64,000 nucleotides of DNA from an uncultured Chloroflexia bacterium (GCA_963727585.1 CAVSHH010000003.1:2218772-2282771), one strand, 5' to 3'. Shown: positions 1-64,000, counted from the stretch's first letter. Numbers and translations are program-made. The notes: a model not told the origin generated them from the letters alone.

Positions 1-389
1 TCCCGATCCAGCGCGGCGTTGGCAGCCGGGTCGAGCTCGCCGCCGAGGATCGCGTCGAGCAACGGATCGACGGCTCGATCGGCGGTGCCGGGGAACGGGA
101 CAACCACGGCACCGGATTCGCCGGCGGTGACGAGGTCACCTGCCTGGGCGGCCGCCAAGTCCGCCAGCCGTGCCGCCAGCCGCTCCTCGAACCGGAACGA
201 CGGATGGACCCGGACCAGCAACCGCCGGAGGGTGTGGATGGTCACGCCCAGGTCCGAGGTCACCGGCTGGCCGTCGACCAGGCGGGGAGCGGGAGCTCCG
301 TCGGCCAGCGCCAGCAGCGCGTCCAGGTAGCGGTCGGCGACCAGCGCCTCCACCTCGCCGCCGTCGCGGTCGGGAGGGACGGGCGGCAT
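1..389 (-). CDS. hypothetical protein, partial (3' end beyond window); candidate anti-sigma factor downstream of the ECF sigma
   Basis: Minus-strand frame open from the ATG at 389 to the window edge (MPPVPPDRDGGEVEALVADRYLDALLALADGAPAPRLVDGQPVTSDLGVTIHTLRRLLVRVHPSFRFEERLAARLADLAAAQAGDLVTAGESGAVVVPFPGTADRAVDPLLDAILGGELDPAANAALDR...). Its ATG overlaps the sigma-factor stop by 4 nt (ATGA). It is absent from the ORF track because there is no stop inside the window. Confidence 0.4.
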   Translation of the reverse strand, partial: MPPVPPDRDGGEVEALVADRYLDALLALADGAPAPRLVDGQPVTSDLGVTIHTLRRLLVRVHPSFRFEERLAARLADLAAAQAGDLVTAGESGAVVVPFPGTADRAVDPLLDAILGGELDPAANAALDR

Positions 390-1027
390 CACGATCCGCG
401 CTCCGGCTCGTGCCCGAGCTCTCGCGCCACGGCTCGCAGGGCCCGGTGGATGAGAACCCGCACTGCACCCTCGGACCTGCCCAGCACGCCCGCGATCTCG
501 GCCGTCGTCATCTCGTCCACGAAGCGCAGCGTCAGCGCCCGGCGCCGATCGTCCGGCAGGCTCCGCAGTGCCCGGAGCGCCTGAGCGGCGTCGTCGCGGG
601 TCACCGCCTGGGCCTCGAGGTCCGTGCCGTCGGCCACGGCCAGCCCGGCCCCCAGCGCGATGTCGAGCAATTCGGTGGGCCGGCGGCGGCGGCGCCGGCG
701 CTCGTTTGCGACCACGTTGCGGGCGATCCGGAACAGCCACACCCTGAACGTCGAGGCCTCGGGTCCGTCGTCGGGGCGGGCCTGCTCCCGAAAGCGCGGG
801 AGCGCGGCGAGAGCGCGCAGGAACGTGCGTTCGGTGGCGTCCTCGGCCGCGTGATGGTCGCCGAGCTCGTAGAGCGCGAAGGTGTACACCTGGGCGAGAT
901 ACTTCCTGTAGAGAGCGTCGAACTGGGCGGGGTCCCGGCGCGCCGCCTCGACGAGGCGGCGGTCACGGTCGAGCACGACGACCACCCCCGTCGCCCGCTC
1001 ACGCCTTCCCAACACCGGCCGGACCAT
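389..1027 (-). CDS. RNA polymerase sigma-70 factor, ECF subfamily
   Basis: Sigma-70 region 2 and region 4 signatures are present (ALYRKYLAQVYTFALYELGDHHAAEDATERTFLRALAALPRFRE ... RRALTLRFVDEMTTAEIAGVLGRSEGAVRVLIHRALRAV). Start chosen at the internal ATG at 1027 (MVRPVLGRRERATG...), giving about 212 aa, typical for ECF sigma factors. The longer 272-aa ORF would overlap birA. Confidence 0.85.
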   Translation of the reverse strand: MVRPVLGRRERATGVVVVLDRDRRLVEAARRDPAQFDALYRKYLAQVYTFALYELGDHHAAEDATERTFLRALAALPRFREQARPDDGPEASTFRVWLFRIARNVVANERRRRRRRPTELLDIALGAGLAVADGTDLEAQAVTRDDAAQALRALRSLPDDRRRALTLRFVDEMTTAEIAGVLGRSEGAVRVLIHRALRAVARELGHEPERGS

Positions 1028-1031
1028 CCCG

Positions 1032-1952
1032 TTACACCTCGGTTGCCGGATGGGTGGACAGGGGCGACCCGGCGGCGGGCGTTGCCAGGCGGACCCGCAC
1101 CACCTCTCCCGCGTGGACATGGCGCTCGCCGCCCGCCACGTCCGGGTCGGCCACCACAAGGGCCCCGCTGGCGGAGTCCACCCCGAGGGCGGGTACCGGC
1201 GCGGCACCCGGGCCGTCCCCCGACTCCAGGGTCACCAGGCGGCCCGTCGTCGCCTGGCGCTCCGCCCACGTGGCCACGTCGAACCAGCCGCTGCGAAGCG
1301 CCTCGAGCCGGCCCTCGAGGCGGTCGAGGAACGCCTCCAGCAGCGCCTCGCGGTCGATGGGGCGGCCGCCCGCCTCGTGCAGGCTGGTCATGCCGGCGGC
1401 AAGGGTGGGCGGAAAGTCGCGCCGCCGCCAGTCCACGTTGATCCCGATGCCCACGATCAACCGGGGATCCGGCGACCCCAGGCCGTCGGTCTCGCCGAGC
1501 AGGCCCGCCACCTTGCGCAGCTCGAGCGAGGCGGCCAGCAACGCCCGCGCCGTGGCCGTGTCCAGGCCCGGCGGCAGCAGGGCGCGCGGTCCGGCCGTCT
1601 CGACCACCAGGTCGTTGGGCCACTTGAGGCGGATGGCGCCCACCGGCAGCCCGGCCGTGTCCTCGGCCGCATCGGCCATGGCCAGGGCCACGGTCGCGGC
1701 GACGCGCCACGCGCGGTCGGGCTCGATCCAGGTGGGCCGGAACCCGAGCGACAGCAGGAGCGCAGCGCCCGGAGGTGCAGTCCATTCGCGGTCATGCCGG
1801 CCGCGACCCGCCGTCTGGACGTCGGCAACCGCGAGGCACACTTCGGATGTTGCCTCGCGCAGCCATGCACGGACCTCGTCGTTGGTGCTGCCGATCGAAT
1901 CGAAGCGCTCGACGCGACTGAGCATGGCCCGGGGCGGGGCGGCGTGAGACAC
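1032..1952 (-). CDS. birA: biotin--[acetyl-CoA-carboxylase] ligase
   Basis: BPL/LPL catalytic-domain motifs are present (FDSIGSTNDE ... QTAGRGRHDREW ... GIGINV), with a C-terminal SH3-like tail. Start could alternatively be the internal ATG at 1925. Confidence 0.8.
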   Translation of the reverse strand: MSHAAPPRAMLSRVERFDSIGSTNDEVRAWLREATSEVCLAVADVQTAGRGRHDREWTAPPGAALLLSLGFRPTWIEPDRAWRVAATVALAMADAAEDTAGLPVGAIRLKWPNDLVVETAGPRALLPPGLDTATARALLAASLELRKVAGLLGETDGLGSPDPRLIVGIGINVDWRRRDFPPTLAAGMTSLHEAGGRPIDREALLEAFLDRLEGRLEALRSGWFDVATWAERQATTGRLVTLESGDGPGAAPVPALGVDSASGALVVADPDVAGGERHVHAGEVVRVRLATPAAGSPLSTHPATEV

Positions 1953-1960
1953 GAGCGGCG

Positions 1961-3265
1961 TCAGCCGGCGGCCGTGCCGACTGCCTGGACCGACTCCGGT
2001 TGCTCGAGCTCGAACGCGGTGTGCAGCGCGCGCACGGCCTCCTGGACACGGTCCTCGGCGATGATCGTCGTGATCCGGATCTCCGAGGTGGAGATCATCT
2101 CGATGTTGATCCCCGCGTCGGCCAGCGTCCCGAACATCCGGGCGGCGTATCCGGGCGCGTTGTGGATCCCGGCGCCCACGATGGACACCTTGGCCACGGA
2201 GGAGTCCGTGGTCATGTCGCGGAACCCAAGCTCTCCGATGAGCGGCTCCAGGATCCGCTTGGCCCTCGCCAGCTCGATGCGCGGGATCGTGAACGAGAGG
2301 TCGGTGGCGGCGCCGTGACCGACGTTCTGGACGATCATGTCCACGTTGATGCCGTTGTCGGCCAGGGGGCCGAACACGCTTCGCGCGACACCCGGCCGGT
2401 CGGGCACGTCCACCAGCGTGATCTTGGCGACGTTCCGGTCGTGGGCGATCCCCCGGACCTTGTTCCGCTGCTCCACGAGCGGGTCCTCCCTGATCTGCGT
2501 TCCGGGCGCGTCCTCGAACGAACTGAGGACCTCGATGACGACGTTGTTGACCCAGCCCAGCTCCACGGCCCGCACCTGCATCACCTGGGCGCCCTGGTGC
2601 GCGAGCTCCATCATCTCCTCGTACCCGACCACGGGCAGCTGGCGGGCGTCCGTGACGATCCGCGGATCCGCGGTGTAGATGCCCGTCACGTCGGTGAAGA
2701 TCTGGCAGCGGTCGGCGCCGAGCTGGGCCGCCAGCGCGACGGCCGTGGTGTCCGAGCCGCCCCGCCCGAGCGTCGTGATCTCGGCTGCATGGACATCGCT
2801 TGCGGTGGGGGTGAGGTCGAGTCCCTCGAGGGCGGCGACGCTCATGCCCTGGAAGCCGGCCACGATGACCACCTTGCCGGCCGCCAGCTCCGCGCGCACC
2901 CGGCGGGGGTCGATGACGCCGATCCTCGCCTTGCCGTAGCGGCCGTCCGTCGTGATCCCGGCCTGCGGGCCGGTGAGGCTGATCGCCGCCACGCCCAGCG
3001 ACTGGAGGGCCATGGACATCAGCGTTGCGCTCTGGTGCTCGCCGGTCGACAGCAGGACGTCCAGCTCCCGGGCGTCCGGCTCGTCAGTGATCGCGGCGGC
3101 GAGCGCCAGCAGCTCGTCGGTCGTGTCGCCCATCGCAGACACGACCACCACCAGCTGGGAGCCCTTGGCACGCTCCCCGACGATCCGTCGCGCCACGCGC
3201 TTGATGCGCTCGGCGTTGGCCACGGACGAACCACCGAACTTCATGACGACGAGGAGGCCGGGCAT
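1961..3265 (-). CDS. ask: aspartate kinase
   Basis: Begins with the KFGGSSV kinase N-terminus, then VVVSAMGDTTDEL, and ends with two C-terminal ACT-domain repeats (ITLVDVPDRPGVARSVFGPLADNGINVDMIVQNV ... VSIVGAGIHNAPGYAARMFGTLADAGINIEMISTSE). The ORF track begins at a TTG at 3268; an ATG at 3265 and an internal ATG at 3244 are alternatives. Confidence 0.9.
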   Translation of the reverse strand: MPGLLVVMKFGGSSVANAERIKRVARRIVGERAKGSQLVVVVSAMGDTTDELLALAAAITDEPDARELDVLLSTGEHQSATLMSMALQSLGVAAISLTGPQAGITTDGRYGKARIGVIDPRRVRAELAAGKVVIVAGFQGMSVAALEGLDLTPTASDVHAAEITTLGRGGSDTTAVALAAQLGADRCQIFTDVTGIYTADPRIVTDARQLPVVGYEEMMELAHQGAQVMQVRAVELGWVNNVVIEVLSSFEDAPGTQIREDPLVEQRNKVRGIAHDRNVAKITLVDVPDRPGVARSVFGPLADNGINVDMIVQNVGHGAATDLSFTIPRIELARAKRILEPLIGELGFRDMTTDSSVAKVSIVGAGIHNAPGYAARMFGTLADAGINIEMISTSEIRITTIIAEDRVQEAVRALHTAFELEQPESVQAVGTAAG

Positions 3266-3614
3266 CAACTCATTCTACCCGAGGGGCGGCCGCAGCCGAC
3301 CCGGTCGAGCTGGTTGCGGACCGGTGACGGCGGGGGCGCGGACCGGTTCCGGTGCCGGGCGGCGGCCAGGCCTCAACCTCCGTGCCAGCTACTGCCGGGG
3401 GCTGATGTTGATGGCGCTCCGCTCGCGATTTCATGGTGCGAATCAGTCGATAGCGGCTCATCGGACCCGCCTCGTGCACGTTCCGCACGCCGCGACATCG
3501 GCGGGGGGCGGATATCGGGTGCCTCCGGTTCCGGGCGGGGCCTCTCGCCCAAGCCACGAACCGCCACCTGCGCGACAATCGTGCCCCATCCGCTCCCCGA
3601 CCCGGAGGTGTCCC

Positions 3615-4379
3615 ATGTGCTTCGACCACGACTCCCGGCCGCCGATCCTTCCCATCGAGGGCGGCGCGCTGGATGCACAGGAGCTCGTGCTCGAGGCGGG
3701 GGACGGCAACCGGTTCGCGGCCTACCTCGCGAGCGCCGCCGAGCCGACCGGGGCCGGGATGATCGTGCTGCCCGACGTCCGCGGGCTCCACGCCTACTAT
3801 CGCGAGCTGGCGCTGCGGTTCGCGGAGCACGGCGTCGATGCGATCGCGATCGACTACTTCGGGCGGACCGCCGGCATCGGTGACCGGGGGCCGGACTTCG
3901 ATCACGTCCCGCACGTGGCCCGGACGACCCAGGCGGGGCTGCGCGCCGACGTCACCGCCGCTGCGGCGCACTTGCGGGCAGCAGCCGGCGTGAGCCGCCT
4001 GTTCACGATCGGCTTCTGCATGGGCGGTCGCGTATCGTTCCTGGCCGACGGCTTCGGCCTGGGACCCGCGGGCGTGATCGGTTTCTACGGCTGGCCGGTG
4101 GGCGCCTCCCGCAACGACACTGCGGCGCCGGCCGACGTGGTGAACACCTTCGAGGCGCCGGTGCTGGCGATCTTCGGGGGTGCGGATCAGGGCATCGGGG
4201 AGGACGCGGTGGAGGCCTTCGAGACCGCCCTGACCGGTGCCGGCCTGGAACATCGCATCGTCACCTACGCGGGCGCCCCCCACTCGTTCTTCGACCGGAA
4301 GCACGAGGAGTTCGCTGCCGCATCGGCGGCGGCCTGGGACGAGGTCCTGCGCTTCGTGCGCGAGACGGGCGTGCACTGA
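3615..4379 (+). CDS. dienelactone hydrolase family protein
   Basis: Alpha/beta hydrolase of the DLH type (VLPDVRGLHAYYRELALRFAEHGVDAIAIDYFGR ... FTIGFCMGGRVSFLA ... YAGAPHSFFD). The ATG at 3615 is preceded by a GGAGGTG Shine-Dalgarno. The upstream part of the 475-aa ORF is low-complexity and taken as non-coding. Confidence 0.8.
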   Translation: MCFDHDSRPPILPIEGGALDAQELVLEAGDGNRFAAYLASAAEPTGAGMIVLPDVRGLHAYYRELALRFAEHGVDAIAIDYFGRTAGIGDRGPDFDHVPHVARTTQAGLRADVTAAAAHLRAAAGVSRLFTIGFCMGGRVSFLADGFGLGPAGVIGFYGWPVGASRNDTAAPADVVNTFEAPVLAIFGGADQGIGEDAVEAFETALTGAGLEHRIVTYAGAPHSFFDRKHEEFAAASAAAWDEVLRFVRETGVH

Positions 4380-4381
4380 GG

Positions 4382-4633
4382 ATGGGCTTCCTGCGGCGAC
4401 TCCTCGGCGGCGACCGGGAGGAACGATCCCCTCATCCCGACGCCAGCCTCGAGCCGGTGGACCTGGCGGCGGAGGAGCAGGCGCGTGATCGCGAGCTGCT
4501 TCGGGCCGAGGCCGGCCGGTTGGACGACGAGCTGCTGCAGCGCCAGCTGCGCTACGCCGACCGGTCGTGGACACCGCCGCCACAGGGCGGCGCGCGCCGG
4601 GCAGGTGACGAGGACGGCGCGCCCGAAGGCTGA
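4382..4633 (+). CDS. hypothetical protein (83 aa, charged, Glu/Arg-rich)
   Basis: ORF starts 3 nt after the DLH stop, suggesting an operon position. No recognisable domain. Confidence 0.3.
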   Translation: MGFLRRLLGGDREERSPHPDASLEPVDLAAEEQARDRELLRAEAGRLDDELLQRQLRYADRSWTPPPQGGARRAGDEDGAPEG

Positions 4634-4707
4634 CGGCTACGGCCGCGGCGGCTCGGGCTGCGGTGGCTCGGGCCGCGCCGGACGACCTGGCCGACCGGCG
4701 CCTCGCG

Positions 4708-4893
4708 TCAGCGCTTGACGATCAGCCACAGCACGAGCAGGGCGAGACCCACGCCCAACACCGGCAGGACGCCCGCGGGCAGGGCGCTCGACACCGCGTC
4801 GACCATGCCCTGGAGCGCGGACCCGATCGCCGCGAGGGCGCCGCTCACGAGGCCCGAGATCCCGTCGCCCACCGAGCGCAGCAATCCGTCCAT
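4708..4893 (-). CDS. hypothetical small membrane protein (61 aa)
   Basis: Internal ATG of the 154-aa ORF. The C-terminal 61 aa form a glycine-zipper-like segment plus a hydrophobic helix (MDGLLRSVGDGISGLVSGALAAIGSALQGMVDAVSSALPAGVLPVLGVGLALLVLWLIVKR). The upstream part of the ORF is low-complexity. No clear Shine-Dalgarno. Confidence 0.3.
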   Translation of the reverse strand: MDGLLRSVGDGISGLVSGALAAIGSALQGMVDAVSSALPAGVLPVLGVGLALLVLWLIVKR

Positions 4894-5008
4894 GGCGCGC
4901 AGTGTGCGCCCCGGCCGCGGGGTGCGCAGGCGCACGCCCCGGGAGGACCCCGGGCCGCGTACGCTGTGGGCATCCATTTCCGCGCAGCACGATACGAACG
5001 AGGCCTCG

Positions 5009-5236
5009 ATGAAGGAACGGCTCATCGGCGACGACCAGCTGCTCGTCACCGCCGACACGACCATGGGCGACCCGCTGTGGGACTGGGTTGCCGCCGACGC
5101 GGCGCGGCGCTCGCCGGAGGGCTGGCGCATCGCGAACATCGGCGCAGTGTCGACCGGTGTCGGTGCTCCCAACCCCGCCTACGGCTACGCCCCGCCCCCC
5201 ACCGGCGTCACGCTCTGGATCCTCTACCGCAAGTGA
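5009..5236 (+). CDS. hypothetical protein (75 aa)
   Basis: Internal ATG at 5009 (MKERLIGDDQLLVTADTTMGDPLWDWVAADAARRSPEGWRIANIGAVSTGVGAPNPAYGYAPPPTGVTLWILYRK). Its stop overlaps the GTG of the next gene (GTGA). Confidence 0.3.
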   Translation: MKERLIGDDQLLVTADTTMGDPLWDWVAADAARRSPEGWRIANIGAVSTGVGAPNPAYGYAPPPTGVTLWILYRK

Positions 5237-5904
5237 GCGACGCCGGCGTGCCCGGCCCGGGCGACCCCGCGGCATCGCCCCCGTCCGATCGCGTCCGCCT
5301 GCGGCGCAAGCCGAAGCGCGGCCACTATGACCGCGCAGTCGTCGACGCCATCCTCGACGGCGCGATCGTCGGCACGGTGGCCTGGGTCCGGGACGGCCAG
5401 CCATACGCAACCCCCACCTCCGTCTGGCGCCAGGGTGACCGGCTGTACTGGCATGCCTCGGTCGGCAGCACGATGGCCCGGACGGTTGATGGCCAGCCGG
5501 TGTGCGTCACCGTCCACCATCTCGACGCGCTGGTCCTCGCGCGGAGCGCCATCAACCACTCCGTCGACTACCGGTCGGTCATGGCGCTGGGCACGGCGCG
5601 CCTGGTCACCGACGAGGCACAGATCGACGAGTCGCTCGAGGCGTTCGTGGAGCATCTCTACCCGGGCCGCTGGGCGGAGCTCCGGCCGATGACCGATGCC
5701 GAACGGCGCCAGACCGCGGTCTTCTGGATCGACCTGTCCGAGGCATCGGCCAAGGTCCGTGCCGAGGGAGCGCACGACGACCCGGGTGACGAGACGTGGC
5801 CGACGTGGGCGGGCAGCCTGCCGGTACGCCTGGTCGCCAGCGAGCCCGAGCCGGACGGGTTCGTGCCCGAGGGCACGGCCGTGCCGAAGGCGCGGCTGCC
5901 ATAG
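5233..5904 (+). CDS. pyridoxamine 5'-phosphate oxidase family protein (FMN/F420-binding split-barrel)
   Basis: PNPOx-like split-barrel core (RRKPKRGHYDRAVVDAILDGAIVGTVAWVRDGQPYATPTSVWRQGDRLYWHASVGSTMARTV ... AVFWIDLSEASAKVRAEG). GTG start at 5233 overlaps the preceding stop. The start is uncertain. Confidence 0.65.
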   Translation: MSDAGVPGPGDPAASPPSDRVRLRRKPKRGHYDRAVVDAILDGAIVGTVAWVRDGQPYATPTSVWRQGDRLYWHASVGSTMARTVDGQPVCVTVHHLDALVLARSAINHSVDYRSVMALGTARLVTDEAQIDESLEAFVEHLYPGRWAELRPMTDAERRQTAVFWIDLSEASAKVRAEGAHDDPGDETWPTWAGSLPVRLVASEPEPDGFVPEGTAVPKARLP

Positions 5905-5917
5905 CAGCCTCGCGCCG

Positions 5918-6931
5918 TCAGGTCGCCTCGATGATCTCCGGCCCGCGGTTGCGCGGCGCCACGATCCGGGTCACGCCCTCGAGATCCTCGGCAGCCGCGG
6001 CATCTGCCAGCGCCCGCTCGACCGGCGCAGCGTCCGCGCCCGGCGCCACGAACGCGAGGACGGTCGACCCGGCCCCGGACAGGAACGCGCCCAGCGCGCC
6101 CGCCGCGCGGGCCGCCCCGGTCAGCCGCGGCAGCTGCGGGTAGGCGACCGAGCGGTACGGCTCGTGGATCCGGTCGAGGGTCAGGTCCGCGAGCAGCTCG
6201 TAGCGCCCGCTGGCGATGCCGGCGACGCCGATCGCGACCCGGCTCATGTTGCTGACCGCGTCCCGCAGCGGAACTTCGGCGGGCAGCACCCGCCGCATGT
6301 CGGCCGTGGACAGCCGGCGATCCGGGATGAACAGCACCGCCCGCAACCCGTCGGGGGCATCGAACCGCACAGCCTCGACCCGCTCGCCGAGATGGGCAGA
6401 CACGACGAACCCGCCCAGCAGCGCCGCCGAGGCATTGTCGGGGTGACCCTCGAGCGCGGTAGCCAGCCGGAGCTGGGCATCCGCGCCCAGGCGCTCCCCG
6501 CCCAGCAGGTTGCCTGCGACCACGCCACCCACGGAGGCCGCCGCCGATGAGCCCATGCCCCGCGACAGCGGGATCCGGTTGTGCATCGTGACCCGCCACC
6601 CGATCGCCGCGGGCCGGGGCCCGATCGACGCCTCGAGCGCACGCTCCAGCCCGGCCACGAACCGGTTGTCGCGGACCGCCGGCAGCTCGCCCACTCCTTC
6701 ACCGCTGACGTCGATCCAGAGCCCGCCGTCGTCGGTCACCTCGAGCGCGACCCGGTTGCATACCTCGAGCGCCAGTCCGAGGCAGTCGTAGCCCGCCCCG
6801 AGGTTGGCCGTCGAGGCAGGCACGTCGAGCACAAGCCGGCGCCCGACGAGCGCTGCCCACGCGGCGGCATCGAGGGCGGCCGGGGCCGGGACCGGCGGGT
6901 TGGCGATCGGGACCTTGCCCGGGGGGTTCAC
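5918..6931 (-). CDS. thrB: homoserine kinase
   Basis: GHMP kinase motifs are present ([26 protein letters not shown] ... [13 protein letters not shown]). GTG start at 6931 overlaps the thrC stop (GTGA). Gene order hom-thrC-thrB matches actinobacteria. Confidence 0.85.
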
Positions 6932-8007
6932 CACCAGCCGAGGGCCTGCGCCACGCCCGCGATGGTGGGCTCTGCCTCCAGCATCTCGACCTCGAGGCCG
7001 CGCTCGGCGGTATGGGGGTCCTTGAGCCCGTTGCCCGTCAGCACGCACACGACGGCTGCGTCGCGCTCCACCTCCCCCGCGGCGGCGGCCGCCATCACGC
7101 CGGCCACCGAGGCGGCCGATGCCGGCTCGCAGAACACGCCCTCGAGACGGGCGAGCTCACGGTATGCGTGGAGGATCTGGTCGTCCGTCACGGCGTCGAT
7201 CCGGCCGCCCGACTCGTCACGGGCGCCGGTGGCGAGGTTCCACGAGGCGGGGTTGCCGATCCGGATGGCGGTCGCGACGGTCTCCGGGGTCTCGACCGGG
7301 TGGCCAAGGACGATCGGCGCGGCGCCGGCCGCCTGGAAGCCCCACATCCGCGGCGTTGCGTCGACGATGCCCGCGGCGCGGTACTCCTTGAACCCCTTCC
7401 AGTAAGCGCTGATGTTGCCCGCGTTGCCGACCGGGATAGCGAGGATCGCGGGCGCCCGGCCGAGATCGTCGCAGACCTCGAAGGCGGCGGTCTTCTGCCC
7501 CTCGAGCCGGTACGGGTTCACCGAGTTGACCAGCGTGATCGGGTGGTCGTCCTGCTCGGACAGGGCGCGTACGACCCGCAGGGCATCGTCAAAGTTGCCG
7601 TCGACGCTGACCACGCGCGCTCCGAACACCAGAGCCTGGAGCAGCTTGCCCGTCGCGATCTTCCCGGCCGGCAGGACGACGATGCACTCGAGGCCGGCCG
7701 CGGCGGCGTACGCGGCGGCGGATGCGGAGGTGTTGCCGGTCGAGGCGCAGATCACGCTCTGCGCCTCCGCCTCGAGGGCCTTGGCGACGGCCATCACCAT
7801 GCCCCGGTCCTTGAACGACCCGGTCGGGTTCATGCCCTCGAACTTGAGATACAGGTTCGGCACGCCGATGCGCGCTCCCAGGCGCCGGGCCGGGATCAGG
7901 GGCGTCGCCCCCTCGCCCAGCGAGACGACGGGCGTGGCGTCGGTCACCGGCAGGAAGTCCCGGTAGCGCTCGACGAGGCGCGGGCGGGGCGGGAGGGTCA
8001 CGGTCAC
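6928..8007 (-). CDS. thrC: threonine synthase
   Basis: PLP-dependent threonine synthase: FKDRGM carries the PLP lysine; [18 protein letters not shown] and GNGLKDP are also present. GTG start at 8007 ([21 protein letters not shown]) is chosen by analogy with mycobacterial ThrC N-termini. It lies 6 nt downstream of the hom stop. Confidence 0.9.
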
Positions 8008-8012
8008 GGCGG

Positions 8013-9134
8013 TCAGTCCCCGACCGGGTAGCAGGCGCCCGACGGCGCGGCGATGCACTCGCCGGCGACCGGCCGGATCTGGATCCCGGAGGTCTCGGTG
8101 GCGGATCGCGAGCCGGCCCAGGTGGATCCCAGGCCGCGGGCGATGGACACCAGGTCGCCGAGCACGGCGGCGCCGGCCGCCGGACCCCCGGCACCGGGAC
8201 CCTCGAACGCGACCCGCCCGACCGGCGACGCATCCACCTCGATCCGGTTGAGCACCCCATCGCAGCGGCCGAAGGCGCTGTCCACGGGCACGGCGGTGGG
8301 CACCACCGACGCCTCGATGGCGCCGTCCTCGGCCAGCCGGCTGGTCGCGATCAGGCGCAGGACGCGACCCTCCTCCGCGAGCGCGGCCACGTCGGCGGCG
8401 GTGACGCCGGTGATGCCGGGCCGGCCTGGGACGCCGGTCGTGGAGCCGGGCCGGTTGCCGACGCTGGCGGGCTGGATCCAGGCGCCGAACGCGAGCCGGA
8501 CGAGGATCACCAGCTTGTTCAGCGCGTCGAGGCCTTCCACGTCCGCGGTGGGATCGAGCTCGGCATAACCCCTGGCCTGGGCCTCCCTGAGCACCTCGTC
8601 GTAGTCGCGACCCTCGCGCGTCATCGCGCTGAGCATGTAGTTCGTGGTGCCGTTGACGATGCCGCGAACCCGGGCGATCCGGTTGGCAGCGAGATCCTGG
8701 GCGATGGGGCCGAGGACCGGGATGCCACCGCCAACGGCTGCCTCGAACCGGAAGGTCGCCCCGCCGTCGCGGGCCAGACGCTCGAGCTCCGGCCCGTGGT
8801 GGGCCACGATGTGCTTGTTCGCGGTGACCACGTGCTTGCCGGCGGCGAGGGCGGCGCTCACGAGCGTGTGGGCCGGTTCCGCACCCCCCATGGTCTCGAC
8901 GACGATGTCCACGTCCTCGCTGGCGACGAGGTGGGCCGGCGCATCAGTCAGGATGCCTTCCGGGATGCCGAACTCGATCGCGCGATCGGTGGACTTCTCG
9001 GCCACGGCGGTCAGCACGAGGGGTGCGCCGTCGCCGGGGGCAAGGCGCGGCGACCGCTCGAGGAAGGCGCGGACGACCTCGCGGCCGACGGTGCCGGCGC
9101 CGATGACGCCGACGCGCAGGGGCTGAACGCTCAC
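8013..9134 (-). CDS. hom: homoserine dehydrogenase
   Basis: NAD-binding [14 protein letters not shown]-terminus, catalytic domain ([22 protein letters not shown]) and a C-terminal ACT domain. GTG start at 9134. The upstream 165 codons of the ORF are low-complexity and rejected. Confidence 0.85.
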
Positions 9135-9564
9135 AGGGCCTCTCACAACGGCAGTGGACGGTGGCCGCGATGGTAGCGAACGCGGGCGCTGGAACGCGAG
9201 GCGGTGGCTGCCCGGCCGCGCGAACCCAACGGCTGGACACCACGCCGGCCCCGGGCAAGGTTCCCCCCCACGGGCGACACACCAACCCGATTCGGCCCGA
9301 CACCGGACCGGCCGAGTCGACGCGACTGGCGTACCCTGGCGATGGATCGAGCCTCGCTGGTCGCGCAGTGTGCTGCGGTGCCCGCCGGCATCGACGAGCG
9401 GGACCCGGGACGAGTCCTGGTCGATGCCGACCGCCCTGAGCAAGGGCGCCACCGATCGGATGATCCCGCTCATCGAGACCTGGTCGTGCGTCTTCGGTCT
9501 GGGGGCGGGGCGACGACGCGCTGCCGTTCGCGACGCTCTACGGGGCGACACTCGTCGCACTGGC

Positions 9565-9630
9565 CCCGGGCGCCCCTCCCAGGCGCTCGGCCGTTGCCTC
9601 CCAGGCGCTCGGCCCGTTGCCTCCCAGGCC
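9565..9630. repeat. tandem direct repeat, about 22-bp unit x3 (CCTCCCAGGCGCTCGGCC(C)GTTG) within the hom-trpS intergenic region
   Basis: Read directly: gcgcccctcccaggcgctcggccgttgcctcccaggcgctcggcccgttgcctcccaggcc. Confidence 0.6.
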
Positions 9631-9891
9631 ATGGATTCGCGGTCTCACGGTCGCATCTGGGCTTGCCAAGCCAACTCCCGACCGCGGATCGGCCGGATCC
9701 TCGCTGATGCCCGCCAATTCTGTGTCTGGGGAGCCAAGAGTCGACCATTGGGCGTCGATCCCGTCGCCTGACAGGCCGATCGTCGACAACCCCGCGGACG
9801 TCGGCAAGAACGGCCGGGGGCCCCGAGACCCGCACGGGATCGCCGGCCACCCTCCGCGCCCCGCTCGCGCTCCGATACACTCCGGCGCACC

Positions 9892-10911
9892 ATGACCATT
9901 GAGCTCATGCCGGCTCCGTCGCCCACGGAGGCTCCGGCTCCTCGCCCGCGCATCTTCTCGGGCATCCAGCCCTCCGGGATCGTGCACCTCGGCAACGACC
10001 TCGGCGCGATCCGGAACTACGTGATGCTCCAGTTCGAGTACGAGGCGATCTACTGCATCGTCGACTACCACGCCCTGACCAGCACGCACGACCCGGTGGC
10101 CATGCGGGCACGTACCCGTGAGATGGCCGCCAGCCTGCTCGCGCTTGGCCTGGACCCGGAGCGCTGCACGCTGTTCGTCCAGAGCCACCGCCCCGAGCAC
10201 ACGGAGCTGATGTGGCTGCTCGCGACCGTGACCCCCGTCAGCTGGCTGGAGCGGACGCCCACCTACAAGGACAAGATCGCCAACCAGCCGGACGACGTGA
10301 ACCACGGGCTGCTGACGTATCCGGTGCTCCAGGCGGCCGACATCGTGCTCTACAAGGCCTCGCTGGTGCCCGTGGGCAAGGACCAGGCGGCGCATCTCGA
10401 GCTCAGTCGCGAGATCGTCCGCTCGTTCAACAACCGGTACGGCGCGACCTTCCCGGAGCCGCAGGCGGTCTTCACCAGCGCGCCCGTCGTGCTGGGCACC
10501 GACGGCGTCAAGAAGATGTCCAAGTCGGTCGGCAACACGATCGAGATCCTGGCCTCGCCGGACGAGATCCGGAAGCAGGTCATGTCGATGGTCACCGACA
10601 CCCAGCGGGTCCTGCGCACCGACCCCGGCCGGCCCGAGGTGTGCAACGTCTGCCAGCTGCACCGCTTCTTCGGGGACGACTACGAGGAGATCTGGGATGG
10701 GGAGCGGACGGCGCGAACCGGGTGTGTCGACACCAAGCGGCTGCTGGCCCAGCGGATCATCGACCGCTACGCAGCCGCTCGCGAGCGCTACGCGGAGCTG
10801 ATGGCCAATCCTGCCGACGTCGACGGGATCCTCGAAGCCGGCGCTGACCGCCTCAAGCCGCTGGCCCGGGCCACGCTGGCCGAGGTCAAGGCGAAGATGG
10901 GGCTGCGCTAG
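9892..10911 (+). CDS. trpS: tryptophan--tRNA ligase
   Basis: Class I aaRS motifs are present: the HIGH-like segment (SGIQPSGIVHLGN) and KMSKS (VKKMSKSVGN). Full-length, 339 aa. Confidence 0.95.
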   Translation: MTIELMPAPSPTEAPAPRPRIFSGIQPSGIVHLGNDLGAIRNYVMLQFEYEAIYCIVDYHALTSTHDPVAMRARTREMAASLLALGLDPERCTLFVQSHRPEHTELMWLLATVTPVSWLERTPTYKDKIANQPDDVNHGLLTYPVLQAADIVLYKASLVPVGKDQAAHLELSREIVRSFNNRYGATFPEPQAVFTSAPVVLGTDGVKKMSKSVGNTIEILASPDEIRKQVMSMVTDTQRVLRTDPGRPEVCNVCQLHRFFGDDYEEIWDGERTARTGCVDTKRLLAQRIIDRYAAARERYAELMANPADVDGILEAGADRLKPLARATLAEVKAKMGLR

Positions 10912-10952
10912 ACGCCTCGCGGCTGGCGGCCTCGCCGTCGTAGGCTTCGCAC

Positions 10953-12272
10953 ATGCCCAACGAGCTGTTGACCGACCGCGAGCGACGGCTGCTCGACGCC
11001 GTCCTGATCCTGGGCGCGATCGCGCTCGGGTTCGTGGTCGTGAACTTCGCGAGCGGGGTGTTCACGGCGTTCGGCGACATCCTGCTGCTGTTCTTCCTCG
11101 CCTGGCTCCTGTCGTTCGCACTCCTGCCGCTGATCACCGCCGTGAGCAGGGTGCCCAAGGTGCCCCAGGCCGGGGCGGTGATCCTGGTCTACCTGGCGAT
11201 CGTGGGCGTCGTGCTGGGCGTCATCGTCCAGGTCTCGGCGTCGCTGGTGACATCCATCAGCCAGTTCCTCAGGGACGCGCCAACCTTCGAGGCCCAGCTG
11301 ACCTCGATGCTCGCGGACCTCCAGGACCGGCTGGCCGCCCTCGGTCTGTCGGTCGACCTGGCGGCGCAGGCGCCCCAGATCGTGGCCAACGTGCAGAGCT
11401 TCGCCGGCAGCCTCATCCAGCCGCTCCAGTCGGTGGCGGTCGCCTCGATCGGCGTGTTCGGCAACATCCTGATCCTGGTCATCCTGTCGATCTACATCGC
11501 GCTCGACCGCGACGAGATCGCAGCCTTCCTGTACCGCCTCGTGCCGCCCGCGTACGTGCCGCAGGCCCGGGTGCTGCAGTCGAGCGTTGGCCGCTCGTTC
11601 GGAGGCTTCCTCCGCGGCCAGGTCCTGATCGGTGTCGTGTTCGCCCTGTTCACGGCGGCGGTCAACCTGGTGTTCGGGCTCCAGTACGCGTCTCTCACCA
11701 CGGTCGCCGCCGGCCTGCTGCAGATGATCCCGTTCTTCGGGCCGTTCATCTCGTGGGCGCCGCCCGTGCTGGTCGCGATGCTGACACCCGGCGGACCGGT
11801 GCTGCCGGTCCTGATCCTGATGGCCATCGCATGGTTCGTGACGATGAACCTCATCCAGCCGCCGCTGATGGCCGGCTCGGTGGGCATCCACCCGATCGTC
11901 GTGCTCGGCTCGGTGGTCATCGGACTGCGGGTCGCGGGGATCGCCGGGGCGATCTTCGGCATCCCGATCGCGGCCGTCATCTCGGCGCTGTTCTTCCACT
12001 GGGTTGCGCGCTCCCGCGAGCACGGCACCGTGGCCGACCGGGCGACGCGGCGGGTCGCCCGGCGCGAGGGCCGCGTCGTGCGCCGGCCGCGGGAGCCGGT
12101 CCCCGGGGTCGACGAGGACGTCGCCGAGGTTGCCGGGGACGCGAGCACGCCGGCCCAGTCCGCCGACGGCATGCCGCCCGATCCGGGACGCACAGCGGCG
12201 CCCGGTCCGACGGCAGGGCTCGCCGAGGATCCGGCCTCGTCCGGCCGCCCACAGCCTGCGGGTGACGCATGA
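10953..12272 (+). CDS. AI-2E family transporter (PF01594/UPF0118 permease)
   Basis: Polytopic membrane protein with the characteristic conserved segment (QMIPFFGPFISWAPPVLVAML ... GIPIAAVISALFFHW) and a disordered C-terminal tail. Confidence 0.85.
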   Translation: MPNELLTDRERRLLDAVLILGAIALGFVVVNFASGVFTAFGDILLLFFLAWLLSFALLPLITAVSRVPKVPQAGAVILVYLAIVGVVLGVIVQVSASLVTSISQFLRDAPTFEAQLTSMLADLQDRLAALGLSVDLAAQAPQIVANVQSFAGSLIQPLQSVAVASIGVFGNILILVILSIYIALDRDEIAAFLYRLVPPAYVPQARVLQSSVGRSFGGFLRGQVLIGVVFALFTAAVNLVFGLQYASLTTVAAGLLQMIPFFGPFISWAPPVLVAMLTPGGPVLPVLILMAIAWFVTMNLIQPPLMAGSVGIHPIVVLGSVVIGLRVAGIAGAIFGIPIAAVISALFFHWVARSREHGTVADRATRRVARREGRVVRRPREPVPGVDEDVAEVAGDASTPAQSADGMPPDPGRTAAPGPTAGLAEDPASSGRPQPAGDA

Positions 12273-13312
12273 CTGGCGCGGACGACCGCCCGGACGCTCC
12301 GCCTCCCGGGGAGACGCAACCGCAGGCGCCGGAGATGACCCGGGAACGCGCCCGGGCCGAGCGCCGGGACCTGGACAAGGAGCGCGGGGAGCCGGTCGCC
12401 GGCTCGCGCGGCAAGCACCGCGCCCTCAAGCGTGTCGGCCGGCCGCTCGGGTCGTGGGGATCGCGGCCGCGGATCCTGGTCACCAACGACGACGGCATCG
12501 AGTCGCGTGGACTACTCGCGCTCAAGCTCGCGCTCGACCCCATCGGCGACGTCACCGTCGTGGCTCCGGATCTCAACCAGTCCGCGGTCGGCCATACCAA
12601 GACGCTCATGCGGCCGCTCCGCGTCCGGGAGCGGACCCTCGCGGACGGCTCGACCGGGTATTCGGTGGACGGCTCCCCCACCGACTGCGTCTCGCTCGCG
12701 TTCCTGGGCTTCTTCGATGAGCGCTTCGACCTCGTGGCCTCAGGCATCAACTACGGCGCCAACCTGGGCGACGACATCACCTACTCGGGGACCGTCTCGG
12801 CCGCGATGGAGAGCGTGATCCTCGGCGCCCCGGCGTTCGCCATCAGCCAGGAGTACGAGGAGCACATCGACTTCACCCTCGCCTCCAAGGCGGCGGCCGT
12901 GGTCGCGCGCAACATCCTGGAGCATGGTCTCAAGCGAGGCGAGCTGGTCTCGGTCAACGTGCCTGCCGTCCCGGTCGAGGCCTGCGGCGGGTTCGAGGTC
13001 ACCCGGGTCGGCCGGCGCGTCTACCAGGATGAGCTGATCCAGCGCTTCGACCCGCGAGGCCTTCCGTACTACTGGATCGGCGGGCCGCCGCCCTCCGGCA
13101 TCAGCGTGCCCGGTACCGACTTCAACGCCGTCGTCAACCGGCTGATCTCCGTCACGCCCATCCACCTCGATCTCACCGGACGTCGACTGCTCCGCCAGCT
13201 GCGAACCTGGGACTGGACGCTGGAGACCGAGGCGGGTGCCGAGCAGGTGCCCGAGTCGAGTCGGGCCGAGGAGGAGCGCCTGGCGGACGAGGCCCGGATG
13301 GACCGCCGCTGA
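12269..13312 (+). CDS. surE: 5'/3'-nucleotidase SurE
   Basis: SurE core motifs are present (RILVTNDDGIESRGLLAL ... SGINYGANLGDDITYSGTVSAAME). The ATG overlaps the preceding stop (ATGA). There is a roughly 65-aa low-complexity N-terminal extension, so the true start may be internal. Confidence 0.8.
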   Translation: MTGADDRPDAPPPGETQPQAPEMTRERARAERRDLDKERGEPVAGSRGKHRALKRVGRPLGSWGSRPRILVTNDDGIESRGLLALKLALDPIGDVTVVAPDLNQSAVGHTKTLMRPLRVRERTLADGSTGYSVDGSPTDCVSLAFLGFFDERFDLVASGINYGANLGDDITYSGTVSAAMESVILGAPAFAISQEYEEHIDFTLASKAAAVVARNILEHGLKRGELVSVNVPAVPVEACGGFEVTRVGRRVYQDELIQRFDPRGLPYYWIGGPPPSGISVPGTDFNAVVNRLISVTPIHLDLTGRRLLRQLRTWDWTLETEAGAEQVPESSRAEEERLADEARMDRR

Positions 13313-13380
13313 CCGGGAGAACGGCTGGCTCCGGGCGCCGACCAGAGCCCGTCGGGCACGACCGGTCTGGCGCCCCGGCG

Positions 13381-14994
13381 CTACCGCTTCCGCTTCTTCA
13401 GGTCGGCGATCACCTCGCCCGCCGCGTTGCGCCCGGGAACGCCGGTCACGCCGCCGCCGGGGTGAGCACCGGACCCGGCGAGGTAGAGCCCCTCCACCGG
13501 CATCCGGTAGCGGGCCCAGCCGAGCAGCGGCCGCCACAGGAAGAACGAGTCGAGCGCGGGCTCGGCGTGGAACGGGTGACCGCCCGACAGCCCGTACTCC
13601 GTCTCGAGGTCGGCAGGGGTGAGCACCTGGCGGGTCCGGATGCGGGCGCCCAGGCCAGGAAGGACCAATTCCAGCGTCCGGATTGCGAGATCCCCGACCT
13701 CGTCGCGGCGCGCCGCCCACTCGCCAGGCGACAGCGACGGCGGCATCCACTGGACGATCGCGCTCATCACGTGCGTGCCGTCCGGCGCGCCGGCGACCAG
13801 CGACGGGTCGACCAGCGACGGGATCGTCGCCTCCATCACCGGGGATGCCGGCAGCAACCCGTACTTGGACGCGTCGAACGCGCGCTCCACGTCGTCGATG
13901 GAGGTGGCCCCGACCAGGATCCGGCCGCGCAGCTTCCGCTGCTCACCGGCGGCGGCCGGTACGTCGGGCAGGCCGTCGAGCACGAGGTTGACCTTGGCGA
14001 CCGTGCCGGGGGTCCGGATGTTGCCGGCGCGCCAGCGCATCGAGGGGCCGATCGTGACCGGGTCGACCAGCGACGTGAGCAGGCGCTTGGGGTCCAGCCC
14101 CGAGACCACGGCCGTGGCCGCGATCTCCTCACCCGACTCGAGCGCCACGCCGGTCACCGCCCCGTCACGGGTGGTCACGGCCGCGACGCGGGCGCCGGTG
14201 CGGATCTCGCCACCGGCGGCGCGCACCGCGGAGGCCAGCGCCTCGGAGACAGCGCCGGGGCCACCCCTGGCGAACACGGTCTCGCCCGAGCCGCCGCCGT
14301 CGTTGCCGGCAGCGTCGGCGAGCAGGGTCGACGTCGAGCCCGCGGACCACGGTCCCATCGCGGTGTAGCGGACCGCCCGCCAGGCGGTGGCCGCGCGAAT
14401 GGGCTCCGCCTCGAACGACTCGGCCACGAAGTCCGCGGCGGCCATCGCGAGCACGCGCAGGATCGTCCGGCCGTCCTCACGACCGAGGCCACGGAACGCA
14501 CGGCCGAGACGCAGGCCGAGGAGGGCATCGCCGAATGCTGGGGCCGCGATGTCGGGTGGCACCTCGTCGCCGAGGTCGGCCAGGAAGTGCGACAGCGAGC
14601 GCACCCGGCGGTCGAACTCCACGAAGGCCGTTGCATCGTCCACGGAGAACGGGCGCAGCGCGTCCACTGTCTTGGCGAGGTTGGCGTGGAGCGTCACGGC
14701 ACGCCCGTCGGGCTGGGGTGCGAACACCCGCACGTCGGGCGCGACGAGCGACAGCCCGTGCACGGCCAGGTCCAGCTCGCGGACCACCGCCGGCTTGAGC
14801 CGGCCGACCGTGTGGGCAAGCGTCGGGACCCGGACGCCGCCCAGCTCCTCGGTCACGGCGGCGCCGCCCACCACGGGCCGCGCCTCGAGGACCAGGACCC
14901 GGAGCCCTGCCTTGGCCACGTAGGCTGCCGCGGTCAGGCCGTTGTGGCCGGCTCCGACCACGATCGCGTCGTACTGGTTCATCGACTGCGCCAT
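13381..14994 (-). CDS. NAD(P)/FAD-dependent oxidoreductase (phytoene-desaturase-like, COG1233)
   Basis: Rossmann dinucleotide motif at the N-terminus (YDAIVVGAGHNGLTAAAYVAKAGLRVLVLE) and a C-terminal LYLAGSGAHPGGGVTG. ATG at 14994. The listed 974-aa ORF is a composite; its upstream part is antisense to the paralogue. Confidence 0.8.
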   Translation of the reverse strand: MAQSMNQYDAIVVGAGHNGLTAAAYVAKAGLRVLVLEARPVVGGAAVTEELGGVRVPTLAHTVGRLKPAVVRELDLAVHGLSLVAPDVRVFAPQPDGRAVTLHANLAKTVDALRPFSVDDATAFVEFDRRVRSLSHFLADLGDEVPPDIAAPAFGDALLGLRLGRAFRGLGREDGRTILRVLAMAAADFVAESFEAEPIRAATAWRAVRYTAMGPWSAGSTSTLLADAAGNDGGGSGETVFARGGPGAVSEALASAVRAAGGEIRTGARVAAVTTRDGAVTGVALESGEEIAATAVVSGLDPKRLLTSLVDPVTIGPSMRWRAGNIRTPGTVAKVNLVLDGLPDVPAAAGEQRKLRGRILVGATSIDDVERAFDASKYGLLPASPVMEATIPSLVDPSLVAGAPDGTHVMSAIVQWMPPSLSPGEWAARRDEVGDLAIRTLELVLPGLGARIRTRQVLTPADLETEYGLSGGHPFHAEPALDSFFLWRPLLGWARYRMPVEGLYLAGSGAHPGGGVTGVPGRNAAGEVIADLKKRKR

Positions 14995-14996
14995 GG

Positions 14997-16619
14997 TCAG
15001 GCCACCTTCCGGCCGCGCGACTTGAGAAGCTCGAGCGCGGCGAGACGCCCGTTGGCGCCCATCAGGCCGCCGCCCGGATGGGTGGACGAGCCCGACAGCC
15101 ACAGGTTCTCGATCGGCGTCCGGAACCGGGCATAGCCCGGGACCGGCCGGTTGAAGAACAGCTGCTCGAGGCTGAGCTCGCCCTGGAAGATGTTGCCCTC
15201 GGTGAGGCCCATCGTCCGCTCGATGTCGAGCGGAGTGAGGACCTGGCGGCCGATGATGATGTCCCGGATGTTGGGCGCGAACTCGGCGATCCGGTTGATG
15301 ACCGCGTCGCCGAACGCCTCCCGGTTGTCGTCCCAGCTCCCCAGCCCGGGCGCCAGCTTGTAGGGCGCGTACTGGACGAAGCAGCTGATCACGTGCTTGC
15401 CCGGCGGCGCCATCTGGGGGTCGACCAGGGTTGGGATGATCATGTCGATGTACGGGCGGTTGCTCCAGTGCCCGTACTTGGCGTCGTCGTACGCCTGCTC
15501 CATCTCCCGGGTGGTGGGGCTGAAGCTGATGGCACCGCGGAGATGCTCGCCGACGCCCGGCAGGGCCGTGAACTCCGGCAGCCGGTCGACCGCGAGGTTG
15601 ACCTTGCCCGAGCTGCCGCGGAACTTGAACCGGCGGATCTCCTGCTCGAAGTCGCCCGGCAGGCTGCCCGCCTCCAGCAGATCGAGGAAGGTGACCTTCG
15701 CGTCGGCCGAGGACAGGACGGCGGTGGCCTCGATCTCCTCGCCGCTCTCGAGCACCACGCCGGTCGCGCGGTCGCCCTTGAGGCTGATGCTGGCGACGGG
15801 CGCCTCGGTGCGGATCTCGGCGCCCAGCGCCTGCGCCGCCCGGGCGATCGCGTAGGACACGCCCCCGGTGCCGCCCTTGGGGATGCCCCAGGCGCGGAAG
15901 GCGCCGTCGATCTCGCCCATGTAGTGGTGGAGCAGGACGTACGCCGTGCCGGGCGAGTTGATGCCCTGGTAGGTGCCGATGATGCCCGAGGCGGACATGG
16001 TCGCCTTGAGCGGGTCCGTCTCGAACCACTGGTCGAGGAAGTCCTTGGCCGACATCGTCATCAGCTGGACGAACACGGCCTGCTGGCGCTCGGGCAGCTG
16101 GGCGAACCGGCGGGCGAGGCTCGCGAGCGGCATCAGCGGGCGCGGGTCGTTGTCGGTCGGGTCCGGCGGGACAATGCCCAGGATCGGCTTGATGAACCGG
16201 GCCATCTCCACCATCAGCTGGCCGTACTCCTCGTACGCCTCGGCGTCCGCGGTGGACCAGCGGCGAAGCTCGCGTACCGTGCGCCCGTGGTCGTTCACCC
16301 GCCACAGGTAGTCGCCGCCACCCTTCGCCGGTCCCTCGCCCGGGCGAAGCGGGGTGAACGTGCCGTCGAGCGGCAGGATGTCGAGGCCGAACTTCGGCAG
16401 CTCCAGGTCGCGGATGATCTCGGGCCGCAGCAGGCTCACGACGTAGCTCGCGACCGAGAACCGGAACCCGGACACGATCTCCTCGGTCACCGCGGCACCG
16501 CCAAGGACGTGGCGGCGCTCGAGGACCACGACCTTCATCCCGGCCCTCGCCAGGTACGCGGCGGAGATGAGCCCGTTGTGCCCTCCGCCGATGATCACCG
16601 CGTCGTAGCGTTGCGGCAC
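14997..16619 (-). CDS. NAD(P)/FAD-dependent oxidoreductase (phytoene-desaturase-like, COG1233), tandem paralogue
   Basis: YDAVIIGGGHNGLISAAYLARAGMKVVVLE ... LWLSGSSTHPGGGLMG. The stop is 2 nt upstream of the ATG of the downstream paralogue. Confidence 0.8.
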   Translation of the reverse strand: MPQRYDAVIIGGGHNGLISAAYLARAGMKVVVLERRHVLGGAAVTEEIVSGFRFSVASYVVSLLRPEIIRDLELPKFGLDILPLDGTFTPLRPGEGPAKGGGDYLWRVNDHGRTVRELRRWSTADAEAYEEYGQLMVEMARFIKPILGIVPPDPTDNDPRPLMPLASLARRFAQLPERQQAVFVQLMTMSAKDFLDQWFETDPLKATMSASGIIGTYQGINSPGTAYVLLHHYMGEIDGAFRAWGIPKGGTGGVSYAIARAAQALGAEIRTEAPVASISLKGDRATGVVLESGEEIEATAVLSSADAKVTFLDLLEAGSLPGDFEQEIRRFKFRGSSGKVNLAVDRLPEFTALPGVGEHLRGAISFSPTTREMEQAYDDAKYGHWSNRPYIDMIIPTLVDPQMAPPGKHVISCFVQYAPYKLAPGLGSWDDNREAFGDAVINRIAEFAPNIRDIIIGRQVLTPLDIERTMGLTEGNIFQGELSLEQLFFNRPVPGYARFRTPIENLWLSGSSTHPGGGLMGANGRLAALELLKSRGRKVA

Positions 16620-16751
16620 GCCACCCTCCAGTCGGGAACCCAGCGACGCGCTCGGCCGCGGTCGCTATTCAGCCTGCATCGTGAGCATGCAGTCTATCGG
16701 ACCCTCGCCGACGTCGGCTTCGGCATCGCGCCGAACGCCAGGTTGGCCCGG

Positions 16752-19745
16752 TCACCAGCCATCGTCCAGCGTGCGTTCCAGGGCGGCAATCACGTGATCC
16801 GCGCTCTCCCGGGTGAGACACAGGGGCGGCTTGACCTTGAGCACGTTGCCGCCGTCTCCGGTGGGCTGGACGATCACGCCCAGCTCGAGCATCCGCTCGC
16901 AGATGGCGGACGCCTCGTCGCGGGCGGGCTCGAGGGACTCCGCGTCGCGGATGAGCTCGACGCCCAGGTAGAGCCCCATCCCGTGGACCGCCCCGACGAT
17001 CGCGTGGCGGTCCGCCAGCGCCTCGAGCCCGGCCTTGAGGTGTGCGCCGACCCGCCAAGCGTTGCCCTGCAGCCCCTCCTCGTCCATCGCCTGGAGAACG
17101 GCCAGCCCGGCCGCGCAGGCGACCGGCGAGCCGCCCACCGTGGAGAAGAACGAGCCTTCCGCTGCGAACGCGTCGGCGACGGCGCGGGTCGTCACCACGG
17201 CGCCCACGGCCATCCCGTTGCCGGCCGCCTTGGCCACGGTGACGATGTCGGGCACCACGCCCTGCTGCTGGAACGCCCACTCGAACGCGCCAAGCCGCCC
17301 GTAGCCGGTCTGGACCTCGTCGGCGATGGCCAAACCGCCGGCTGCACGCACGTCCCGGTAGACCTGCGCGAGGTAGCCGTCGGGCAGCACCACGCCGCCC
17401 GCGTTGCCGAACAGCGGCTCCGCGATGAACGCGGCGGGCCGATGGCCATCGGCGGCAATGCCGGCGAGCGTCGTCCGGACGCTGTCCGCGTAGCGGGTCC
17501 CCGCATCCGGCCCGCGATGGAGGCCCCGGTAGACGTTGGGCGCCTCGACTGTACGCACCCAGGACGGCCGGGTCCCGATCGCGTTCGGGTTGTCGAGATG
17601 CGAGGTGGAGATCGCGTCGGTGGCGGCGGTCCAGCCGTGGTAGGCGCCACGGACCGCCAGCACCTCGGTGCCCCCGGTGGCGGTCCGCGCGAGTCGCAGC
17701 GCCAGCTCGTTGGCCTCGGAGCCGGTGTTGACCACGAACACCGTGTCGAGCGGGGCCGGGAACCGGGCGACCAGGGCCTCGGCGTACTCGACCATCACCG
17801 CATACAGGAACCGGGAGTTGGTGTTGAGCCGGGCGAGCTGGCCGCGGACGGCGGCCTCCACGGCCGGGTGGCTGTGGCCCAGGACGGCGACGTTGTTGAC
17901 GACGTCGACGTACGACCGACCACCGGTGTCGACGAGGTGGTGGCGCCAGCCGCGCTCGATCCTCGGCGGGGCCGCGAAGTAGTGCTCCTGGACCGGGGCG
18001 AGCACGGCGTCCCGCCGGGCACGGAGGCCACCGGGGTCGTCCGGCGGGGCGGCGACGGGTGCCAGGCCGAGCAGGTGGGAAGGGTCCGGACACAGGCGCC
18101 GCCAGGCCGCGGCGATCGACGATTGGGCGCGGCGCGGCGCGATCAGGCCGGGCTGGTCGATCCGCTGGACGTGGACGCCCGCAGGCCGGCCGTCGGCACG
18201 AGGCCGGTCCACCTGTCCCAGCTGCTCCCCGGCGGCAACCTCGGTCCCGTCGCCGACGCTCGGCCTGATACCGTCGAGCCGGAGCGTCACCGCCCCGCCC
18301 TCCAGGGCGAGCCCGCCGGCGATGTGACGTGCCCGGCCGTCGATCGGCGCCCGGATCCGGGCGCCGGCCTCGACGAAGACGTCCACGCCGAGGTGCACCG
18401 TGGCCGGCTCCTCGGCCGTGTCCAGCTCGGTGTCCGCGAGCCGCGCCTCGCCCCATCGCCCGATCGCCCGCCCCCCGGCGCGTGCCACCGCCGCGGCGAG
18501 CGCCTGCCGGTCGCCCGTGGCCGCACCGTCGAGGTCGTCTGACGTCGTGGACAGGTCGAGGACCGGCAGTCGATCGATCCCGGGCAGCAGCGGCGCATGG
18601 GCCACCTCGACCTGCGATCGATCGATCGAGGCCAGCCCGGCCGTCTCGCGCAGCACCTCGGTGGCCAGCGGGAACGGGATCGCCGCGACGGCCTCGAGCG
18701 CCGTCCACTCCTCCGCGCGGGTCGCGTGCACGTAGGCATTGTCCGGTTCCAGCGTCCCCTGCTGGTCGCCGCTGATCGCGACCGCCGCCGCCCGGGCCAC
18801 GACCATCGGCCACACCGCGGCGAGCTCGGCTTCCTCCAGCGGGAGCAGCGGCAGGAACCCGCGGGCGACCTCCCGCCCGAGCTGGATCGGACGAGCCGGG
18901 TCGTGGGCCACATCGGCGGCGATGGTCACCGCCAGCTCCGCCGCGAGCCACGTTCGTGACAGGTCGCCGAAGTCGATCAGCCCGACGGGCATCGGGCGGC
19001 CCGCGGCGTCGCGCCGGGTGACCGTGTTGAGGTCCGTCACGTCCTGGTGGACCACCCGGACACGCAGCTCCGGGGCAAGCGCGTCGAGGGCGGCCGTCGC
19101 GTCCTCGATGGCTTGCGTGAGCAGGCGGCGGTGGGCCGGTGTGGCGGCGAACGGGAGCAGGGCCCCAACGACGTCGCCGGCATGCCGCACGTCCCACTGG
19201 AGCACGCGGTCGAGCGACGGGTGATCCCAGCCGTCGAGCGCCAGGGCGATCGTGGCGGCCATCGCGCCGTGCGCCCTCAGCACGCCCGGAGCGAGGTACC
19301 GGGCCCGGTCGAGCGGCTCACCGTCGATCCAGGTCACGAGGCGCAGGTCGTGGGCTGCGCCGGCGGCCGTGACAGCCGCGACGATCAGCGAGCTGTCCGT
19401 TGCCGGCTGCGGGACCGGCACCTCGAACGGGAGGCCGGCGGCCGCGGCCCGGATCATCGCCTCGTTCTCCGCCTCCAGCCCGGCGCGCGACAAGCCCCGG
19501 CGGGCGATCTTGAGCACGTACCGGTCACCGGCGGGTGTCGTGACCCGGTAGTTGCGGTCCTGGTGGCTGCCCAGCTCGCGCAGCACCCCGTCGACGCCGA
19601 AGTGGTCGCGCAGCAGACGGGCGGCCTCCGCCGCCTCGACATCGGGGCGGCGATGCTCGTGGCCATCGAAGGGATTGGGTCGCTGCGGCTCGGGTCGCCG
19701 TGGTCCGGACCGCGAGGATCGGTGATGCACGGCCCCATGGTGCAC
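16752..19745 (-). CDS. tri-domain fusion protein: aminoglycoside-phosphotransferase-like kinase / M23 (LytM)-like beta-barrel / class-III PLP aminotransferase-fold (phospho-lyase-like)
   Basis: N-terminus has APH/choline-kinase-like motifs (VHQDVTDLN and IDFGD). The middle has an M23-like segment (VHLGVDVFVEAGARIRAPIDG ... GEQLGQVD). The C-terminus is class III aminotransferase-like (LGHSHPAVEAAV ... DEVQTGYGRLG ... TVAKAAGNG, with the Schiff-base lysine). 997 aa, no internal stop. Confidence 0.8.
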   Translation of the reverse strand: MHHGAVHHRSSRSGPRRPEPQRPNPFDGHEHRRPDVEAAEAARLLRDHFGVDGVLRELGSHQDRNYRVTTPAGDRYVLKIARRGLSRAGLEAENEAMIRAAAAGLPFEVPVPQPATDSSLIVAAVTAAGAAHDLRLVTWIDGEPLDRARYLAPGVLRAHGAMAATIALALDGWDHPSLDRVLQWDVRHAGDVVGALLPFAATPAHRRLLTQAIEDATAALDALAPELRVRVVHQDVTDLNTVTRRDAAGRPMPVGLIDFGDLSRTWLAAELAVTIAADVAHDPARPIQLGREVARGFLPLLPLEEAELAAVWPMVVARAAAVAISGDQQGTLEPDNAYVHATRAEEWTALEAVAAIPFPLATEVLRETAGLASIDRSQVEVAHAPLLPGIDRLPVLDLSTTSDDLDGAATGDRQALAAAVARAGGRAIGRWGEARLADTELDTAEEPATVHLGVDVFVEAGARIRAPIDGRARHIAGGLALEGGAVTLRLDGIRPSVGDGTEVAAGEQLGQVDRPRADGRPAGVHVQRIDQPGLIAPRRAQSSIAAAWRRLCPDPSHLLGLAPVAAPPDDPGGLRARRDAVLAPVQEHYFAAPPRIERGWRHHLVDTGGRSYVDVVNNVAVLGHSHPAVEAAVRGQLARLNTNSRFLYAVMVEYAEALVARFPAPLDTVFVVNTGSEANELALRLARTATGGTEVLAVRGAYHGWTAATDAISTSHLDNPNAIGTRPSWVRTVEAPNVYRGLHRGPDAGTRYADSVRTTLAGIAADGHRPAAFIAEPLFGNAGGVVLPDGYLAQVYRDVRAAGGLAIADEVQTGYGRLGAFEWAFQQQGVVPDIVTVAKAAGNGMAVGAVVTTRAVADAFAAEGSFFSTVGGSPVACAAGLAVLQAMDEEGLQGNAWRVGAHLKAGLEALADRHAIVGAVHGMGLYLGVELIRDAESLEPARDEASAICERMLELGVIVQPTGDGGNVLKVKPPLCLTRESADHVIAALERTLDDGW

Positions 19746-19824
19746 CGCCGGACGGCCGCCGGCCTGGCGGCACCCACACCGGTCTCATGCATACTCACGG
19801 GGTCAGCCCAGCAGGAGGAGCCTC

Positions 19825-21015
19825 GTGAGCGTCGGCACCCCGTTCCATCCCCGCGCCGCGGCCATGAATCGAAAGATGCAGTGGCGCGAGTGGGCGGGCT
19901 ACTTCGCGTCCACGGTGTACGCCGATTTCCACGACATCGAGTACAACGCGATCCGTGAGGCGGCGGCCGTCATCGACGTCAGCCCGCTGTACAAGTACCG
20001 GGTCAGCGGACCCGACGCCCTCCGCCTCGCCGACCGGGTCGTCACCCGCGACGCGTCGAGGCTGAAGGTCGGCCAGGTGATGTACACGCCGTGGTGCGAT
20101 GAGCACGGCAAGGTCATCGACGACGGCACGGTGCAACGGGTCGGGGAGCAGGAGCTGCGCTGGACCGCGGCGGATCCGCAGTTCCGCTGGCTGACCCTCA
20201 ATGCCGCGGGGCTCGACGTGCAGGTCGACGACGTGACGGACTCGCTCGGCGCGCTCGCGCTCCAGGGCCCGTACAGCCGGGCCGTGCTGGAGGCGGCGAC
20301 CGGCGAGTCGTTCGATGACCTGCGCTACTTCCGGCGCCGCTCCAGCGCGATCGGCGGGGTGGACGTCGACGTCAGCCGCACCGGCTACACGGGCGACCTG
20401 GGCTACGAGCTGTGGGTCCCGGCCGAGTCGGCGCCGGCCGTGTGGGACGCCCTGTTCGCTGCGGGCGCGGCCTACGCGATCCGACCCGCGGGGATGGACG
20501 CCCTCGACGTCGTGCGGCTCGAGGCCGGCCTGATCATGCTCGATGTCGACTACACGTCCGCGCGGCATGCGATGAACCCGGAGCAGAACTACAGCCCGTT
20601 CGAGCTGGGCCTCGGCGGGCTGGTCAGCTTCGACAAGGCCGACTACGTGGGCCGCCGAGCGCTCCGGGCCGAGGTATCGGCGGGCGGCCCCGCGCGCCGG
20701 CTGGTCGGCCTCCAGCTGGACTGGTACGACATCGAGGGGATGTTCGACGCCCACGGCCTGCCACCCGCGATCAGCCCCCACATCGACCGCTCCCCCGTGC
20801 CTGTGTTCGCCGACGGTCGCCAGGTGGGCAAGTCGACCTCGCACGGCTGGAGCCCGATCCTCAAGCAGGCGATCGCGCTCGCTTTCGTCCCACCCCGCCA
20901 CGAGCGGCCGGGCGCCCAGCTCCAGGTGGAGTGGACGGTCGAGGGCCGGCGTGGCCGGGTCGGCGCGACGGTGGTCGAGCTGCCCTTCCTCGACCTGCCG
21001 CGCAAGCGCGAGTGA
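19825..21015 (+). CDS. aminomethyltransferase family protein (GcvT-like, folate-binding)
   Basis: GcvT-fold motifs are present (AIREAAAVIDVSPLYKYRVSGPDA ... SRTGYTGDLGYELWVP ... MDALDVVRLEAGL). Divergent from the fusion gene, 80-bp gap. Confidence 0.8.
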   Translation: MSVGTPFHPRAAAMNRKMQWREWAGYFASTVYADFHDIEYNAIREAAAVIDVSPLYKYRVSGPDALRLADRVVTRDASRLKVGQVMYTPWCDEHGKVIDDGTVQRVGEQELRWTAADPQFRWLTLNAAGLDVQVDDVTDSLGALALQGPYSRAVLEAATGESFDDLRYFRRRSSAIGGVDVDVSRTGYTGDLGYELWVPAESAPAVWDALFAAGAAYAIRPAGMDALDVVRLEAGLIMLDVDYTSARHAMNPEQNYSPFELGLGGLVSFDKADYVGRRALRAEVSAGGPARRLVGLQLDWYDIEGMFDAHGLPPAISPHIDRSPVPVFADGRQVGKSTSHGWSPILKQAIALAFVPPRHERPGAQLQVEWTVEGRRGRVGATVVELPFLDLPRKRE

Positions 21016-22451
21016 GCGCCGAGCGGCCGCGCTCCTCCCCGGCCTCGACGCCGTCCCCGCGGACCCTGCCCGAACCCGACTGGGACGCCTTCGACCGGCT
21101 GGTCACGGCGCGCATCGACGGCTGGGTCGCGGAGCTGCTGGAGTTCCTTCGCATCCCCTCGGAGGGTGGCGACGACGTCGAGCTGAGGCGGGCGGCCGAC
21201 TGGACCGCGGATCGCCTCCGGCGGGCAGGGGCGCAGGTGGAGATCCTCGAGGTCGATGGTGCGCCGCCGCTCGTGGTCGGCGAGGTCGGCGCCGGCGACC
21301 GGACGCTGGTCAACGTCGTCCACTACGACGTCCAGCCCGCGGCGCCGGTCGAGCTGTGGACGACGTCGCCCTACGAGCCCGCGGTCCGCGACGGCCGGGT
21401 CTGGGCGCGGGGCGCCACCGACAACAAGGGCGAGTTCCTGCCGCGGGTCTGGGCGCTCGAGGCGTACCGCGATTCGATCGGTCCGCTCCCGGTACGCGTC
21501 CGGCACCTCGTCGAGGGACAGGAGGAGACGGGCAGCGGGGCGCTGGACGCGCTGCTCGACCTGCGACCCCACCTGCGCGACGCGGATGCGGCGCTGATCG
21601 AGGGCGGTGAGCTCGATCTCGCGGGCCGACCGCAGATCGCCGGCGGTGGCAAGGGCATCGTCGTCCTCGAGCTGCGGCTGCGGACGCTTGCCCACGACGC
21701 GCACTCCAGCCTGTCGGTCGTGCTGCCCAACGCCGGCCAGCGAATGGTCCTGGCGCTCGCGACCCTGTGGGACGAGGAGGGACGACCCGTGGTGGAGGGC
21801 CTGGAGGCCGGCAAGCGTGCGCCGCGCGAGGACCAGCTGGCGGCCACCCGGTCCATGGACCTCGCCACGCTCGACGACCTGCGCCGCGACTTCGGCGTGC
21901 GGCGCTTCGTGGGCGATATCGACGGCTACGACGCCCTGGAGGCGCTCACCTTCGAGACCACCCTCAACCTGGAGGGGTTGTGGTCAGGCCACACTGCGAC
22001 CACTCCCAAGACCGTGACCCCGGCCGAGGCCCACGCCCGGCTGGACATCCGGATCGTGCCCGACCAGGACCCGGCCGAGATGACGGCCGCCGTCCGTCGC
22101 CACCTCGACCGGGAGGGCTTCGGCGACATCGAGGTCATCGAGCGCGAGGGGGAGGCGGCCTGGTGGACGCCGCCCAGCCACCCGGTCGTGGAGCTGGCCG
22201 CACGGGTGTCGGAGGCTGTCACCGGCCAGGAGGCGAGCATCGGCGTTTCGATGCCCGGCACGGTGCCCATGCACCAGGTCTGTGCGCTACACCGCCTGCC
22301 CGCCACGACGCTGGGCGCCGGGCGTGCCGACTGTCGCGCACACGCGCCGGACGAGAACATCCGGATCGAGGACCTGGTGGCCGCGACCCGGATGATGGCC
22401 CGGTTCATCGACGGGCTCGCCCGCCTGCCCGACGTGCCGAAGGTCACCTGA
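21012..22451 (+). CDS. M20 family metallopeptidase / amidohydrolase (ArgE/DapE/CPG2-like)
   Basis: GTG start overlaps the GcvT-like stop (GTGA). M20 motifs are present (HYDVQPA ... WARGATDNKGEFL ... HLVEGQEETGSGA, dimerisation domain, HAPDENI). Confidence 0.8.
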   Translation: MSAERPRSSPASTPSPRTLPEPDWDAFDRLVTARIDGWVAELLEFLRIPSEGGDDVELRRAADWTADRLRRAGAQVEILEVDGAPPLVVGEVGAGDRTLVNVVHYDVQPAAPVELWTTSPYEPAVRDGRVWARGATDNKGEFLPRVWALEAYRDSIGPLPVRVRHLVEGQEETGSGALDALLDLRPHLRDADAALIEGGELDLAGRPQIAGGGKGIVVLELRLRTLAHDAHSSLSVVLPNAGQRMVLALATLWDEEGRPVVEGLEAGKRAPREDQLAATRSMDLATLDDLRRDFGVRRFVGDIDGYDALEALTFETTLNLEGLWSGHTATTPKTVTPAEAHARLDIRIVPDQDPAEMTAAVRRHLDREGFGDIEVIEREGEAAWWTPPSHPVVELAARVSEAVTGQEASIGVSMPGTVPMHQVCALHRLPATTLGAGRADCRAHAPDENIRIEDLVAATRMMARFIDGLARLPDVPKVT

Positions 22452-22493
22452 GCGTGTTCCGGTGCGACCCCGGCCTGCGCGATCTGCCCTCGC

Positions 22494-23198
22494 TCAGCCG
22501 CCCTGGATCGTCGCTCCGGACATCGTCTCGACGCTGACCGAGGCCGGCTGGGACGTCAGCTGGAGGGTCGAGCCCCCGTCGGCCACGCCGGTCAGCGCAG
22601 TGACCACGTGAACCTCGGCGGCGGAGCCGTCGTTGAGATTGACCTGGGCATCCTGCGCCTCGAGCTCACCCAGCATCGCATGGGAACCGGATGAGGCCGT
22701 CAGGGTCAGGTCGGGAGTGGTCCCGATTGCGGTCAACTGGGCACCGCCCGAGACGTCGACGTTGAGATCGCCGCCCGTGTGCTCGAGATAGCCGACGGCC
22801 CCGTTCGAGAGCGCGACGGAATCGACCTGGGTCATCCGCAGCGAGAGCGACAGCGGCTCGGTGGAGTTGATCCCGGGGCTGGGGATCATGACGATCAGCT
22901 GGCCGTCGACGACCTCGGTCCTGATGGCGTCGAGCAGGTTCTGCTGGGCGGCGACGCTGACTTCCTGTTCGTCGGCCTCCCCGATCACGACCTTGAAGCC
23001 CCCCGCCACGCTCACGCGGCTGAACGGGGGCAGATCTCGCAGGTCGGTCACCACCTCTCCCTCGCCCTGGACGCCCGGTCCTTCGCCGGGCACGTCCAAC
23101 TTGGCGCCGCAGCCGCCGAGCGAGGCGGCGAGCAGCAGCCCCGGCAGCAGGGCGAGCAGGGCGTGGGCGGGAGCGCGGCGAAGCGCGCGAGCAGGCAT
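22494..23198 (-). CDS. putative lipoprotein with a beta-helical DUF2807/DUF4097-like head domain
   Basis: Internal ATG at 23198 gives a signal peptide with a lipobox (MPARALRRAPAHALLALLPGLLLAASLGGCG). The remaining sequence is Gly/Val/Asp-rich and repeat-like. Confidence 0.6.
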   Translation of the reverse strand: MPARALRRAPAHALLALLPGLLLAASLGGCGAKLDVPGEGPGVQGEGEVVTDLRDLPPFSRVSVAGGFKVVIGEADEQEVSVAAQQNLLDAIRTEVVDGQLIVMIPSPGINSTEPLSLSLRMTQVDSVALSNGAVGYLEHTGGDLNVDVSGGAQLTAIGTTPDLTLTASSGSHAMLGELEAQDAQVNLNDGSAAEVHVVTALTGVADGGSTLQLTSQPASVSVETMSGATIQGG

Positions 23199-23444
23199 GG
23201 GCGGACTCCGTTCGGGGGGCGCAACGGCGAGGATGCCCCCGCAACGCCCGGAACCGGAGGGCCGGAACGGACCGGTTCCGGGGGCCGGTGGTCGCCGCAA
23301 CGGGGGCCGGTCGGCGCCGGGAGTCGGTCGCGGCGGCGTCGGCTGGACGACCAGGAGTCGTGACGGGAACGCGGAGGGCCGCGAGAACGCGGAGGGCCGC
23401 GAGATCGCCGCGCAGCGGATGGCGGGCAGCGGCGCCCGGCCGTC

Positions 23445-24575
23445 TTACCCAGCACTCCCGCTGCGCCCGTGCAGGAATCGCTCCAGACCGTCCAGTGCCG
23501 CCGGCATGTCGGTCCGCCCGAAGCCGAGCCGGAAATGGTTGCCACCGTGGCCGAAGATCGAGCCTGGCGCGACCAGCACCCCTTCGGCATCCAGCAGGTC
23601 CATGGCGAAGCGGTCAACCGGGGCGCCGGTCAGGAGCTCCGGGAAGCCGACCGGGCCGCCGGCCGGCCGCACCCAGCCAACTCGGGCGGCGTTGCGCTCG
23701 AAGAACGTGTCGAGAAGGGCGAGATTCGTGTCCACGATCGCCCGCGACCGCTCGAGCACCCGATCGCGCGCCCGGAGCGCCACCAGCGCCAGGATCTCGG
23801 CCGGCGCCGAGGCGCAGATCGTGGTGTAGTCCTTGAACCGGGTTGCGCGACCCAGCAGGGCAGCATCGTGCGAGGCGATCCAGCCGATCCGCAAGCCCGC
23901 CATCGCGAACGACTTGGACATCACCCCGACGCTCACCGCGTGCGGACCCAGATCGGCCCCGGCCGGCAGCCGGTCGGGCAGACCGTGCTCGAGAAACCGG
24001 TAGACCTCGTCCACGAGCAGCGTCGCCCCGGCGTCGGCGGCCAGCTCCGAGATGGCGCGGAAGGTCGCCGGGTCGGGCACGGCCCCCGTCGGGTTGTGGG
24101 GAACATTGACCACGATCAGGCGGGTGCGTGGGGTGAGCTCGGCTCGCAGGCGTTCGGGATCCAGCGACCAGCCATCCTCGGCGCGCAGCTCGTGGAGGGT
24201 CACCTGGGCGCCGACGGCGCGCGCGACCTCGTGCAGGCTCTGGTAGGCGGGCCAGGCGACGATGGCATGGTCGCCCGGCGCGAGGAGCACGTTGGCGGCG
24301 ATGAAGATCGCCTCCTCCGCCCCGCTGAACACGAGCACCTCGGCGGGATCGATCGACTCGTACAGCCTGGCGATCTCGGCTCGGAGCAAGGGGTGGCCGG
24401 GTGCCTCCGTGTAGCCCAGGCGCAGGTCGCGCCACAGCTCCGACGTCTCGGCGTCGGCAAGGGCGAGCAGCTCCGCCATCGGCCAGCCCTCGACATCCGA
24501 GGCGCACAGCAGGTGATGCACGGCGAACTCGTACCGGGCGAAGAACCGCTCGAGCGCGAAGTCGTCGATCCGCAT
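23445..24575 (-). CDS. pyridoxal-phosphate-dependent aminotransferase, class I/II fold
   Basis: Has NPTG and a PLP lysine in SVGVMSKSFAMAGLRIGW, with an AAT-like fold. 376 aa. Confidence 0.85.
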   Translation of the reverse strand: MRIDDFALERFFARYEFAVHHLLCASDVEGWPMAELLALADAETSELWRDLRLGYTEAPGHPLLRAEIARLYESIDPAEVLVFSGAEEAIFIAANVLLAPGDHAIVAWPAYQSLHEVARAVGAQVTLHELRAEDGWSLDPERLRAELTPRTRLIVVNVPHNPTGAVPDPATFRAISELAADAGATLLVDEVYRFLEHGLPDRLPAGADLGPHAVSVGVMSKSFAMAGLRIGWIASHDAALLGRATRFKDYTTICASAPAEILALVALRARDRVLERSRAIVDTNLALLDTFFERNAARVGWVRPAGGPVGFPELLTGAPVDRFAMDLLDAEGVLVAPGSIFGHGGNHFRLGFGRTDMPAALDGLERFLHGRSGSAG

Positions 24576-24641
24576 CAGGGCATTGTGCGCCGCCGCGGGG
24601 CGGCGGGAAGCCGGTCGCCGGCGGTGGGATGCGGCCTGGCG

Positions 24642-24681
24642 CTAGGTGGCCGGTGTGAAACGCGCGTTCTGACGGGCTGAC
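24642..24681. repeat. IS terminal inverted repeat (left)
   Basis: 39 of 40 nt are the reverse complement of 26437-26476. Confidence 0.8.
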
Positions 24682-24793
24682 CGGACCGCGCGTGTGGTCG
24701 GTGGATGTGATCGGGTGATTGGCGCCCGGATCATGCGGCAACCGTCCCCCGAGCGTGCTCCGGCTGCTCCCCGAGACGGGCCTTGGCCCTCCG

Positions 24794-26368
24794 TCAGGCT
24801 GGCCGGACCGCCCAGGTCCCGCCAGATCCCGTCACCCGGAGGACCGCGAGGCGTGCGAGGTTGACCGCGGCGGCGAGGAGGGCGAAGTCGGCGCCAACCT
24901 TCAGCCTGCCGCGGACACGAGCCCGCCGCCCGCCGTGTCGTCGGCGGACGAGATGGGCGAGCTTGCGCTCGACCTTGGGACGCGTTGCCCGGTAGTCGGC
25001 GAGCCAGGCGGGGTCGCGCGTGTCGGCGCGGCCGGCAGTGAGAAGCGCCTCGTGCGGGCCGACAGCGATCGAGCGACCGCGAGCCGAGGTCGTGCACCGG
25101 CTGACCAGCGGGCAGGTGGTACAGGCGCTTCGGAAGCGCGCCTGGGCCTCGCCGCGCTGATGCCGCGTGAGCCTGGCGACCCGACCGGCGGGACAGGTGA
25201 CGGTGCCGGCGCCGAGGTCGATCGTGAAGTCGTCCTTGGTGAAGTGCCCAGGCACGCCGTTCGCAGGCTGGACCTTGACCCGGCTGAGCGCGCCCGCCTC
25301 GTCGAGCGCTTCGAGCACCGGGCCCGTCCCATACGCCGCGTCGCCGTACACGACGGGCGGGGTGGCGGGTGCGGCTTCGCGCGCGAGGTCGTGGGTGAGC
25401 AGGGCGAGGGCAACCGAGGCGTCGCCGGCGTTGCCCGGGGTGACCGCGGTCGCGGTGACGAGCTCATGGTCAGGGTCGATCGCGACGTGGCCCTTGTAGC
25501 CGTCGAACCCCCGGGCCTCGGTCTTGTGGCCGTGGCGGGTGTCGGGATCGACCGTGCTGATCACCCGGTCGGGGGCGACCCGCCGGGCGATCCGCACCCG
25601 GCCGTCCGGACCCGGCTCGAGGTCCTGGCCGAGCACCGTGGCGAGCAGGACCGCGGCCTCGGCAAGCGGAGCCTCGAGCGGCTCGCCCTCGAGCCCGGCG
25701 AGCACGGCCTCGCCGTCGCGGGCGAGGGCGTCGACCAGGGCCGCCCGGGCGGTGGCGTCATCCCAGTCCGCGGCGGGCTTGCCGCCCTGGCGGTAGTCGT
25801 CGTCGCGCCGGAGGACGGTGCGCAGGCCGGGCTCGCGCCCGCCCGATGCCGCGAGCACGCCCTGGATCGCCGAGCGGACCAGGGTGACCGTGTCCATGGT
25901 CGCGACCGCGTCGTACAGGGGCGTGGAGTCGAGCACCCGCCGGACGCCGACCAGGCCAGCACCCCGCGCGACCTCGAGCGTGCGCTCGAAGATCCGGTTG
26001 GGACGCTCCGAGCGGGCGAGCCTCGCCCGCATGTCGACGAGCACCGTGTGGGCGAAGCCCGGGGCATCGAAGGGCTGGCCGCCGGCGGCGTACTTCCAGC
26101 GCGCGTCGAAGGTGTACCGCTCGACGGCCTCGCGGTCGGACAGGCCCTCGAGGCGCTGGAGGACCATCACGACCGCGACGACCAGGGGCGGCACCGAGCG
26201 CCGGCCGACGTTGGCCGCGAACAGGTCGCTGAACAGCTCGTCAGGGAACAGCGTGTGGCACTCTCGGGCGAGCAGGGCATGGATCGAGTCGGATCGGACC
26301 AGCGGCTCGACGAAGCTGGCGGTGTCGCGGAACAGGTCGGCCTGACGGGGTGTGGATCCCTGCGACAT
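24794..26368 (-). CDS. IS1182 family transposase (DDE)
   Basis: InsH-type N-terminal domain (ADLFRDTASFVEPLVRSDSIHALLARE), a DDE domain (VDPDTRHGHKTEARGFDGYKGHVAIDPD) and a Cys-rich C-terminus (CPAGRV ... CTTCPLVSRC), as in IS1182-family transposases. Confidence 0.85.
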   Translation of the reverse strand: MSQGSTPRQADLFRDTASFVEPLVRSDSIHALLARECHTLFPDELFSDLFAANVGRRSVPPLVVAVVMVLQRLEGLSDREAVERYTFDARWKYAAGGQPFDAPGFAHTVLVDMRARLARSERPNRIFERTLEVARGAGLVGVRRVLDSTPLYDAVATMDTVTLVRSAIQGVLAASGGREPGLRTVLRRDDDYRQGGKPAADWDDATARAALVDALARDGEAVLAGLEGEPLEAPLAEAAVLLATVLGQDLEPGPDGRVRIARRVAPDRVISTVDPDTRHGHKTEARGFDGYKGHVAIDPDHELVTATAVTPGNAGDASVALALLTHDLAREAAPATPPVVYGDAAYGTGPVLEALDEAGALSRVKVQPANGVPGHFTKDDFTIDLGAGTVTCPAGRVARLTRHQRGEAQARFRSACTTCPLVSRCTTSARGRSIAVGPHEALLTAGRADTRDPAWLADYRATRPKVERKLAHLVRRRHGGRRARVRGRLKVGADFALLAAAVNLARLAVLRVTGSGGTWAVRPA

Positions 26369-26436
26369 CGGTGTGCTCCTGCGATCAGCCCGGCAGCTCC
26401 TGCCAGGGAGAATCGTAGCTGCGCCCGAGCCTGTCC

Positions 26437-26476
26437 GTCAGCCCGTCAGAACGCGCGTTTCACACCAGCCACCTAG
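26437..26476. repeat. IS terminal inverted repeat (right)
   Basis: gtcagcccgtcagaacgcgcgtttcacaccagccacctag. Confidence 0.8.
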
Positions 26477-27180
26477 GGGCCGACCTCCGCGAGCGCGGCG
26501 GCGAGCTGGACCGTCGTGGCCTGGTCGAGCCCGGTGGTGGCGAGGTACCACATCGGGCGCTCGCCGGGTGCGGCGACCACCGCGAACCCGGTCCCGGTCT
26601 GCAGGAGCGTCCCGTCGAGCGGTCCCAGCGCGGCGGGGCCGAGGTCGGTGCCACCCGTGTCGCAGCCGCCGTTGACGGCGCACGAGCTGCCCTCGTCGAG
26701 CCGCAGCGTCGCCCCACCCGGCCCCGCGTACTCGACGTAGACCCAGCCGCCGTTCCCGGTCCGGTACCGCCCGCTCTGGAGGTACCAGCCCTTGCGCATG
26801 ACGCCGCACAGGACCGGCCAATCGACGGCGTTCGCGATGGCGTCGAAGAAGGCGCGGTTCTCGTCGGTCCCGGTGCACGCCTCGGCGCGCCCGGTCGGCG
26901 TCGAGGCGGACGGATCGTCGGTCGGGGTCTCGGTCGGGGATGCCGCCGGCGACTCGGTGAACGTCGCGCTCGGCGATGCCGCCGGAGAATCGGTGGGCGT
27001 CCCGCTCGGCGGCTCCGTGGCCGGCACCACCCCGGTAGCGGGCGCGGCGGACAGGCTGGGCCAGGTGGTGGGCGCCGCCGTGGGAGCGGCCGATCCATCC
27101 GAGGCCGGCGGCGAACCTCCGCACGTCGCGGCAAGCATGGCGACGACCGCCACGAGGACGAGAGCGCGGAACCTGGGCAC
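26473..27180 (-). CDS. putative lipoprotein (Pro/Thr/Ser-rich linker plus C-terminal Cys-containing domain)
   Basis: Signal peptide with a lipobox (MPRFRALVLVAVVAMLAATCGG). Its TAG stop lies inside the terminal CTAG of the IS right inverted repeat. Confidence 0.6.
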   Translation of the reverse strand: MPRFRALVLVAVVAMLAATCGGSPPASDGSAAPTAAPTTWPSLSAAPATGVVPATEPPSGTPTDSPAASPSATFTESPAASPTETPTDDPSASTPTGRAEACTGTDENRAFFDAIANAVDWPVLCGVMRKGWYLQSGRYRTGNGGWVYVEYAGPGGATLRLDEGSSCAVNGGCDTGGTDLGPAALGPLDGTLLQTGTGFAVVAAPGERPMWYLATTGLDQATTVQLAAALAEVGP

Positions 27181-27234
27181 GGCGACAGGGTACTCGGCCG
27201 CGGCAGGATGCGCCCGAGCCGGCCGGCGACGGCG

Positions 27235-28002
27235 TCAGTCGCCGTTCACGCCGGCGGCCAGCCGGACCAGGGCGGGCTCGACGCCGAACGTCTCGCGGAT
27301 GCGGGCATCCGTGAGCACCGCGGCGGGCGGGCCGTCGGCCACCACCCGGCCGTGGTCCATGATCACGAGCCGCGGGAAGAAGTGGGCAGCCAGGCCGAGG
27401 TCGTGGAGCACCGCCACCAGCGCCGTGCCGTCGCGCTCGTTGAGATCGCGCAGCAGCTCCATGGCCTCGACCTGGTGGCGCAGGTCGAGGTGGACGGTCG
27501 GCTCGTCGAGCAGCAGCACGGGCGACTCCTGCGCGACCGCGAGCGCGAGCAGCACCAGCTGTCGCTCCCCGAGGGACAGCTCGCGGGCGTCGCGACCGAG
27601 CAGGTGGCCGACGCCCACCCGGTCGATCGCGGCCGCGACGGCGGCCCGGTCCGCGGGACCGGCGCCACGCAGCGCGGACTCGTGGGGCAGCCGCCCGAGG
27701 GCGACGACCTCCTCGACCCGCATCGAGAACGGGAGCGCGGTCTGCTGCGGCACCACCGCCAGCCTGCGGGCGACCTCGGCACGGTCGAGCCCGACGATCG
27801 GTCGCTCGTCCAGCAGGACCCGCCCGGTGCTGGGCCGGAGGATGCCCGTCAGCGCCCGCAGGAGTGTGGACTTGCCGGCCCCGTTGGGCCCGATCAGCGC
27901 CACCCGCTCGCCGTGCTCGAGCCGGAACGAGACGTCGCGCAGGATCGCGCGCTCGCGCACCTCGACGGTCACGCCGTCGGCGAGAAGCGCCGGACCGGTC
28001 AC
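27235..28002 (-). CDS. ABC transporter ATP-binding protein (FecE/BtuD-type, iron-chelate/cobalamin uptake)
   Basis: Walker A (GPNGAGKST), ABC signature (LSLGERQ) and Walker B (LLLDEP) are present. GTG start overlaps the permease stop (GTGA). Confidence 0.9.
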   Translation of the reverse strand: MTGPALLADGVTVEVRERAILRDVSFRLEHGERVALIGPNGAGKSTLLRALTGILRPSTGRVLLDERPIVGLDRAEVARRLAVVPQQTALPFSMRVEEVVALGRLPHESALRGAGPADRAAVAAAIDRVGVGHLLGRDARELSLGERQLVLLALAVAQESPVLLLDEPTVHLDLRHQVEAMELLRDLNERDGTALVAVLHDLGLAAHFFPRLVIMDHGRVVADGPPAAVLTDARIRETFGVEPALVRLAAGVNGD

Positions 28003-29072
28003 AGCTCGTACCCCGTGCGCGCCCGCCGGAGCAGGGCGAGGAAGAACGGAGCCCCGATGATCGCGGTCACCACCCCCACCGGGATATCGCCGGCAAGGCG
28101 CGCGGCGAGGTCCGCGAAGATGAGCAGGTTGGCGCCCCAGATCGCGGAGATCGGGAGCACGAACCGGGCGTTGGGACCGACCAGCAGCCGCACCACGTGG
28201 GGCACGACCAGGCCCACGAACCCGATCAGGCCGCTGATCGTCACCGCGGCCGCCGTGACCAGCGAGGCCAGCGCGAGCAGGAGCGCCCGCTCCCGGGCCA
28301 CGTTGATGCCCAGGTGGCTGGCCGTCTCCTCGCCCAGGAGCAGGGCGTTGAGCGACCGGGCCCGGAACACGATGAGCAGCGTGCCGATGAGGATGATCGG
28401 CAGGGCGCCCGCCAGCCGCTCCCAGGAGGCCAGCTGGAAGCTGCCAAGCAGGTAGCCGAAGATCTGGCGCAGCGCGGCCCCGGACAGGTACATCGCCATC
28501 GCCAGCCCGGCCGACAGCAGCGAGGCGACCGCGTAGCCCGTCAGCAGCAGGCTGGTGAGCGGCGCGAGCCCGCTGACCCGCGACAGCTTCCAGACGGTGG
28601 TCACGGCGGCCAGCGCGCCGACGAACGCGAGCGCGTGGACCAGTCCGAACCCGAACACCAGGCTGCGGATCGGGAGCAGGAAGGCGATCGCCGCGCCGAG
28701 CGCGGCGCCTGAGGCGGTCCCCAGCACGTACGGGTCGGCCAGCGGGTTGCGCAGCAGACCCTGGAAGGTGGCCCCGGCCACGGCCAGCCCGGTGCCCACG
28801 ATCAGGGCCGTGAGCACCCGTGGCACCCGCAGGTCCCACACGATGGCCGCGATGGCGGGGTCGGCGACGGACAGGTGGGTGCCGAGGACCCGGTCGATCA
28901 CGATCGCGATCACCTCGCCGGGCGGGACCCGGACGCTGCCGAGCGCGATGCCGAGCAGCATCCCGAGGATGGCGACGGCGATCCCGCCGAGCACCAGCCA
29001 CAGGCGCCGGTCCCGTGCCCGGGGCACGGCTCCCAGCCTGGATCCGGCGTCGCCGAGCGTCGTCGCCCGCAT
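27999..29072 (-). CDS. FecCD-family ABC permease (BtuC/FepD-like)
   Basis: About 9 TM segments and the FecCD signature (GLIGFVGLVVPHVVRLLVG). ATG at 29072, 2 nt after the SBP stop. Confidence 0.9.
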   Translation of the reverse strand: MRATTLGDAGSRLGAVPRARDRRLWLVLGGIAVAILGMLLGIALGSVRVPPGEVIAIVIDRVLGTHLSVADPAIAAIVWDLRVPRVLTALIVGTGLAVAGATFQGLLRNPLADPYVLGTASGAALGAAIAFLLPIRSLVFGFGLVHALAFVGALAAVTTVWKLSRVSGLAPLTSLLLTGYAVASLLSAGLAMAMYLSGAALRQIFGYLLGSFQLASWERLAGALPIILIGTLLIVFRARSLNALLLGEETASHLGINVARERALLLALASLVTAAAVTISGLIGFVGLVVPHVVRLLVGPNARFVLPISAIWGANLLIFADLAARLAGDIPVGVVTAIIGAPFFLALLRRARTGYEL

Positions 29073-29074
29073 GG

Positions 29075-30133
29075 TCACGGCACGGGCGGAATGGGCGACG
29101 AGGCGGGAATCGCCGCCTCGGGGTGGATGGTCGAGGCAAGGAGCTGGAGACCCAGGAACAGGCGCGGCCCGGGCCTGGTGATGAGGGTGTCCTCGATCGG
29201 CCGGATGTCGCCGTTCCTGACCGCGGTCATGGTGTCGAAGCCGGGTCGGGCAGCCACGTCCCCGGCCGTCACGCCATAGGCCGCATCGGCGAGGAGGATG
29301 ACCTCCGGGTCCGCGGCGACCAGGCGCTCGGCCGGGATGTCGTACGCGGTCGGGGAGCCGGTGGTGACGGGTTCGGCGCCGGCGAGACTGATCATCTCGG
29401 CCAGGAACGAGTCGTCGGCGGGACCGTAGTAGGCACCGGTGGCGTCGATCTCGTAGTACACGCGCGGCCGCGGCTGGCCATCCACCGCCGCTGCCACGGC
29501 CGCGAACTCGTCGCGCATCCGCTGGGCCATGGCGCTGCCCTCGTCCGGCCTGCCCACCGCCCGCCCGAGCAGCTCGATGTCGGTGAACACGCCCTCGACC
29601 GACGGCGCGTAGACCACGACCACCGGCACGCCCAGCTCCCGCAGCTTCTGGACCGCGTCGGGCGGGGTGCCGAAGTTGCCGCCCGCGATCACGAGGTCGG
29701 CCTTGGCGGCCACGATCTGCTCGATGTCGACCACGATCGCGCTGCCGTCGAACTTCTCGAGGTCCGGCACGTCGGCCGCCTCGGGCGGGTACAGGAAGAT
29801 GTCCTCGGACTTGCCGACCAGGCGCTCGCCGACACCGAGCGCGAACAGCGTCTCGGTGGCCGCGGGGGTGAGGGTGACGATCCGCTGCGGCTCGGCCGGG
29901 ATGGTAACGGCCGTGCCCTCGTCGTCGGTCAGCTCGAAGGGGAACAGCGCGGCCGGGGTGGGGGCCTCCGTCGGAGACGGGGTCGGGGATTCGCTGGCGA
30001 CCGCAATGGACGGGGGCACCGTGACGGGCTCGGGGCTGGACGTGGCCGCCGGGGCGCCCGAGCAGGCGGCCACGACGACGGCAAGGCCGATGCCGGCCAG
30101 GGACAGGATCGATCGGGAAGGACGTGCGTCCAC
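29075..30133 (-). CDS. ABC transporter periplasmic substrate-binding lipoprotein (BtuF/FecB class)
   Basis: Signal peptide with lipobox (LAVVVAACSG) and a class III SBP fold (RIVTLTPAATETLFALG ... DLVIAGG). GTG start at 30133. Confidence 0.85.
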   Translation of the reverse strand: MDARPSRSILSLAGIGLAVVVAACSGAPAATSSPEPVTVPPSIAVASESPTPSPTEAPTPAALFPFELTDDEGTAVTIPAEPQRIVTLTPAATETLFALGVGERLVGKSEDIFLYPPEAADVPDLEKFDGSAIVVDIEQIVAAKADLVIAGGNFGTPPDAVQKLRELGVPVVVVYAPSVEGVFTDIELLGRAVGRPDEGSAMAQRMRDEFAAVAAAVDGQPRPRVYYEIDATGAYYGPADDSFLAEMISLAGAEPVTTGSPTAYDIPAERLVAADPEVILLADAAYGVTAGDVAARPGFDTMTAVRNGDIRPIEDTLITRPGPRLFLGLQLLASTIHPEAAIPASSPIPPVP

Positions 30134-30270
30134 TCGGAACTCCAGGGTGTGTCTGGGTGAAACGAGACCCCTCGCTCGGGAGGAGCGGGGGGTCAGGCAG
30201 TGGATCGCACGCTGCGCCTGACCTTTCTCTCGAAGGCTCGAGCGGCGACGGCTGGTCGGCGACCGGACTT

Positions 30271-30293
30271 CCGCCCCCCGGGGGGGCGGTCAC
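30271..30293 (-). promoter_or_regulatory. very strong GC hairpin (CCGCCCCCCCC/GGGGGGGCGG) between the candidate riboswitch and the SBP start; possible expression-platform terminator or sequester helix
   Basis: Read directly: ccgccccccgggggggcgg. Confidence 0.4.
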
Positions 30294-30324
30294 CGTAGCG
30301 GGACTGTGCCGGACTCTCACCGGC

Positions 30325-30475
30325 TTCGCGACCGCGGCGTCGGATCTGCAGGGACCTGCGGTCCCGGCTGACGGGCGGAGCGTATCACTCCGGCCCACGT
30401 AAGCAGCAGGTAATTGGTCACCGCCACAGTGGCCACCTCGCCCTCCTCCCGCCGGACACCTGTTCCCACCCGCCG
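30325..30475 (-). ncRNA. candidate cobalamin (B12) riboswitch
   Basis: Minus-strand 5' leader of the BtuF-like operon contains, in order, GGGAAcaGGUG, GGCGGGAGGAGGGCG, GGUGGCCACUGUGG (the B12-box GCCACUG) and GUCAGCCGGGACCGCAGG, which resembles the AGYCAGGAGACCKGCC 3' element. A C8/G8 hairpin follows at about 30271-30293. Coordinates are approximate. Confidence 0.45.
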
Positions 30476-30491
30476 GAGGAGGAATCGGTCA

Positions 30492-31556
30492 ATGGAGCTC
30501 GCCAGCTGGATGGTGTCCGCGCCGCTCGTTCTCGCCATCTCGACATGGAGCCTCGGCCCGGCGGCGGGTGACCGCCCATGGGATCCGCCGTGGGATCCCC
30601 CGCCCTGCTCCGCAGCGACGACGGCCCCGGCCGGCGTCGGGTGGTACCGGCTGGACCCGGTGCTCGACGGGACCGGCACGCTTGCCGCCCGCCGGCTCGT
30701 GGTCGGCGTGGACGGGGCATCCCAAGGGTCGATGGACCTCGCCCCCGAGTCGTTCGCCTCGGGCCCGGTGAGCGGGCTCGTCCTGAGCGGCGAGGACGAT
30801 GGCTCGGTCTCGCGCCTGCGCCTGGTGGACGCCGCCCGCGGCTGTGCCGTGGCGATCGGCGAGGCGCCGGACGTGATCCGCAGTGCCGTCCTCGCCCCTG
30901 GCGCGGGCTACCTGTACGAGCACCGCGTGGATCGCGCCACCCGGGTGGACCTCGGAATCTGGCGACGCGAGATCGGGGGCGACGTCCGGCGGGTGCTCGC
31001 CGGGCTCGCGCCGGACCCGGTGCTCGGCCCGACCTTCGTGACCGACCTCGTCCTCGAGCCCGACGGGCGTCTCCTGGTCTCGTCGTGCGCCCAGCCAGCC
31101 TGTCGGGTGCGGCTCCTGGACCCGGAGGACGGCACGGTGACGATGGTGAAGCCGTCGGGACCTGCGCTCGGGGTGACCGGCGGAAGCCTGGTCGCCCGCG
31201 CCGCCTGCTTCGGCGACCCGTGCCCCGTTGACGCCATCGATCTTGCGTCCGGGCAGCGGCGCCGGCTCGCCACGGAGGCATATGCCGCGGCGCTCGGCGG
31301 CCCGGGCCGGGGCACGCTCCTGATCGAGACCGCCGGCCACCGGGTCGCAGCGATCGACGTCCGTTCCGGCCGGCGCACGGCCGAGGCTGCTTCCGCCGGC
31401 GTTCCGCTGCGCGCGGGATCGACCGCACCGGCCGGCGCAGAGGGCGCAGCCGGCACCGTGGTTCTCGCGCCGGGCGGGCGACCGGCAGCGCACACCCTGG
31501 TCCCGCTCGAGCCCGTCTCGCTCCGCCCGCCGGCCCGCCCGGAGGTCACCCGATGA
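30492..31556 (+). CDS. hypothetical secreted protein
   Basis: ATG preceded by GGAGGAGG. N-terminal signal peptide (MELASWMVSAPLVLAISTWSLGPAAG). No recognisable domain. Competing antisense ORFs lack signals. Confidence 0.5.
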   Translation: MELASWMVSAPLVLAISTWSLGPAAGDRPWDPPWDPPPCSAATTAPAGVGWYRLDPVLDGTGTLAARRLVVGVDGASQGSMDLAPESFASGPVSGLVLSGEDDGSVSRLRLVDAARGCAVAIGEAPDVIRSAVLAPGAGYLYEHRVDRATRVDLGIWRREIGGDVRRVLAGLAPDPVLGPTFVTDLVLEPDGRLLVSSCAQPACRVRLLDPEDGTVTMVKPSGPALGVTGGSLVARAACFGDPCPVDAIDLASGQRRRLATEAYAAALGGPGRGTLLIETAGHRVAAIDVRSGRRTAEAASAGVPLRAGSTAPAGAEGAAGTVVLAPGGRPAAHTLVPLEPVSLRPPARPEVTR

Positions 31557-32566
31557 TCCGCCTCGCCATCTGTGCTGCGCTTCTGCTCGCCGCCCTGGCC
31601 GCGGGACCGGTCTCGGCCGCCCCCACGCCGGACCCGTTCATGGGCCACCCGTTCAACCAGAACCAGGTGCTGACCTGGCGCTGGGGCGTCGGTGGCGCGC
31701 CACCGACGTCCATCAGGAACGCCATCAAGGCGGCCGTCGACGATGCCAACTCGACCCGTCAGAGCAGGGCCCCCACGTTCGCCAAGGCGAGCGGGGCGAG
31801 CAACACGATCTCGTACGGCGTCGAGGCGCCGTGCGGCACCAACGGCCTCGCCTGCTTCCGGCGGGACGCGCCCGACTGGTTCTCGGTCCACCTGCGCGAG
31901 AACGGGCACCGCTACGACTGGGGGACGCTCCGCTGGTGCGAGGCGACCGGCCGCCCCAAGGGCTGCTACGACGCGGAGAACATCACCCTCGACGAGCTGG
32001 GCCACGTGTTCGGCCTGGACCACCACGTGAACAAGCCCGACGACTCCGACTACGGCGACGCGGTCGTCCAGACCTACTCGCGGGTCAAGCCGCAGCCCTA
32101 CTACAACGCGCACGCGCTGGCACGCTGCGACGTGGCGACCCTTCAGCAGGTCTACGACGTCGCGAATACCACCATGCGCTACAGCACCTGCCTCGATGTC
32201 CCAACCGAGCTGGAGCTGGCCGCCTCCTCCGGATCGGCCTACTACGGCTCCACCGTCACCTTCACTGCCACCCTGATGTCGGACGGGACCGGGAAGCTGT
32301 CCAACAACAGGATCTCGGGGCGGACCGTGGTCCTCCAGCGGCGGTCGTCGTCGGGCTGGACCGATATCGCCACCATGGCGCCCGGTTCCACCAACGGCAC
32401 CTACCTGGCGGGGATCGAGATGCTGTCCAGCGCCGACTGGCGGGCCCGGTTCCGGGCCCCGTCCAACGAGGGACTGCGCGCCTCGTCGTCTGGCGCCATC
32501 GGGATCGCCGTATCCCTCAACTGCGTCAGCGCGCGCTGCCAGCTGACCCAGCCGGGAGCGGAATGA
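31553..32566 (+). CDS. secreted protein with a metzincin-like variant motif (DExxHxxGxxH)
   Basis: ATGA overlap with the upstream gene. Signal peptide (MIRLAICAALLLAALAAGPVSA). Contains ITLDELGHVFGLDHH, which resembles the snapalysin/metzincin HExxHxxGxxH motif with the first His replaced by Asp. Confidence 0.55.
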   Translation: MIRLAICAALLLAALAAGPVSAAPTPDPFMGHPFNQNQVLTWRWGVGGAPPTSIRNAIKAAVDDANSTRQSRAPTFAKASGASNTISYGVEAPCGTNGLACFRRDAPDWFSVHLRENGHRYDWGTLRWCEATGRPKGCYDAENITLDELGHVFGLDHHVNKPDDSDYGDAVVQTYSRVKPQPYYNAHALARCDVATLQQVYDVANTTMRYSTCLDVPTELELAASSGSAYYGSTVTFTATLMSDGTGKLSNNRISGRTVVLQRRSSSGWTDIATMAPGSTNGTYLAGIEMLSSADWRARFRAPSNEGLRASSSGAIGIAVSLNCVSARCQLTQPGAE

Positions 32567-32595
32567 TGCGCCCCGGCCCTCTCGGGAGGTTGTCG

Positions 32596-33186
32596 ATGCC
32601 CACGTCGTTCCCGGGCCCGCTCCGGGCCGGGTCGTTCCTGCTCGCGCTCGTGGTGGCCGGGTGCAGCGGCGGCCCGTCGGGCAGCTCCGGCACGGCCGGC
32701 GGCGCTACCGATCCGCCTTCGGCCACGCCGGCTGCGTCAGCCGTCCAATCGCCGCCGGCATCACCTCTCGCGACGGCGTCGTCCACGCCGCGCTCGAGCA
32801 TCGTCGCGGTTCCCCCGGCACCGCCGGCGGCCAGCCTGGCGGCGGACGGCGGCGACCCGGTTCCGGGCGACCTCGGCAGCTACACCTGGCGCGGCGGCGG
32901 GTCCGACGCCCCGTGGATCATCGTCCCCGCCCGGCGGGCCGCGCGGTCCGGGCCGCCGTACCGGATCGACCTTGATCCCCCGCTGGTGCCCGTCACCTGG
33001 AGGGTGGTCTGGGCACCGATCGAGAACGGCCTGGCGGGCCAGATCCAAGGCCACGAGCAGGGAACCGGCACCGGGATCATGTTGACGGGCCCGCGGGGAC
33101 CCGGGCCGTGGTCGCTGCGGCTCGAGGTGGACTTCGGACCCGCCGGGCGCGCGACATGGTACTGGCGCCTTGCCCCGGCCACCTGA
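32596..33186 (+). CDS. putative lipoprotein
   Basis: GGGAGG Shine-Dalgarno 8 nt upstream of the ATG. Lipobox LALVVAGCSG, then a Ser/Pro/Ala-rich linker. Confidence 0.55.
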   Translation: MPTSFPGPLRAGSFLLALVVAGCSGGPSGSSGTAGGATDPPSATPAASAVQSPPASPLATASSTPRSSIVAVPPAPPAASLAADGGDPVPGDLGSYTWRGGGSDAPWIIVPARRAARSGPPYRIDLDPPLVPVTWRVVWAPIENGLAGQIQGHEQGTGTGIMLTGPRGPGPWSLRLEVDFGPAGRATWYWRLAPAT

Positions 33187-33249
33187 TGCCGGACGCGGCG
33201 ACGCCGCCGGACGGTCCGGCGGCGTCGGTCCGGCGGGCGGGGTCGCGGG

Positions 33250-33528
33250 TCAGGCGATGGCGCCCACCGCCGGGGCGTCGAAGATGGAGACCTGCGCCTC
33301 CTCGGGAAGCATCACGCCGAAGACCTTCTGGAGCGCGAGCAGGTGCACACACGAACCCCAACTCTCGAAGTAGTGACACGTGCAGTGCCACTGGCCGGCA
33401 TCGAGGCTGACGTGGTGGGTGTCGTTGTCACCACGGAACGTCAGGGCGACCCGCTCGAGCGAGATGCGGTCCAGCTCACGAGCGTAGCGATTCGCCTTCT
33501 CGACCTTGCCGATGAGAGAGGAGTGCAT
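33250..33528 (-). CDS. small SWIM zinc-finger domain protein (92 aa)
   Basis: CxCx(8)CxH pattern (QWHCTCHYFESWGSCVHLLALQ) matches the SWIM zinc-finger signature. Confidence 0.5.
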   Translation of the reverse strand: MHSSLIGKVEKANRYARELDRISLERVALTFRGDNDTHHVSLDAGQWHCTCHYFESWGSCVHLLALQKVFGVMLPEEAQVSIFDAPAVGAIA

Positions 33529-33740
33529 CGCCGATCAACCTCCAGTCGCCCCTCGCAACGGGGGCGTCCACGAGAGCCGCCGTCCGGTCGGATCCGCGGA
33601 CCGGTGATGGCGGTCGCAGGGCAAGCCTACACCCGCGAGAGGACCCGGGTCAGCCCCGGTTTTCGCGGTCGATCGGGCACATGGTCGCCGACCGGCACCG
33701 TCTCCGCTCGGGCACCGGCGATGAGCCCGATCCACCGCTA

Positions 33741-34523
33741 TCAGCAGCCATCCGCCCGACGAGACTCGACCTCGGCGAGCGCCTGGGCCGCAAGCCGCAC
33801 CGACACGACCCTCCAGGAGCCAGCCTCGAGGCGGAGCCCGAGGGCGACGTCGGCCACGGTGCCCGGACCATACGAGACGCCGGCGGCGAGGCAGACGAGG
33901 CCGGGGGACGGCTCCTTCACGAACGTGCACGAGCCCGCGGAGCAGTCCTGCAACGGGGCCACGTCGACATGGGGCTGCCCGATCCGCTCCAGGCCGAAGG
34001 CGGCGGGGTCGTCGAACACAGCGGCCTGGATGGCGGGCACCATCGCCTCGTCCAGCGGGTAGCCGGAGCCGCCCGCCACCTCGACCTCGTCCGGGTGGGC
34101 CGGCCATTCTCCCTGCGGGCCTGCCAGAACCGAGGCGCAGGTTCCGAAGGTGTCGTGCAGGTCCCGCGTGTAGTAGTCGTGAGCCTGGTCGTCCAGGTAG
34201 GCTCCCGTGGCTGCAACCCGCCATGTCGGGCGCGAGACGTCCACTGCCAGGATGAGCGTGGACCCGTCGGCCGCCGTCAGCTCGAGGCACACGTCTCCGC
34301 TGCCCGCCTGGACCTTGCGCACGGCAAAGGGCGGCCTGCCCGGGCCGGTCCACTCGGGGTGCGCGGCCACGTCGGCCAATGGTGCGGCGAGCCGTGGGTC
34401 GAGCGCTGTCGAGGGGATGGGGGTTGGTAGCGGCGTGACGACAGGCACCGGTTCGGAGGGCAGAGCGCACGCGGCGACCATCATGGCCACCGCGAGCATG
34501 CGGCCCGGGGCCGTCTTGACCAT
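33741..34523 (-). CDS. hypothetical secreted protein / lipoprotein
   Basis: Internal ATG at 34523 with a GAGGGGGAAG Shine-Dalgarno. Signal peptide (MVKTAPGRMLAVAMMVAACALP). Confidence 0.5.
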   Translation of the reverse strand: MVKTAPGRMLAVAMMVAACALPSEPVPVVTPLPTPIPSTALDPRLAAPLADVAAHPEWTGPGRPPFAVRKVQAGSGDVCLELTAADGSTLILAVDVSRPTWRVAATGAYLDDQAHDYYTRDLHDTFGTCASVLAGPQGEWPAHPDEVEVAGGSGYPLDEAMVPAIQAAVFDDPAAFGLERIGQPHVDVAPLQDCSAGSCTFVKEPSPGLVCLAAGVSYGPGTVADVALGLRLEAGSWRVVSVRLAAQALAEVESRRADGC

Positions 34524-34543
34524 GCTTCCCCCTCGATCAGGCG

Positions 34544-36001
34544 TCAGCTGCCGCGGACGATGCGTTCTCCGGTCACCACCAGCTCGTCGCGCAGCTCGGG
34601 CGAGCTCGCCTCGGTGTAGACGCGGACGAGCGGCTCGGTGCCGGAGGCGCGCACGAGGAGCCAGGATCCGTCGCCGAGGAACCACTTGATGCCGTCCCCG
34701 GTGGACAGGACCTGCGTCCGCGCGATCGGCAGCCCGACGAGCCCCGTGGGCGGCGTGGCCGCCAGCTCCACCAGCAGGCGTTGCTTGACGCCCTCGTACT
34801 GCGGACGCTCGATGCGGACGTCGATCCGGCGGTAGAAGGACGGGCCGGCCAGCTCGTGGAACCGGCGGACGGCCTCCGACACCGGCCAGGTCCCGCGCTC
34901 ACGCTCGCGCAGGAACAGGTCGAGCAGCAGCAGGTCGGCGTAGATCCCGTCGCGCTCGGGCAGGTGCATCCCGAACCCGAATCCACCCGACTCCTCGGCG
35001 CCCATCATCGCGCCGGTCTCGATCATCCGGGGACCGATGAACTTGAAGCCCACCGGGACCTCGTGGGTCTCGATTCCGTAGTGCGCCCCGAGCGTGGCTG
35101 CGGTCGAGGTGTTGTTGACGCTGACCACGACCGGCTCGCGCATGCCACGGTGTTCGGCGAGGTAGTACATCAGCAGCCCGGTGACCTCGAGCTGGTGGAG
35201 GAACTCCCCGCGCTCGTCGGCGGCGCCCGCGCGATCCGCGTCGCCGTCGAGCAGCAGGCCCAGGTCGTAGTCGCCGGCGGCGATGGCCGCCAATGCCTGG
35301 TCGACGTGGGGCCGGATGGGCTCCGGATTGAGCCCTCCGAAGTACGGGTTGCGCTCGCCGTGGATCTCGGTCACCCGGATCCTGCCGCCCGCCAGCAGGC
35401 GAGGGATCCAGCCCGAGCCCGAACCGTAGAGGGGCTCGACGAGCACGGACACGTCGGCGTCCCTGAGGGCATCGAGATCGATCGTGCGGCGAGCGTAGGC
35501 CTGGTAGCCATCGAACGGGTCGAACCACTCCACGAGGCCGGCCGCCTCGGCGTCGGCGAGCGGCCGCCGCTCGATCTCCTGCCCGGCGTTGGCGACGATC
35601 CCCGCTTCCACAGCTCCCAGCATCTCGGCGCCCGCCGCCGCCCCCGTCGGGGCCTTGACCTTGAACCCATTGTCGGTCCACGGGTTGTGGGACGCGGTGA
35701 TCACCACCCCCGCGGCCGCCCCTCGAGCGACCACCTCGTAGGAGCTCATCTGGGTGGGCACGGCGGTCCGGCTGATGGCCACCGGGATATCGTTGGCGAG
35801 CAGGACCTCGGCCGCGGCCGCGGCGAAGTGCTCCGAGGCGAACCGCCGGTCGTAGGCCAGCACCACGCCCTTTGCCTGCTCGCCGCGATCCGCCACGTAG
35901 CGGGCCACCCCGTCCGCGCAGCGGCGGACGTTGTGGAACGTGTAGTCGTCCGCGACCCGGGCGCGCCAGCCGTCGGTCCCGAACACGATCCGGGTGGGCA
36001 T
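34544..36001 (-). CDS. phosphomannomutase/phosphoglucomutase (alpha-D-phosphohexomutase family)
   Basis: Active-site motifs are present: TASHNP (phosphoserine loop), DGDADR (metal-binding loop) and GEESGG (sugar-binding loop). ATG at 36001. Confidence 0.85.
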   Translation of the reverse strand: MPTRIVFGTDGWRARVADDYTFHNVRRCADGVARYVADRGEQAKGVVLAYDRRFASEHFAAAAAEVLLANDIPVAISRTAVPTQMSSYEVVARGAAAGVVITASHNPWTDNGFKVKAPTGAAAGAEMLGAVEAGIVANAGQEIERRPLADAEAAGLVEWFDPFDGYQAYARRTIDLDALRDADVSVLVEPLYGSGSGWIPRLLAGGRIRVTEIHGERNPYFGGLNPEPIRPHVDQALAAIAAGDYDLGLLLDGDADRAGAADERGEFLHQLEVTGLLMYYLAEHRGMREPVVVSVNNTSTAATLGAHYGIETHEVPVGFKFIGPRMIETGAMMGAEESGGFGFGMHLPERDGIYADLLLLDLFLRERERGTWPVSEAVRRFHELAGPSFYRRIDVRIERPQYEGVKQRLLVELAATPPTGLVGLPIARTQVLSTGDGIKWFLGDGSWLLVRASGTEPLVRVYTEASSPELRDELVVTGERIVRGS

Positions 36002-36021
36002 GGGCGTTTCCGACACGTTGG

Positions 36022-37107
36022 TCACGGCTGGGTCTCCCGTTGGGCGCACCGGTCGACGAGCGCCTGCAGGATGGGTCGGGCGTCTCGAGCCCCCCGCAGG
36101 TGGGCGACCGGCTGGTCAGGCACGATCGTACCGCCCCGCGGCCCGGCCACGACGAGCCCCGACGCCCGGCGCTCGAGGACGAGGTCGTGCTCGCGCACGT
36201 CGAACGGGACGCCGGCCTCCACGACACCACCCTCGACACCGGGGGCGCCGAGCACCTCGAGCAGCACCGGCCACGACCCGATGTCGGTCCACCCCACGTC
36301 CATCGTCGCCATGGCCACCTGCCCGGCCAATGCGGCGGGCTCCAGGACGGCGTAGTCGATGGACCGCGGCCGGATGTCCCCGTAGGCGTCGGCGAGGTCG
36401 CCGCCGGCGAGTCCGCGAGCCACCGCCCCGGCGACATCGGGCGCGAACAGCTGGAGCGCATCCCGGATCGCACGGCGACGCCACAGGAACATGCCCGCGT
36501 TCCAGGCGACCCCCGGCATCAGCCGCAGCGCCCCGGCGCGGGCCGCATCGGGCTTCTCCTCGAATGCCTCGAGCGGATAGGCGTCGAGCCCCCGGACCGT
36601 CTCGCGACGCGCCAGCACAGGGCGCAGGTAGCCGTACCCGGTGGCCGGATGGGTCGGCTGGATCCCCAGCGTGACCAGGGGACTGTCGATCCCGAAGCGA
36701 CCCGTGGCCAGCTGGTCGGCAGCCGTCCGCAGGACCGTGCGGAAGCTGCCCTCCCGATCGGGGTCGATCCGGTGATCCGCGGGCAGCACCACCATGACCT
36801 CGTCATCGTCACGGTCGATCGCCAGCGCGGCCAGCGCGATGGCCGCCGCCGTGTTGCGGCCCACGGGCTCGACCACCACGGCAGCGTCCGGGACCTGTTC
36901 CTGGACCAGCGACTCGTAGGCCGCCGACGCCACCACCGAGACGGCACCCGGCGCCAGGCCGAGCTCTGGACCGGCCAACCGCCGCACCGTCCGCTGGATG
37001 AGCGTCTCGCCGGTGGGCAGCAGGGGCAGGAACGGCTTGGGCCGGGCGGTGGTGCTCAGCGGCCGAAGCCGGGTACCACCGCCGCCGGCCATGATCACGA
37101 CGTACAT
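36022..37107 (-). CDS. manC: mannose-1-phosphate guanylyltransferase (GDP-mannose pyrophosphorylase)
   Basis: Nucleotidyltransferase N-terminus (VIMAGGGGTRLRPLS ... KPF) and a C-terminal left-handed beta-helix. Directly upstream of the phosphomannomutase gene. Confidence 0.75.
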   Translation of the reverse strand: MYVVIMAGGGGTRLRPLSTTARPKPFLPLLPTGETLIQRTVRRLAGPELGLAPGAVSVVASAAYESLVQEQVPDAAVVVEPVGRNTAAAIALAALAIDRDDDEVMVVLPADHRIDPDREGSFRTVLRTAADQLATGRFGIDSPLVTLGIQPTHPATGYGYLRPVLARRETVRGLDAYPLEAFEEKPDAARAGALRLMPGVAWNAGMFLWRRRAIRDALQLFAPDVAGAVARGLAGGDLADAYGDIRPRSIDYAVLEPAALAGQVAMATMDVGWTDIGSWPVLLEVLGAPGVEGGVVEAGVPFDVREHDLVLERRASGLVVAGPRGGTIVPDQPVAHLRGARDARPILQALVDRCAQRETQP

Positions 37108-37358
37108 CGGAGCATTCTAGGAGCCGGTGAGGCGGGATCCCGTGCCGCATCGCGAAACGCGGGCCGCGAGTGTCCGCCCGGCTGGGCGGGGCGCGCCCGT
37201 GGATGCCGACATGCTCCGCGATATTCGCACCGCAACCACCCACTCCACGACGAACTTCGCATGTTGAGCGCACCGGCGCGTTGACGTACCGGGTGCCGCA
37301 CGCCTACCATCCGCCCACGCCGTGGCAAGGCGCGCCCCCAGGAGCCGAGGACCACCGC

Positions 37359-38597
37359 TTGACGACACCGGCGACCCCCGACACCCCCCGCGGGTATCAC
37401 GAGCACCTGCCGGACGCCGTCGCCCCCGCGGCCCACCCCGAGACGCTGCGGCACCCCGCTGGCGTCCACGCCGATCACGACGGCACCCCCGACGTCGACA
37501 TCGTCGACGTGACCAAGCGCTTCAGCGACGTGGTCGCCGTCGACCGCATGCGCCTCTCGGTCGCGAGCGGTTCGTTCTACTCCTTCCTGGGGCCTTCGGG
37601 CTGCGGCAAGACGACGACGCTGCGCATGATCGCCGGGTTCGAGCAGCCCACCGCGGGCCAGATCTACCTCGCGGGCGAGGCGGTGGCGGGCGTTCCGCCG
37701 TACCGCCGTCACGTGAACACGGTGTTCCAGCACTACGCGCTGTTCCCGCACATGGACGTGGCCCGCAACGTCGGGTATGGCCTGCGCCAGCAGAAGGTCT
37801 CCAAGGCCGACGAGGCGCGGCGCGTGGGCGAGACGCTGGAACTGGTCCGCCTGAGCGGCTACGAACGGCGACGCACCTGGGAGCTGTCGGGCGGCCAGCA
37901 GCAGCGCGTGGCGCTGGCCCGCGCGCTCGTCAACCATCCCACCGTGCTGCTCCTCGACGAGCCGCTGGGGGCCCTCGACCTCAAGCTGCGCAAGGAGATG
38001 CAGCTCGAGCTCAAGGCGCTCCAGCAGGAGGTCGGGATCACGTTCGTGTACGTGACCCATGACCAGGAGGAGGCGCTGACCATGAGCGACGTCATCGTCG
38101 TCATGCAGCAGGGACGGATCCAGCAGCAGGGGAGTCCGGCCGAGCTCTACGAGCGGCCGGTGAACCGGTTCGTCGCCGACTTCATCGGCGTCTCGAACCC
38201 CATCGACGGAACACTCCTGGAGCACGACCCCACCACCGGCCGGGCCGTGGTGGAGAGTGATCGGGGGATCAAGCTGGTCGGCACCGTGACCGACCCGGAT
38301 GCCCGGCCCGCCGTCGGGCAGCACGTCGTCGTCGCGATCCGGCCGGAACGAATGCAGGTGGAGCCGGCCGATCCGGCGGCCGACCCCGCACCCGGCTGGT
38401 ACGGCCTCGAGGGACGTGTCCGGCAGGGCACGTACCTCGGTGAGCAGACCGAGTTCCGGATCGTCACCGAGCAGGCGGGCGAGGTGATCGTCCGTCGTCA
38501 GAACGCCGATGGGACGGCAGGGATGTCGGGGATCGGCCCCGGCGGCCGCGTCGCCATCCGCTGGGAGGAGTCGGCCAACCTGATCCTCGTGGCCTGA
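37359..38597 (+). CDS. potA: spermidine/putrescine ABC transporter ATP-binding protein
   Basis: Walker A (GPSGCGKTT), LSGGQQQRVALARAL, LLLDEP and a C-terminal TOBE domain. The start is uncertain: an in-frame TTG at 37359 is assumed, and there is no ATG upstream of the ABC core. Confidence 0.8.
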   Translation: MTTPATPDTPRGYHEHLPDAVAPAAHPETLRHPAGVHADHDGTPDVDIVDVTKRFSDVVAVDRMRLSVASGSFYSFLGPSGCGKTTTLRMIAGFEQPTAGQIYLAGEAVAGVPPYRRHVNTVFQHYALFPHMDVARNVGYGLRQQKVSKADEARRVGETLELVRLSGYERRRTWELSGGQQQRVALARALVNHPTVLLLDEPLGALDLKLRKEMQLELKALQQEVGITFVYVTHDQEEALTMSDVIVVMQQGRIQQQGSPAELYERPVNRFVADFIGVSNPIDGTLLEHDPTTGRAVVESDRGIKLVGTVTDPDARPAVGQHVVVAIRPERMQVEPADPAADPAPGWYGLEGRVRQGTYLGEQTEFRIVTEQAGEVIVRRQNADGTAGMSGIGPGGRVAIRWEESANLILVA

Positions 38598-38653
38598 CTG
38601 ATCGCAGTCGCCTGACGCATCCCGTCACGCGCCCCACACCTGGAGGAGAGACC

Positions 38654-39853
38654 ATGGCGCAGACCCTCGACGAGATCCTGGCCAGAGCAGCCCAAACCCA
38701 CGTGCCGCGCAGGAGCTTCCTGGCCGCCGCCGGGCTCCTCGGCGGCAGCGCTGCGCTGGCGGCCTGCGGGGGCGGCAGCGCGACCAGCGCTCCAGCCTCG
38801 GGCGGCGCGTCCGCGGCGGCTCCCAGCTCCGGCGGCGGCGAGTCGATGGCGCCGGCGGGCGACGTCGAGAAGCAGCTCTACATGTACAACTGGTCGGACT
38901 ACGTCAGCCCCGACAACATGGCGAAGTTCCAGGAGCAGTTCGGGGTCGAGCAGTTCCAGTACGACACGTTCGCCAACAACGAGGAACTGCTGGCCAAGAT
39001 GCAGGCCGGCGCGTCGGGCTACGACATCGCGGCTCCGACGGCGGAGTACGTCCCGGCCATGGTCGAGGGCGGCTACATCCAGAAGCTCGACTGGAGCCGC
39101 ATCCCCAACGCGCAGTACATCAACCCCGCGTTCAAGGGGCAGCACTGGGACCCCAACGACGAGTGGCAGCTGCCCAAGGACTTCGGTACCACCGGGATCC
39201 TCTACCGCAGCAAGCTCGTCAGCGAGCCGGTCAACTCGTGGCAGGACTTCCTCGATCTCGCCAAGGGCAAGTACTCGGGCAAGGTCGTGGTCGTGGACTC
39301 GATGGGCGACGCGTTCGTCATGCCGCTCAAGATGCTGGGCAAGAGCCTCAACTCGGTCGAGAAGGAGGACCTGGACCAGGCCCGTGAGATCCTGCTCGAC
39401 CTGGCTCCCCACATCCTCGCCCTCGACTCCGACACGTACCAGGACAAGCTCGCCTCCGAGGAGGCGGCGCTGTGCCTCGGCTGGACGGGCCCGATCGTGG
39501 AGCTGCGCGCAGATCCCGCCACGGCCGATATCCGGTACGTGGTCCCCAGCGAGGGCTCGCTGTACTGGCTCGACACCTGGGTGCTGGTCGCCGAGGCTCC
39601 CAACCCGAACGCGGCCTACGCGTTCCTCAACTTCATCCAGGAGCCGGAGGTCCAGGCCGAGGAGACGAACTTCAACGGCTACGGAACCCCCAACGACGAG
39701 GCCAAGAAGTACATCGATCCCGCCGTCCTCGCCGACCCGGCGATCTTCCCGCCCGACGAGGTCATGGCGAACCTCGAGGGCGCGGTGGACACGTCGGGCA
39801 ACGAGCAGCGGATCGACATCTGGCAGGAGTTCAAGTCCAAGATCGGCGGCTAG
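38654..39853 (+). CDS. potD: spermidine/putrescine ABC transporter substrate-binding lipoprotein
   Basis: GGAGGAGAG Shine-Dalgarno. Tat-like RRSFLAAAGLLGG plus lipobox LAACGG. PotD/PotF family fold (YMYNWSDYVSP ...). Confidence 0.85.
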   Translation: MAQTLDEILARAAQTHVPRRSFLAAAGLLGGSAALAACGGGSATSAPASGGASAAAPSSGGGESMAPAGDVEKQLYMYNWSDYVSPDNMAKFQEQFGVEQFQYDTFANNEELLAKMQAGASGYDIAAPTAEYVPAMVEGGYIQKLDWSRIPNAQYINPAFKGQHWDPNDEWQLPKDFGTTGILYRSKLVSEPVNSWQDFLDLAKGKYSGKVVVVDSMGDAFVMPLKMLGKSLNSVEKEDLDQAREILLDLAPHILALDSDTYQDKLASEEAALCLGWTGPIVELRADPATADIRYVVPSEGSLYWLDTWVLVAEAPNPNAAYAFLNFIQEPEVQAEETNFNGYGTPNDEAKKYIDPAVLADPAIFPPDEVMANLEGAVDTSGNEQRIDIWQEFKSKIGG

Positions 39854-39880
39854 CCGCGCGACGGACGGACGAATCGACCG

Positions 39881-40795
39881 ATGGCAGCGGCGACCACCAG
39901 CGCGGGCTCAAGCCCCGCAGGAACCACCGGGCGGCGCGGTGCCTCCGCGCTCCTGACCACGGTGCTGATCGCACCGGCGGGGCTGTGGTACCTGATCCTG
40001 CTCGTGGCGCCGCTGGCCATCGTGCTCGTGTTCAGCTTCGGCGTCCGCGCTTCCAACGGGGGCTATCAGCCGGCGTTCACTCTCGACAACTACGAGCGGC
40101 TCCTCACGCAGCCCCAGCGCCTGGCGCCGTTCATCACGTCGCTGTGGATGGCGATCGCGGGCACGATCGGCTGCCTGCTCGTCGGCCTGCCGCTCGCCTA
40201 CTTCATGGCCACGCGCGCCGGCCGCCGGAAGGGCCTGTTCGTCCTGCTGCTGGTGATCCCGTTCTGGACGAGCTTCCTCATCCGCACCTACTCCTGGCTC
40301 ATCATCCTGGGCAGGGAGAACATCGGCGGCTTCCTGGGGACGCTGGTCGGTGACCCGGACTTCCGGATCCTCGGCACGCCCCTGGCGGTGCTGCTGGGCC
40401 TCGTCTACGGCTACCTGCCGCTGATGGTGTTCCCGCTCTACGTGACGCTCGAGAAGATGGATCGGACGCTGGTAGAGGCATCCAAGGACCTGGGTGCAGC
40501 GCGCTGGGCGACGTTCCGCCAGATCACGCTGCCGATCGCCCTGCCCGGTCTGATCACCGGCAGCATCCTGGTGTTCATCCCGATGATGGGCGAATACGTG
40601 ATCCCGGCCATCCTGGGCTACGGCCGCACGTTCCTCGCCGGCAACGCGCTCGTCGACGCGTTCATCCAGACACGCAACTGGCCGTTCGGGTCGGCGATGG
40701 CCGTGGGACTCATCGTGATCATGCTCGCCAGCGTCACGTTCTACATCTGGTTCATGAACCGCGGATCCCAGGGACGCGAGGTGAGCGTCCTGTGA
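39881..40795 (+). CDS. potB: spermidine/putrescine ABC transporter permease
   Basis: BPD_transp_1 permease with the EAA-like motif (EASKDLGAARWATFRQITLP). Confidence 0.85.
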   Translation: MAAATTSAGSSPAGTTGRRGASALLTTVLIAPAGLWYLILLVAPLAIVLVFSFGVRASNGGYQPAFTLDNYERLLTQPQRLAPFITSLWMAIAGTIGCLLVGLPLAYFMATRAGRRKGLFVLLLVIPFWTSFLIRTYSWLIILGRENIGGFLGTLVGDPDFRILGTPLAVLLGLVYGYLPLMVFPLYVTLEKMDRTLVEASKDLGAARWATFRQITLPIALPGLITGSILVFIPMMGEYVIPAILGYGRTFLAGNALVDAFIQTRNWPFGSAMAVGLIVIMLASVTFYIWFMNRGSQGREVSVL

Positions 40796-41724
40796 GCGCC
40801 CCCGCCGTCCCGGCCGCCGCCGCCGCCGTCGGCAAGCCGAGGCCCAGGATCAGCATCGACCGCTCGTCCGCGGCGGTCGAGGTCTGGCTGCGCGCCCATA
40901 CGACGCTCGTGTACGCCTTCCTCTACCTGCCGATCGTGGTCGTCGTCATCTTCAGCTTCAACGCCAACCGGCTGGCCACGATCTGGACCGGGTTCTCGCT
41001 CCACTGGTACGACGTGGCGCTTCACGACCGGGTCGTGCTCAGCGCGCTCACCAACAGCTTCCAGGTGGCGCTGCCCAATGCGATCCTGGCGACGCTGTTC
41101 GGCACGATGGCGGCCCTCGGCCTGCAACGGGTGCCCAAGCGGCTGCGGATCGGATTCGACGCGCTCACCTACATCTCCATCATCGTGCCGGAGATCGTGA
41201 TCGCGCTGTCCACGCTGGTGCTGTTCGCAACCAGCTTCGGGTGGATCAACGACGTCACGGGCATGCGGCTCAACCTGGGTATCCCCACCATCGTGGCCGC
41301 CCACATGCTGTTCAACATCAGCATCGTGCTGCTGCTGGTGCGAGCGCGGCTCACAGGCATGGACCGCACCCTGGTTGAGGCGTCGTTCGACCTCTACGCG
41401 ACGCCGTGGCGGACATTCCGCCAGGTCACGTTCCCCCAGCTGGTGCCGGCGATCGTGGCCGGGTTCCTGCTCGCGTTCACGTTCAGCTTCGACGACTACG
41501 TGATCACGTCGTTCGTTTCGGGACCGGGATCGTCCACGCTGCCGGTATTCATCTTCGGCCAGGTGAAGCGCGGGGTGACCCCGGAGACCAACGCGGTCGC
41601 GACGATGATGCTGCTGGTGACCCTGGCGATGCTGGCGCTGGGCCAGCTCGCGCTGGGCTGGTCGGCACGCCGCAGCGGTGGCGGGAGCGGCGCCAACATG
41701 GCCCAGATGATCGCGGAGCGGTAG
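40792..41724 (+). CDS. potC: spermidine/putrescine ABC transporter permease
   Basis: ATGA overlap with potB. Has the EAA motif (EASFDLYATPWRTFRQVTFP). Confidence 0.85.
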   Translation: MSAPAVPAAAAAVGKPRPRISIDRSSAAVEVWLRAHTTLVYAFLYLPIVVVVIFSFNANRLATIWTGFSLHWYDVALHDRVVLSALTNSFQVALPNAILATLFGTMAALGLQRVPKRLRIGFDALTYISIIVPEIVIALSTLVLFATSFGWINDVTGMRLNLGIPTIVAAHMLFNISIVLLLVRARLTGMDRTLVEASFDLYATPWRTFRQVTFPQLVPAIVAGFLLAFTFSFDDYVITSFVSGPGSSTLPVFIFGQVKRGVTPETNAVATMMLLVTLAMLALGQLALGWSARRSGGGSGANMAQMIAER

Positions 41725-41782
41725 CCGCAGAGCGATTCGGCGACCGCTGTTCTCCTTCGTCCGGACCCGTCCGGCGACCAGG

Positions 41783-42964
41783 TCAGGCGGTCACCGGCTC
41801 CGGCAGCCCCGCATCGGCGGCCATCGCCGCCGCCAGGTCGGTGCGCTCCCAGGGCAGGTCGAGGTCGTCGCGGCCGAAATGGCCGTAGGCGGCGGTCTGG
41901 CGGTAGATCGGGCGGAGCAGGTCGAGGTCGCGGATGATCGAGGCGGGCCGGAGGTCGAAGTGCCGGCCGACCAGCTCGAGGATCCGCCCGTCGTCGATTC
42001 GTCCGGTCCCGAACGAGTCCACGGACACCGACAGCGGCTCGGGGATGCCGATCCCGTAGGCGAGCTCCAGCTCGAACCGGTCGGCGAGACCGGCGGCAAC
42101 GACGTTCTTGGCCACCCAACGGGCCGCGTAGGCCGCGGACCGGTCGACCTTGGTCGGATCCTTGCCGGAGAACGCCCCGCCTCCGTGGCGGGCCATGCCG
42201 CCGTAGGTGTCCACGATGATCTTGCGACCCGTCAAGCCGGCATCGCCCATCGGGCCGCCGGTCACGAACCGGCCGGTGGGATTGACGTGGATCACGGGAT
42301 CCCGGGGACGGAGGTGCGGCGGGATCGTGGGCAGGATCACCGTTTCGATCAGGTCGTCCCGGATGTGGGCCTCAGCGCCGGGGTCGTGCTGGGACGAGAC
42401 CACGACCGTCCGCACCTGCACCGGCATGCCGTTCTCGTACTCCACGGTGACCTGCGTCTTGCCGTCGGGCCGCAGGTACGGAAGCGTGCCGATCTTGCGC
42501 ACGGTGGCCAGCTGGCGGGCCAGGCGGTGTGCAAGCGCGATCGGGAGCGGCATCAGCTCCGGGGTCTCGCGGCACGCGAACCCGAACATCATGCCCTGGT
42601 CGCCGGCCCCCAGCTCCTCGTCCCGATCCACGCCCTGGGCGATGTCGTGGCTCTGCTCCTTGACCGAGACCATGGTCCCGCAGGTCTCGTAGTCGAACCC
42701 GTACTCCGCCTTGGTGTAGCCGATGTCGCGGACCGTGTCGCGCACGATGTTCTGGAACTCGACGTAGGTCGAGGTGGTGATCTCGCCGAACACGAGCACC
42801 AGGCCCGTCGTCGTCGACGTCTCGCAGGCCACGCGGGCCCGGGTATCGACGGCGAGGATGCTGTCGAGGATCGCGTCCGAGATCTGGTCGCACATCTTGT
42901 CGGGATGGCCTTCGGTGACCGACTCGGAGGTGAACAGGTACTGGGACGCGTCGAGGATGCTCAT
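41783..42964 (-). CDS. metK: S-adenosylmethionine synthetase
   Basis: MAT signature sequences are present ([17 protein letters not shown] ... [12 protein letters not shown] ... [16 protein letters not shown]). ATG at 42964 with a GGAG Shine-Dalgarno. Confidence 0.95.
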
Positions 42965-43001
42965 GGATCTCCGCGCTGAAGGCAGGTCCGGCGAGAGTAT
43001 C

Positions 43002-43045
43002 ACCGGTCCGATCCGGGCCGATCCGGGCCGATCCGGGCCGGTCTG
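43002..43045. repeat. decamer tandem repeat (GATCCGGGCC x about 3.5) in the metK leader
   Basis: Read directly: tccgatccgggccgatccgggccgatccgggccggtctgggcc. Confidence 0.6.
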
Positions 43046-43096
43046 GGCCAGGCGCCGGTGCCCGGGCAGGCGACCGCGGCCGGGAGCGGGTGCCAG

Positions 43097-45097
43097 CTAG
43101 GCCAGCCCCGGCATCTCGAGCTGTGGCAGGTCCGGGTCGGCCGGGGTGAACCCGAACACACGGCCCAGGAACGCGAGCTCGGCCCGGTAGGTTGCCCGCT
43201 TCGTCTCCGCCTTCCGGAACCCGTGGCCCTCGCCCTCGAAGGTCATCGCGACGTGGGGAAGGCCGTGTGCCGCGAACTCCGCCACCATCACGTCGAGCTG
43301 CGACGGCGGCACGACGCGGTCCTCGAGCCCCTGGAAGACGAGCACCGGCGCCCGCACCCGGTCGAGGAAGTGGATCGGCGAACGGTCGTGGAACACTCGC
43401 CGCCCCTCCTCGGTCCAGGGCGCGAGGAGCCCCTCGTCGTAGCGCGACTCGAACTTGTGGCCGTCGGCGTGGATCAGGGCGAGGTCGGCGATCCCGAAGT
43501 GGCTGATCCCGGCGGCGAACACCTCGGGCCGGAACACGAGGGCCGCCAGCGTCGTGTAGCCGCCCGCGCTGCCACCCCGGATCGCCATCCGGTCCGGATC
43601 AACGTCGCCGCGCTCCACGAGAAAGGAGGCGGCGGCGATGCAGTCCTCGACGTCGGCGATCCCCCACGTGCCCTTGAGCGCGTCGCGGTACGGGCGCCCA
43701 TAACCGGTGGACCCTCGGTAGTCCACGTCCACGACGGCGATCCCGCGCGAGGTGAAGAACGCCCGGTCGAGCGACAGCGCCGATGAGGCGGCACCAGTGG
43801 GACCGCCGTGACATAGCACGAGCAGCGGCGGGCGCTCCCCGTCGGGACCGTGGCAGGCACCGTTGCGGGGCGGATAGAACAGGGCGCGGGCGGTCGCCCC
43901 GTCCCCGGTCGGGAACGTGATCGGCTCGGCCACGGGCAGCATGGTGTCGTCGAGGGCGATTGAGATCGACCGGGCGAGCACGCCGCGCGTTGCGCCGGAA
44001 CCCGGATCCAAGCGGACCACGGCCGCCCCGGTGGTGGGTCCCGCAGCCAGCGCGATGGCGTCGGCTCCGGCCACGCGGAGCCGGCCGATCTCCGACCACG
44101 GTGACTCGAGATGGGTCACCACGCCGTCGGGCCCGATCCGGACGAGGCGGTCCCGGCCCTCCGCGCGGAACACCACGAGCAGCGAACGATCCTCCAGGAA
44201 GCCGTACGTCGACTCGCCGAACACCCAGGCGGGGTGGGCGGCCTCGGCGGCCATCGGGGCCAGGTTGCGGCCCGCACCGCCGGGGCTCCCGGGCTCGTCG
44301 AACGCGTACACGTTCCACCAGCCGGTCTCGTCGGACACCGCGTGGAGCACCCCTTCGGGGCTCCAGGCAGGTTCGACCACGCTGGTCTCGGGGCCGCCGG
44401 CGACCGTCATCGGTTCGGCGAGCGCACCGTCCCGGTCCAGCGAGGCGAGGCGAAGCCGGGTCGCATCCCATGACATCGCCGGCTGATCCCACTCGATCCA
44501 GGCCAGCTGCCGCCCGTCCGGGGAGGGACGCGGAGCGGCCACGAAGTCGGGGCCCGACACCAGCACTCGCCCGGCTCCGTCGGACCCGTCGAGCGCCAGC
44601 GCGACCAGCTCGTTGACCACCAGCAGCGGATCGTCCGGGTGCTCGCTGTCATGCGTCTCCCGCACCGCATACAGGCGCGGCCGCACGGGATCGAAGGTCA
44701 GATCCGCGTACCGCCAGCCGCCTGCCGGGGTCAGCGGCACCGGCTCGGCAGCCCCGTCGGGATCCAGCCGCCACAGGCGTCCGTCGGTCTGCGACGACAC
44801 CACGACCCGGCCGGCATCGACCGCGAACGAGCCACCCCCGTACTCGTGCACCCGGTTGCCGACCCGGAACGGAACCGGGGTCAGCTCGGTCGTGCGGCCG
44901 TCGAGCTGGTGGCGCAGCAGCGTCCGGCGACCGCCCTCGGCAGATCGACCCTCGAGCCAGTAGGCATCCTCGCCGTCGAGCCACGGCTCGGCGAGCGAGA
45001 CGGTGCCGCCCGCCACGAGCTCGATCTGGATCGGCGACACCCAGCTGCCGTACGGCGCGACATCCCCCAGGCCCTCCTCCCCGAGCTCCCTGCGCAT
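43097..45097 (-). CDS. S9 family serine peptidase (prolyl oligopeptidase / acylaminoacyl-peptidase-like)
   Basis: N-terminal beta-propeller and a C-terminal alpha/beta hydrolase with the catalytic serine motif GGSAGGY, plus Asp and His downstream. Confidence 0.85.
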   Translation of the reverse strand: MRRELGEEGLGDVAPYGSWVSPIQIELVAGGTVSLAEPWLDGEDAYWLEGRSAEGGRRTLLRHQLDGRTTELTPVPFRVGNRVHEYGGGSFAVDAGRVVVSSQTDGRLWRLDPDGAAEPVPLTPAGGWRYADLTFDPVRPRLYAVRETHDSEHPDDPLLVVNELVALALDGSDGAGRVLVSGPDFVAAPRPSPDGRQLAWIEWDQPAMSWDATRLRLASLDRDGALAEPMTVAGGPETSVVEPAWSPEGVLHAVSDETGWWNVYAFDEPGSPGGAGRNLAPMAAEAAHPAWVFGESTYGFLEDRSLLVVFRAEGRDRLVRIGPDGVVTHLESPWSEIGRLRVAGADAIALAAGPTTGAAVVRLDPGSGATRGVLARSISIALDDTMLPVAEPITFPTGDGATARALFYPPRNGACHGPDGERPPLLVLCHGGPTGAASSALSLDRAFFTSRGIAVVDVDYRGSTGYGRPYRDALKGTWGIADVEDCIAAASFLVERGDVDPDRMAIRGGSAGGYTTLAALVFRPEVFAAGISHFGIADLALIHADGHKFESRYDEGLLAPWTEEGRRVFHDRSPIHFLDRVRAPVLVFQGLEDRVVPPSQLDVMVAEFAAHGLPHVAMTFEGEGHGFRKAETKRATYRAELAFLGRVFGFTPADPDLPQLEMPGLA

Positions 45098-45099
45098 GC

Positions 45100-46377
45100 C
45101 TAGGTTCCGTGCTGCCAGGAGGACACGTAGTCCAGCTGCTCGGGCGTCATCGGATCGAGGGTGATCCCCATCGCCGCGAGCTTGAGGCGGGCCACGTCGG
45201 CATCGATCGCCTCGGGCACGGTGTACACCCGCGGCTCGAGCTCGGCGTGATGCTTGACCGCGTACTCCGCGGCCAGCGCCTGGTTGGCGAAGCTCATGTC
45301 CATCACGGCCGCCGGATGCCCCTCGGCCGCGCCCAGGTTGACCAGCCGCCCCTCCGCCACGAGGTTCAGCCGCTTGCCGCCCAGGTCGAACTCCTGGACG
45401 TTCGGACGCACCTCCCGAATGTGGCCCTCGGCCATCTGGCGCAGCGCCGGGAGGTCGAGCTCCGCGTCGAAATGGCCGCTGTTGGCCATGGTCGCTCCGT
45501 CCCGCATCTGGGCGAAGTGCTCACGGCGGAACACGTTGATGTTGCCGGTGGCCGTGACGAACACGTCGCCCCAGGGCGCCGCATCGCCCGCGGTCATCAC
45601 CTGGTAGCCGTCCATGAGCGCCTCGATGGCGCGCACCGGGTTCACCTCCACGACCGCGACGTGGGCGCCGTGACCCGACATCCGGGAGGCGATGCCGCGA
45701 CCCACCCAGCCATAGCCGGCGATCACGACGTTCCGCCCGGCGAGCAGCAGGTTCGTCGCCCGGAGCAGGCCGTCGATGGTCGACTGGCCGGTGCCGTAGC
45801 GATTGTCGAACAGGTGCTTGGTCTCGGCCTCGTTGACGGCGATGACCGGGAAGGCCAGCGCCCCGTCGGCCGCCATCGCGCGCAGCCGGATGACGCCGGT
45901 CGTGGTCTCCTCCGTCCCGGCGAGCACCTCCGGCAGCTGGTCACGGCGCTCCCGGTGGAGCAGCGTGACCAGGTCGCAGCCGTCGTCCATGGTCAGCTGC
46001 GGATGGGTGTCGGCGACGGTGCGCAGATGGGTGTAATAGGTGTCGTTGTCCTCGCCACGGCGGGCATAGACGGAGATCCCATACGCGCTCACCAGGGCCG
46101 CGGCTGTCCAATCCTGGGTCGACAGTGGGTTGGAGGCGGCGAGGTGGACGGCGGCGCCCCCGGCGGCAAGCGTCCGCATCAGGTTCGCAGTCTCGGTGGT
46201 GACGTGCAGGCAGGCGCCGATCCGGATCCCGGCCAGCGGTCGCTCCCGCTCGAAGCGCTCCCGGATCAGGCGCAGGACCGGCATCTCCTTCTCGGCCCAC
46301 TCGATCCGCCGGACCCCCTCCTCGGACAGCGAGAGGTCGGTGACGTCGTGCGGGAGGTGGCTGGTGGCATCGGTCAT
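45100..46377 (-). CDS. ahcY: adenosylhomocysteinase
   Basis: SAHH motifs are present, including the NAD-binding Rossmann [13 protein letters not shown] at 46377 with an AGGAG Shine-Dalgarno. Confidence 0.95.
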
Positions 46378-47384
46378 GTGGGCTCCTGTGGGCTGGGCTC
46401 GACGGGCGCGCTGGGCGCATCGGGCGCGTCCGGGCCGGGCGGATGGCCGGCGGGCGATGGCTGGGATGGGTAGCTGGGCGGTGTCACCGGATGGGCCTGG
46501 TCGGTTCCCGGGAGCGCCGGCGAGGCTGATCGCCACGAGGCGAACAGCCGCCGGAACGGCGCGGCGAGATCCGGCCAGGCGGGCGTGGTGCGGCGGGCGA
46601 GGCGCTCCTCGAACCGGCAATGCTCACGGTAGCCCAGCCGGCGATAGGCGGCGATCGCAGGCGGGTTGTCGGCGCGCACGTTGAGCACGACCTGGTCGCA
46701 CGACCGCAGCAGCTCGGCCGTCACGGCGGAGGTGACGGCCTTGGCATGGCCGCGGCCCCGGTGCTCCACGTGGGTGAGCACGTTGCCCACCACGGCGAGC
46801 CCCGCCTCGCGCCCGATGACATGGGTCCCGGCCGCGGCCACCAGACGCCCGTTGACGCGGATGCCGTAGTAGACGCCCTCGGCCACCGCGGACGACGGCA
46901 GCCACGCCGCAAACCCCAGCTGGTACAGGCGGTTGAGGTCGTGGGCGTCCACAGGCAGGAGGCGCTCCACCCGGGCCATCGCCGGCTGGAAGGTGCTGCG
47001 GTCCACCCACATCCGGACCATCTCCGGGCCGGGCTCCACGCGGTAGTGCCGGCTGACCGCGGGCAGCGTCCCGGTCAGCGCGGCGACGTAGGCCACGCGC
47101 GGGCGGATCACGTCCTTGAGGATGGCGGCGATCCCGTCCGGCCGGCCCATCGCAAACACCGGCTGGGGAGTGATCCCGCTGTACTCGAGGACCACGGCCA
47201 CGACCTCGTCGTCCGCGGTGGCGACGCCCCAGCGCGTGCGGGAGAACTCGCGGTCGGAGAGGTCGCAGATCGCATACGCGGCGAACAGCCGGTCCCGCTC
47301 CAGGAACTCGCGCAGGAGGACCCGGTCGGTGGTGCTGCGGGTCGCGAGCCCGACTCGTGAGTCGACGGCGGTCGTCGCCATCAC
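46374..47384 (-). CDS. GNAT family N-acetyltransferase with N-terminal accessory domain
   Basis: C-terminal GNAT core ([16 protein letters not shown] ... [20 protein letters not shown]). ATGA overlaps at both ends (with the mtnA-like stop and with the ahcY start). Confidence 0.6.
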
Positions 47385-48778
47385 GCGGTCCCCTCCCGGG
47401 GGCGGTTGCGCATGGCGGCCACGTCGACCACGGGCCGGACCGCGGAGGACCCGGGCGCCGCCTCCCCGGCCTCGCCCGCTGCCGCCCCGGCAGCCTCACG
47501 CTGGGCCCGGAGCGCGGCGATCCCGGGCACGCCTTCCCGCCGCGCCATCGCCCGCTGGAGCGCCGTGGCGAGCGCCGGGCCAAAGGGCGCATGCAGCACC
47601 CCCTCCTCCGTGGCGATCGCCGTCACCAGGGCCGCCGGCACCACCTCCTGGAGCGGATTCCGGACCTGGGTGCCCTCGGCCATGACGCGAGTGTCGCCCA
47701 CCCGCATCACGAGCGTCGGACGGCCCTCCTCGATCGTGGCCTCACCCCCGTCCGCCACGCCAGGATCGACGCTGCTCGTCGGGGCGCACACCAGGAACGG
47801 GACGCCCGCCGCGGCGCAGGCCAGGGCCAGGGGATAGCCACCCGCGGTCAGCACCACGTCGCCGTTGGCCGCGACCCGGTCGGCCGCAACCAGGGCGGCG
47901 TCCACCTCGCCGGCCGCGATGCAGCCGGGGGCCGCACCGTCGGTCACCACGGCGTGGGGCACGCCGGCCTGGCGGAGCTCCCAGGCCGCGATCCGGGAAC
48001 CCTCGAACGCCGGCCGTCCCTCGGTCACCAGCGCGTGGATCGGGCGTCCCGCATGGTGGACGGTCTGGACGGCGGACAGCGCGGTGCCGAACTGGCCCCC
48101 GCCCATGGCACCCGAGCTGCCCGCCACCAGGACATGGATCGGGTCGGCCGGCCCGCCCGGCAGGGCGCCGACCAGGTGGCCCACGAGGCTGCCGTGATCG
48201 TCGACCGCTTCGCCGATGATCCGCTCCGCCTCGTCGTGGAGCGTCGCTGCCAGCACCTCGCCCGGCGTCTCGAGATCGGCCGCCTCGACGAGGGCGAGCA
48301 TCCGGTCCAGCGCCGCGGCGACGGCGGCGGAGCCGGGACGGGTGACCCGGAACGCGTTGGCGGCGCCGCGGATCGTCGCCCGTCGAGCATAGGCGCGCGA
48401 CGCGGCCGCCCGGGCGGCCACCAGGGCAAGGGTGACCGCCGCCACCTGCGCCTGGACAGCCGAGCCGACGAGCGCCCCGTCGCTGATTGCCCTGACCCCA
48501 TCCGAGGCGCTGCGGATCTCGATGTCCACCAGGGTGTCTGGCAGCCGCCGCTGGTCCACGATCCGGCACACGTCGCCATCCCAGCGGAACGGCGCGCGCC
48601 AGCCGGCAGTCGAGGCGTCCTGGGGGCCGCGCACCCCCGTGGTCAGCGTGTCGGAGCCGGCGATCGACACCCCAGCGGTGGCCGTCGGGCCGGCCGCTCC
48701 CAACAGCTCGCGGGCGGCCTGCGCGGAGGTCTCCTGGAGCGACTGCGCCGCGCCCATCACGGATCCCATCGACGTCAT
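47381..48778 (-). CDS. mtnA: S-methyl-5-thioribose-1-phosphate isomerase / eIF-2B alpha-beta-delta family protein
   Basis: MtnA/e2B motifs are present (FRWDGDVCRIVDQRRLPDTLVDIEI ... GALVGSAVQAQVAAVTLALVA ... VLVAGSSGAMGG). Start is uncertain: an ATG at 48778 or a GTG near 48846. The latter would add a segment with a Tat-like RRRFFRQFAG motif. Confidence 0.7.
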   Translation of the reverse strand: MTSMGSVMGAAQSLQETSAQAARELLGAAGPTATAGVSIAGSDTLTTGVRGPQDASTAGWRAPFRWDGDVCRIVDQRRLPDTLVDIEIRSASDGVRAISDGALVGSAVQAQVAAVTLALVAARAAASRAYARRATIRGAANAFRVTRPGSAAVAAALDRMLALVEAADLETPGEVLAATLHDEAERIIGEAVDDHGSLVGHLVGALPGGPADPIHVLVAGSSGAMGGGQFGTALSAVQTVHHAGRPIHALVTEGRPAFEGSRIAAWELRQAGVPHAVVTDGAAPGCIAAGEVDAALVAADRVAANGDVVLTAGGYPLALACAAAGVPFLVCAPTSSVDPGVADGGEATIEEGRPTLVMRVGDTRVMAEGTQVRNPLQEVVPAALVTAIATEEGVLHAPFGPALATALQRAMARREGVPGIAALRAQREAAGAAAGEAGEAAPGSSAVRPVVDVAAMRNRPREGTA

Positions 48779-48881
48779 GACATCGCCGGCAAACTGCCGG
48801 AAGAAGCGCCGGCGATCGGGGTCGGGAGGCTTGACTGGCTCGCTCACGATGGGGTCCGACGCGAGACCGCGCCTCGTCGCC

Positions 48882-49403
48882 TCAGTACTGGATGACGCTG
48901 GTGACCTTGCGGTCCTCGAGGCGTTCGCGCCCCTTGAGGAAGTCGAGCTCCACGAGGAAGGCCAGGCCCACGACCTCCCCCTTGAGCCGCTCGACGAGCT
49001 CGATCGTCCCGCGTACCGTGCCGCCGGTGGCAAGCAGGTCGTCGACGATCAGCACGCGCTGGCCGGGCGCGACGGCGTCGCGGTGGATCTCGAGGGTGTT
49101 GGAGCCGTACTCCAGGGCGTACTCGACGGTCAGCGTCTCGGCCGGCAGCTTGCCCAGCTTGCGGACCGGCACCAGGCCGGTACCCAGCTGGTAGGCCATG
49201 GGTGCCGAGAAGATGAACCCACGGGATTCCATGCCCACGACGAGGTCCACGCGCTCGTCCCGGTAGGGCTCGAGCATGAGGTCGATGGCCTCCTTGTAGG
49301 CGGCCGGGTCCTTGAGCAGCGTGGTGATGTCGTAGAACAGGATGCCGGGCTTCGGGAAGTCGGGGATCTCGCGGATCTTCGCGCGAAGCGTCTCGGCGGA
49401 CAT
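48882..49403 (-). CDS. apt: adenine phosphoribosyltransferase
   Basis: IPDFPKPGILFYDITTLL and the PRPP-binding loop (VLIVDDLLATGGT). 173 aa. GGAGG Shine-Dalgarno. Confidence 0.9.
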   Translation of the reverse strand: MSAETLRAKIREIPDFPKPGILFYDITTLLKDPAAYKEAIDLMLEPYRDERVDLVVGMESRGFIFSAPMAYQLGTGLVPVRKLGKLPAETLTVEYALEYGSNTLEIHRDAVAPGQRVLIVDDLLATGGTVRGTIELVERLKGEVVGLAFLVELDFLKGRERLEDRKVTSVIQY

Positions 49404-49471
49404 GGGGTTCGAGAACCTCCGGGGTGGTGGCGCGATGGCGGCGCCGAAGGGCGGTCGGGCGTGCCGGATCG

Positions 49472-50872
49472 CTAGTCTACCGCAGCAGGTTGCGCCCCCT
49501 GCGAGCGCCCGACGCTGCCCAGGCGCCCGGAGCCCGCGAGCCCGAGCAGGCTGGTCACGAACGTCATCATGAGCACCGCCGCGAGCGCCCACCCCAGCCC
49601 ATCGGGGCCCGCCCGCTCGCCCGCAGCGGTGATCGCCCCGGCCACCCCCGTCCCGAGCGCGGTGCCCAGGATGTCGGCGAGCTGGAGCGAGGAGGACGCC
49701 CTCCCCTGCTCCGCGCGCGAGACCCCGCGCAGCACCACCAGCGTGACCGCCGAGTACATGAACCCCATGCCGACCCCGGGCAGGATCCAGGTGACGATCG
49801 TGATCTCCGGCGGGATGCCGGGAACCACCGCGGGCAGCGTGAGCGCCGCCCCGGCGGCGACGACCGTGAAGCCGAGCGCGACGAACCACCGGGGACCGCG
49901 GCGGTCGACGTGGCGGGCCTGGTACCAGGTGCCCGCCGTCCAGGCGACCGTGGTCGCGGTGAACACGACGCCCGTCAGGACGGGCGGCGTCCCGCGCCAC
50001 GTCTGGAGCAGCAGCGGGATGTACGCGTCCGAGGCGAAGAAGGCGAAGGTCATCACGCCCCGGAGGAACACCGCGGCGGGCACGCCCACGGCGAGCAGCA
50101 GCGTGCCGCGCGGGGTGAGCGAGCGGAAGGCGGGCACCAGCACGGCGACCCCGGCCGCGGCCCCCGCAATCACGACCCACCACTCCGTGGCCCCCAGGGC
50201 GGCGACCAGCAGGCCGGCACCGCCGGCCGCCGCGGTCGCCCGCAGGAACCGGTTCGCCGTCCGGTGCGCGGCCGGTGAGCCCGTCGGCTGGGCGCCCTCC
50301 ACGCGGCGCAGCGCCTGGAGGGCGACGCCCCCGGCGATCGCGAGCAGCGGCAGCAGCCCCAGGAACACGAAGCGCCAGCTGGTCAGCTGGCCAACCAGGG
50401 CGGCCAGGCTGGGCCCGATGATCCCGGGCACGACCCACGCGGTCGACAGCATTGCGAACATCCGGGGCTGCAGCTGCTCCGGCAGGCAGCGCCCGATCGC
50501 GGTGTATGCCGTCGGAGGGATCGCCCCGCCACCCAGCCCCTGGACGAACCGGGCCAGCACGAGGACGGGCATGGACGGGGCGAGCCCGCCGGCGAGCAGG
50601 CCGAGGGCGAACAGGGCGAGCCCCGCGGCGAACGGGCGGTGGAGCGGCATCCGGTCGAGCGCCCCGCCGGCCAGCACGATCCCCACGAGGTTGCCCAGGA
50701 AGAACGCGGAGTAGACCCAGCCGTACAGCGCGAGATCGCCCAGCTCGTCGGCGACGATGGGCATCACGGTGCCGATCGCGAGCGACTCGAGCGCGACCAG
50801 GGTGATGGTCGCAACCAGGCCGGCGGTCAGCCCGCGGAAGGCCGGGCTGAACAGGTCGGCCGTCCGCGCCAT
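49472..50872 (-). CDS. MFS transporter
   Basis: 12 to 14 predicted TM segments and an MFS motif A-like GRCLPEQLQPRM loop. Confidence 0.8.
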   Translation of the reverse strand: MARTADLFSPAFRGLTAGLVATITLVALESLAIGTVMPIVADELGDLALYGWVYSAFFLGNLVGIVLAGGALDRMPLHRPFAAGLALFALGLLAGGLAPSMPVLVLARFVQGLGGGAIPPTAYTAIGRCLPEQLQPRMFAMLSTAWVVPGIIGPSLAALVGQLTSWRFVFLGLLPLLAIAGGVALQALRRVEGAQPTGSPAAHRTANRFLRATAAAGGAGLLVAALGATEWWVVIAGAAAGVAVLVPAFRSLTPRGTLLLAVGVPAAVFLRGVMTFAFFASDAYIPLLLQTWRGTPPVLTGVVFTATTVAWTAGTWYQARHVDRRGPRWFVALGFTVVAAGAALTLPAVVPGIPPEITIVTWILPGVGMGFMYSAVTLVVLRGVSRAEQGRASSSLQLADILGTALGTGVAGAITAAGERAGPDGLGWALAAVLMMTFVTSLLGLAGSGRLGSVGRSQGAQPAAVD

Positions 50873-50962
50873 GGCGGTCAAGGGCTTGGGTGACGCGGAC
50901 ACGCCGGCCATTCTGCCCCACCGGAACCGCTCGGGCGAGGTGCGCCGGGCGGGCCGGGAAGG

Positions 50963-51919
50963 CTAGCTGCCTGCCAGCCGCTCGACCACCGGCGCGAGGG
51001 TGTCGGGGTCACCGACCATGAACGAGCTGATGCCCAGGCGCTCGCGGAGCTCCCTGAGCTTGGCCACCAGGCCGTCGACCGACCCGATGAACACATGGGG
51101 CGAGGCCAGGAAGTCGTCGACCTCGATCTCCACGCCCGTCCTTGCCCGGATGCCGTCGAGCAGGTCCGCGGCCACCTTGCGCGGCGTGTCGGTCACCAGG
51201 GGCGGGCTGCCGGTCGGGTAGACGTTGAGCTCGAGGGTGGCGAAGCGGTTGCCGGCCGCCTCGCGGACCCAGCCGATCTTCTCCTCGGTCGCCCTGAGGG
51301 TGATCGAGCGCGGGTCGCTCCGAACGAGCGGTCCATCACCGCCCGGCATGGTGCGCGGCGCCAGGCCCACGATGTCGGCCTCCCGTCCCGCCAGCGACAG
51401 GACGCGCTGGCCGCCGCCGCCGATGAACAGCGGCGGATGCGGCTGCTGGACCGGGCGCGGCAGGCCGGCGTGATCCGTGATCGCGTAGTGCTCGCCGCGG
51501 AACGAGTACGGCTCGCCGCGGAATGCGCCCTTGACCACGGCCACGGCCTCGGCCAGGCGCGCCACCCGCACCGGACCGGGGTCGAACGGGATGCCGAGGG
51601 CATCGTACTCGGGCCGGTTCCAGCCGGCGCCCATCGCCACTTCCACCCGACCGTCGGACAGCACGTCGAGCGTGGCCAGGTCCTGGGCCAGGAGCGCCGG
51701 GTGGCGCAGGTCGTTGTTGGCCACGAACGGCGCCAACCGCAGGCGCTCGGTTGCAGCCGCCGCCCAGGTCAGGACCGGGAGCATGGCGAGATCGTTCACC
51801 ACGTGGTCCGGGTAGACAAACGCGCTATAGCCCATCGATTCCGCTCGGCGTGCTGCCTCGGTCAGCGCCCTGCCGCCGGCAACCTCGTCCGGCCCGGCGA
51901 GGAAGCGGAACGGTCTCAC
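50963..51919 (-). CDS. LLM-class F420-dependent (luciferase-like) oxidoreductase
   Basis: TIM-barrel LLM signatures are present (SMGYSAFVYPDHV ... RLAPFVANNDLRHPALLAQDLATLDVLSDGRVEVAMGAGW ... PLFIGGGGQRVLSLAGREADIVGL). GTG start overlaps the stop of the upstream paralogue (GTGA). Confidence 0.75.
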   Translation of the reverse strand: MRPFRFLAGPDEVAGGRALTEAARRAESMGYSAFVYPDHVVNDLAMLPVLTWAAAATERLRLAPFVANNDLRHPALLAQDLATLDVLSDGRVEVAMGAGWNRPEYDALGIPFDPGPVRVARLAEAVAVVKGAFRGEPYSFRGEHYAITDHAGLPRPVQQPHPPLFIGGGGQRVLSLAGREADIVGLAPRTMPGGDGPLVRSDPRSITLRATEEKIGWVREAAGNRFATLELNVYPTGSPPLVTDTPRKVAADLLDGIRARTGVEIEVDDFLASPHVFIGSVDGLVAKLRELRERLGISSFMVGDPDTLAPVVERLAGS

Positions 51920-52861
51920 CCGCCGATCGCTCGCAATACCTGGCCCACGACCGCGATCTGCTCGGGCGTGCGGTACAGGTTGTTGTTGAACGTGAACCCG
52001 GTGAACCCGGCGTCCAGGTACGGCCGGAGAGCATCGGCCACCTGGTCGGGCGTGCCTGCGGCAACGTGGGCCCGCCGCTCCGCGGGCAGCTGGTCCCGCA
52101 GGGCTTCGGCCCCGGCCTCGGTCGCAGCCACGATGACCGGTGCCACCATGGTCCGCTCGATCTCGCCCGGATCGCGTCCGATCGTCTCGCAGTAGCCGGC
52201 CAGGACCTCGGTCTTGTGGTTGAGTGCATCGATGCCCAGCGGGAACCAGTGCGTCAGGTCCGCATGCTTGGCCGCGATCCGCAGCGTGCGCTGCTCGCCG
52301 CCACCACCGACCAGGATTTCGGGGGCCGCCGGGCTGGAGCGGCCGCGGCTGGTTGATCACGTCGCGCGTACGGTAGTGAACGCCGTCGAACGACGAGCGC
52401 TCCTCGCGGAACATGCCGCGCACGATGGACAGGGCCTCGTCCAGGCGGTCCATGCGCTCACGGATGGGCGGGAACGGGAAGCCGAAGCTGTCGTGCTCCG
52501 CCTCGAACCAGGCGGCGCCGAGGCCGAACACCGCCCGTCCGCCGGACACGACGTCGAGCGTGGTCGCCGTCTTGGCGAGCAGCGCGGGATTGCGATAGGT
52601 GACGCCGGTGACCAGCGTCCCAAGGCGCACGCGTGTCGTCTCGCGAGCGAGAGCGGCGAGCACGCTCCATCCCTCGAGCATCGGCTCGTCCTGGCGGCCG
52701 ATGCCGGGGATCTGGTTGAGATGGTCCATCACGGTGACCAGTCCGAACCCGGCCGCCTCGGCGGCGCGCGCCTGGACGACGACGCGGTCGAAGGTGTGTT
52801 CCGGCGGCGTGTCGGGGAAGGTGAACAGGGGCAGGTGGAAGCCGAACCAGGGTGTCGTCAT
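51916..52861 (-). pseudogene. LLM-class F420-dependent oxidoreductase, apparent +1 frameshift in a C5/G5 homopolymer (pseudogene, sequencing error or recoding)
   Basis: The N-terminal 185 aa (MTTPWFGFHLPLFTF ... VINQPRPLQPGGP) are in one frame. The conserved continuation (EILVGGGGEQRTLRIAAKHADLTHW ... NNNLYRTPEQIAVVGQVLRAIGG) is in the +1 frame. The junction is the run gggggc at about 52319-52325 on the plus strand. Removing one G/C restores a full-length LLM protein. Confidence 0.6.
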
Positions 52862-52951
52862 GCCCCAAGGATGCCGCGGAGGCTTGATTGTGGCGAGCCC
52901 GGAGGCCCATTGCCCTCGCGGGGCGCGGCGCCGGATGACGGCGCGGTGTCG

Positions 52952-53530
52952 ATGGGCGACACTGGAGCCATGGAATCCGTCGATCACGCCGCCCCAGCGC
53001 CCCAGGCCCGCGACTTCGCGCCCAGCCTCGAGACCGTGCGCGCCGCCCCGGCCGACCGGGGACGCGTCGAGTCCATCGTGCTGCGCCCGGCCGTCGATGA
53101 GCGCATCGTGGTCCAGGCGGCGATCGTGGACACTGACGGAGGCGTCGTCGGGGACAGCTGGCGATCCCGGGGCAGTGGCAGCCGCTCGCCGAACCCGAGT
53201 GCGCAGGTGACCGTGATGAGTGTCCGTGCGCTGGCGGCCATCGAGGCCGACCCGTCGCGCTGGCCGCTGGCCGGCGACCAGCTCCTCGTGGACGCCGACC
53301 TGAGCGTCACCAACTTGCCCGCCGGCAGCCGGTTCGCCGTCGGCGACGTGATCCTCGAGGTCAGCGAGACCCCCCACACGGGCTGCTCCAAGTTCAGGGC
53401 CCGGTTCGGCGCCGATGCGCTGCGCTGGGTCAACTCGCCCGATGGCCGCGAGCTGCGGCTGCGCGGCGTGAACACACGCGTCATCCAGGGCGGCGCCGTG
53501 CAGGTCGGGGACGTGATCCGGAAGGTCTAG
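52952..53530 (+). CDS. MOSC domain-containing protein
   Basis: MOSC beta-barrel with the conserved cysteine (GDVILEVSETPHTGCSKFRARFG). Divergent from the LLM pair. Confidence 0.7.
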   Translation: MGDTGAMESVDHAAPAPQARDFAPSLETVRAAPADRGRVESIVLRPAVDERIVVQAAIVDTDGGVVGDSWRSRGSGSRSPNPSAQVTVMSVRALAAIEADPSRWPLAGDQLLVDADLSVTNLPAGSRFAVGDVILEVSETPHTGCSKFRARFGADALRWVNSPDGRELRLRGVNTRVIQGGAVQVGDVIRKV

Positions 53531-53563
53531 CCGGGCCGCGGCCGGTCACGGCCGCGGCCCCGC

Positions 53564-54142
53564 CTACCAGGCGTCCCCGGGTCGCCACTCGCAGCTCAGC
53601 GCCTCCGTCCCCGCCAGCGGCGGCGTGCGCGGCGTGCGGAGCACCATGATGTAGCCGTCCTCGGCAGCAGTTCGCTCGAGCCCGGTCGGCGTCCGGACCC
53701 AGGTCGGCCCGCGCCACGTCTCCCAGCCCAGCGGCGCGTAGAGCCCGTGGACGGCGGTGCCCAGTGCGCCGAGCTCGAAGCCCTCCCGGATGTGGGCGTT
53801 CGCCAGATCCATGAGGCGGCTCGCGATCCCGCGGTGCCGCCAGTCCGGGTGGGTCGCCACCGCTTCAACGTACCCGGTCGCCAGCGGCCGGCCGGCCGCC
53901 TCGAGCATGCGTGGCACGACGCTCGCGTGGCTGACGATCCGGCCACCTGACTCGGCGATCCAGTGCACGCCACCCATCGCGTGGTCTGCGTCCTCGGGAG
54001 TGAACTCCCCGTCCGGCCAGCAGGTTTGGAACAGGTCGAGGAGCTGCGCGAGATCGGCCGCCGAGAGGTCCGCGGTCACCGACCGGCGGATGGCAACCGG
54101 GTCCGGGATGGATGTCGTCACCGGTCGATCATCGGCCATCAT
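53564..54142 (-). CDS. GNAT acetyltransferase, aminoglycoside 2'-N-acetyltransferase AAC(2')-like
   Basis: YVEAVATHPDWRHRGIASRLM plus the C-terminal LSCEWRPGDAW closely parallel the mycobacterial AAC(2')-I motifs (YVEGVAV..DWRGQ ... CDWRAGDVW), as I recall them. Confidence 0.7.
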   Translation of the reverse strand: MMADDRPVTTSIPDPVAIRRSVTADLSAADLAQLLDLFQTCWPDGEFTPEDADHAMGGVHWIAESGGRIVSHASVVPRMLEAAGRPLATGYVEAVATHPDWRHRGIASRLMDLANAHIREGFELGALGTAVHGLYAPLGWETWRGPTWVRTPTGLERTAAEDGYIMVLRTPRTPPLAGTEALSCEWRPGDAW

Positions 54143-54174
54143 GGAGTCCGACGTCGTCTTCGGGAGACCCAGTG

Positions 54175-54525
54175 ATGACCGGTGACCTGCGCGACACCCT
54201 CCGCCGCCTCGAGATCGCCCTCGCCTCGGCCGATCCGGCGGGCATCGACGGTGGCCTGCCCGCCCTCCTCGCCGATGACTTCCTCGAGTTCGGTGCGAGC
54301 GGCCGCACGTGGGATGTGGCGACGACGCGGGAGGCGCTGGCCGGCGCCGCGTTCCACGAACCGGTCGATCTGTTCGACTTCGAGATCATCGAACTGGCCC
54401 CCGACGTCGTCCTGGCCACCTACCGCCTCGGCGAGCCTCGCCCGTCGAACCGGTCGACCATCTGGGTCCGGCGCGACGGGCGCTGGCAGGTCCGCTTCCA
54501 CCAGGGAACGCTGCGGGCCTCATAG
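54175..54525 (+). CDS. NTF2-like / SnoaL-DUF4440 domain protein
   Basis: ATG at 54175 with a GGGAG Shine-Dalgarno. Sequence LLADDFLEFGASGRTWD ... IWVRRDGRWQVRFHQGT fits the NTF2-like alpha+beta cone fold. Confidence 0.55.
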   Translation: MTGDLRDTLRRLEIALASADPAGIDGGLPALLADDFLEFGASGRTWDVATTREALAGAAFHEPVDLFDFEIIELAPDVVLATYRLGEPRPSNRSTIWVRRDGRWQVRFHQGTLRAS

Positions 54526-54564
54526 CGCGCAGTCGCTCGGGGGGAAGTCCCGACCGCGATCCCC

Positions 54565-54936
54565 TCAGGAGGAGGTCGCAATCGGCGCCACCTCGTCGAG
54601 CCGGATCCGCACGATCCGGCCGACCAGCTCCAGTGGCAGGGGCCGACGGAGCGGGAACCGGAGCGTGCCGCGGCCCTTGACGTAGGGCGCGACCTCGTCG
54701 CCCAGCCGGTCGATCACCACCTGGCTCGCCGGGAACAGGCTGTCGTGCCTCGCGTAGGCCCCGATCGAGCACAGGAAGCGTCCGCCGACCCGGTAGGCCG
54801 GCATGTCGTAGGCGATCACCTCGTCGGCATCGGGAGCCGCCGCACGCACCGCCGCGCGGAGCGGTTCGAACCGCTCGCGGCGATCGGCGGACAGGGCGTC
54901 GAGGTACGCCGCCACGGTGGCGGGCTTGGCGGCCAT
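54565..54936 (-). CDS. DUF1801 (YdhG-like) domain protein
   Basis: ATG at 54936 with a GGAGG Shine-Dalgarno. VAAYLDALSADRRERFEPLRAAVRAAAPDADEVIAYDMPAYRVGGRFLC is typical of DUF1801. Confidence 0.6.
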   Translation of the reverse strand: MAAKPATVAAYLDALSADRRERFEPLRAAVRAAAPDADEVIAYDMPAYRVGGRFLCSIGAYARHDSLFPASQVVIDRLGDEVAPYVKGRGTLRFPLRRPLPLELVGRIVRIRLDEVAPIATSS

Positions 54937-55037
54937 GGGTCGGTCCTCCGATGGGACACGGGTCGGTGGATCAGGGGGATCATGGCGCGCTGCGGTGGGT
55001 GGGACGCGGCCATCCGCGCGTCCTGCCAGCGGATCGA

Positions 55038-55550
55038 TCAGGCGCCCGGTGCCGGCACCTCCTCCAGCCGCCCCCGCGAGGCCGCAAAATCCCACACGTC
55101 GATGTCGGGCGGGAGCAAACCGAGGTTGGTCAGCGCGGTGCAGACCTGGCTCCGGTGGTCCGTCCCGTGGTGGATCGCCTGGGCGAGCCGGATTCCGAGT
55201 GGGGCGCGGCTCTCGGAGCCGTCCTCGTGGCGACGCACCAGCATCTCGTCGGGATCGAGCTCGCCCGCCAGCAGCTCCGCCCAGACCTGGCCGTTGGCGC
55301 CCATGGCCAGCCGCAGCTCCACGAGACCCATGGACTCCTCGTCGATCTGCTCGATCCGACCATCGGACAGCAGGTTCAGGTACGAGCAGTCGGCGCCGAC
55401 GAGGTGGCGCATCGTGTCCAGGATCGAGCCGTACGTGCCCGGGACGGGATTGTCCAGCTGCTCCTCGGTGAGCTCCAGGCATGCATCGAGGAGCCGCAGC
55501 GTGGCCCAGACATGGTGGTCGAAGGCGTCGGTGAGGATCGGTCTGCTCAT
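55038..55550 (-). CDS. DinB/YfiT-like (DinB_2) family protein
   Basis: Four-helix-bundle metal-binding His pattern (HHVWATLRLL ... MRHLVGADCSYL ... AIHHGTDHRSQ). Confidence 0.65.
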   Translation of the reverse strand: MSRPILTDAFDHHVWATLRLLDACLELTEEQLDNPVPGTYGSILDTMRHLVGADCSYLNLLSDGRIEQIDEESMGLVELRLAMGANGQVWAELLAGELDPDEMLVRRHEDGSESRAPLGIRLAQAIHHGTDHRSQVCTALTNLGLLPPDIDVWDFAASRGRLEEVPAPGA

Positions 55551-55620
55551 GCGCCGACCCTACCACCGCTCGCGGCCACCTTCCGCGACCACCGTCTCTC
55601 GATCCCGGCTCCAGGAGGCG

Positions 55621-56271
55621 TCATCCGGCGCCCCCCGCCGGCCCGATGGGGGCGCGCGGGTACTGCTGGAAGAACGGCAGCCCGTCGGGCAACGTGGCAT
55701 TCCAGGCGGTGATGATCCCGTTCAGCAGGTACAAGGCGAGCCAGGCCACCACGACCACACTCGCGACCAGGATCAGCGTGCGCCGCAGCGGCGACCAGCG
55801 TTCCGGCCGCGGGTCCATCCCCGCCTGGCGACGCAGGTACCCCTGGTTGTTGCCGACGAGGACGGCGGGCACCCCGCCGATCAACAGGATCGAGGCGGTG
55901 ACGTCGGGCGAGGCGATGGCGCCGGCGGCGAACGCGATGGCAAGCCACGCGACGATCAGCGGGGTCCATGGCCAGGTCGCCCGGGCCGGGAAGCGCAGCC
56001 GGTAAATGGTGACGGCCACCAGCGCCAGGAGCGGCCCGAAGACGAGGGCGGCCCGGATCGGATCGAGCTCCGCCTCGACGACGAACGGGGGCACCAGCGC
56101 CGGGTCCGCCAGGAACCCGGGAACGAGCAGCGTGCCTGCCAGCCAGTACGCCAGGGTGGCGAGGGCCACGAACAGGACGACGTCGGCCACCTGGAGCAGT
56201 CTCGGGCGGCGGCTGTTCCGGCGCTCGCGGGCCAGGAGGCTGGTCGTCGATCCTTGTCGAGACACGGTCAC
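55621..56271 (-). CDS. hypothetical integral membrane protein
   Basis: GTG at 56271 with a GGAGG Shine-Dalgarno. About 5 TM helices. The upstream part of the ORF is low-complexity. Confidence 0.45.
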   Translation of the reverse strand: MTVSRQGSTTSLLARERRNSRRPRLLQVADVVLFVALATLAYWLAGTLLVPGFLADPALVPPFVVEAELDPIRAALVFGPLLALVAVTIYRLRFPARATWPWTPLIVAWLAIAFAAGAIASPDVTASILLIGGVPAVLVGNNQGYLRRQAGMDPRPERWSPLRRTLILVASVVVVAWLALYLLNGIITAWNATLPDGLPFFQQYPRAPIGPAGGAG

Positions 56272-56479
56272 GGTGCGCCTCCGATCGTGCCCCGAATGAT
56301 AGATCGCCGCGGATCCGGTCCGGACGATGATTTCAGGGCGGCGGTGGGATCGGGCTGCCACGAGGCCGCCCCAGCCCGGCAACACCGGTGGCCCGTAACG
56401 ATCTCCGGACGCCGGGGGCGAGAATGTGGGCCGCAATGGCGAAGATTGGAGGCGTCCCGTGTTCAGGCTGAGCGAAGGC

Positions 56480-56932
56480 ATGGAGATCGAGCGACCGGCG
56501 GCGACCGTCTGGCCGTATCTCAAAGCGCTCGAGCAGGTCCCGCTCTGGGAGCACGGCATCCTCCACGTGAAGCAGGTGGACCCCGGACCCCCGGTCGTCG
56601 GCATGCGGTTCACGGCCGGGCGGATCTATGCGGGGAAGGCCACCCATCTCGAAGGCGATGTGCGCACGCTGGAGGATGGCCACCTCATGACCGCGGCGCT
56701 GCGCGGAGGCCCCCACGTCGAATCACTGGTGACGTACGCCGTCGACCCGATCGGTTCCGATCGGTGTCGAGTCACCTACAGTGCCACCGGCCGACTCCGG
56801 TTCCCGCTCAACCTGCTCGACCCGCTGTACCCGGCCCTGGGTCGCGCGGAGACGCGCAGGAACCTGACCCGGCTGCGCCGTCGGATCCTGGCCGGCATCC
56901 CGCCCACCTCGAGCGCGCCCACCCCGGACTGA
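56480..56932 (+). CDS. SRPBCC (polyketide cyclase/START-like) family protein
   Basis: MEIERPAATVWPYLKALEQVPLWEHGI is typical of SRPBCC N-termini. Confidence 0.6.
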   Translation: MEIERPAATVWPYLKALEQVPLWEHGILHVKQVDPGPPVVGMRFTAGRIYAGKATHLEGDVRTLEDGHLMTAALRGGPHVESLVTYAVDPIGSDRCRVTYSATGRLRFPLNLLDPLYPALGRAETRRNLTRLRRRILAGIPPTSSAPTPD

Positions 56933-57298
56933 CGCTGCCCTGACGACATCAACGCCCGCGGGCCGAGCGGAGGGAGGGCCGGTCATGGCGCCAACCAGGA
57001 ACCCACCACCATCGAGTGCCCCGATCGTGGACGTGTCCGACCGCCGGAATGCCCAGGGCTCCGGGCTTCCGCACGCGGGCATACTTGCCATGCCCTCGAG
57101 CGCGTTGCCGGCCCTTCGCGACGCGTAGCCGCCCTCCCGAACCATCGCGTGGGAAGGCTGCCGTCGCCGCCTGCTCGCGGCTCCCGCGAACCAAGGGGCC
57201 GTCCTGCCGTCGCTCGTGGGGCCGATCGCGGCTGCGGCGTTCGCGCGCCCTGACGCGACGCGGCGCGCTGATCGCGGACGGGTCGAGCCCGCCCGTCA

Positions 57299-57964
57299 TC
57301 ATGGAGTGAACAGCTTCCAGTGCCCCTCGGAGACGACCTCGACCGCGCCGTCGACCACCTTGATTGCCGTCTGGTCGTCCATCGCGTAGCCCGGCACGGA
57401 CAGACCGGCGGCCCACCGCTCCGCGTCGGCCATGGTGTTCTCCGGCAGCTCCGGATGATCCAGGTGCGGGAACATCGCGAAGTCGACCATGCCCAGCGCC
57501 TCGTCGCCGCCGGTGGGCCGGGTCCACTGGGCGAACTCGTCCGCGATCCCGGGCGCCAGGACGAGGCTCCCGCCGCTCAATCCCACGTAGACCGCCCGCA
57601 GCGACGGCAGCAGGTCGGCGAGCCCCGACCGCCGCATCCAGCCGCCGAGGTAGACGGCGTCGCCGCCGTTCACCAGCAGGACGTCGGCCTCCCGGAGCGC
57701 GGGAACCCACTGCTCCTGGTCGATGCTGGGCAGGGCGGTCAGTTCGAGAACGCCCACCGACCTCCAGCCCAGCTCGACCATGGGGGTCCGGGGCTCCCGG
57801 CCGGCGATGAAGTTCCAGGCGAGGCTGGCCCCGCCCTGGAGGGGGTAGCTGGCAGTTGCGATGCACAGCGCGCGGCATGCGGCGATCGGCCGACCCAGCA
57901 GGTCGGCCAGCGCGGCGTGGATGCTCGGGTTGGTGACGCCGGCCGACGTCAGCAGCAGCTTCAC
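57299..57964 (-). CDS. peptidase S51 (dipeptidase E-like) / type-1 glutamine amidotransferase-like protein
   Basis: LLTSAGV ... VNGGDAVYL ... GLSGGSLVLAP is the peptidase E nucleophile-elbow pattern. Confidence 0.7.
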   Translation of the reverse strand: MKLLLTSAGVTNPSIHAALADLLGRPIAACRALCIATASYPLQGGASLAWNFIAGREPRTPMVELGWRSVGVLELTALPSIDQEQWVPALREADVLLVNGGDAVYLGGWMRRSGLADLLPSLRAVYVGLSGGSLVLAPGIADEFAQWTRPTGGDEALGMVDFAMFPHLDHPELPENTMADAERWAAGLSVPGYAMDDQTAIKVVDGAVEVVSEGHWKLFTP

Positions 57965-57994
57965 GATGGCTCTCCTTGTCGTGAGTCGGACAGC

Positions 57995-58783
57995 CTACGG
58001 CTTCACGCCGCTCGCTGCGAACACCCGGTGCGGGATCGACAGCTCGCCCGGGAACTCCGCGGCGAGCAGGGCCGTGAGGTCGCGGTCGAATCGCTCCACG
58101 TCGGCCGGTTCGAGCGACGGGCCGATGCCGTTGCAGGTCCGCATCCGTCCCCGCCAGGCCTCGTGCGTGAAGGTGACGTTCACCGTGTAGCTGAAGCTCT
58201 CGACGTCCCGGAAGCCCGCCTCGTCAATCGCCCGGACCTGCTCCGGGTGGATCCCCCGCCAGCCGGCCTTCGGCCAGCCGGGGTTGTGGTCGAGCACGAG
58301 TGCCTCGGTACGGCTGCAGACGTTGCCCGGCAGCAGCAGATAGCTGAAGTCGCAGATGAGCAGCCGGCCGCCACTCACGAGCAGGCGGGCGGCCTCACGG
58401 GCCGCGAGGTCGCTGTCGAACCACCACCAGCACTGGCCGGCGCTGACGAGGTCGACGCTCGCCGCGGGCAGCTCTGTGGCCTCGGCGGAACCCTCGACGA
58501 ACTCCGCATCGAGCCTGCGGACGGCCGCGTGGCGGCGCGCGACGTCCAGCAGATCCGACGCGATGTCGAGCCCCGTGACGGTCATCCCGCGGGTCGCGAA
58601 GGCCAGGGCGAGGGCGCCGGTCCCGGTCCCGAGGTCGAGCACGCGTCTGCCGGGTGCGATCCAGCCGACCTGCCCCAGGCGGTCGAAGAAGGAGTCGGGA
58701 AAGCCGGGCCGGTAGCGGTCGTAATCGGCGGCGGCCCGCCCGAAGTCGATCTGCCTGCCCTCGTGGTCTCGCATGCCGCTCAT
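57995..58783 (-). CDS. class I SAM-dependent methyltransferase
   Basis: Motif I (VLDLGTGTGALALAFA) and motif post-I (GLDIASDLL). Confidence 0.8.
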   Translation of the reverse strand: MSGMRDHEGRQIDFGRAAADYDRYRPGFPDSFFDRLGQVGWIAPGRRVLDLGTGTGALALAFATRGMTVTGLDIASDLLDVARRHAAVRRLDAEFVEGSAEATELPAASVDLVSAGQCWWWFDSDLAAREAARLLVSGGRLLICDFSYLLLPGNVCSRTEALVLDHNPGWPKAGWRGIHPEQVRAIDEAGFRDVESFSYTVNVTFTHEAWRGRMRTCNGIGPSLEPADVERFDRDLTALLAAEFPGELSIPHRVFAASGVKP

Positions 58784-59007
58784 GACGACCCCGCCATGGA
58801 CACCCAGAACCGCAGCCTGCCCTGGCGCTCGTCCTCGAGAACGCCGCCGTTGCGCGCGATGACGGTCCGCGAGCCGATGTCTTCGACGTCGCAGGTCACA
58901 GCACGGATCCGGTCGACGAAGTCGTCCGCGGCGCCGCGTCCCTGGGCCCTGAGCTCGTCCATGGCGGCGGCGAACGAGGGGCGGAAGCGGGCGTCGGGGT
59001 CGACCAT
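58780..59007 (-). CDS. hypothetical protein (75 aa)
   Basis: Internal ATG at 59007. Stop overlaps the methyltransferase ATG (ATGA). Lies 23 nt downstream of the ASCH-GNAT stop. Confidence 0.3.
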   Translation of the reverse strand: MVDPDARFRPSFAAAMDELRAQGRGAADDFVDRIRAVTCDVEDIGSRTVIARNGGVLEDERQGRLRFWVSMAGSS

Positions 59008-59032
59008 TCGCGGCGTCACCCGGGTCGCGGCG

Positions 59033-59998
59033 TCACCCGGAGCCCCCGGGATCGACGTCGTCCTCGGCCTCGACGGCCAGCTCGAGCTCCAGCTCGTCGC
59101 GCATCGGGATCCCGTACAGGCCGACCGTCGGGATCGCCGGCTTCCTGGTGGCCCGGCTTCGATCCACGGCGCCGGCGTCGACCCGGGCCAGGCGCAGCCC
59201 GCGCCGCTGGTAGAAGCGGAGCGCATCGAGGTTGTCGTTGGTGGTGACGAGCCACATGCGCCCTGCACCGATGGCACCGGCAACGGTTCGCGCGGCGGCG
59301 ATCAGCGCGCTGCCGGCACCTTGCCCGGGGTGCATCGCGTGGAGCGTCAGAATCTCCAGCGACCCCTGCCCGGCAATCCAGGTTGCGACGCCGGCCAGCG
59401 CGCCCTCGGACTCGGCGATCAGCGCAGGATGCCGGCGGGCATCGACCAGCTCGTTGCGGCGGGCGACGACCGCGGATTCGTTGGCGTCGAGGAAGGCGTC
59501 GACCGCGGGCCGGTCGGCGAGCATGGCAGGCCGGACGGTGATCCGCGCGGCGGGATCGGGCCCCAGGACCTCGGCCACGCGGAACCGCTCGGCGACCACG
59601 GGCGTGTCGTCGGTCACGCGGAACGTCGGGTCGCCGAGGCGCGCGCGCAGCTGATCGATCTCGCGCCCCCAGTAGCGCTCGTGCGCTATCCGGAACGCGG
59701 AGGCGTCCGCGAAGCCCTCGCCCTCGTCGATCGCGTGGGCGTCATCGATGTCGGCAAGACGTACCACGGGACGGCTGGTGGTCTCCACGATGGCAACCGG
59801 CTGCTCGGCGGAGCCGACCAGCACCTGGCGGGCGCCGGGCAGCGGCAACGGATCCCCGTCGAGCTCGTACTCGACGCGCAGGCCGGTCGTGGCGGTCTTG
59901 ACGCCGGCCAGCGCTCGCCGCGTCAGGTCATCGCGCAGCGATCCGGGCGATGCGAACCCCCAGCGCGGCAGGCCGTCGAGACGCGAATCGTCGATCAC
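59033..59998 (-). CDS. ASCH (PUA-like) domain - GNAT acetyltransferase fusion protein
   Basis: N-terminal ASCH/YqfB-like segment (WGFASPGSLRDDLTRRALAGVKTATTGLRVEYELDGDPLPLPGARQVLVGSAEQPVAIVETTSRPVVRLADIDDAHAIDEGEGF). C-terminal GNAT core (GVATWIAGQGSLEILTLHAMHPGQGAGSALIAAA ... NLDALRFYQRRGLRL). No stop between the domains. GTG start at 59998 is tentative. Confidence 0.6.
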   Translation of the reverse strand: MIDDSRLDGLPRWGFASPGSLRDDLTRRALAGVKTATTGLRVEYELDGDPLPLPGARQVLVGSAEQPVAIVETTSRPVVRLADIDDAHAIDEGEGFADASAFRIAHERYWGREIDQLRARLGDPTFRVTDDTPVVAERFRVAEVLGPDPAARITVRPAMLADRPAVDAFLDANESAVVARRNELVDARRHPALIAESEGALAGVATWIAGQGSLEILTLHAMHPGQGAGSALIAAARTVAGAIGAGRMWLVTTNDNLDALRFYQRRGLRLARVDAGAVDRSRATRKPAIPTVGLYGIPMRDELELELAVEAEDDVDPGGSG

Positions 59999-60144
59999 GC
60001 GCCCGATGATACGGATCGTGGTGCGACTCGGATCGTGACAGCCGACCCGTCCGGGGAGTCTGTGGTGCTGGCGAGGTGCGCTCGGCGCCGGTGGCAGAGG
60101 CGACCGGACCGTCGTGTGGACCAGGGACCTGGTCGGGCGATCCC

Positions 60145-60687
60145 CTAGCGGGGCCGCAGTCGATCCAGCTCGAACGACCAGTCGTTGCAGGTCATCCAAT
60201 GGCCCGCCGGGTACTCGAACTCGCCGGTGTCCACGATCTCGTAGCCGAGCTTCCTGCACACCGTATTGGAGGCGGCGTTGTCCACCGACGGGAACGCGTG
60301 GATGGTCCCGTAGCCAGTCTCGGCCGCCGCGATCTCCATGCACCGCGCCGTGGCGCGGGTGGCGATGCCGCGGCCCTGGTGCTCCGGCAACACGGCCCAG
60401 CCGATCTCGAGCGCCGGCTCGCCGCGGATCTCGTGCGCCCAGTACACGACCGAGCCGACATCCTGGCCGTCCGAGCCCAGGGTCACCACGAACGTGCGAC
60501 CGGCCTCTGGCGCCAGCGCGAGGTACCGGTCCAGCCGCGACCGCAGCTGGGCGGGCGATTCCGGACCGCCCAGGTGGGTGGTCATGGCCGGGTCGCCAAG
60601 CAGCCGGCGCATCAGCTCGAGGTCGTCCGCGGTCCAGGGGCGGAGGTCGATCTCGATGGCGCGATCGGGGGACGGGCTCGCTTCCAT
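60145..60687 (-). CDS. GNAT family N-acetyltransferase (RimJ/RimL-like)
   Basis: ATG at 60687. WAVLPEHQGRGIATRATARCMEIA ... DNAASNTVCRKLGYE. Confidence 0.75.
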   Translation of the reverse strand: MEASPSPDRAIEIDLRPWTADDLELMRRLLGDPAMTTHLGGPESPAQLRSRLDRYLALAPEAGRTFVVTLGSDGQDVGSVVYWAHEIRGEPALEIGWAVLPEHQGRGIATRATARCMEIAAAETGYGTIHAFPSVDNAASNTVCRKLGYEIVDTGEFEYPAGHWMTCNDWSFELDRLRPR

Positions 60688-60714
60688 GCCGCAATCATCA
60701 CCAGGGCCGGGGAT

Positions 60715-60822
60715 TGCGCAACCGCCCCGTGGATGCGCAACACCGGGTCCAGTGAACGCGCAAACCCGCTCCGGTGACCGCGCAACCCGCGCCGTGATGC
60801 CGCAACCCGCTCCGTGATGCCC
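60715..60822. repeat. five degenerate about 21-bp direct repeats (consensus GCGCAACCCGCTCCGTGATGC)
   Basis: Read directly: gcaaccgccccgtggatgc / gcaacaccgggtccagtgaac / gcgcaaacccgctccggtgacc / gcgcaacccgcgccgtgatgcc / gcaacccgctccgtgatgcc. Confidence 0.55.
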
Positions 60823-60969
60823 GGCAGGGATTGCCTCCGGTGCATTGGCGTCGCGGTGATCCGCCCGCGGCATCACCGCGACACGATCACCTGTCCCGGC
60901 AGGCGTCGATCCGTCGCATTGATGCCGCGGCGGGGTCATGACGACTCCGGACCGCCGCCGGCAATCCCT
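60823..60969. repeat. about 147-bp segment bounded by 11-bp perfect inverted repeats (CAGGGATTGCC / GGCAATCCCTG), containing a strong internal hairpin; MITE-like or regulatory palindrome
   Basis: cagggattgcc at about 60825-60835 and ggcaatccctg at about 60959-60969. Internal hairpin gtcgcggtgat-ccgcccgcggc-atcaccgcgac at about 60851-60883. Confidence 0.4.
60851..60883 (-). terminator. candidate factor-independent terminator hairpin downstream of mfd (11-bp perfect stem, 11-nt loop)
   Basis: gtcgcggtgatccgcccgcggcatcaccgcgac is a perfect inverted repeat. There is no U-tract, which is common in high-GC actinobacteria. Confidence 0.3.
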
Positions 60970-60975
60970 GGGAGG

Positions 60976-61146
60976 GATCGGGCCGGAGTGGGATCGAGCC
61001 GGAGTGGGATCGGGCCGGGGGATCGGGCCGGAGTGGGATCGGGCCGGAGTCGGATCGGGCCGGGGGATCGGGCCGGGGGATCGGGCCGGAGTCGGATCGG
61101 GCCGGGGGATCGGGCCGGGGGATCGGGCCGGAGTGGGATCGGGCCG
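60976..61146. repeat. tandem repeat array, about 11.5 copies of alternating 16-bp (GATCGGGCCGGAGTGG/-TCG) and 13-14-bp (GATCGGGCCGGGG(G)) units
   Basis: Read directly across 60976-61146. Units are head-to-tail with no spacers. The array abuts the mfd stop. Confidence 0.9.
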
Positions 61147-61148
61147 GA

Positions 61149-64000
61149 TCAGACGCCGACCCCGGCCCGGCCGGCGCCAACCCCAGCCGCCGCCACCAGC
61201 CGCGAGACCACCGCCTGGGTCAGCGTCCAGCCCTTGAGCGGGTCGCGTGGCAGTCGGATCCGGACCTGGTTGGAGGCGAACGTGATGTCACCCGGACGCA
61301 CGCCGGGCAGCGGCGCCGTGCCGCCCGCCGCTCCGGGTGCCAGCAGCTGCATCGCGGTGGCACGCGAGAGGGCCGCCCCGAACCGCACCACCAGCCAGCC
61401 CTCCTCGCGGGCGACCGACGCGACGCCGGCCGACTCCGCCGACAGCCGCAGCTCGGCCACCTCGACCAGCCGCAGGGCGGGCTGGGGCATCGGCCCGTAG
61501 CGATCGGTGACGTCCTGGCGGAAGGCGGCGAGGTCGCCGATCGTCCGCGCCCGGGCCAGCCGCCGGTAGAGCTCCAGCTTCTGCGCCTCGTCGGGCACGT
61601 ACGAATCCGGCAGGTGCGCATCCACGGGAAGATCCACGACGGCCTGGGGCACCTCGCGCACCGGTTCGCGGTCCTCCCGCCGGGCCTTGGCCTCCTCGAC
61701 CGCCTCGGCCAGCAGCCGCGAGTACAGGTCGAACCCAACCGAGGCCATGAACCCGCTCTGCTCGCCGCCCAGGATGTTGCCGGCGCCGCGAATCTCGAGG
61801 TCGGCCAACGCGATCTGGAACCCGGCGCCCAGCTCGGACGCGTTGAAGATCGCCTGCAGCCGCTTGCGGGCCTCCTCGCTCATCCGCTCGCGCCGCCGGT
61901 ACAGGAGGTAGGCGTAGGCCCGGCGCGACGACCGCCCGACCCGCCCGCGGAGCTGGTAGAGCTGGGCAAGGCCGAGGGTGTCCGCGCGGTCGATGATGAT
62001 CGTGTTGGCGTTGGGGATGTCGAGGCCGCTCTCGATGATCGTGGTGCACACGAGGACGTCGGCCCCGCCGTCCGCAAACGAGAGCATCACCTTCTCCAGC
62101 GCGCCCTCGGACATCTGGCCATGCCCGACCACGATCCGCGCTCCCGGCAGCAGTCGTCGCAGCTGCTCAGCCTGTGCCTCGATGGTCTCCACCCGGTTGT
62201 GAACGTAGAACACCTGGCCGCCGCGGTCGAGCTCGCGCAGGACCGCATCGCGGACAAGGCCGGCCGACGCCTCCGCCACCCTCGTCTGGATCGGCAGCCG
62301 GTCCTCGGGCGGCGTCTCGATGACGCTCAGGTCTCGAATCCCGGCGAGGGCCAGGTTGAGCGTGCGCGGGATCGGCGTGGCGGACAAGGTCAGCACGTCC
62401 ACGGCCGATCGGAGCTGCTTGAGCCGCTCCTTGGCCGCGACGCCGAAGCGCTGCTCCTCGTCGACGACGACCAGCCCGAGGTCCCGGAACGCGACATCCT
62501 TCGACAACAGCCGGTGGGTTCCGATCACGATGTCGACCGTGCCTGCCTCGAGCCCGGCGACCGTCGCCGCCTGCTCCCGCGCCGACACGAACCGCGACAG
62601 CAGCTTCACGGTCAGCGGGAAGGCCGCGAAGCGCTGGGAGAACGTCGCGAAATGCTGCCCCGCGAGCACGGTGGTAGGGACGAGCACGGCGACCTGCTTG
62701 CCGTCCTGGGCCGCCTTGAACGCGGCGCGGAGGGCCACCTCGGTCTTGCCATAGCCGACGTCGCCGACGACCAGCCGGTCCATCGGTGTGCGGGTCTCCA
62801 TGTCGACCTTGGTCTCGACGACGGCACGCAGCTGGTCGGGGGTCTCCTCGTACGGGAACGACGCCTCCATCTCGGCCTGCCACGGTGAGTCGGCCGCATA
62901 GGAGAATCCCTGCGCCGCCGAGCGCTTGGCGTACAGCGCCAGCAGCTCGTCGGCCAGGTCGCTGACCGCCTTGCGCACCCGCTGCTTGGTCCGCAGCCAC
63001 TCGGTCCCGCCCAGCCTCGAGAGCTGCGGATGCTCCCCGCCCGAATATCGGCTGACGCGATTGATCTGCTCGACGGGGACGAAGATCCGATCGGTGCCGG
63101 CGAACGACAGCTCGAGGTAGTCGCGCTCCTCGCCCTCCGCGCCACGGCGGAGCATCCGCTCGTAGCGCGCGATGCCGTGGTCGATGTGGACGACCATGTC
63201 CCCCGGCGCCAGCCGCTCGAGCAGATCGCGCGGGACCACCCGGCGCATCGCCTTGGGCCGCCGGACCCGGACCGATCCGAACAGCTCGCGGTCGGTGACC
63301 ACGGCCAGCCCGTCCGGGCCGCCCTCGAACCCGCCGTTGAGGCTCCGCTCCACGAGCGCGATCGCGCCCGGGGGCGGCGCTTCGGCCACCCGTCCCACGA
63401 TCGCCACGGGATGCCCGGCGTCGTCCAGGAGCTCGGCGAGCCGCGGCGCCTGGTCGGAGGCGAGCACGACCCGCCGGCCCTCGCCCAGCCAGTGCTCCAC
63501 GCCGTCGACCAGCCGCTCCGTGCGACCCGGCGGCAGGACGGGTTCTCGCCAGCCGAACAGGTCGCCCGAGGTGAGCCCCTTCGACGCGTAGGCCATCCCC
63601 GCGGCAACCGCCGCCTCGGACTCCCAGGTCAGCTCGAGCGTCCGGGCGCCGTGGAGCCGCGCCTTCCAGTCGCGCGGCGGCAGGTACGCGGTCGGCCAGC
63701 CCTTCGGGAGCTCACCCTGTTCGACGAGCTCACCCTGTCGCTCGTCCGCCTGCGACCACAGGAAGTCGGCCGCGTCCGCCAGGTCGCCCGGCTCGTCGAG
63801 GACGAACAGCGTCGACGGGTCCAGGTGGTCGAGGCCCGTGGACGGGGCGACCAACCGGGCCCACACCTCGGCCGCGTCGGCCGCTGCCAGCGCGCGACCG
63901 GACGCGACCGTGACCGGATGCTCGGGCGACGCTTCACCGGCGAAGCGGGCGAGGTCCGCGGCCAGCCGCTCGGGCAGCCGCGCCCCCAGGCGGCCGAGCC
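61149..64000 (-). CDS. mfd: transcription-repair coupling factor, partial (N-terminus beyond window end)
   Basis: Contains the RecG-like SF2 helicase motifs (DVGYGKTEVALRAAF ... DEEQRFGV ... QLRGRVGRS), the RNAP-interacting domain and the C-terminal TRCF domain. The reading frame stays open through the window end, and the ORF-track start at 63866 is an internal GTG. Confidence 0.9.
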   Translation of the reverse strand, partial: LGRLGARLPERLAADLARFAGEASPEHPVTVASGRALAAADAAEVWARLVAPSTGLDHLDPSTLFVLDEPGDLADAADFLWSQADERQGELVEQGELPKGWPTAYLPPRDWKARLHGARTLELTWESEAAVAAGMAYASKGLTSGDLFGWREPVLPPGRTERLVDGVEHWLGEGRRVVLASDQAPRLAELLDDAGHPVAIVGRVAEAPPPGAIALVERSLNGGFEGGPDGLAVVTDRELFGSVRVRRPKAMRRVVPRDLLERLAPGDMVVHIDHGIARYERMLRRGAEGEERDYLELSFAGTDRIFVPVEQINRVSRYSGGEHPQLSRLGGTEWLRTKQRVRKAVSDLADELLALYAKRSAAQGFSYAADSPWQAEMEASFPYEETPDQLRAVVETKVDMETRTPMDRLVVGDVGYGKTEVALRAAFKAAQDGKQVAVLVPTTVLAGQHFATFSQRFAAFPLTVKLLSRFVSAREQAATVAGLEAGTVDIVIGTHRLLSKDVAFRDLGLVVVDEEQRFGVAAKERLKQLRSAVDVLTLSATPIPRTLNLALAGIRDLSVIETPPEDRLPIQTRVAEASAGLVRDAVLRELDRGGQVFYVHNRVETIEAQAEQLRRLLPGARIVVGHGQMSEGALEKVMLSFADGGADVLVCTTIIESGLDIPNANTIIIDRADTLGLAQLYQLRGRVGRSSRRAYAYLLYRRRERMSEEARKRLQAIFNASELGAGFQIALADLEIRGAGNILGGEQSGFMASVGFDLYSRLLAEAVEEAKARREDREPVREVPQAVVDLPVDAHLPDSYVPDEAQKLELYRRLARARTIGDLAAFRQDVTDRYGPMPQPALRLVEVAELRLSAESAGVASVAREEGWLVVRFGAALSRATAMQLLAPGAAGGTAPLPGVRPGDITFASNQVRIRLPRDPLKGWTLTQAVVSRLVAAAGVGAGRAGVGV

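Follow-up and report, generated by a model that had tools for sequence, protein, structure and literature searches.

Bacterial intergenic minisatellites, or variable-number tandem repeats (VNTR), include the MIRU loci of Mycobacterium tuberculosis, whose units measure 40-100 nt. Another kind of intergenic repeat is the MITE-like palindromic element, of which Correia in Neisseria, ERIC in enterobacteria and RUP in pneumococci are well-known examples. Iterons and promoter-proximal operator arrays, in turn, consist of direct repeats at plasmid origins and of repeated transcription-factor sites. The spacer described here lies between mfd and a GNAT gene in a 64-kb stretch of DNA from an uncultured member of the Chloroflexota (the window, to which all positions refer), and it shares traits with each of these systems. 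As in the MIRU loci, head-to-tail units lie in non-coding DNA of a high-GC genome, between co-directional genes; they are expanded in one lineage and not in its close relative, and they show the higher-order structure typical of slippage or unequal exchange. However, the units are shorter (13/16 and 21 nt versus 40-100 nt), no dispersed family came to light, one palindrome lies between two different arrays, the host is an uncultured Chloroflexota and the differences in copy number are known between species only. The palindrome shares with Correia, ERIC and RUP a size of roughly 100-150 nt, terminal inverted repeats, folding into one long hairpin when transcribed, a position between co-oriented genes and a pattern of insertion and empty site among relatives; it differs in that a single copy was found and in that it has no clear target-site duplication. 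The array closer to GNAT (array B) resembles iterons and operator arrays in having direct repeats, about 20-22 nt long, that are in helical phase and lie beside a promoter-like motif, but it is degenerate, it is not conserved in relatives and no replication or regulator gene adjoins it. We consider the spacer to be a fast-evolving non-coding junction, a slippage-generated, minisatellite-like locus that was built in three steps around an inserted palindrome, and we give this reading a probability of about 0.7.

The spacer measures 461 nt (60688-61148) and is bordered by two minus-strand genes, both of which had been recognized in an earlier reading of the sequence alone (the sequence-only reading) and both of which are borne out by domain matches. 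Upstream lies the 3' part of mfd, encoding the transcription-repair coupling factor (61149-64000, continuing past the end of the window), with RID, DEAD, Helicase_C and TRCF domains and a TGA stop codon at 61151-61149 on the minus strand. Its reading frame is open up to position 64000; a truncation of mfd at 63866 was considered and rejected, as this is merely the first start codon taken in the ORF listing. The closest named matches of this Mfd are all "Candidatus Limnocylindrales bacterium" MAGs (Chloroflexota). Downstream lies the gene of a RimJ/RimL-type GNAT N-acetyltransferase (60145-60687, minus strand), with a gene for an ASCH-GNAT fusion behind it. A protein identical to this GNAT (P0122) is recorded on a 2.37-Mb NCBI/ENA contig. 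Read along the transcripts, the spacer holds array A, the palindrome, array B and the promoter-like motif; the three structured elements of the sequence-only reading are thus all where it had placed them. The G+C content of the window is 69-74% in 4-kb bins, and a replication origin or terminus was ruled out because no GC-skew switch occurs within the 64 kb.

That the region is non-coding, as had been proposed, agrees with its codon-position GC, which is about 0.7/0.5/0.93 in the flanking genes and flat (0.65-0.81) in the spacer, and with the lack of any Pfam match for the ORFs that cross it. The Gly-rich ORF at 60938-61237, previously regarded as an artefact, does exist, and it has neither a Pfam match nor a codon-position GC signal, in keeping with that judgement. 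A search of Rfam 15 gave no match at the gathering score, the best hit scoring 19.7 bits (E = 0.54) where 40 bits were required.

Array A (60974-61147, without a strand of its own) was delimited by TRF, repeat pairs and direct reading. It adjoins the mfd stop codon, and its first unit in transcription order begins one base past the stop. A tandem array of about 11.5 copies of a 13/16-bp unit had been reported here; the array is real, but the count is 12 units, of which six measure 16 nt (GGGATCGGGCCGGAGT, also as an AGTC variant) and the other six 13 nt (GGGATCGGGCCGG). Unit lengths in plus-strand order are 16,16,13,16,16,13,13,16,13,13,16,13 nt, for a total of 174 nt, and in transcription order (61147 to 60974) 13,16,13,13,16,13,13,16,16,13,16,16. 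The three unit variants are arranged with a 42-nt higher-order period: for 60974-61148, TRF finds 11.9 copies at period 16 and 4.0 copies, with 95% matches, at period 42. Allowing up to one mismatch, the core GGATCGGGCCGG is present 12 times at 60975-61147. In the whole window it is found 18 times versus 3.7 expected, a number that 0 of 100 shuffles reach.

The description of this array as a spacer-less minisatellite, and not a CRISPR, fits its contiguous units. Their start-to-start spacing is 13 or 16 nt, whereas in a CRISPR array unique spacers of similar length lie between repeats of 23-50 nt; we ruled that candidate out as there are no spacers. Head-to-tail units of 10-100 nt without spacers, as in minisatellites, make up both arrays (12 x 13/16 nt and about 5 x 20-22 nt). 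Every unit of array A does contain the GATC site to which attention had been drawn, but in this genome GATC occurs 595 times, exactly as often as expected (594.6), and the site therefore carries no special meaning. A Dam- or SeqA-like role of GATC was rejected on these grounds, and also because the core recurs in unrelated taxa. One further element, overlooked by the sequence-only reading, is an inverted copy of the array A unit within the last mfd codons (61156-61169, minus strand; found among inverted pairs, 14 nt, 93% complementary). In the mRNA it reads CGGGCCGGGGUCGG and encodes part of the tail ...GRAGVGV. This copy could pair with the AGTC-variant units, to which it is complementary, in hairpins that span the stop codon.

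The age of these repeats can be judged from the relatives compared, in all of which the mfd-GNAT neighbourhood is syntenic but the junction differs sharply. In L125 and L003 (GNAT 82% and 77% identical in amino acids to that of the window) the two genes overlap (ATGA). In L129 (87%) they are separated by 58 nt, and in L127 (72%) and L001 (73%) by about 130 nt and 316 nt of unrelated sequence. The spacer of L128 (89%; L002 offers a partial second example) measures 272 nt, and the alignment of L128 to the window extends over both flanks and the palindrome. The site of array A, however, is taken in L128 by 58 nt with a single CCGGC..CCGATCCC, and both L128 and L129 have a single 21-nt unit where the window has array B; between window and L128, copy numbers are 12 versus about 1 for array A and 5 versus 1 for array B. 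The nucleotide identity of mfd between the two is 88%, with third-codon-position identities of 0.71 in mfd and 0.79 in GNAT, while the last 293 residues of Mfd are 98% identical and the Mfd tail is 6 residues longer in the window. Judged by these values, L128 is congeneric with the window but a distinct species. A search for conspecific Mfd fragments with an identical tail found none. The L129 spacer is collinear with what borders the palindrome in L128 (CCGATCCC ... GCATC ... GGTTGCGC), and in L129 CCGATCCC belongs to the last mfd codons. Past the conserved RLVAA, the Mfd tail is hypervariable within the order, in its length as in its sequence, sometimes with peptide repeats, which makes the end of mfd a general hotspot of change in the group.

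Array B (60716-60822, without a strand of its own; found by TRF and repeat pairs) comprises about five degenerate direct repeats of 20-22 nt, in the mRNA sense GCATCACGGAGCGGGTTGCG, and so confirms the five degenerate 21-bp repeats that had been placed at 60715-60822. It begins beside the hairpin and ends 27 nt before the GNAT ATG. Only the two units on the hairpin side are near-identical and the others are degenerate: TRF gives 4.7 copies of period 20 at 60716-60814 with 73% matches, and 2.0 copies at 60781-60821 with 95%. Each unit has a TTGCG(C/G) box, and the last one provides the -35-like box of a promoter-like motif, TTGCGC-N16-GATGAT-N6-ATG (60685-60721, minus strand), that ends at the GNAT start codon. 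Neither this conserved motif nor its duplication by the 21-nt unit had been remarked upon in the sequence-only reading. In the form TTGCRC-N16-SATSAT-N6-start, the motif has its sole match in the window here, versus 0.02 expected; a promoter consensus scan of the spacer region gave no match. Its spacing is identical in five lineages, while the remaining spacer is unrelated: N16 and N6 separate TTGCGC, GATGAT and ATG in the window, in L128 and in L129, TTGCAC, CATCAT and GTG in L127, and TTGCAG, CATGAT and ATG in L001. Given that the -10-like hexamer ends 6 nt before the start codon, transcription would start at the start codon itself and yield a leaderless mRNA. From this geometry and its conservation, we infer that the motif is the promoter of a leaderless GNAT mRNA. 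The 21-nt unit spans the stretch from the hairpin edge through the -35-like box, and array B would therefore repeat the upstream half of this promoter five times. Only the gene-nearest unit is correctly distanced from the -10-like box, and GNAT would be transcribed from its own promoter using that unit only. The extra units are probably passengers whose number varies between strains, a variation that is also suggested by the absence of the arrays from the sister species.

Considering that the hairpin is present in L128 without the arrays and absent from the farther relatives, it was inserted in a recent ancestor, with the arrays expanding later. The aligned junctions are explained most simply if the palindrome entered an ancestor shared by window and L128, and if arrays A and B grew afterwards in the lineage of the window and nowhere else. 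Sequence comparison shows the arrays to be young and lineage-specific, and not conserved regulatory devices. In a first step, the comparison shows a tight junction to be ancestral in this group of Limnocylindrales, either overlapping (ATGA) or with a spacer of about 58 nt that held the promoter-like motif before a leaderless GNAT start. In a second step, a palindrome of about 146 nt was inserted between the end of mfd and the promoter in the window-L128 ancestor, and it later drifted at an approximately neutral rate while staying a hairpin. The third step, head-to-tail amplification on both sides of the hairpin, is seen in the window lineage only. On the mfd side, a CCGGC..CCGATCCC seed, which corresponds to the last mfd codons in L129, gave rise to the 12 units of 13/16 nt with their 42-nt higher-order repeat; on the GNAT side, a 21-nt segment with the -35-like box grew to about five copies. 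Replication slippage together with unequal recombination is the likeliest mechanism. Slippage might be favoured by the long palindrome nearby, by the self-complementary words GATC, CCGG and GGCC in the units and by the G-quadruplex (G4) potential of the G-rich strand, and a long palindrome next to array A would add to the stalling of replication forks.

The palindrome deserves a closer look, as its origin could be told differently. It is a 146-nt imperfect palindrome (60825-60970, without a strand of its own), recognized from inverted repeats, its fold and the comparison with relatives, and its ends are perfect 11-nt inverted repeats, CAGGGATTGCC / GGCAATCCCTG, with CAGGGATTGCC at 60825-60835 on the plus strand and at 60960-60970 on the minus strand. 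Such an 11-mer inverted pair alone is within chance (38 of 100 shuffles). The whole segment, however, is a palindrome with 67-nt arms that are 70% complementary, and it includes an inner perfect 11-nt stem (60850-60860 / 60872-60882). Of the inverted-repeat segment with an 11-bp-stem hairpin described in the sequence-only reading, the ends and the stem stand, while the length is 146 bp and not 147 bp. The palindrome folds into one long hairpin of -98.5 kcal/mol (z = -3.69), with 0 of 200 shuffles equally stable; the RNA of the whole spacer is no stabler than its shuffles (z = -0.36), so the palindrome alone stands out. Its orthologue in L128 also folds as one long hairpin (z = -2.09). The ends in L128 and L002 are GGGGATTGCC / GGCAATCCCC, and the terminal inverted repeat carries a compensatory change, with CAGGG...CCCTG in the window and CGGGG...CCCCG in L128. 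In the consensus structure of the two, 4 of 46 pairs are compensatory. When the minimum-energy structure of the window is laid on L128, 89.5% of the cells are paired versus 33-51% with slid partners, with 3 double changes, and 72 of 500 shuffles reach the score, which is a weak control as it involves two sequences only. The identity between window and L128 over the palindrome is 77%, with 0.80 in paired and 0.65 in unpaired columns; this is about the level of the third codon positions, implying a slight constraint on sequence.

Orthologues of the palindrome were found in L128 and in the partial locus L002, and they are absent from L129, L125, L003, L127 and L001. A MITE remnant was among the four roles that had been suggested for the region, and the palindrome does behave as an insertion, being present in two lineages and missing from the collinear empty site of L129 and from the other relatives. 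With perfect 11-nt terminal inverted repeats, 146 nt, no coding capacity and a single hairpin, it has the build of a short non-autonomous mobile element of the Correia, ERIC or RUP type, and at both of its ends, or overlapping them, there is a short direct repeat, ATCCC(C)G. If it were one copy of such a dispersed family, the arrays would be secondary to it. Nonetheless, neither the 64-kb window nor about 35 kb of sequence from relatives (L128, L001, L003) contains a second copy, and the inverted-repeat ends with their sub-terminal bases gave 0 matches in JGI metagenome contigs. Of direct repeats the ends show just the ATCCC(C)G microhomology; it does not amount to an unambiguous target-site duplication and is also compatible with a deletion between short direct repeats. 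Additionally, the motif GGCATCA is common to the inner arms and the adjacent 21-nt unit, so that a local inverted duplication by template switching would fit equally well. We therefore hold a mobile origin to be doubtful as an explanation of the locus; it is possible, though unproven, for the hairpin, and applies to the hairpin only. A literature search on repeats or MITEs in this lineage returned nothing relevant.

Whatever its origin, the hairpin could serve at the end of mfd. A scan with promoter and terminator consensus models found 0 sites for a canonical intrinsic terminator (hairpin plus T/U run) and no U-run follows the long hairpin. Its role as the mfd terminator, another of the suggested roles, is plausible. 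The hairpin, with the structured array that precedes it, probably marks the 3' end of the mfd transcript or makes it more stable, and keeps the transcript separate from GNAT.

A trait of array A that the sequence-only reading had overlooked is its G4 potential. The plus strand of the array is G-rich and is the template strand for mfd and GNAT, while the mRNA-sense strand is C-rich. Over its 174 nt the array has a G4Hunter score of 1.35, which is the maximum of the window (mean -0.01, sd 0.21) and exceeds its level by 6.6 sd. It holds 21 tracts of at least three G and 4 of the 11 non-overlapping plus-strand motifs of the window. The array thus combines at least four such runs and loops of 1-7 nt with a high score, as G4-forming sequences do, the folding itself being predicted; a fold that permits G4 places 2-4 quadruplexes in the predicted minimum-energy structure. 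Minisatellites that form G4, such as human CEB1, become unstable when G4 unwinding fails (PMC2673046, PMC5491262). Like CEB1-type minisatellites, array A is a GC-rich tandem array whose G-rich strand matches G3+N1-7 many times; unlike them, it is bacterial, its units are much shorter and its G4 folding is only predicted. At 73% GC, G-runs are common, yet array A is the extreme of the window. It is plausible that this potential offers a mechanism for the instability of the repeats. One could go further and imagine array A and the hairpin as a structure-based roadblock that ends mfd transcription and insulates the GNAT promoter, with a row of G4 on the template strand and i-motif potential opposite. 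Unit number would then tune read-through, the same structures would drive instability, and the whole would be a newly evolved terminator tunable by copy number. We regard this as unlikely.

We give no more credit to the idea that the arrays are functional cis-regulatory sites, which had been put forward as iterated binding sites. The five 21-nt repeats would be iteron-like operators for a factor acting on the GNAT/ASCH operon, and the 12 short units would bind a nucleoid protein or another protein. The period of array B, about 21 nt or two helical turns, its position upstream of and overlapping the -35-like box, and its distance of 27 nt from the start codon are what one sees in real promoter-adjacent operator arrays, and a newly acquired role is conceivable; array A, for its part, is highly regular at period 42. 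However, the congeneric L128 shares the genes and the hairpin, yet lacks array A and has just one 21-nt unit, and some more distant relatives do without any spacer. Neither the repeat units nor their number are conserved at the orthologous site among the relatives compared, so that the regulation of GNAT or mfd in the group cannot depend on the arrays. The iterated binding sites that had been proposed thus find no support as conserved sites. The units of array B are moreover degenerate, and the Pfam domains of the neighbouring genes identify no regulator gene beside the locus.

The core of array A also occurs in tandem in unrelated phyla. We scanned species-representative genomes for two adjacent 11-nt cores. 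Among the matches listed, more than 120 unrelated high-GC genomes carry the core as tandem repeats, with different linkers and mostly 15-nt periods; in a Thermoguttaceae MAG (L007) a six-unit intergenic array has a 16-nt unit almost identical to that of array A. The unit would accordingly be a generic slippage-prone sequence and not a locus-specific signal. The sequence-only reading had allowed that its units could turn out to be members of a generic dispersed family, and for the 11-nt core of array A this has in part come true. The 40-nt higher-order unit of array A gave 0 matches in JGI metagenomes. Of the four suggested roles, a hypervariable VNTR locus fits best, both arrays being missing from the congeneric L128 that shares the rest of the spacer.

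Could array A be an assembly artefact, a repeat collapsed or expanded in a MAG? The source appears to be a MAG, as are all of the closest named Mfd matches, and the copy number of tandem repeats is the commonest error of assemblers. We consider this very improbable, since the three unit variants of the array follow an ordered higher-order pattern instead of a uniform run, its 174 nt are short enough to be spanned by single reads, and its flanks align cleanly to L128 on both sides. We give least credence to the notion that array A is or was coding, be it as a repeat extension of the Mfd C-terminus (by read-through or frameshift) or as a Gly/Pro-rich repeat protein of its own. Several frames do run open through the array, the 42-nt period is divisible by three, some Limnocylindrales Mfd tails have short peptide repeats (e.g. 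PSPAGPSPAGPSPAE in P0193) and the array seed matches the last mfd codons of L129, but units of 13 and 16 nt shift the frame one after the other, codon-position GC and Pfam give no coding signal, Mfd ends at the same place, shortly past RLVAA, in all relatives, and at 73% GC chance alone leads one to expect open frames. A plus-strand RNA with many GGA motifs, acting as a CsrB-like sponge, was also rejected, given that the sister species lacks the array and that there is no support for transcription of the plus strand.

Taken as a fast-evolving junction, the locus is a worked example of how a spacer can grow, with the insertion of a palindrome followed by tandem amplification of its flanks, where one of the amplified pieces would be part of a promoter and another would stem from the last codons of the upstream gene. 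Should the arrays vary between strains, their length could serve as a marker for strains of uncultured soil and freshwater Chloroflexota in metagenomes, and short-read assemblies are likely to break at this point. The motif with fixed spacing in five lineages is a hint of leaderless transcripts in the Limnocylindrales. Current understanding of repeats and of Mfd is left unchanged. Tandem repeats also occur elsewhere: a unit similar to that of array A makes up another small array in the window (43003-43049), and among the relatives, short intergenic tandem repeats of about 20 nt are found in L001, immediately before pth (969-1035), and in L003 (10947-11008).

In two of the related loci, L125 (630-645) and L003 (4400-4410), the mfd stop codon overlaps the GNAT start codon in an ATGA, so that translation of GNAT is coupled to that of mfd at these loci. 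In the lineage of the window, by contrast, mfd and the GNAT gene lie apart and have separate putative promoters. The promoter-like motif preceding the GNAT gene reads TTGCRC-N16-(G/C)AT(G/C)AT-N6-start codon, with identical spacing in five lineages: the window (60685-60721), the congeneric locus L128 (5967-6003), and the loci L129 (652-688), L127 (448-484) and L001 (5967-6003). This conserved arrangement hints that the GNAT gene is transcribed without a leader.

Short intergenic tandem repeats with a unit of approximately 19-20 nt were also found in L001 (969-1035, 3.2 copies), where they immediately precede the start codon of pth, and in L003 (10947-11008, 3.3 copies), suggesting that promoter-proximal duplications of approximately 20 nt are common in this group of Limnocylindrales. 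The window itself holds a second small array at 43003-43049, consisting of 4.7 copies of CCGGGCCGAT (period 10, 91% matches). It lies a short distance upstream of an ATG on the minus strand at approximately 42965, and may be either intergenic or part of an N-terminal extension. Read on the minus strand, its unit (GGATCGGCCCGG) is similar to the core sequence repeated in the main array next to mfd.

A look-alike of the main array occurs outside the Limnocylindrales, in a Thermoguttaceae MAG (locus L007, JAFQOH010000062.1), where 5.8 perfect copies of the 16-nt unit TCCCGGCCCGATCCAC occupy the intergenic positions 4714-4806. This unit is almost identical to the 16-nt unit of the window, CCGGCCCGATCCCACT, and the phylum is unrelated; the array probably represents an independent origin of a slippage-prone sequence, although the linkers of the two units are strikingly alike.

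Comparison of the end of mfd in the window (61152-61200) with the homologous proteins P0127-P0295 revealed that, past the conserved ...QAVVSRLVAA, the Mfd tail is hypervariable in both length (3 to approximately 25 residues) and sequence across the Limnocylindrales, some tails carrying short peptide repeats such as PSPAGPSPAGPSPAE in P0193. A full-length Mfd has approximately 1290 aa, yet many of the Limnocylindrales entries span no more than 300-500 aa even though their contigs are long; frameshift errors or broken-up gene calls thus seem to be frequent in these MAG assemblies.
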